A DNA stretch of 4,076 bases. Source: a virus (taxonomy: Duplodnaviria > Heunggongvirae > Uroviricota > Caudoviricetes). Positions 1 through 4,076 of this stretch are shown here, one piece after another. The notes beneath the pieces were generated by a model. The model saw only the letters and a program-made list of their open reading frames with translations. It searched no databases and was not told the origin of the DNA. Location of the stretch: IMG/VR virus record IMGVR_UViG_2778261064_000018. One strand, written 5' to 3'. The translations under genes and the position numbers were made by a program. The number at the start of each line of letters is the position of its first letter. Positions within the stretch are counted from its first letter, which is position 1.

Positions 1-74
1 CATCCTGTATTCGTGGCGTTCTCCGGGCGGCTGGTATATTGCTTCGGTGACACTGAGAAGTTTAAAAGCCATCG

Positions 75-785
75 TTACACCCTCCCCAGTGCCAGCGGTC
101 TGTTGCTCTGACCATTAACCCCCTGATGCAGCCTGGCGTTTTTCCCGGCGATAAAACCGGCTGTAGCGGCAAACTCTGCACCCCGGCACGCTTTAGCTGT
201 GCGCATATCCCCGTCGCGCAGCCCCTTAGTGCTGTGCAGGTTCTTTCTGTAAAGCTCAAGGCGGCTTTTTTCTTCCGGGGAGACGTCATACACCGCAATG
301 ACATCACGGGCACCAAAGACCCAGCCTTCGCAGAACTGGTCGCCACGGGCCACCCGCGTGGACGGACCACAACGTTTGCAGTGTTTATCCTGATATTTCT
401 TACGCTCTGCCATCATCTGACGGGAAAGCACATCAAACGCGTAAGCCGCGATTTCCGGGCGGCTGTCAGAGCCATAAAAACGCACGTGACGTTTGAGTGA
501 ACCAGAAGCCCGGTACTCGCCGGAGATGTAACACTCGACACCGAAGGCTTTACAGACCAGGTCACACAGGATGTGCATATAACGCGGCGGCGTACTGGCA
601 TCACTCGGCGCACCCGCGCTGGCAGCTTCCTGAATGTCGAACAATTCAGCGTCGTTTTCGCTGATGCCATGCTGGCGCATATAAGCCTGGGCTTTTGCAA
701 TAGCGTTAGCGGCTTCTTCCGGGCTTGATGTCCCTCTGGCAAGGCGTAACAGTTTTTTGATTTTGGCAATGTATTTATCTTTCAT
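75..785 (-). CDS. Conserved prophage early-region protein, DUF2786-like N-terminus (236 aa)
   Basis: Long minus-strand ORF, ATG at 785..783 and TAA at 77..75. The N-terminus MKDKYIAKIKKLLRLARGTSSPEEAANAIAKAQAYM resembles, from memory, the K-I-x-K-L-L-x-L-A / Ala-rich helix signature of DUF2786 prophage proteins. The central part carries several Cys, including a CxxC (HCKRCG). Only a weak Shine-Dalgarno is visible, and the gene starts 14 nt after the stop of the 799..981 ORF. Family name unverified. Confidence 0.8.
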   Translation of the reverse strand: MKDKYIAKIKKLLRLARGTSSPEEAANAIAKAQAYMRQHGISENDAELFDIQEAASAGAPSDASTPPRYMHILCDLVCKAFGVECYISGEYRASGSLKRHVRFYGSDSRPEIAAYAFDVLSRQMMAERKKYQDKHCKRCGPSTRVARGDQFCEGWVFGARDVIAVYDVSPEEKSRLELYRKNLHSTKGLRDGDMRTAKACRGAEFAATAGFIAGKNARLHQGVNGQSNRPLALGRV

Positions 786-798
786 AGTCGTCTGAATC

Positions 799-981
799 TC
801 AGCATCCTGAATTCTGAATTACGCAACTTCCGGTACGGCCTTCAGGAACGTGGGGAGTTCGTTCTGGCTGCGGCGCTGGATGAACATCTGCTGTCGACTG
901 AGAACTGGTCGCAAGACGATTAAAACAAACGATTGTCAGATTAATTTCGCGGGCGAATTTTTTTTGCTTGGCGATATTCAT
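799..981 (-). CDS. Hypothetical small protein (60 aa), coding status uncertain
   Basis: ATG at 981..979 is preceded by GAGGAAG with a 7-nt spacer, and that RBS sits directly 3' of repeat copy 1, the same arrangement as for the 181-aa gene. The C-terminal half (PAPQPERTPHVPEGRTGSC...) looks low-complexity, so this may instead be a leader or regulatory region. Confidence 0.3.
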   Translation of the reverse strand: MNIAKQKKFAREINLTIVCFNRLATSSQSTADVHPAPQPERTPHVPEGRTGSCVIQNSGC

Positions 982-997
982 AAATAAACTTCCTCAG

Positions 998-1055
998 ATT
1001 CAGGCGTAAGCCAGCCCCGGCGGGTTTACGCCATATACAAATAAAATTAAAAACA
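998..1055. repeat. Intergenic direct repeat copy 1 (~58 bp) with embedded imperfect-palindrome hairpin at 1003..1032
   Basis: attcaggcgtaagccagccccggcgggtttacgcc followed by an AT-rich tail ending aaataaaattaaaaaca; near-identical to 1623..1680. The hairpin arms GGCGTAAGCC / GGGTTTACGCC give about 10 paired positions on the DNA. Lies between the 181-aa ORF stop (1062) and the 60-aa ORF start (981). Confidence 0.85.
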
Positions 1056-1061
1056 GACTTA

Positions 1062-1607
1062 TTAACTACGACGTTCAGCTTTCCGGTAATGACGGTCAAC
1101 AGACTTTACGAACGCCTTCACATCACGGGAAATCGAATCCAGCGGATAATATTCATCCAGTAGTTCCATTCCACTGAATCGAATCTGAAAAAAATCAGGC
1201 TTATCTTTATATGACTCCATCAGGTCAATAAACCGCAGCTGACGCGGGAGGGATTCCTGCACGCCTGAAATAGTGAGCAAATCATCTTCAAGGATGTATG
1301 CGAGGTCTTCCATATCCTTACAGTCAGACAGCATGGATATTCTTGTCAGTATGTTCCGTGTGGCGATATACAGCGCGGCTGTGTCATTCGCCATCATGGC
1401 GAACAAATCCCCCTGAATATAAGCCCCCTTACTGGCCATAGCATTCCCGGCAATCTGCGCATCAAGTACCACATGCATAAAATCGGCAGGTGCTCCCAGA
1501 TGGCCCAGCAATGATGACGCCCATAACGTTACATTGGTTAACTTCTCAGATGAACGGGTAGCAAAACCTTCAGGAGTAACAATAAAATCCCAGACTTTAT
1601 CTTTCAT
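1062..1607 (-). CDS. Hypothetical protein (181 aa), no recognisable family; candidate accessory/moron gene
   Basis: Minus-strand ORF with TAA at 1064..1062. The ORF track begins at a TTG (1613), but an in-frame ATG at 1607..1605 is preceded by AAGGGGA with a 7-nt spacer, so 1607 is preferred. Flanked on both sides by the 58-bp repeat and visibly more AT-rich than its neighbours. No catalytic motif recognised. Confidence 0.75.
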   Translation of the reverse strand: MKDKVWDFIVTPEGFATRSSEKLTNVTLWASSLLGHLGAPADFMHVVLDAQIAGNAMASKGAYIQGDLFAMMANDTAALYIATRNILTRISMLSDCKDMEDLAYILEDDLLTISGVQESLPRQLRFIDLMESYKDKPDFFQIRFSGMELLDEYYPLDSISRDVKAFVKSVDRHYRKAERRS

Positions 1608-1622
1608 ATACAAATCCCCTTA

Positions 1623-1680
1623 ATTCAGGCGTAAGCCAGCCCGGCGGGTTTACGCCTGTTTTAAATAACAATTAAAAACA
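1623..1680. repeat. Intergenic direct repeat copy 2 (~58 bp) with embedded hairpin at 1628..1656
   Basis: attcaggcgtaagccagcccggcgggtttacgcc plus tail ...aaataacaattaaaaaca. Differs from copy 1 by a 1-nt C deletion in the loop, a 1-nt indel in the tail and a divergent 6-nt stretch right after the hairpin. Lies between the 63-aa ORF stop (1688) and the 181-aa ORF start. Confidence 0.85.
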
Positions 1681-1687
1681 AATTAAA

Positions 1688-1879
1688 TTAATGCGGTGCT
1701 TTCAGTGTTTCGACTTTAACGAAATAAGGCTCGACATTAATTTCAACCACACAGCCACATTTAAAATCTCTGGCCGGTGCAACAGTTTTTACCACCCGCC
1801 CACCACGCACTGCCCGGTGTGCAATGTGCATGAAACGAGTACCTGGCGGATATAGCTGATTAAAGCGTTTCGCGTTCAT
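1688..1879 (-). CDS. Hypothetical small protein (63 aa)
   Basis: ATG at 1879..1877 with an upstream AAGGATGGAAG purine-rich stretch. Overlaps the 3' end of the upstream gene by about 20 nt, consistent with translational coupling. Stop at 1690..1688, just before repeat copy 2. No family recognised. Confidence 0.45.
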   Translation of the reverse strand: MNAKRFNQLYPPGTRFMHIAHRAVRGGRVVKTVAPARDFKCGCVVEINVEPYFVKVETLKAPH

Positions 1880-2093
1880 GAGGCGGCTTCCATCCTTTCA
1901 GGTGAGCGTTAGCGCAGAACTCCGCACGATGTTCAGCCCAGATGCGGCGCAGGGTGCTACACGGGCTTTGCGCTGCCTTACGCCACAACTTTTCAGCCTC
2001 GGCATAATCGCCGCGTTGTTCTGCTCTGGACGCGCCCAGCGAATACGCCGCGCAACTATTTCCGGCTCTGTACTCTTTGATATCCTGATGCAT
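1860..2093 (-). CDS. Small helical protein (77 aa), possibly ANR-family-like regulator
   Basis: The track ORF (1860..2204) overlaps the upstream gene by over 100 nt. The internal ATG at 2093..2091 lies 1 nt after that gene's TAA (2097..2095) and is preceded by AGGGG with a 6-nt spacer, so it is the preferred start. The product MHQDIKEYRAG...DYAEAEKLWRKAAQ...RRIWAEHRAEFCANAH has a W...W...R...C pattern that I recall, without certainty, from ANR (AraC-negative-regulator) small proteins. Confidence 0.5.
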   Translation of the reverse strand: MHQDIKEYRAGNSCAAYSLGASRAEQRGDYAEAEKLWRKAAQSPCSTLRRIWAEHRAEFCANAHLKGWKPPHERETL

Positions 2094-2094
2094 G

Positions 2095-2739
2095 TTAAAC
2101 CCCTGCAATATCAAGCGGGATTGCGCGGTATTCAGCAGAATCACCGACGCGCTCATACACGCGGATATAGCTTCTGCTGCCAACCACCTGGACGGCTTCA
2201 CCAATCAGTTTCATGGCGTTATCCCAGCGTTCCTCCGTAATATCGAGACGACGCAGAGCCAGAACGCGCCCGGTGTTAATGTTGCCTTCCTTGTCCGTGC
2301 TGAATGCCTCGCTGATGATGGCTTTAATTTCAGGGCGTGCACCTTCCGTCCAGTCAGCCAGACAGTCATCAATCAGCGCCTTCGCGGTCTGAATGCGTTC
2401 ATCAAGCGCGATACGGTCCTGCATGGCGCGCTGAATCTTGTAACGCCCGTCAAAGCTGTAAAGCGTGATATTGCCTTTTTTGCCGCCTTTCACAGCGCCG
2501 TATTTCTCCGCCGACAGGTCAATAAATGCCTGAATATCACCAAACGCACGCAGTTTCAGTTCCCGCAGTGAGGCGGAGGCAGCAATCACCATCTCCACAA
2601 GCTCACCGACCAGCTGCTCGCGGTCGCGGTCGATATCTTTGATAAGGCTTTCAGGTGTCATTACGCCACGGGCATCCACCCAGTAACCTTCAGGCGCTTG
2701 AGTTTTCGTGTATTGCTTAACTTTATTTTCAGTCGTCAT
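2095..2739 (-). CDS. Conserved prophage protein (214 aa), possibly DUF3164-like
   Basis: ATG at 2739..2737 preceded by TAAGGTAA with a 7-nt spacer; TAA at 2097..2095. About 200 aa, acidic, with an N-terminal ...PEGYWVDARG... segment. Size and position downstream of a B-like ATPase fit the DUF3164 family as I remember it from Mu-like prophages; unverified. Confidence 0.8.
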   Translation of the reverse strand: MTTENKVKQYTKTQAPEGYWVDARGVMTPESLIKDIDRDREQLVGELVEMVIAASASLRELKLRAFGDIQAFIDLSAEKYGAVKGGKKGNITLYSFDGRYKIQRAMQDRIALDERIQTAKALIDDCLADWTEGARPEIKAIISEAFSTDKEGNINTGRVLALRRLDITEERWDNAMKLIGEAVQVVGSRSYIRVYERVGDSAEYRAIPLDIAGV

Positions 2740-2768
2740 AATTAAATTACCTTAGTGATATTTACAGA

Positions 2769-2984
2769 TTAATGTGTGTTATGTGCGCGAGGCGCAACGT
2801 TTTCAGAAAAAATATTCACGCCGTTGTAGTCATTTCTCAGTGCTTCCTTGATAACATCATGTAATCCTGTTGCCACCTGAAACTCCCTTTCGGAAGTGCC
2901 GTCCTTCGAATAACTCCCTGTAATCTGGGTTAAAGTCGCGCCTTTTTCATCGGTATAGATAATTACTTCTAACTTAACCCCCAT
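2769..2984 (-). CDS. Small protein (71 aa), paralog 3 of a tandem small-protein family
   Basis: The track start (3005) lacks an RBS, whereas the internal ATG at 2984..2982 is preceded by AAGGAGA with a 5-nt spacer. N-terminus MGVKLEVIIYTDEKG matches the motif of the 83-aa ORF (MSVKLTIVFTDLGNN). TAA at 2771..2769. Confidence 0.6.
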   Translation of the reverse strand: MGVKLEVIIYTDEKGATLTQITGSYSKDGTSEREFQVATGLHDVIKEALRNDYNGVNIFSENVAPRAHNTH

Positions 2985-3165
2985 GTTTTTCTCCTTTGAA
3001 ATCAAACGATTTAAAAATAATTTCGTTCATAAAACAGTGAGTTTTTCTGATAATGTCGGAAACCTGCTCTCCCGTGACATCAGGCGGCAACTGATACGTC
3101 GCGACGACTTTCTCCGGTTTACCTGGCCTGTCCAGGCTGAAAGTTAATTCAAGCTCTAATGACAT
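2974..3165 (-). CDS. Small protein (63 aa), possible paralog 2 of the tandem family
   Basis: ATG at 3165..3163; the upstream sequence TGAGGGCTGAAAA uses the stop of the preceding gene as part of a GAGG Shine-Dalgarno. N-terminus MSLELELTFSLDRPG is a weaker match to the VKLxIxFTD motif. Overlaps the next gene by 11 nt. Confidence 0.45.
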   Translation of the reverse strand: MSLELELTFSLDRPGKPEKVVATYQLPPDVTGEQVSDIIRKTHCFMNEIIFKSFDFKGEKHGG

Positions 3166-3175
3166 TTTTCAGCCC

Positions 3176-3427
3176 TCAATGCATTTGTGTTTCTTGAGGA
3201 ATATACGGACATCCCTGTGCCAGTTGTTTCACGTAGTCATGGTAGATTTGCAGATCAAGCCGTTCATTTCCGTGTTTCTCCTTCAGAACCGTACAAATAG
3301 CGCCGACAGTCCCCAGAGTTCTTGCCGCTTCTTCGAGTGTGGCATTGTCGCCATTTTCCACCCGAATAAGGTTATGGCACTGGTTATTACCCAGGTCGGT
3401 AAATACTATTGTTAATTTCACGCTCAC
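3176..3427 (-). CDS. Small protein (83 aa), paralog 1 of the tandem family
   Basis: GTG start at 3427..3425 preceded by GAGGAA with a 6-nt spacer; TGA at 3178..3176. N-terminus MSVKLTIVFTDLGNN followed by a D-x-[AT]-x-x-E ... G ... L-[KR] pattern shared with the 71-aa ORF. Confidence 0.6.
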   Translation of the reverse strand: MSVKLTIVFTDLGNNQCHNLIRVENGDNATLEEAARTLGTVGAICTVLKEKHGNERLDLQIYHDYVKQLAQGCPYIPQETQMH

Positions 3428-3442
3428 TTTTAATTCCTCGTT

Positions 3443-3682
3443 TTATTGCCATACGACGGTGCAGCCGTCGATACAGGACGTTTTAACCACGCGGCGCAGG
3501 CCGCTGAATGTCTGAACGATTTCCGTTACCGGCCATACAGGACCACCCACGGGCGGGCAGGCATAAACCACAGGTAAACGGTGATGCTGTCCCGTTACGC
3601 GACCACCGGTGGTGTGGATGGCCACACGGGCACGGGAACGGACGGCGTTAATGGTCTGCTTGTCCATCGTCTTGTTCTCCAT
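3443..3682 (-). CDS. Hypothetical small protein (79 aa), translationally coupled to the upstream ATPase gene
   Basis: ATG at 3682..3680 overlaps the TGA (3684..3682) of the upstream gene in an ATGA arrangement. An alternative start is Met6 (MDKQTINAV...). No family recognised. Confidence 0.55.
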   Translation of the reverse strand: MENKTMDKQTINAVRSRARVAIHTTGGRVTGQHHRLPVVYACPPVGGPVWPVTEIVQTFSGLRRVVKTSCIDGCTVVWQ

Positions 3683-4074
3683 CAGTGAATTAACATTTCT
3701 GCGAATTTATCAATGGCCTGCACACTGACCGGTGCATCGCTGATATCACAAATCCGGTACACACCGCGCGCCAGTTTGAACAGGCGGCGGGCATTACCCA
3801 GTGAGCGTGCGTAGAGCGCCTCGCTGATTTCCGGTTCTGCTGCTTCCGGCATCAGCCCGGTAGCTATCTGGTTAAAATCTTCCTGCGACAGCGTATCGCC
3901 CAGGTTAAGCGCCAGCGCCACACGGCTGTATAACTGGGCGAACTCACCGCGACGTCCCTTGAGGTTAATCAGAAGGCGTGGCATACCCGCCAGGACAATC
4001 CCGATACCCGCTTTGTCATGCAGACGGCGCAGAACCTCCAGTGCGCGATAGGGGAGCAGTTCAGCCTCGTCCAC
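3682..4074 (-). CDS. C-terminal part of an AAA+ transposition-type ATPase (Mu B / TniB / ExeA-like); 5' end lies beyond the window
   Basis: The open frame runs off the right edge, so the Met at 4074 is only an internal residue. The segment ...GIGIVLAGMPRLLINLKGRRGEFAQLYSRVALALNLGDTLSQEDF... matches the h-h-G-x-P-x-L...L...QL-SR...L pattern found C-terminal to the Walker B region in Mu B / TniB / ExeA-type ATPases, recalled from memory. Stop TGA at 3684..3682. Confidence 0.6.
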   Translation of the reverse strand: MDEAELLPYRALEVLRRLHDKAGIGIVLAGMPRLLINLKGRRGEFAQLYSRVALALNLGDTLSQEDFNQIATGLMPEAAEPEISEALYARSLGNARRLFKLARGVYRICDISDAPVSVQAIDKFAEMLIH

Positions 4075-4076
4075 CA

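Follow-up and report, generated by a model that had tools for sequence, protein, structure and literature searches.

Comparison of related loci identifies the 58-nt direct repeat around a single 181-aa open reading frame (ORF) in this stretch of DNA (the window, 4,076 nucleotides) as a duplicated intergenic unit of the early operon in a Mu-like prophage lineage. The core of the unit is a predicted hairpin that normally occurs once, directly 3' of a conserved 63-aa gene (called p63 below), where the conserved early genes give way to a hypervariable accessory slot. By the same comparison, the slot runs from the hairpin to a DUF2786 gene and is a hotspot of gene swapping, headed by the hairpin, in the early operon of Mu-like prophages from enteric bacteria. 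We consider it probable (roughly 60%) that the duplicated boundary hairpin serves as an intercistronic element of the mRNA, linked to the ribosome-binding site of the next gene, and that its copies recombine, turning over the cargo of the slot.

Prophage context of the window

The window corresponds to the early region of an Escherichia coli Mu-like prophage. It is 100% identical to a RefSeq-annotated prophage stretch of E. coli OkiPb01701 with the Mu transposase, B ATPase, DUF3164, gp16, and Mor within the surrounding 25 kb. An earlier reading of the window made without database searches (the sequence-only reading) had proposed a Mu-like context, which is borne out by the transposase, B ATPase, Mor, and gp16 genes. 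All early genes of the OkiPb01701 prophage lie on one strand, and all real genes of the window are on the minus strand. Among the 41 annotated features of the 25-kb prophage stretch, no tyrosine or serine recombinase or integrase was found, with a Mu-type transposase present instead. A megablast search of the window against 50,697 phage records gave no match. The features discussed below are as follows.

75 to 785, minus strand: DUF2786/DUF7168 gene, conserved, delimits the variable slot on the right
792 to 923, plus strand: 3' remnant (residues 30 to 72) of a 72-aa opposite-strand gene (tblastn, 88% identity)
799 to 981, minus strand: 60-aa candidate ORF (RefSeq-annotated)
998 to 1055, minus strand: repeat copy 1, the distal duplicate (sequence and locus comparison)
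1062 to 1607, minus strand: 181-aa accessory ORF, PHROG 7741 (RefSeq annotation of the identical prophage; PHROG match)
1615 to 1621, minus strand: Shine-Dalgarno-like AAGGGGA of the 181-aa gene (read from the sequence)
1623 to 1680, minus strand: repeat copy 2, p63-proximal, at the ancestral position (same element 3' of p63 in 52 of 53 loci)
1688 to 1879, minus strand: p63, a conserved 63-aa gene, PHROG 5591, with the hairpin in its 3' flank

The 60-aa candidate ORF starts 21 nt past copy 1 and ends 13 nt ahead of the DUF2786 start. It overlaps, in antisense, the plus-strand gene remnant, the full-length counterpart of which is intact in E. coli E2348/69. A codon-position test of the coding strand across positions 799 to 981 had too few sites for a decision (16, split 6/7/3 and 6/3/7).

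Structure of the repeat unit

Two near-identical copies of about 58 nt in the same orientation had been claimed, and both were confirmed at positions 998 to 1055 and 1623 to 1680. Aligned with their flanks over 82 columns (985 to 1065 against 1610 to 1690), the copies show a mean column identity of 88%. A gap-free repeat finder sees only a 38-nt stretch with 79% identity because of a 1-nt indel between the copies. In mRNA sense, the unit consists of an AT-rich spacer, a GC-rich stem-loop of 29 or 30 nt (GGCGTAA-N15/16-TTACGCC), an A-rich pentamer (TGAAT in the window), a Shine-Dalgarno sequence, and a start codon. On the coding strand, copy 2 comprises the spacer at 1680 to 1657, a 29-nt stem-loop at 1656 to 1628, and TGAAT at 1627 to 1623, and copy 1 comprises the spacer at 1055 to 1033, a 30-nt stem-loop at 1032 to 1003, and TGAAT at 1002 to 998. 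The 35-nt core formed by hairpin and TGAAT on this strand is the same in both copies save for one deleted G, and the stem has about 13 bp with two mismatches. Since dinucleotide shuffles give an expectation of 0.00 for the hairpin pattern, a chance repeat was ruled out.

Conservation and distribution of the hairpin

Fifty-three related loci were selected by p63 homology alone, and in 52 of them one hairpin copy lies 24 to 46 nt past the p63 stop codon. Hairpin-bearing loci were found in Kluyvera, Citrobacter, Yersinia, Pectobacterium, Serratia, Pantoea, Kosakonia, and Klebsiella and also in the isolated phages VW-6B and Kp4852-3; only three isolated phages encode p63. The repeat had previously been taken for a cassette-specific end. 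This view had to be given up, as the repeat is a duplicate of a stem-loop that is normally single 3' of p63 in many genera of Enterobacterales.

Mean identity among the loci is 90% for the hairpin, compared with 65% (nucleotide) and 54% (amino acid) for p63. Across genera, the sequence of the lower stem (GGCGTAA/TTACGCC) and of the (C/A)GGG loop hardly changes. Paired cells amounted to 82.5%, compared with at most 47% in slid controls. Four hairpin pairs are changed on both sides, and the covariation score was reached in 0 of 500 shuffles; this is no proof of an RNA structure, because a palindromic protein-binding DNA site would evolve symmetrically too.

Such a site is part of one alternative, in which a phage protein uses the hairpin as its operator, either in the form of RNA, as in the Com/mom leader of Mu, or as palindromic DNA. 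For this protein, p63 is the most obvious candidate, since its gene always directly precedes the hairpin, and binding would switch on translation or transcription of the slot. The near-invariance of the lower stem and loop concerns sequence and not just structure, at loci where p63 is only 44 to 72% identical, and p63 and hairpin adjoin in nearly all loci. The p63 protein is small and basic, and its weak structure model is similar to SH3-like barrels, which are often nucleic acid-binding. However, the model is poor (pLDDT 66) and its barrel matches are nonsignificant (best E = 0.17), the p63 homolog of one locus (L072) is followed by a different, B-type hairpin, and the adjacency of p63 and hairpin could reflect mere shared ancestry. 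In phage Mu, the small protein Com acts on a hairpin in the mom mRNA leader, and the arrangement described here is similar in that the gene of a small phage protein is directly followed by a hairpin ahead of the next gene's translation start. In contrast to Com, p63 contains no zinc-finger motif; the two proteins are unrelated, and binding by p63 is purely hypothetical. We regard an operator as improbable.

Of 5426 complete E. coli genomes, 55 contain the element, in one or two places each and always at this prophage position, which rules out a host REP/BIME repeat. A covariance model search of the loci gave no further copies. Nothing in Rfam scored above threshold, the sole match being Lnt, which scored 26.5 bits where the gathering score is 55 (E = 0.76), and a search of the accessible literature found no account of this stem-loop element. 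Another hairpin, type B, is found in this position 3' of a DUF7448 gene and also 3' of p63 in L072; neither of its strands has a U tract.

Cargo of the slot and its junctions

The sequence-only reading had suggested comparing related Mu-like prophages between the 63-aa gene and the DUF2786 gene. In this comparison, the 181-aa gene was absent or replaced in some prophages and is thus not universal. The slot can be empty (L007, with 80 nt from p63 to the DUF2786 gene; the gap is merely 80 to 86 nt in L007, L014, L016, and L021) or hold the 181-aa gene alone (L004), the DUF7448 gene alone (L005), or both genes (L003). Other variants contain the intact opposite-strand 72-aa gene (L002, E2348/69) or an opposite-strand 86-aa gene (L006). 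Among 58 matching records from complete E. coli genomes, 27 cover at least 80% of the query and must therefore contain the 181-aa gene, and the remaining records are without it or have other cargo in the slot. The repeat precedes whichever gene comes first in the slot, which explains the cassette architecture and does not abolish the cassette reading.

Between the window and L026, whose flanks are 94% identical, there is a single 625-bp gap that corresponds to the 181-aa ORF plus one repeat copy. A 451-bp gap between L003 and the window corresponds to the DUF7448 unit, and the ends of both gaps lie in or at hairpin copies. The E. coli junctions of the 181-aa and DUF7448 units are located immediately 3' of ...CGCCTGAAT in three contexts, and those of L015 and L027 follow AGATT or TGATT. 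L015 contains three cargo genes with a hairpin after each, and L027 equals L015 minus one unit. Each genome carries one to three hairpin copies in a single slot. The upstream spacer of copy 1 always accompanies the 3' end of the 181-aa gene, and the downstream side changes with the next gene. Junction scars include a duplicated AT-rich spacer, shared first codons encoding MKDK(VW), and truncated genes. Most loci outside E. coli have varied cargo with just one hairpin copy, and duplication is therefore not required for cargo turnover.

From these junctions we infer a stacking and deletion model. Stacking of alternative cargo by unequal or illegitimate recombination between related phages would duplicate the unit, and each cargo gene as well as the DUF2786 gene would then retain a leader of hairpin plus ribosome-binding site. 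The copies would offer 35 to 58 bp of near-identical sequence for homologous recombination, which may either delete the cargo or swap it between co-resident phages. The window would represent the one-cassette state, in which the 181-aa gene and one repeat copy form a 625-bp unit that some of the otherwise 94%-identical relatives have and others lack.

The tandem units of gene plus hairpin also recall integrons, in which attC hairpins likewise differ in sequence and keep a short common junction core. In an integron-like cassette system, the hairpins would be recombination sites, and a gene with its 3' hairpin would be inserted site-specifically after the hairpin-TGAAT core by a phage or host recombinase. 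The precise E. coli junctions (one of the three contexts lies behind a type B hairpin that shares just the 9- to 10-nt core) and the L015 array of up to three units would fit this scheme. Yet the 25-kb prophage stretch encodes neither a tyrosine nor a serine recombinase, GGCGTAAACCCGCCGGGGCTGGCTTACGCC and its flanks contain no attC-type core sites (RYYYAAC/GTTRRRY), and neither an integrase, an attI/Pc platform, nor a sign of cassettes moving elsewhere was seen. The 181-aa gene occurs only in this one slot, its most divergent allele (85%) included, many junction scars are typical of illegitimate or homologous recombination, and most loci carry cargo without a second hairpin. Integron-like cassette insertion is accordingly extremely unlikely in our estimate. 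There is also a small chance that the conserved hairpin is a "cassette platform" of transposable phages, that is, an RNA or DNA site, recognized by its sequence and bound by p63 or another early protein, that licenses expression and directs the capture and exchange of units. If true, this would be a functionally integron-like expression and recombination site without an integrase.

The 181-aa gene and its protein

Exactly one ORF (1062 to 1607, minus strand) lies between the repeat copies, as had been claimed. The accompanying statement that its protein belongs to no recognizable family holds for Pfam, NCBIfam, PADLOC, and the PDB, for which sequence and profile searches gave no match, defense families included. 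It does not hold for PHROG, as the protein matches the profile of PHROG 7741, a family of unknown function, over its full length (residues 1 to 181 of 181, E = 3.8e-122). Homologs were found in E. coli only, with at least 85% identity, in a search of 5.8 billion proteins and an exhaustive HMMER search of 1.84 billion representatives. The single other match in these searches, to a repetitive MucBP adhesin, was rejected as spurious, the E-value being inflated by five repeats. The AlphaFold2 model (pLDDT 42) and the Foldseek matches (E > 3) are both unusable, so that the profile and structure check that had been recommended yielded the PHROG family but no usable fold. The gene has a dN/dS of about 0.39 and one frameshifted allele, and it encodes a real, moderately constrained, and dispensable accessory protein confined to E. 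coli. By its position, the protein is probably a host-takeover or counterdefense factor, although this is a guess.

The gene had also been described as more AT-rich than its neighbors. This is correct with respect to the large ones (45.8% GC compared with 53 to 56% for the DUF2786, ANR, and DUF3164 genes) but not with respect to p63 (46.9%) and the other small early genes (42 to 46%).

Like the morons of lambdoid and Mu-like phages and the cargo of the Pseudomonas plasticity regions, the 181-aa gene is a single accessory gene without an assigned function, located between genes that are adjacent in relatives, and differs somewhat in composition from its large neighbors. A classical moron would have its own promoter and terminator and be expressed from the repressed prophage, with the repeats as regulatory ends. 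The location between genes adjacent in relatives would agree with this, as would the GC content below that of the large conserved neighbors, though it equals that of p63 and other small early genes. In contrast, no sigma-70-like promoter site was found between positions 700 and 2000 (2.1 expected in shuffles), the gene runs in the direction of the operon and is closely packed within it, and its Shine-Dalgarno sequence directly follows the hairpin. The hairpin 3' of the ORF is followed by UGAAUCUGAGG, without a U tract and thus without an own-strand terminator, and in prophages with an empty slot, this repeat element lies ahead of core genes. We therefore judge a classical moron to be very unlikely. 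What stands of the "moron/accessory cassette" proposed before is the accessory cargo in a variable slot with a clean 625-bp indel; the moron part fails for a gene co-oriented with its operon and without its own promoter. For Mu-like phages of Pseudomonas, no conserved sequences flanking the variable regions were found (Cazares et al. 2014, PMC4378225), whereas in the enterobacterial Mu-like prophages a conserved element flanks the slot.

Possible function of the stem-loop

The distance from the hairpin end to the next start codon is 16 to 24 nt (mode, 19 to 21) in 57 of 59 distinct contexts with more than 15 unrelated downstream genes. For this count, in-frame upstream starts were corrected, and the script called no start in 2 of the 59 contexts. 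The ATG of the 181-aa gene at position 1607 lies 20 nt past the hairpin end. In our preferred reading, the stem-loop would function within the polycistronic early mRNA as a structure coupled to the ribosome-binding site that follows it, most likely as a 5' or 3' protective hairpin and translation insulator. Such a hairpin would allow expression of any gene placed behind it. Intercistronic mRNA hairpins such as the RNase III sites of the T7 early operon and REP stabilizers (e.g., malE-malF) define or protect mRNA ends. The element resembles them as a conserved stem-loop that separates the cistrons of a long operon and lies shortly before the next ribosome-binding site. It differs in that it is not a host REP sequence and that its stem, at about 13 bp with two mismatches, is too short for a typical RNase III substrate; an RNase III site was therefore judged unlikely.

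Wobble pairs and free energies give a mixed answer on the active strand. Free-energy folding favored the antisense strand in 15 of 22 variants (mean, -15.5 versus -13.7 kcal/mol for sense), and folding z-scores were -3.6 and -5.0 for antisense, with one dominant structure, compared with -0.1 and -1.2 for sense. A U tract directly after the GC-rich stem is absent on the sense strand and partly present on the antisense strand, where copy 2 has one and copy 1 and hairpin B do not. Most p63-proximal copies have a moderately U-rich tract (AUUUUU, AUAUUU, or UGUUUU) behind the antisense hairpin, which thus resembles an intrinsic terminator facing the early operon. A consensus terminator scan called neither copy.

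The stem-loop could accordingly be an intrinsic terminator or insulator on the strand opposite the early genes, with the second copy a by-product of cargo insertion. It would stop transcripts born in the slot, e.g., from opposite-strand morons expressed in the lysogen, before they reach p63, DUF3164, B, A, and the repressor region. Besides the greater antisense stability and the U-rich tracts behind a GC-rich stem base, real opposite-strand genes (72 aa in E2348/69 and 86 aa in L006) that end 43 to 80 nt before the hairpin are consistent with this role. Plausible genes of this kind are, however, present in two E. coli variants only, and elsewhere antisense ORFs look like shadows of sense genes. 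Moreover, copy 1 (tail AUAUACAAAUAAAAUU) and the B-type hairpin (tail AUAAAAAAACG) have no U tract, the terminator scan was negative for both copies, and the fixed spacing of 16 to 24 nt to the next sense start would be left unexplained. Overall, we consider an antisense terminator plausible but clearly less likely than not.

Comparison with PeSL cassettes

The closest described counterparts considered here are the promoter-early stem-loop (PeSL) cassettes of T4-like phages (Arbiol et al. 2010, PMC2839356; Comeau et al. 2014, PMC4122927). Each PeSL pairs a strong sigma-70 early promoter with a stem-loop for which transcription termination has been demonstrated, and mini-circles have been reported (PMC2839356, PMC4122927). 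In both cases, short conserved and repeated stem-loop motifs flank nonessential ORFan genes in hyperplastic regions. Recombination between PeSL copies accounts for insertions, deletions, and replacements among close relatives, and the indels described here are motif-bounded too. Unlike PeSLs, the element has no detectable promoter, either in the promoter scan or when its spacer is read directly, and no U tract on the sense strand, its terminator-like shape being restricted to the antisense strand. PeSLs are present in many copies per genome, whereas this element has one to three in a single slot, and its carriers are transposable Mu-like prophages and not T4-like myoviruses.

Implications for cargo exchange in Mu-like phages

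The gain and loss of cargo in Mu-like phages has so far been described as mysterious. Since the 181-aa protein is still an orphan, the immediate functional gain is modest. A specific 30-nt stem-loop that marks the hotspot of enterobacterial Mu-like prophages and brackets stacked cargo would provide a concrete, testable substrate for modular exchange. As the element is far better conserved than the surrounding genes, it may be used to harvest early-operon accessory genes, which are likely host-takeover or counterdefense factors, from genomes and metagenomes.

Genomic context of the repeat pair

All credible genes of the window lie on the minus strand, and its sequence matches a prophage of E. 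coli OkiPb01701 at 100% identity. In the surrounding 25 kb, as annotated in this strain, genes for a repressor-like HTH protein and a Ner-like protein are accompanied by those for a Mu-type transposase and an AAA ATPase (B); these are followed by small ORFs, DUF3164, an "ANR family" gene, a gene for a 63-aa protein (here named p63), the 181-aa gene, a 60-aa ORF, and DUF2786, and beyond the latter more small genes, gp16, Mor, lysis genes, terminase, and head genes. The window therefore belongs to a transposable prophage of the Mu-like type, of a lineage other than that of Mu, and represents its early ("semi-essential") region. No match to the window was found by megablast among 50,697 phage records, and only three isolated phages encode the 63-aa protein, namely, Pseudomonas phage VW-6B, Klebsiella phage Kp4852-3, and ST405-OXA48phi1.1.

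The "ANR family transcriptional regulator" of the early operon is a 77-aa gene (1860-2093, minus strand) that overlaps the start of p63 by 20 nt. ANR proteins antagonize AraC-type virulence regulators. A phage-borne ANR gene is carried in EPEC E2348/69 and in STEC strains, where this copy may merit attention.

The two repeat copies reported by the sequence-only reading are real: mean column identity is 88% in an 82-column alignment with flanks (985-1065 versus 1610-1690), and the chance expectation of the hairpin pattern is 0.00. Because of a 1-nt indel between the copies, a gap-free repeat finder gives no more than 38 nt at 79%. Both copies have the same order on the coding (minus) strand: an AT-rich spacer leads into a stem-loop of 29 or 30 nt, GGCGTAAACCCGCC(G)GGGCTGGCTTACGCC, and then TGAAT. 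A Shine-Dalgarno sequence comes next, with an ATG 20 to 21 nt past the hairpin.

Features around the repeat copies
1623-1680, minus strand: copy 2, upstream of the 181-aa ORF (ATG at 1607)
998-1055, minus strand: copy 1, upstream of the 60-aa ORF (ATG at 981)
799-981, minus strand: putative 60-aa ORF, annotated by RefSeq in place of the overlapping plus-strand remnant (792-923)
792-923, plus strand: opposite-strand gene remnant, the 3' two-fifths of a 72-aa gene

E. coli E2348/69 (locus L002, 2916-3134) has the 72-aa gene in full, with its own AT-rich region upstream. Since the 60-aa ORF starts 21 nt past copy 1 and stops 13 nt ahead of the DUF2786 ATG, it may be a translated leader.

A variable slot between p63 and DUF2786

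A search of 5426 complete E. coli genomes yielded 58 chromosome or plasmid records matching the region, 27 of them with at least 80% query coverage, which needs the 181-aa gene. The states of the interval between p63 and DUF2786 were taken from representative loci.

Slot states on the coding strand
Empty (p63, hairpin, and DUF2786; 80 nt apart): L007, L014, L016, L021
181-aa gene alone: L004
DUF7448 gene alone: L005, L017
181-aa gene and opposite-strand gene remnant: window, L013, L031
DUF7448 gene, 181-aa gene, and remnant: L003, L008, L019
Intact opposite-strand 72-aa gene: E2348/69 (L002), L011
Opposite-strand 86-aa gene: L006

By these sequences, the slot is hypervariable and the cassette is a clean indel. 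A single 625-bp gap, covering the ORF and one repeat copy, separates the window from L026 (flanks, 94% identical), and a 451-bp gap between L003 and the window matches the DUF7448 unit. Units in E. coli start directly past "...CGCCTGAAT" and finish with their own hairpin and TGAAT. In two backgrounds the 181-aa unit follows the standard hairpin; in a third it follows a second type of different sequence, hairpin B. In L015, a Salmonella/Citrobacter-like relative, a hairpin comes after each of three cargo genes, and L027 equals L015 less one unit; junctions in both lie after AGATT or TGATT, not TGAAT. The most divergent 181-aa allele (85%) occupies the same slot; the gene is therefore slot-bound rather than freely mobile. 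The proposed moron or accessory cassette is partly supported: the cassette reading agrees with these loci, but a strict moron was rejected, since neither a sigma-70-like promoter (positions 700-2000) nor a terminator on its strand was found for the 181-aa gene.

Conservation of the boundary hairpin

Among 53 loci gathered by p63 homology only (13 species-representative genomes, 38 viral contigs, and 2 isolated phages), 52 have the hairpin 24 to 46 nt past the p63 stop; the sole exception, L072, has a B-type hairpin at that place. Hosts include Kluyvera, Citrobacter, Intestinirhabdus, Yersinia, Pectobacterium, Serratia, Pantoea, Kosakonia, and Klebsiella. Mean identity to the E. coli hairpin form is 90%, and that of the adjacent p63 gene is 65% at the nucleotide and 54% at the protein level. 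The next gene varies by locus (>15 unrelated starts), and two or three hairpin copies occur in 10 of the 53 loci. A covariance model from 18 hairpin variants detected no other strong copies in the loci and gave hairpin B only 15 to 17 bits. The window repeat is a duplicated copy of this conserved boundary hairpin. As the element is found in 55 of 5426 E. coli genomes, at one to two places each, a host REP-like repeat is ruled out; a known Rfam family was also rejected.

Hairpin B (GCGCAGG...CCTGCGC; GGCGCAGGTAAACAGGTCTGCGCC) sits after the DUF7448 cargo gene (L003, 3833-3868; L005, 2556-2591; L017) and, in L072 (~3735-3760), after p63 itself. Its placement ahead of the next ribosome-binding site is unchanged, and in E. 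coli its 3' end is ...CGCCTGAAT, too.

In Pseudomonas phage VW-6B (L032; MF975721.1, ~5124-5162), p63 is accompanied by a hairpin only three positions off the E. coli form. This phage was reported from Pseudomonas fluorescens and closely resembles a Serratia prophage (L042); its recorded host may need checking.

Base pairing and strand of action

In the 13-pair helix, 82.5% of cells are paired across 18 distinct variants, versus at most 47% with a slid partner. Both partners are altered at four pairs, one of the lower stem (A-U to G-C, in Pantoea) and three of the upper stem (G-C to U-A, C-G to U-A, C-G to G-C), and the observed covariation score was reached by 0 of 500 shuffles. This covariation supports base pairing but is no proof of RNA, because a palindromic protein-binding DNA site would evolve symmetrically, too.

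With start calls corrected for in-frame upstream starts, the hairpin ends 16 to 24 nt (mode, 19 to 21) before a start codon in 57 of 59 distinct contexts, whatever the downstream gene; no start was called in the other two. Such spacing counts for a function on the sense (mRNA) strand and not for an antisense-strand terminator or insulator, which is a serious rival. The antisense strand folds better in 15 of 22 variants, with z-scores of -3.6 and -5.0 (sense, -0.1 and -1.2), its hairpin is followed by AUUUUU, AUAUUU, or UGUUUU in most p63-proximal copies, and two E. coli opposite-strand genes end just ahead of the hairpin. However, the antisense U tract is lost from copy 1 of the window, B-type hairpins in the same position have no U tract on either strand, G-U pairs in several variants are possible only in the sense orientation, and plausible antisense genes are limited to the two E. 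coli variants. This evidence favors a putative sense-strand intercistronic mRNA element tied to the downstream ribosome-binding site.

Proposed origin of the second copy

Copy 1 contains ~23 nt of p63-type AT-rich spacer, and in L015 the second cargo gene is followed by a fossil DUF2786 start and then a full p63-type spacer and hairpin. Through an exact 13-nt repeat, TATGAAAGATAAA (coding strand; 774-786 and 1596-1608), the 181-aa gene and DUF2786 have their first four codons, MKDK, in common, and in L028 a third, unrelated gene begins MKDKVW behind another hairpin copy. These common codons suggest crossovers inside gene 5' ends, besides the hairpin. In L006 (2892-3050), a divergent 181-like gene (MRDKIWGFIYPPKGFAT...) has kept just its first ~20 codons behind the hairpin, and the opposite-strand 86-aa gene takes the place of the rest; the 181-aa family may thus once have had more divergent relatives, or may have them still.

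We infer that spacer, fossil start, common codons, and L006 remnant are recombination scars at several junctions. They are consistent with recombination, unequal or illegitimate, in which related phages with alternative cargo behind the same leader took part. Stacked genes and a second leader would result, and units could then be deleted or swapped by homologous recombination at the 35- to 58-bp copies. The annotated 25-kb prophage stretch contains no integrase, and no attC-type core sites were found; an integron cassette was therefore rejected, and a site-specific mechanism is unlikely.

The 181-aa and 63-aa proteins

The 181-aa gene had been described as more AT-rich than its conserved neighbors, which holds against DUF2786, ANR, and DUF3164 (45.8% versus 53 to 56% GC) but not against the small early genes (p63, 46.9%; others, 42 to 46%). 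Its product matches PHROG 7741, a family without annotated function, over its full length and no other family; a MucBP adhesin match was a repeat artifact. All homologues are from E. coli, with at least 85% identity. A dN/dS of ~0.39 (seven full-length alleles) and a frameshifted allele with a 162-aa product (L020/L047; IMG/VR UViG_2531839662_000040) argue for a real, moderately constrained, dispensable gene. The AlphaFold model is all-helical (pLDDT, 42) and gave no fold match; position suggests a putative role in host takeover or counterdefense. The model of p63, encoded next to the hairpin (pLDDT, 66), gave only nonsignificant matches to SH3-like small barrels, including the integrase C-terminal domain, PsaE, and ribosomal proteins; these hint weakly at a fold that binds nucleic acid.

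Relation to known systems

The closest analogues are the PeSL cassettes of T4-like phages, where ORFans are flanked by conserved promoter-plus-stem-loop motifs through which modules are shuffled (PMC2839356, PMC4122927). Both have a stem-loop, flanking of variable ORFans, and motif-bounded indels, whereas the hairpin element has no promoter and occupies one slot only, in transposable prophages. For Pseudomonas Mu-like phages, Cazares et al. found no conserved sequences at the flanks of the accessory regions and described the mechanism by which these are acquired as mysterious (PMC4378225). No earlier description of the hairpin was found in the literature searched, and it is possibly new. The finding is a variation on a known theme, that of accessory cassettes bounded by regulatory motifs in the hyperplastic regions of phages, and its chief interest is the unusually conserved boundary stem-loop, not the orphan protein.

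Follow-up and report, generated by a model that had tools for sequence, protein, structure and literature searches.

An intercistronic stem-loop without a U-tract in the early operon of Mu-like phages, related to the tR1 hairpin of phage 186

Results

Two copies of a hairpin in the early region of a Mu-like prophage

The window, by which we mean the whole stretch of 4,076 nucleotides analyzed here, represents a Mu-like prophage's early region, and every gene in it lies on the minus strand. In sense order it carries a conserved gene for a 63-aa protein (phrog_5591; 1688..1879), which always precedes the repeated element in this phage group, a gene for a 181-aa orphan protein (phrog_7741; 1062..1607), which is an inserted cassette absent from the single-copy relatives L002-L005, a 60-aa open reading frame (799..981), and a DUF2786/DUF7168 gene (75..785), which is the first conserved gene after the variable slot. 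A homolog search placed the relatives of the 181-aa protein in E. coli alone; tblastn against phages returned no match for this protein, PADLOC none for its gene, and megablast against the phage collection none for the window. The 181-aa and DUF2786/DUF7168 genes both start with MKDK and share the same 13 nt there (TATGAAAGATAAA; family D9, 774-786 and 1596-1608). The coding status of the 60-aa frame is uncertain: it has no Pfam or PHROG match, it stays open in 14 variants, yet third codon positions make up 11 of its 23 variable sites, and it is missing from L005 and L343, in which the hairpin lies directly upstream of the DUF2786 gene.

Two direct repeats of ~58 nt on the minus strand, copy A (998-1055) and copy B (1623-1680; repeat families D1, I2, and I4), each contain one imperfect palindrome of 29-30 nt. 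The palindromes (GGCGTAAGCC..GGGTTTACGCC) do lie at 1003-1032 and 1628-1656, where the initial annotation had located them, and a degenerate version of the pattern matches twice in the 44-kb prophage locus versus 0 matches expected from 100 shuffles. Copy B, whose hairpin starts 31 nt past the stop of the 63-aa gene, reads in sense order as an AT-rich spacer, the hairpin, and TGAAT. Hairpin B (1628..1656; sense RNA GGCGUAAACCCGCCGGGCUGGCUUACGCC; -13.1 kcal/mol) consists of an outer stem of 7 bp, then an A.C mismatch, then an inner stem with interruptions, and is followed on the sense strand by TGAATT, the Shine-Dalgarno (SD) sequence AAGGGGA of the 181-aa gene (1621-1615), and ATG at 1607-1605. 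Hairpin A (1003..1032; sense RNA GGCGUAAACCCGCCGGGGCUGGCUUACGCC; -13.9 kcal/mol) is followed by TGAATCT, the SD sequence GAGGAAG (995-989), and ATG at 981-979. The spacing from hairpin to SD is 7 nt for A and 6 nt for B, which corrects the 5-6 nt given before. The earlier description of a hairpin in front of the ribosome-binding sites of two consecutive genes is right about the placement of hairpin and SD, but its second gene is the doubtful 60-aa frame.

The general layout is thus an AU-rich spacer of ~30 nt after the upstream stop, a hairpin of 29-30 nt, UGAAU, and the SD of the next gene. Within the hairpin, the outer stem (GGCGUAA/UUACGCC) has 7 bp and the inner stem 4-5 bp, with a mismatch or bulge between them. 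Some 31 nt separate the hairpin from the upstream stop and some 20 nt from the next AUG, a geometry that fits coexistence with translation.

Pairing is conserved, in the sense RNA

In windows of 91 nt the sense strand folded no better than shuffled sequences (z -0.21 and -0.92), so the reality of the structure rests on comparative data and not on energy. A local-energy scan of the whole early region with a threshold of -11 kcal/mol was too noisy for use. Across 20 distinct variants the outer stem is 99.3% paired, and two of its pairs are changed on both sides. The compensated outer stems are GGCGTAA/TTACGCC, GACGTAA/TTACGTC (from one further variant, outside the set of 20), and GGCGCGA/TCGCGCC, and the G.U intermediates GGCGTAA..TTACGTC and GGTGTAA..TTACGCC are paired in the sense RNA alone. 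The inner stem covaries as well (CC.GC/GC.GG versus GCGUC/GAUGC or GACGC); it was assessed by folding each sequence, and column-wise counting was dropped because clades pair in different registers. The initial annotation had proposed a search for conserved pairing with compensatory changes in homologs, and such changes are present in both stems. Together with the G.U changes, they argue that pairing of the stem is under selection.

A covariance model, which gives copy B 80.4 bits and copy A 78.6 bits, found sense-orientation matches in ~45 diverged loci. In 54 of 57 loci with a homolog of the 63-aa protein (35-58% amino acid identity), the element lies at most 110 nt from the stop of that homolog; the remaining three have different GC hairpins, likewise without a U-tract. 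The primary sequence of the outer stem is near-invariant whereas the flanks are saturated with change, and the intergenic elements of the window and of L042 are 100% identical versus 88-93% for the flanking genes. An AT-rich tract always precedes the stem, with UUAAUUAU-type sequence adjoining it, but the sequence of the tract is not conserved. In some lineages (Mu, Erwinia, L062, and HP2) the stem sequence is wholly replaced and the hairpin kept. The window has the features of this Mu-like early-operon family: a paired GGCG..CGCC stem in the sense RNA, an AT-rich spacer, (U/A)(G/A)AAU plus an SD, and a position at the border between conserved early genes and variable accessory genes. No Rfam family exceeded its gathering threshold, the best being Lnt RNA (26.5 bits versus 55; E 0.24).

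The opposite (+) strand of the same 91-nt windows folded to -19.7 and -25.2 kcal/mol (z -3.48 and -5.50), a gain that comes from G.U pairs. Antisense hairpins of the E. coli clade reach ~-18 versus ~-14 kcal/mol for the sense ones, because the conserved A.C mismatch of the sense RNA is a G.U pair in the antisense. This greater stability could indicate that the element is a terminator or another structure of an RNA read from the + strand, as could TGTTTTAAAT following the + strand hairpin of copy B and a RefSeq + strand ORF just upstream of the element in E. coli E2348/69 and isolate F163. We nevertheless regard an antisense role as extremely improbable. The ORF lacks a family match and is not intact in the window, the 3' flank is not U-rich in copy A, Mu, and most other variants, and the outer-stem G.U variants pair in the sense RNA alone. 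A terminator dedicated to the E2348/69 ORF was ruled out on account of the broken frame, the lack of a family, and tails that are mostly not U-rich.

The long hairpin is not the only fold available. In the sense RNA it has a computed energy of -15.1 kcal/mol versus -11.2 kcal/mol for an alternative with two small hairpins. A 4-bp GGCG..CGCC stem, which is the terminator stem of P2-like phages, can form in every Mu-like variant, and in P2-like phages this stem covaries (GACG/CGTC). The long hairpin may therefore not be the sole relevant fold.

Terminator, promoter, and processing signals

Like an intrinsic terminator, the element has a GC-rich hairpin, with a 7-bp outer stem and a sense energy of -13 to -15 kcal/mol. 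E. coli RNA polymerase requires a U-tract for intrinsic termination, and neither stem is followed on the sense strand by a U-rich tract of ~7-9 nt (tails UGAAUCUGA and UGAAUUAAG): the 9 nt past the stem contain 1-3 U in the window and in Mu (UGAAACAGA). A terminator scan of 700-2000 was also negative at the element, in agreement with the initial annotation, which had argued against an intrinsic terminator.

It had also suggested a weak internal promoter in the AT-rich tail, which our data do not support. Such a promoter, PeSL-like or moron-like, would start a transcript at the hairpin and allow the accessory gene to be expressed, possibly in the lysogen, and it is consistent with the AT-rich tract always found ahead of the stem and with the TTAATTAT-like sequences that adjoin GGCG in many variants. 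However, no sigma-70 consensus was found on either strand of 700-2000 (0 versus 2.1 expected), the sequence of the tract is not conserved, and with a -10 element next to GGCG the transcript would begin within the 5' arm, leaving no intact hairpin. We consider this explanation very improbable. Of the processing events proposed earlier, cleavage by RNase III is unlikely because the stem is short (7 bp plus 4-5 interrupted bp, with mismatches), while the sites of this enzyme are stretches of mostly continuous double-stranded RNA about two helical turns (around 20 bp) long. A CsrA-type GGA loop was rejected, since it is not conserved and the E. coli loop is CGGG.

Counterparts in phage Mu and in phage 186

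Phage Mu has a hairpin of the same layout, TTTTAATTAT-GGCG..stem..CGCC-TGAA..SD-ATG, between gam and Mup11 (NC_000929, ~6368-6397), which scores 27.7 bits with the covariance model. As in the window, it stands at the border to the accessory genes, where it occupies the sole sizeable intergenic gap of the early operon. Its outer stem (GGCGCGA/TCGCGCC) differs from that of the window by two compensated pairs. Mu has one copy whereas the window has two, and the upstream gene in Mu is gam rather than the 63-aa gene, which weakens the 63-aa protein as a dedicated binding partner of the element. No description of the gam-Mup11 hairpin was found in the searchable literature; queries on the motif, on hairpins of the Mu early region, and on antitermination at 186 tR1 brought up papers on lambda tR1 and on PeSLs alone.

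The annotated tR1 terminator of phage 186 (NC_001317, 24384-24412; CTTGGCGTAAACCCGCCGGGCATTCTTTT) contains the 5' half of the element (GGCGTAAACCCGCCGGG) unchanged: the sense strand of the window, GGCGTAAACCCGCCGGG(C), matches the terminator over 17-18 nt, including the core GGCG-UAAACC-CGCC and the GGG that follows. The covariance model built from Mu-like elements scores 186 tR1 at 28.4 bits and also recognizes SopEPhi and PsP3, and a tR1-type motif occurs in more than 120 IMG/VR contigs, mostly with a P2-like layout. The extension of the family to Mu and the match to tR1 had both escaped the initial annotation. In 186 and in the window alike, the element is sense-oriented and intercistronic in an early lytic operon, with an AT-rich spacer before it and an A-rich spacer, an SD, and ATG after it. 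The two differ in their 3' parts. 186 tR1 is a terminator, a hairpin of 4-7 bp with a CAUUCUUUU tail and then a second small hairpin (GGGC..GCCC), whereas the window has neither this type of tail nor the second hairpin. In their place stands GCUGGCUUACGCC, and by pairing with the 5' arm and loop it produces the 30-nt hairpin. With this back-pairing segment standing where tR1 has its U-tract, the element is no terminator. The neighbors are also unrelated: dhr/fil and a DUF2732 gene in 186, the 63-aa and DUF2786 genes in the window, which belongs to a Mu-like prophage and so lacks the position upstream of the DUF2732 gene (orf79/orf80) typical of the P2-like early operon.

The kinship with tR1 bears on two further explanations. 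One is weak attenuation or pausing: the element would be a decayed tR1-type terminator at which RNA polymerase still pauses or stops in part, so that the accessory genes and the downstream Mor activator are expressed less or later. This would fit the homology of its 5' half to an annotated terminator, the canonical terminators at the equivalent site of some P2-like contigs (L248, L284, and L308), and the putative terminator annotated at the equivalent position in P2. Against it stand the paucity of U past the stem, the negative terminator scan, and the U-tract requirement of RNA polymerase, and we hold attenuation to be distinctly unlikely.

The element could also be a sequence-specific protein binding site, in RNA or DNA. 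The protein, either a phage regulator or a host factor shared by Mu-like and P2-like phages, would recognize the CG(C/U)C(N)GGG apex together with the near-invariant GGCGUAA/UUACGCC stem and act in antitermination, translational control, or processing. A near-invariant stem sequence is not predicted by a purely structural role and hints at such recognition. The primary sequence is kept far above the flanks and above the neighboring gene (35-58% protein identity), the same 17-nt core recurs in unrelated phage families, and the annotation of 186 has the terminators of the tR1 region anti-terminated during early lytic development. On the other hand, no candidate protein was identified, the P2-like loop varies freely (TAAACC, TCAACT, TTAACC, TACACC, and others), what Mu, Erwinia, L062, and HP2 have kept is a hairpin alone, with all of the stem sequence replaced, and the element matches no Rfam family. 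We therefore view a binding site as a minor, though not negligible, contender.

Insertion and exchange of accessory genes at the element

Single-copy loci consist of the left flank of copy A, the hairpin, and the right flank of copy B, joined exactly at the hairpin. Close relatives of the prophage show six architectures, with every junction at such a hairpin, and sequence identity around the element is mosaic. One relative (L041) carries a different gene, of 121 aa, which has the linker and its first six codons in common with the 181-aa gene; an apparent tandem duplication in this locus proved to be this different gene. The module of hairpin, UGAAU, and SD is thus a constant DNA linker at which orphan genes are inserted, lost, and swapped, in line with the recombination site listed among the possibilities in the initial annotation insofar as all insertion, deletion, and swap junctions fall at the element. 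That annotation had not remarked that what lies between the two copies is one inserted orphan gene. The comparison gives good support to a history in which one copy is ancestral, at the position of copy B, and the second arrived with the 181-aa E. coli-only orphan gene; the window would then have two copies because the gene was inserted together with the second one, copy A having come with the cassette or been duplicated by its insertion.

Selection need not have acted on the linker role, which may simply follow from the conservation of the sequence. The converse, a linker at the DNA level only, with no RNA function, which persists by helping co-infecting phages or prophages to exchange accessory genes through homologous recombination, would account for the position of the junctions and for the mosaic identity. 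Yet phages with 35-70% protein identity keep a single copy, always at the same position, the element is also kept in Mu, where it has no intragenomic recombination partner, and the compensatory and G.U changes speak for selection on pairing, which homologous recombination does not need. We find a pure DNA linker hard to credit.

Discussion

REP/BIME hairpins, e.g. between malE and malF, are intercistronic stem-loops that stabilize mRNA. The element resembles them in being a GC-rich, non-terminating hairpin of fixed orientation between cistrons of a polycistronic mRNA, but it lacks the REP consensus. A REP-like dispersed repeat is ruled out, as the element occurs in 59 of 5426 E. coli genomes, at 1-4 places each and always within this prophage type, rather than in hundreds of chromosomal copies. 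With integron attC sites it shares an imperfect palindrome at the 3' end of promoterless gene cassettes in direct orientation. An attC site was rejected nonetheless: the annotation of the 44-kb prophage contains no integron integrase, the R''/R' core motifs (RYYYAAC/GTTRRRY) are absent, and the junctions look homologous or illegitimate rather than site-specific.

The PeSL cassettes of T4-type phages, which combine a strong sigma-70 promoter with a terminating stem-loop (Arbiol et al. 2010, PMC2839356; PMC4122927), offer another comparison. In both systems short conserved stem-loop regulatory motifs flank non-essential orphan genes in hyperplastic regions, and recombination between copies explains insertions, deletions, and replacements among close relatives (PMC2839356; PMC4122927); here, too, the copies flank orphan genes and coincide with indel and replacement junctions. 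They differ in that the window element has no promoter consensus (0 sites in 700-2000) and no U-tract, and its copies number 1-3 per genome, all in one slot of one operon.

The identity and evolution of the element are well supported, and its RNA function we infer from sequence. The explanation that we favor, with a probability of about 0.5, is that it acts in RNA as a non-terminating stem-loop of a polycistronic early mRNA, probably a stability or processing boundary, and in DNA as a portable linker for the exchange of accessory genes. Mu-like transposable phages have a family of intercistronic stem-loops in their early (Pe-type) operon, and the element belongs to it. It is placed where the conserved transposition and early genes give way to the variable accessory ("semi-essential") genes, and would be read as part of the sense polycistronic mRNA. 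Its 5' half is homologous to the tR1 hairpin of 186/P2-like phages, with the U-tract swapped for a back-pairing segment, as a result of which transcription is expected to read through. On the RNA the hairpin would then serve as a structural punctuation mark. It probably blocks exonucleolytic decay, defines a boundary for RNase E processing in the AU-rich spacer beside it, or both, and it would keep the next ribosome-binding site clear of upstream pairing.

A bolder and unlikely extension is that Mu-like and P2-like temperate phages have in common a two-state RNA, in which a short tR1-type hairpin alternates with a long hairpin that absorbs it. The invariant core would dock a common factor acting on read-through, processing, or translation, and the hairpin-delimited orphan genes would form a cassette system that needs no integrase. 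If this were true, transposable phages would trade accessory, possibly anti-defence, genes with ready-made expression signals.

Since the element is present in phage Mu and in EPEC strain E2348/69, where the site is 2721822-2721888 of NC_011601, its effects on mRNA ends, stability, and translation are directly testable. In Mu-like prophages it marks, at the sequence level, where the hypervariable accessory-gene slot begins, which may be useful in finding orphan, possibly anti-defence, genes. The comparison with 186 suggests that a terminator hairpin of one phage family, stripped of its U-tract, serves another family as a read-through stem-loop. With the PeSLs of T4-type phages as the first case, the element would be another small regulatory cassette that also acts as a recombination linker in modular gene shuffling.

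Two hairpins flank a single gene in an early prophage operon

In E. coli OkiPb01701 and related strains, the chromosome matches the window at 99.9% identity, and the matching region is the early part of a Mu-like prophage that sits in fliH. All window genes are on the minus strand. A MuB-like AAA ATPase (3682-4074+) comes first in the direction of transcription, followed by a Kil-like protein, several small genes, DUF3164 (2095-2739), an ANR-family protein, a 63-aa gene (phrog_5591; 1688-1879), hairpin B (1628-1656), a 181-aa gene (phrog_7741; 1062-1607), hairpin A (1003-1032), a 60-aa ORF (799-981) and lastly a DUF2786/DUF7168 gene (75-785), so just one gene lies between the two hairpins.

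The initial annotation had placed palindromes at the positions of hairpins A and B, and both are found there, within direct repeats of ~58 nt (998-1055 and 1623-1680). A degenerate two-arm pattern matches at two sites in the 44-kb prophage locus and at none in 100 shuffles. In the sense (minus-strand) direction, both stems lead into TGAAT, a Shine-Dalgarno sequence (SD) and an ATG ~20 nt from the stem; the SD and start codon were thus correctly recognized, but the SD lies 6-7 nt from the stem rather than 5 to 6 nt. As had also been proposed, there is no U-tract 3' of the stem, and a consensus scan returned no terminator at the element. An internal promoter, suggested earlier as a weak one in the AT-rich tail, is a rival reading that the same scan did not bear out, as no sigma-70 promoter was detected at the element.

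Three further observations concern the annotation of this prophage (locus L001 in NZ_AP042598). A second 63-aa ORF on the minus strand (2974-3165) falls in an unannotated gap in RefSeq (L001 22985-23175) and is probably a missed gene, since its entire length aligns with phrog_38867 (E 6e-47). The 60-aa ORF is hypothetical in RefSeq, whereas E2348/69 and isolate F163 are annotated with an opposite-strand 72-aa ORF on the same DNA; neither has a family match, and the 60-aa frame is open in 14 variants with a weak third-position bias. Finally, a truncated fliH pseudogene (L001 28068-28415) beside fliG/fliF adjoins the prophage at its left end; insertion of the Mu-like element thus appears to have interrupted a flagellar gene of this bovine strain.

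The element links a variable gene slot

The element is present in 59 of 5426 complete E. coli genomes, exclusively in this type of Mu-like prophage, and a host repeat was rejected on this basis. The single-copy relatives (E2348/69, SCAID WND1, F163 and 08-00022) lack the 181-aa gene, and their lone element consists of the left flank of copy A and the right flank of copy B, joined exactly at the hairpin. Among 29 close loci with both flanking genes, some from the same contigs, six architectures were seen between the 63-aa gene and DUF2786: HP; HP-o60; HP-g181-HP-o60, as in the window; HP-DUF7448-HP2-g181-HP-o60; HP-g181-HP'; and HP-DUF7448-HP2' (HP, hairpin of the window type; g181, 181-aa gene; o60, 60-aa ORF). 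HP2 has another stem (GGCGCAGG../..CTGCGCC) with the flanks of HP, namely a T-rich spacer 5' and TGAAT plus SD 3'. In contig L041, a different 121-aa ORF stands behind the same linker and has the SD and first six codons (MKDKVW) in common with the 181-aa gene. An identical 13-mer, TTTATCTTTCATA (sense TATGAAAGATAAA), spans the starts of DUF2786 (774-786) and of the 181-aa gene (1596-1608), and both proteins start with MKDK. Because of this 13-mer and the codons shared in L041, some cassette junctions seem to fall just past the start of the reading frame.

Wherever a gene has been gained, lost or swapped in the slot, the junction lies at the element. Together with the single-copy junctions, the six architectures, the L041 linker and the shared 13-mer, this points to the hairpin, TGAAT and SD module as the constant linker of a variable gene slot, and to the second copy in the window as a by-product of cassette insertion. 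These data would also suit a linker acting purely at the DNA level, a rival against which the base-pairing described below has to be set. The 181-aa protein is an orphan that occurs only in E. coli (21 clusters, every full-length member at ≥85% identity) and had no match in Pfam, PADLOC or the phage collection; its seat in a hypervariable early-gene slot makes its gene a candidate accessory or anti-defence gene.

Conservation of the ancestral copy in Mu-like phages

A covariance model built from seven variants finds the element, in sense orientation, in ~45 diverged Mu-like loci whose DUF3164 is 55-71% identical to that of the window. It lies at most 110 nt from the stop of the 63-aa homolog (35-58% aa identity) in 54 of the 57 loci encoding one, and the gene 3' of it differs among these loci; the other three have different GC-rich hairpins at the same place, likewise without a U-tract. 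Phage Mu shows the same layout, TTTTAATTAT-GGCGCGATACGTCAGGAGATTGCTCGCGCC-TGAAAC..GAGGAATAAAACATG, between gam and Mup11 (27.7 bits with the model), which is the sole sizeable gap in its early operon. Contig L042 shares both intergenic elements with the window at 100% identity, whereas its flanking genes are at 88-93%.

The sequenced Mu-like phage VW-6B (MF975721), with Pseudomonas fluorescens as its isolation host, has the element almost unchanged (locus L124, 2476-2544; 77.1 bits) after a homolog of the 63-aa gene (54% identity). The family thus reaches past Enterobacterales hosts, at least by record label.

Pairing is conserved and favours the sense strand

The fold energy of the sense strand in 91-nt windows is close to that of shuffled sequences (z of -0.2 and -0.9), so energy alone fails to single out a structure and we relied on comparison with related sequences. 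The opposite strand, on which an antisense terminator (another rival reading) would have to form, folds better (z of -3.5 and -5.5) because of G.U pairs. The compensatory changes proposed as a check in the initial annotation were found. Among 20 distinct variants, 99.3% of outer-stem cells are paired; in Mu and an Erwinia prophage, both partners of two outer-stem pairs have changed (U-A to C-G, A-U to G-C). The covariation score was reached by 0 of 500 shuffles. A further variant, GACGTAA..TTACGTC, found 3' of a 181-aa gene copy at 85% identity, changes pair 2 from G-C to A-U, with the Morganella-type GGCGTAA..TTACGTC as the G.U intermediate; GGTGTAA..TTACGCC is a U.G variant. In the inner stem, clade differences are also compensated (CC.GC/GC.GG versus GCGUC/GAUGC or GACGC).

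The wobble intermediates are paired in sense RNA and would be A.C mismatches in antisense RNA. This evidence favours the sense strand without settling the question, because the E. coli clade retains a sense-strand A.C mismatch that is G.U in antisense. Given also the fixed orientation, the site inside an operon and the homology to tR1 described below, a sense-strand RNA is the most economical reading.

Kinship with the tR1 terminator of coliphage 186

The sense 5' half of the element, GGCGTAAACCCGCCGGG(C), has exactly the sequence of the hairpin in tR1 (24384-24412, CTTGGCGTAAACCCGCCGGGCATTCTTTT), one of several early lytic terminators annotated as anti-terminated in the 186 record; in P2, too, a terminator is annotated as putative at this place, between B and orf80. 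A motif scan of IMG/VR found GGCGTAAACCCGCCGGG in at least 120 contigs, and most of the matches listed have a P2-like layout (stop, AT-rich, GGCGTAAACCCGCCGGG-CATTCTTTTGCCC-AAATTCAGGAG-ATG). With a search anchored on the 3' part, used to sample variation in P2-like phages without bias, the short stem covaries from GGCG/CGCC to GACG/CGTC and the loop drifts. Three P2-like contigs (L248, L284 and L308) carry canonical hairpin and T-run terminators of unrelated sequence at the tR1-type position, followed by the same TTGCCCAAATTCAGGAG linker: the terminator part is swappable and the downstream RBS linker is retained.

Unlike tR1, the Mu-like version has GCTGGCTTACGCC in place of the U-rich tail, and this segment pairs back onto GGCGTAA to form a long hairpin (-15.1 kcal/mol, compared with -11.2 for a two-small-hairpin alternative and -6.2 for the short stem alone). 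Because of the 5'-half identity and the replaced tail, the window element is a terminator relative, yet one that lacks the defining U-tract; a residual pause or attenuator is a rival reading in keeping with such kinship. In Mu (NC_000929), CATTCTTTT, the same as the U-rich tail of tR1, lies 6 nt 5' of the gam-Mup11 hairpin, on the "wrong" side (2350-2358 of locus L342), which could be chance or the trace of a rearranged terminator.

The strongest rival is that a protein recognizes the element sequence-specifically. The primary sequence of the outer stem and apex is conserved well beyond the need of a purely structural element, and the core is common to two unrelated phage families; however, the stem sequence is replaced entirely in some lineages, and the loop is variable in P2-like phages.

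Proposed function

Intercistronic stabiliser hairpins and the 186 tR1 terminator are already known, as are stem-loop cassettes mediating modular shuffling, such as the promoter-early stem-loops (PeSLs) of T4-type phages (PMC2839356). In the searchable literature, we found no description of the Mu-like hairpin family (including the gam-Mup11 hairpin), of its derivation from or kinship with a tR1-type terminator whose U-tract was swapped for a back-pairing arm, or of a linker role for the element in an orphan-gene slot of transposable phages.

The element is a conserved stem-loop in sense orientation, with constrained pairing and a fixed place in the operon, and resembles neither a terminator nor a promoter. 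We give about even odds to the combined reading of a conserved Mu-like intercistronic stem-loop that links a gene slot and acts as non-terminating RNA punctuation in the early polycistronic mRNA; the evidence on identity and evolution is much stronger than that for the RNA mechanism. The hairpin starts ~31 nt past the upstream stop, which would put it clear of the terminating ribosome, and ends ~20 nt ahead of the next AUG, about where the footprint of an initiating ribosome would begin; a hairpin that must persist during translation is expected to have such a geometry. REP-type intercistronic hairpins stop 3'-to-5' exonucleases, and this hairpin could do likewise. An RNase E cut in the neighbouring UUAAUUAU-type tract could, in addition, leave the downstream message capped at its 5' end by the hairpin. 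The hairpin would further guard the downstream ribosome-binding site against upstream pairing, and a site shielded in this way may render any gene placed behind the hairpin expressible.

Follow-up and report, generated by a model that had tools for sequence, protein, structure and literature searches.

ANR proteins, of which Aar (AggR-activated regulator) of EAEC 042 is the archetype, have no DNA-binding activity and oligomerise via helices 2 and 3. By attaching to the linker/dimerisation region of AraC/XylS activators they block both the dimerisation and the DNA binding of these activators (PMC4983702), and they also bind proteins of the H-NS family, with changes to H-NS-DNA complexes (PMC5570504). 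For Aar, Cnr-2 and a Vibrio ANR protein, binding to AraC-family proteins has been shown to be direct. In Citrobacter rodentium, the family member Rnr (RegA-negative regulator; ROD_02851) represses regA, limits colonisation and complements an aar mutant (PMC4038620). The Rnr protein of EPEC showed binding to both H-NS and Ler in two-hybrid tests; it represses AafA and the LEE island, with about 500 genes affected, and is functionally interchangeable with Aar, which it replaces in EAEC (PMC10148876). The link between Rnr and AraC-type regulators consists of the repression of regA and aggR and of the complementation of the aar mutant, and the papers that we consulted report no direct binding between Rnr and a protein of the AraC family. 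As to phages, the 2014 paper (PMC4038620) locates the C. rodentium gene in 'a predicted phage-encoded region' and says nothing further on the phage, the word 'phage' is absent from the 2023 EPEC paper (PMC10148876) and occurs in the 2016 paper (PMC4983702) only in a reference title, and our literature search found no paper containing both 'ANR family' and 'Mu-like'. The present analysis adds that rnr has a fixed place in the early operon of a Mu-like transposable prophage.

The window, by which we mean the whole 4076-base stretch of DNA that was analysed, is 99.9% identical to the chromosomal locus of a Mu-like prophage in E. coli OkiPb01701 (locus L001), positions 21860-22093 of that locus corresponding to window positions 1860-2093. 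An earlier note on this DNA had described, at 1860-2093 on the minus strand, an ORF whose start it corrected to the ATG at 2093, and this ORF exists as described: with its ATG at 2091-2093 and its TAA stop (1860-1862) counted in the coordinates, it yields a 77-aa product, MHQDIKEYRAGNSCAAYSLGASRAEQRGDYAEAEKLWRKAAQSPCSTLRRIWAEHRAEFCANAHLKGWKPPHERETL, in which the two motifs that the note had quoted, DYAEAEKLWRKAAQ and RRIWAEHRAEFC, occupy residues 29-42 and 49-60, respectively. The longest form of the ORF begins at a TTG and spans 1860..2204 (114 aa). The ATG start is backed by the following observations: (i) RefSeq annotates identical coordinates in the 99.9%-identical E. coli locus, under the name "ANR family transcriptional regulator", (ii) Met1 is invariant across homologues, the database entries of 94-98 aa being products of upstream starts that reach into the DUF3164 gene, (iii) positions 1-76 of the phrog_2227 profile (E 5e-27) align with residues 1-76, and (iv) a Shine-Dalgarno-like AGGGG, read directly from the sequence at 2100..2104 of the minus strand, lies 6 nt 5' of the ATG, within the 3' end of the DUF3164 gene. 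Since the TAA stop of the DUF3164 gene (2095-2097) is 1 nt before the ATG, the two genes are probably translationally coupled.

Comparison with 16 related loci gave a pN/pS of 0.11 in the ANR frame and of 1.32 in the antisense shadow frame, and 17 of the 18 nucleotide differences that separate this ORF from the rnr gene of E2348/69 are synonymous; the ORF is a real gene under purifying selection. It is hardly conceivable that it is a chance or shadow frame, or that the true product is the 114-aa form initiated at TTG 2204, even though the longer ORF is present, some gene callers have chosen the upstream starts behind the 94-98-aa entries, and the opposite strand carries a 120-aa ORF. Besides the two pN/pS values, the N-terminal extension of the 114-aa form falls within DUF3164 coding sequence, Met1 is invariant, and the PHROG and NCBIfam profiles, like the RefSeq annotation, start at or after the ATG at 2093. 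Both the TTG-start form and the antisense 120-aa ORF are ruled out by the starts of the homologues and by pN/pS.

The earlier note had likened the product to the ANR proteins, and had named a family profile match and a helical fold as the test of that likeness; both were obtained and the likeness proved correct. The NCBIfam model NF033650 (ANR_neg_reg) matched with 57.3 bits (E 1e-15; cut-off 32) over profile positions 3-52 of 54, and the proposed alignment with Aar, made by BLASTP against the EAEC 042 protein, gave E 4e-7 at 38% identity across 53 residues and brought the conserved family residues E, W and C into line (E25, W37 and C60 facing E18, W30 and C53 of Aar). Pfam has no ANR model and its scan returned only sub-threshold TPR matches, so that the family would have escaped a check restricted to Pfam. 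When 1.8 billion representative proteins were searched with a profile, 189 matches were obtained at E <= 0.001, made up of small ANR-like proteins and of long multi-TPR proteins whose match is limited to positions 21-43, and NF033650 was passed by 77/77 diverse small relatives. Across 77 family members, E25, W37 and C60 are invariant, while A21, A33, A40, W52 and R56 are at least 90% conserved; the cysteine near the C-terminus had been singled out as highly conserved by the discoverers of ANR. As for the residues on which Aar oligomerisation and AggR binding depend, each of the nine dipeptides reported to be required for Aar self-association (PMC4983702) keeps at least one identical residue in the window protein (A21, E25, A33, A41, I51, W52, R56, A57 and F59-C60), a statement of conservation only.

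Within the family, the product is identical at 76 of 77 residues to Rnr of EPEC E2348/69 (WP_000553850.1), the sole change being S13 in the window versus R13. Published Rnr primers match the window with zero mismatches at 2061-2093 and 1864-1895. Those searched, all taken from PMC10148876, were the Rnr cloning primer, the BACTH (two-hybrid) reverse primer and the lambda-red arm of EPEC rnr, the arm matching with 0 mismatches over 78 nt across the DUF3164 stop and the rnr start, the AGGGG stretch included. The mass of the 77-aa product (8.84 kDa) is below the 10 kDa bound of the family (<10 kDa; PMC4983702) and within the Clade 2 range of 8.5-9.05 kDa, and the product qualifies for the Rnr orthologue group. 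Because of the 76/77 identity to E2348/69 Rnr and the exact primer matches, the ORF is, on its sequence, rnr, of subfamily SF1 (PMC4038620) and Clade 2 (PMC10148876). Assignment to SF2 (Aar/Cnr-type) was rejected, because neither the window nor the prophage holds an AraC-family, fimbrial, dispersin or aat gene and the element is a chromosomal Mu-like prophage, not a virulence plasmid. The gene is thus already known, and since it belongs to a known family and is the orthologue of a characterised protein, we do not count it as new; the window adds a new rnr allele, not a new principle.

As for the fold, which the earlier note had expected to be helical, the AlphaFold2 model is all-helical (helices 2-27, 30-40 and 46-65; mean pLDDT 78.3; pTM 0.63), with an extra short helix predicted at 71-74, and the three predicted helices agree with the description of the family (PMC4983702). 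A sequence search of the PDB found no solved ANR structure, designed TPR proteins scoring E >= 0.015, and Foldseek found no significant fold match in the PDB, the top ones being MIT and TPR-like three-helix units at E >= 0.4. Membership of the TPR repeats was tried and rejected, as TPR_14 scored 15.8 bits (cut-off 23.5), TPR_2 14.4 (27) and TPR_10 14.1 (27.5); these matches are confined to residues 21-47 (~1953-2033) and reflect the resemblance of one helical hairpin. Judged by these resemblances and by the multi-TPR proteins in the profile search, ANR may be a minimal TPR-like hairpin with one helix added.

Every substantial conserved ORF of the window is on the minus strand. The first in the direction of transcription is a partial gene at 3682..4074, which continues beyond the window and encodes, within it, the last 130 residues of a Mu-type B (AAA ATPase) transposition protein; this identification is based on the AAA family ATPase that RefSeq places beside a Mu transposase gene, and tblastn showed the gene to be kept in all related loci. 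It is followed by a Kil-like early gene (79 aa; 3443..3682; phrog_2679, labelled 'Kil protein for bacterial septation inhibition', E 1.2e-37), by three small genes and by the DUF3164 gene (214 aa; 2095..2739; PF11363 E 9e-79; phrog_846 E 8e-91). Then come rnr (1860..2093), identified as an ANR-family gene by NF033650, phrog_2227, RefSeq and identity to E2348/69 Rnr, and orf63 (63 aa; 1688..1879; phrog_5591 E 1.4e-40), which overlaps the rnr 3' end by 20 nt. Farther on lie a 183-aa gene (1062-1613; phrog_7741, an uncharacterised family), a 60-aa gene and a DUF2786/DUF7168 early gene (236 aa; 75..785; PF23771 E 3.5e-29; PF10979 E 5e-13), the last being kept 3' of the ANR gene in related loci and belonging to the same operon. 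The whole element, as seen in the OkiPb01701 locus, is arranged as repressor, Ner-like gene, Mu transposase, AAA ATPase, early region, gp16-family gene, Mor and lysis, head and tail genes, so that rnr is co-oriented with transposase A and the B ATPase upstream and with the gp16-family gene and Mor downstream. The placement in a phage early operon that the earlier note had put forward is borne out by this layout, in which the B ATPase, Kil-like and DUF3164 genes upstream and the DUF2786/DUF7168, gp16-family and Mor genes downstream share one strand with rnr.

Several features of the window lie outside this conserved frame. A 63-aa ORF at 2974-3165 of the minus strand (full-length match to phrog_38867, E 6e-47) is kept in several related loci, but the RefSeq record that is 99.9% identical has no annotation there; RefSeq has probably missed a gene. 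The 183-aa gene was found in 6/19 IMG/VR loci, is missing from E2348/69 and is flanked by two hairpin-forming repeat copies at ~1001-1031 and 1620-1664 (GGCGTAAGCCAGCC..GGCGGGTTTACGCC), its site having the look of a moron-type insertion slot. The GC content is 38-42% at 2700-3100, 900-1100 and 1500-1800, where variable small genes and intergenic hairpins lie, versus 54-57% in the conserved early genes, a mosaic composition owing to which H-NS would be likely to target parts of the early operon. Rfam had no match in the window, the repeats of the 183-aa gene included, and PADLOC matched none of the nine window proteins. A crude promoter scan of the window detected no sigma-70-like site on the coding strand, and terminator-like matches in the window were not above shuffle expectation. 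A megablast search of the phage collection with the entire window gave no match either; the element is known only as a prophage.

We compared this layout with that of 19 IMG/VR loci recovered with the window protein (L006-L024) and of two E. coli genomes, OkiPb01701 (L001) and E2348/69 (L002). The core order of B ATPase, (Kil), variable small genes, DUF3164, ANR and orf63 holds in 19/19 of the IMG/VR loci and in both E. coli genomes, Kil being present in the latter two, and the DUF2786 gene follows the core in all but L024, the most divergent locus, in which neither Kil nor DUF2786 was detected. The ANR gene stands directly after DUF3164 in L006-L024, L001 and L002, and likewise in two further IMG/VR loci (L026 and L027) and in a Yersinia prophage (L034). 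A short gap or 1-3 small genes separate the two in L003, L004, L025 (IMG/VR) and L038, a group that includes the isolated phages Mannheimia vB_MhM_3927AP2 and Vibrio vB-Vv-ZX4290 and an Aeromonas prophage (L038); in the metagenomic prophage L035 the ANR gene follows Gam instead of DUF3164. Phage Mu yielded no ANR, DUF3164 or orf63 homologue, and the idea that Mu itself carries ANR was dropped for want of a homologue there. A literature search on DUF3164 found no functional papers.

Exclusivity of ANR to Mu-like phages was rejected on the basis of eight look-ups outside the viral database, of which three proved to be Mu-like loci, while the ANR gene was upstream of a T4SS operon in two, beside fimbrial genes in two and in another kind of island in one. 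In the T4SS cases, divergent ANR genes (L030:656-901 and L033:2881-3147) immediately precede operons for VirB/Trb type IV secretion (conjugation), which means that conjugative elements also carry ANR, besides phages and virulence plasmids. The Aeromonas Mu-like prophage has two adjacent ANR-like ORFs (L038:4780-5231), one matched weakly (E 1.7e-6) and the other strongly (E 5e-20), a possible tandem duplication. Scans of viral contigs with the divergent ANR clades P0045 and P0068 found nothing, two scans of genome contigs gave pattern matches of which none was confirmed, and L028 was discarded as a spurious weak match.

Among complete E. coli genomes, the rnr locus occurs in 58 of 5426, and RefSeq annotates an 'ANR family transcriptional regulator' at all 58. 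The sources of these strains are cattle, swine, chicken, mouse, dog, crow, river, soil and human, and the locus was found twice on large plasmids; the distribution of rnr follows the prophage, and a restriction to attaching-effacing strains is not obvious. The prophage is inserted in fliH in OkiPb01701 (L001:28068-28415) and in eutC in E2348/69 (L002:14937-15374), as expected for near-random Mu-type insertion; the AraC-like YbcM is encoded near the prophage of OkiPb01701. About 2 kb from the E2348/69 site lies eutR, a gene of the AraC family, which is listed in the Rnr regulon by the 2023 paper (PMC10148876), and this listing could reflect disruption of eut or proximity, not an action of Rnr.

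The gene that follows ANR raises the question of a partner. We found orf63 after the ANR gene in 19/19 IMG/VR loci (fused in L024) as well as in L001, L002, L026, L027, L034 and L035, and because in-frame ANR-orf63 fusions occur in L024 (4344-4763) and in the representatives P0016 and P0077, the arrangement suggests that the products of rnr and orf63 work together. Taken further, Rnr would be one half of a two-protein module with a joint target or activity that is absent from either protein by itself, and the published view of the single gene would be incomplete. We think this stronger version unlikely. It is favoured by the constancy of orf63 behind ANR in every enterobacterial Mu-like locus as well as in L026, L027, L034 and L035, which are divergent, by an overlap of ~17-20 nt in close relatives, L026 and L034 (in L035 orf63 lies 144 nt downstream), and by the single in-frame ORFs of L024, P0016 and P0077; yet Rnr expressed alone from a plasmid complements and represses (PMC10148876, PMC4038620), Aar, Cnr and the ANR proteins of the Mannheimia and Vibrio phages have no detectable orf63 alongside, and an apparent fusion in P0088 resembles a frameshift. 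AlphaFold2 gave only a poor model for orf63 (pLDDT 65), which counts against the module and gives no basis for a statement on its fold.

The reading that we prefer, and hold with high confidence, is that rnr lies in the early region of an E. coli Mu-like prophage and encodes a three-helix protein without a DNA-binding domain that acts via protein-protein contact. By virtue of its 99% identity to EPEC Rnr, from which function can be carried over to the window allele, the protein would damp AraC-type and H-NS/Ler-controlled host genes as it does in EPEC. Against this reading, no AraC-family gene adjoins rnr or lies inside the prophage (L001), unlike the Aar and Cnr loci, and the crude scan saw no sigma-70-like site on the coding strand of the window from which lysogens might make enough Rnr for the published phenotypes. 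Transcription of rnr would be with the early operon, from the early promoter of the prophage, and its translation would be coupled to that of DUF3164; an arrangement of this kind should leave little Rnr in lysogens and release a burst of it in induced cells. Low-level expression of the early operon has been reported in Mu lysogens (PMC3820752), and leaky expression of the same sort could explain phenotypes of lysogens.

A different view of what the protein is for leaves its identity and its binding unchanged: the selected role would serve the element, through early neutralisation of H-NS, and the effects on virulence would be collateral. AT-rich early DNA, the early promoter or transposition targets would in that case escape xenogeneic silencing. 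We entertain this possibility tentatively. The synteny speaks for it in that ANR is fixed in the Mu-like early region, 3' of DUF3164 (or of Gam, in L035), in Escherichia, Yersinia, Aeromonas, Mannheimia and Vibrio, keeping this position at ANR identities down to ~30-45%, and in that other ANR genes head VirB/Trb conjugation operons, although some ANR genes adjoin fimbrial genes, with no mobile-element function nearby. H-NS is bound by both Aar and Rnr (PMC10148876, PMC5570504), other phages possess H-NS antagonists (T7 gp5.5, T4 Arn and LUZ24 gp4), and a passage of PMC8501957, citing van Ulsen 1996, has the Mu early promoter repressed by H-NS; but Mu, the sole case in which H-NS repression of an early promoter has been shown, has no ANR gene. 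The low GC of the variable early-region parts (38-42%, versus 54-57% in the conserved genes) and the occurrence of the locus in 58/5426 complete E. coli genomes of many sources, beyond attaching-effacing pathogens, would also fit. No phenotype of an ANR-mutant phage is known, and the case for a phage-serving role is made up of synteny and analogy.

Stated in full, and still on the doubtful side, the proposal would be that ANR is primarily an early- or leading-region function of DUF3164-type Mu-like phages and of some conjugative T4SS elements that disarms H-NS-type silencing, with orf63 as a partner in the enterobacterial Mu-like elements, and that the EPEC and C. rodentium phenotypes are side effects of low-level early-operon expression. 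The synteny supports the association with mobile elements, not the mechanism, and an anti-H-NS role in the service of the phage is, by analogy, plausible. If true, such a role would link an anti-virulence factor to the evasion of silencing by transposable phages and conjugative elements.

The early-operon location has consequences of its own. From the fixed place of rnr in the early operon it follows that its presence in a strain goes with carriage of the prophage (~1% of complete E. coli genomes, of varied origin), that its dose should depend on repression and induction of the prophage, and that replacement of rnr by a cassette may be polar on downstream early genes.

Among the systems described so far, Rnr of EPEC E2348/69 is the nearest, as it shares 76/77 residues with the window protein, DUF3164 upstream, the 63-aa gene downstream and residence in a Mu-like prophage; it differs in R13 instead of S13, in a prophage inserted in eutC and not in fliH (OkiPb01701), and in its small variable genes, for example in being without the 183-aa gene of the window. 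ROD_02851 of C. rodentium is of equal length, being a 234-nt gene (PMC4038620). Aar belongs to the same NCBIfam family, is 38% identical over 53 residues, has the E/W/R/F-C signature and is likewise a small three-helix protein with no DNA-binding domain. In contrast to the window protein, however, Aar has 63 aa and is encoded on plasmid pAA, ~4.4 kb from aggR and in the aap and aaf region, under activation by AggR, whereas Rnr of the window has 77 aa with a C-terminal tail (KGWKPPHERETL) and is borne by a prophage, an element without an AraC-family gene.

A comparison can also be drawn with phage proteins outside the ANR family. T7 gp5.5, T4 Arn and LUZ24 gp4/Mip are small proteins made early by their phages, whose binding to a member of the H-NS family relieves or alters silencing, and Rnr, like them, is a phage protein of an early operon that binds H-NS (PMC10148876), but ANR proteins differ in that they also target AraC/XylS activators. 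There was no sign of homology to these antagonists in our family and structure searches, which gave the ANR family, sub-threshold TPR and uncharacterised PHROG families only, in libraries that may lack the antagonists. With the early (semi-essential) region of phage Mu, the prophage shares the repressor, Ner-like gene, transposase A, B ATPase, Kil, small genes, GemA/gp16-family gene and Mor, and it departs from Mu, which is without ANR, DUF3164 and orf63. As judged from sequence, the window prophage is in the branch of Mu-like phages that carries DUF3164, as are Mannheimia vB_MhM_3927AP2 and Vibrio vB-Vv-ZX4290.

Follow-up and report, generated by a model that had tools for sequence, protein, structure and literature searches.

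A probable Mu-like transposable prophage of Escherichia coli behind a viral early-region sequence that ends within a B-like ATPase gene

The window analysed here, a 4,076-nt stretch of Caudoviricetes DNA (IMG/VR record IMGVR_UViG_2778261064_000018), breaks off at its right edge inside a reading frame for an ATPase, and this raises the question of which machinery the ATPase serves and what kind of element continues beyond the break. In the ORF listing, the edge ORF occupies positions 3682-4074 on the minus strand, encodes 130 aa and ends in a TGA stop codon at 3682-3684. Since only two bases are left past it, the ORF is open at the window edge and cut by it, not started there. The fragment opens with VDEAELL, a Walker B motif. 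Searched alone, it matches the generic Pfam family AAA_22 below the cut-off (E 4.5e-4, 21 bits against 27 bits), and no other Pfam match was found. From this fragment and the small genes that follow it, the initial annotation had proposed a Mu B/TniB-type ATPase in the early region of a Mu-like transposable phage. The evidence in the window fragment alone is slim; the call was nonetheless right.

The prophage around the window

By megablast, the window matched 58 E. coli genomes, among which eight bovine isolates from Okinawa matched at 99.9%. Compared with E. coli OkiPb01701, three of the 4,076 bases differ (positions 1988, 2001 and 2016), all of them synonymous and all in one gene. The same search against 50,697 phage records gave no match, and relatives were reached only by protein-level search; the window lineage is without a close cultured representative among these records. 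We infer the transposase and host junction context of the window from OkiPb01701, given these three differences, and from about 70 related loci.

In the OkiPb01701 genome, a CDS of 297 aa contains the edge ORF as its final 130 residues; RefSeq names the product only 'AAA family ATPase'. The window span 3682-4076 corresponds to residues 168-297 of this protein, and the 5' 501 nt of the gene lie beyond the window. A gene for a 680-aa 'Mu transposase C-terminal domain-containing protein' ends 18 bp upstream of the ATPase gene and occupies window-equivalent positions 4594-6636 on the minus strand, which places a DDE transposase with Mu-type domains past position 4074, where one had been expected. 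Upstream of the transposase gene lies a gene for an 89-aa winged-HTH protein (HTH_35, SfsB/Ner-like), followed by a divergently transcribed gene for a 223-aa repressor of the HTH_3/CI type and then by truncated fliH; the repressor and ner-like genes had likewise been anticipated. The phage end is at window-equivalent position 8066, 3,990 bp past the window edge, and the junction with the host is in fliH, in keeping with the earlier expectation of a phage end to the right. The prophage splits fliH, has a full length of 36,895 bp, and retains both ends together with intact A, B, repressor and late-module genes.

Downstream of the window, the RefSeq annotation of OkiPb01701 lists GemA/gp16, Mor, holins, endolysin, terminase, a DUF935 portal, head morphogenesis proteins, virion morphogenesis protein G, a protease, a Mu gpT-type major head protein, a tail sheath, a tape measure, a 'DNA circularization protein' (N), baseplate proteins and fibres, after which the other half of fliH follows. 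The Mor protein of the prophage matches phrog_836 (4.4e-42). A Mu-type regulatory module and a contractile-tail virion module are present in a prophage near-identical to the window, and the transposase, the Ner-like protein, the repressor and the Mu-type late module bear out the proposed Mu-like transposable phage. The annotation of this prophage lists neither gam nor mom nor an invertase gene, and a tblastn search of the whole 36.9-kb element with Mu early proteins (with Gam among the queries, and Com, Mom and Gin outside the set) returned only Ner, A and B, plus the N-terminus of Mu c within A. Based on these results, the window very probably lies midway in the early operon of an E. coli prophage of the Mu-like transposable kind, 36.9 kb in length, and the edge ORF is very probably the 3' part of its B gene.

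All genes downstream of the ATPase in the window are on the same strand as the ATPase gene. The window is 92.6% coding, the gaps range from -20 to +80 nt, and all eleven ORFs are intact. From the right edge leftwards, the features are as follows.

3682..4076, minus strand: B-like AAA+ ATPase, 3' part, with the Walker B motif, the EFAQLYSRVA segment and a predicted C-terminal helical lid
3443..3682, minus strand: Kil-like gene, 79 aa; phrog_2679 'Kil protein for bacterial septation inhibition', 1.2e-37
3176..3427, minus strand: small early ORF, 83 aa; phrog_35084, 2.8e-60; variably present in relatives
2974..3165, minus strand: small early ORF, 63 aa; phrog_38867, 6.1e-47
2769..2984, minus strand: small early ORF, 71 aa; phrog_7438, 3.3e-48; annotated in OkiPb01701
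2095..2739, minus strand: DUF3164 gene, 214 aa; PF11363, 9e-79; phrog_846, 8.2e-91
1860..2093, minus strand: ANR-family small regulator, 77 aa; NF033650, 1e-15 (above cut-off); phrog_2227
1688..1879, minus strand: small early ORF, 63 aa; phrog_5591, 1.4e-40; conserved across genera
1620..1664, minus strand: first copy of a hairpin-forming repeat; lies in an 80-nt interval on the upstream side of the 181-aa ORF
1062..1607, minus strand: accessory ORF, 181 aa; phrog_7741, 3.9e-122; found in only some relatives and flanked by the two hairpin repeats
998..1053, minus strand: second copy of the hairpin-forming repeat; lies in an 80-nt interval on the downstream side of the 181-aa ORF
799..981, minus strand: hypothetical ORF, 60 aa; annotated in OkiPb01701; no family match
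75..785, minus strand: DUF2786 + DUF7168 gene, 236 aa; PF10979, 5.2e-13; PF23771, 3.5e-29; phrog_421; a conserved early-region gene

The ATG of the Kil-like gene overlaps the stop codon of the B gene as ATGA, and the start given in RefSeq is the ATG at 3667; its similarity to Mu Kil is a short local match confined to the last 25 residues. The 63-aa ORF at 2974..3165 is unannotated in the OkiPb01701 record and annotated in other strains. The initial annotation had described small early genes and a DUF3164-like gene behind the ATPase in the same orientation, and the DUF3164 match of the gene at 2095-2739 agrees with this description. The DUF3164 gene, a conserved marker of the early region, follows B in 40 of 42 viral loci and in most of the genome loci. 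An Rfam scan of the window at E <= 1 gave one sub-threshold chance match. Promoter and terminator scans of the window found no more sites than in shuffled sequence, and no convincing internal promoter or terminator was seen.

The arrangement extends well beyond E. coli. In the IMG/VR set, 42 contigs encode a relative of the ATPase, and the order Ner-A-B-(Kil)-...-DUF3164-(ANR)-63-aa ORF-(DUF2786)-...-Mor is kept in 40 of them, the other two being short fragments. In species-representative genomes, the transposase gene lies directly upstream of B at 20 of 24 loci; two of the remaining four have no upstream sequence, and two are metagenome-assembled genomes (Ignavibacteriaceae, Balneola) in which no transposase was detectable by the query used. 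Relatives of the ATPase occur in Edwardsiella, Cedecea, Kluyvera, Serratia, Mixta, Erwinia, Pantoea, Sodalis, Izhakiella, Wohlfahrtiimonas and Actinobacillus, and the transposase-then-B order is also found in seven E. coli prophage copies. The genes between B and Mor, on the other hand, vary among relatives: the 83-aa, 63-aa, 181-aa and 60-aa ORFs are each present or absent depending on the relative, and DUF7448 or Ea22-like genes occupy this interval in other strains. Because of this variation, the earlier reading of the window as a semi-essential early region that gathers accessory genes is borne out. The promoter of the early operon presumably lies between the Ner-like gene and the divergent repressor gene, and a transcript starting there would run through A and B, cross the entire window and reach Mor. 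On this view, the genes behind B, which make up the variable early region known in Mu as 'semi-essential', share a single transcription unit of closely spaced genes with A and B.

Insertion sites, termini and target duplication

Six independent insertions of closely related copies, with both ends readable, were located in fliH, a P2-like prophage tail gene, scpC, a PAAR toxin gene, the yjiL-yjiK interval and the dtpB-uspA interval. All six have the same termini, 5'-TGTGGGGTAG...GAAGTTACA-3' (TGTGGGG...GTTACA, of the TG...CA type). Each phage end contains three ATTCTGGG-type repeats, and the outermost pair is inverted and placed 16 nt from each terminus. The presence of closely related copies at six insertion sites indicates recent mobility.

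The one expectation that failed concerns the target duplication. A 5-bp duplication had been predicted from the likeness to Mu, whereas a 4-bp direct repeat flanks all six insertions (ATTG, GATG, TATC, AGTA, CATA and CGGT). The empty fliH and scpC sites of K-12 agree, as they contain exactly four bases between the unique flanks. A 5-bp duplication with termini shifted by one base was considered for the window lineage and rejected: the fifth bases mismatch in most insertions, and the K-12 sites give only 4 bp. The copy in strain C5 was left out of this count because ISEc12 interrupts its right end. As a control, true Mu prophages in E. coli A20 and UMNF18 were treated by the same procedure and gave 5 bp (ACCAC and GGGAA); strain UMNF18 harbours both phage types.

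Sp18-type prophages also make a 4-bp duplication, in four of four insertions, with termini of the TG...TA type. An alternative placement of the Sp18 ends, TGAATC...GAACA with a 5-bp CCAGG repeat, was rejected as a chance 7-base identity between phage and host. The intact sorM gene of another O157 strain gave the true Sp18 junctions, with a 4-bp TAAA duplication, and three more Sp18-type insertions agree. The Sp18 feature annotation of the Sakai genome is off by 1 and 5 bases relative to the ends defined here.

Some of the E. coli prophages examined encode proteins with WP_0129046xx accessions, which, from the accession numbering, we presume to originate from Citrobacter rodentium. The Mu-like prophages CRP28, CRP99 and CRP49 of C. 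rodentium ICC168 were shown experimentally to transpose to many sites, and the repeats at the insertion sites were given as '3-7 bp', with no defined length (PMC3072379). For Mu the duplication is 5 bp and for B3 6 bp, and '5/6 bp' together with TG...CA ends has been used as a recognition scar (2021 paper from a laboratory working on transposable phages, PMC8705779). No report of a 4-bp duplication in Mu-like phages was found in the searchable literature, and the chance that the 4-bp scar is new to the literature is about even. Prophage delimitation by a 5- or 6-bp scar will misplace the ends of the 4-bp clade.

These insertions also bear on the most serious alternative, namely, that the ORF does encode a Mu B homologue but that the source prophage is a decaying, immobile remnant whose ATPase has no current function. 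Some copies are indeed damaged: that of STEC308 is internally deleted to 22 kb, and that of strain C5 carries IS3 and ISEc12 insertions. The eight OkiPb strains, moreover, share one insertion position, which is consistent with vertical inheritance. However, the eleven window ORFs are all intact, none of the three differences from OkiPb01701 alters a protein, and the OkiPb01701 copy is complete in length, ends and A, B, repressor and late-module genes; the six insertion sites among relatives point in the same direction. A remnant is therefore an improbable source, and the window is better understood as part of an intact transposable prophage.

The ATPase and its partner transposase

The full 297-aa ATPase provides what the fragment could not. 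In Pfam, it matches AAA_22 (8.9e-23) and TniB (PF05621, 3.5e-7, 30.3 bits against a 22.4-bit cut-off), and it matches phrog_296 'DNA transposition protein' over its whole length (8.7e-105), the same profile that Mu B matches with 9.9e-118. Among PDB sequences (phmmer), the best match is the Mu 'ATP-dependent target DNA activator B' (8xvb, 2.5e-18, residues 17-237); the next matches are TnsC proteins, which are far weaker (E 0.025). By BLASTP, the ATPase and Mu B are 33% identical over 214 aa (E 8e-22, ATPase residues 17-220). The Walker A motif GAAGLGKT at residues 98-105 aligns with GNPGVGKT of Mu B, and the Walker B motif VDEAE at residues 168-172 aligns with IIDEAD. The EFAQLYSRVA segment is conserved, its EFA-L-SR-A residues aligning with Mu B.

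An AlphaFold model built with 14 homologues has a mean pLDDT of 83.7. When this model was compared with the PDB by Foldseek, the top match was the ATP-DNA-MuB filament (8xvb_A, E 2.1e-11, TM 0.80 on the target, 239 aligned columns); ShCAST TnsC ranked second, and clamp-loader and ORC AAA+ proteins were far behind. At the N-terminus, HTH_31 matches with 6e-5, below the Pfam cut-off (23.7 against 27 bits); the model has three short helices predicted at residues 3-36, and the alignment to Mu B starts only at residue 17/20. Judged from these sequence comparisons, the ATPase is homologous to Mu B and, more distantly, at the superfamily level, to TniB/TnsC. The naming of the edge ORF as the C-terminal part of a Mu B/TniB-type ATPase thus held for the full protein.

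The TniB match above its cut-off and the rank of ShCAST TnsC as second-best structural match would also suit a TniB/TnsC-type ATPase of a non-phage transposon (Tn5053- or Tn7-like). TnsC of the type V-K CAST and Tn7 systems and TniB of Tn5053 do fall, together with the ATPase, into one AAA+ clade of ATPases that select targets for transposition. They differ, however, in their non-phage context and in their TniQ/TnsD or Cas12k target selectors, which are absent here: no TniQ/TnsD-type target selector or resolvase is annotated in the 36.9-kb element, which instead has a complete set of myovirus structural genes along with Mor, a lysis cassette and a switch made of repressor and Ner. Together with the MuB match of 2.5e-18 against 0.025 for TnsC, this makes a non-phage transposon very unlikely.

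ExeA/GspA proteins carry a peptidoglycan-binding domain C-terminal to AAA_22 and are encoded among type II secretion genes, and the initial annotation had named such an ATPase, with no transposase or phage genes nearby, as the outcome that would overturn its reading. The likeness to ExeA/GspA is limited to the AAA_22 part; no secretion genes are near the ATPase gene in OkiPb01701, and both the transposase and phage genes are adjacent to it. A non-transposition AAA_22 ATPase of this or another kind (a housekeeping or defence NTPase) with incidental small-gene neighbours would fit the generic, sub-threshold match of the fragment and the bare RefSeq name, but it is hardly credible for a 297-aa protein that has a possible N-terminal HTH, in which the Pfam search found no peptidoglycan-binding or membrane domain, which resembles MuB most closely and TnsC next in both sequence and fold, and whose gene lies 18 bp from a DDE transposase gene in a complete phage genome, in an order conserved in dozens of loci.

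As the B protein of a Mu-like phage, the ATPase may be expected to act as its counterparts do. By analogy with Mu B and TnsC/TniB, ATP-bound B would polymerise on non-specific DNA, and the coated DNA would be handed as target to the transpososome, which the upstream DDE transposase would build as a tetramer on the phage ends. B would also stimulate strand transfer. Near the phage ends, B would be stripped off by the transposase, which would confer target immunity and prevent self-insertion.

The partner transposase is recognizably of the Mu type, but not closely related to Mu A. In Pfam, the OkiPb01701 protein matches Mu-transpos_C (7.2e-17) and HTH_Tnp_Mu_1 (8.8e-8), both above the cut-offs, and rve weakly; it belongs to phrog_310 (4e-194), the family that also contains Mu A. 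No match to the Mu DDE_2 and I-gamma Pfam domains was found. Its DDE residues are D308, D374 and E414, of which the two aspartates align with D269 and D336 of Mu A; identity to Mu A is about 29%, only over 85 aa around the first two catalytic aspartates. The spacing from the second aspartate to the glutamate is 40 residues, compared with 56 in Mu A (D336, E392), and the region of the glutamate aligns best with retroviral integrases. The Sp18 transposase is far closer than Mu A, at 44% identity over 645 aa.

A divergent B protein and the relatives of the prophage

In many respects the ATPase corresponds to Mu B: both have the AAA+ core with Walker A and B motifs and membership in phrog_296, and they may share an N-terminal HTH-like region, matched here below the cut-off; Mu B is the best structural match, and both genes stand directly after the transposase gene and directly before a Kil or Kil-like gene. 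They differ in length (312 aa in Mu B, 297 aa here), in the partner, which here is not of the Mu DDE_2 type, and in the C-terminus, where PF09077 (Phage-MuB_C) is found in Mu B only. Neither the fragment nor the full ATPase matched PF09077 at E 0.01, whereas the positive controls, Mu B and Sp18 B, matched with 4.9e-34 and 2.5e-25, respectively; PF09077 was also undetected in the 64%-identical Klebsiella homologue of the ATPase. The last 88 residues gave no PDB sequence match even at E 10, and after about residue 237, no sequence similarity to Mu B was detectable. In the AlphaFold model, residues 231-296 form a C-terminal helical lid. Given the lack of a PF09077 or PDB match, the last 60-75 or so of the 130 window residues are Mu B-like only in position and in the predicted helical lid. 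By its sequence, the ATPase is placed here within the Mu B family as a divergent protein, one of the defining sequence signatures being absent.

Two relatives place this divergence. The Klebsiella phage ST405-OXA48phi1.1 (MK388859) encodes a B protein that is 64% identical, likewise 297 aa long, with HTH and AAA_22/TniB matches and no PF09077. This phage and related Salmonella, Yersinia and Edwardsiella prophages share the order transposase-ATPase-small ORFs-DUF3164. Its transposase, however, is only 46% identical, and no nucleotide-level match to the window exists in the phage collection. The other relative is the Mu-like prophage Sp18 of E. coli O157:H7 Sakai, described as intact and packaged and as occupying different sites in different O157 strains (PMC2669165, PMC7430833). 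It resembles the window prophage in its transposase, its Mu-like virion module, Mor and the 4-bp duplication, but its B protein, which is 48% identical to Mu B and has PF09077, is only 32% identical to the B of the window. Sp18 also differs in having Gam, Com/Mom and an invertase, in lacking DUF3164 and ANR, and in its TG...TA termini, compared with TG...CA here.

The above comparisons raise the possibility of a widespread enterobacterial Mu-like clade, to which the window prophage and the long-known Sp18 would belong, in which an integrase-like, rve-type A protein cuts the target with a 4-bp stagger in place of the 5 bp of Mu or the 6 bp of B3, and in which the sub-lineage of the window has exchanged the MuB C-terminal domain for an unrelated sequence; we regard this proposal as evenly poised between being right and being wrong.

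The finding of a phage B gene is in itself ordinary, and relatives are already in RefSeq under generic names. It does illustrate that 130 residues of an ATPase, taken together with DUF3164, can be enough for a careful reader to spot the early region of a transposable phage. The side observations, that is, the 4-bp duplication common to the window prophage and Sp18 and a B protein without the C-terminal signature of Mu B, outweigh the ATPase in interest. They reveal, within one host species, natural pairs of Mu-type transposase and B that differ in stagger (4 versus 5 bp) and in the C-terminus of B, and such pairs offer a comparative handle on the spacing of target cuts by the transpososome and on the communication between B and A.

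Target duplication and termini of the prophage lineage

In the Mu-like prophage lineage that contains the window, a target duplication of 4 bp was found in all six independent insertions (6/6), read at the OkiPb01701 junctions and in stretches L005, L006, L009, L010 and L011. The identical procedure, applied as a control, gave 5 bp for both true Mu prophages (n=2). The lineage differs from Mu, with 5 bp, and from B3, with 6 bp (PMC8705779). Sp18-type prophages, named after the Mu-like prophage of E. coli O157:H7 Sakai, likewise carry 4-bp duplications (TAAA, TAAG, GATA and TGGA; further insertions in L057, L058 and L059), and their termini are TG...TA, as against TG...CA. The Sp18 feature of the Sakai record (L013 2472-41230) lies 1 and 5 bases away from the ends found here.

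L001 28067-28070 and L002 9618-9621: OkiPb01701 junctions with the target duplication
L013 2471 and 41225: ends of Sakai Sp18

Repressor, accessory genes and ATPase relatives

Across the whole 36.9-kb prophage (L001 1-28066 and L002), no Gam, Com/Mom or invertase gene was detectable, by tblastn with Mu early proteins (Gam included) and, for gam, mom and the invertase, by annotation. The DUF3164 gene of the lineage occupies approximately the position of gam in Mu. In addition, the repressor of the window-type prophage is a CI/HTH_3-type protein unrelated to Mu c, whereas the N-terminal domain of Mu c resembles the N-terminus of the lineage's transposase (37% over 63 aa).

L001 26454-26633: transposase N-terminus similar to Mu c

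Relatives of the ATPase, at 33-43% identity, are present in Ignavibacteriaceae and Balneola MAGs (L077 and L084); with the lineage's transposase A as the query, no transposase was detected upstream of them in these two stretches.

Small genes and hairpin repeats of the early operon

An ANR-family gene lies within the phage early operon and is kept in many relatives. Members of the ANR family are small regulators that repress virulence activators of the AraC type. All three differences between the window and OkiPb01701 sit in this gene, and every one is synonymous. A 63-aa ORF, annotated in UMNF18 and TUM1881, is left without annotation in the OkiPb01701 RefSeq record.

window 1860-2093: ANR-family gene
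window 2974-3165: 63-aa ORF, strong PHROG match (6e-47)

A hairpin-forming sequence, GGCGTAAACCCGCCGGG(G)CTGGCTTACGCC on the coding strand with an AT-rich flank, occurs twice in the window (998-1053 and 1620-1677). The only two 80-nt intergenic gaps in the window each hold one copy, and the copies flank on both sides the accessory 181-aa ORF, which is found in some relatives and missing from others. No third copy was found in the sequence stretches examined, the prophage included, and a comparison with Rfam gave no match. The repeat could mark the edge of a cassette or function in the processing or stability of RNA.

Host strains and decay

UMNF18 carries a true Mu-type (L061 199-31012) and a window-type prophage (L005 3158-40243) in one strain. 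The former is 30.8 kb long, with a 5-bp duplication and several late genes truncated or frameshifted, and the latter, with a 4-bp duplication, is inserted in the tail region of a P2-like prophage. Some window-type copies are decaying: the STEC308 copy (L010 2477-24711) has lost approximately 15 kb of tail and head genes, and that of strain C5 contains two insertion elements, an IS3 and an ISEc12 (L012 24567-25781 and 40130-42432), the latter severing the right end. In all eight OkiPb strains, fliH is split by the prophage (L001 28068-28415 and L002 9618-9965), and because of this interruption these bovine isolates are probably non-motile.
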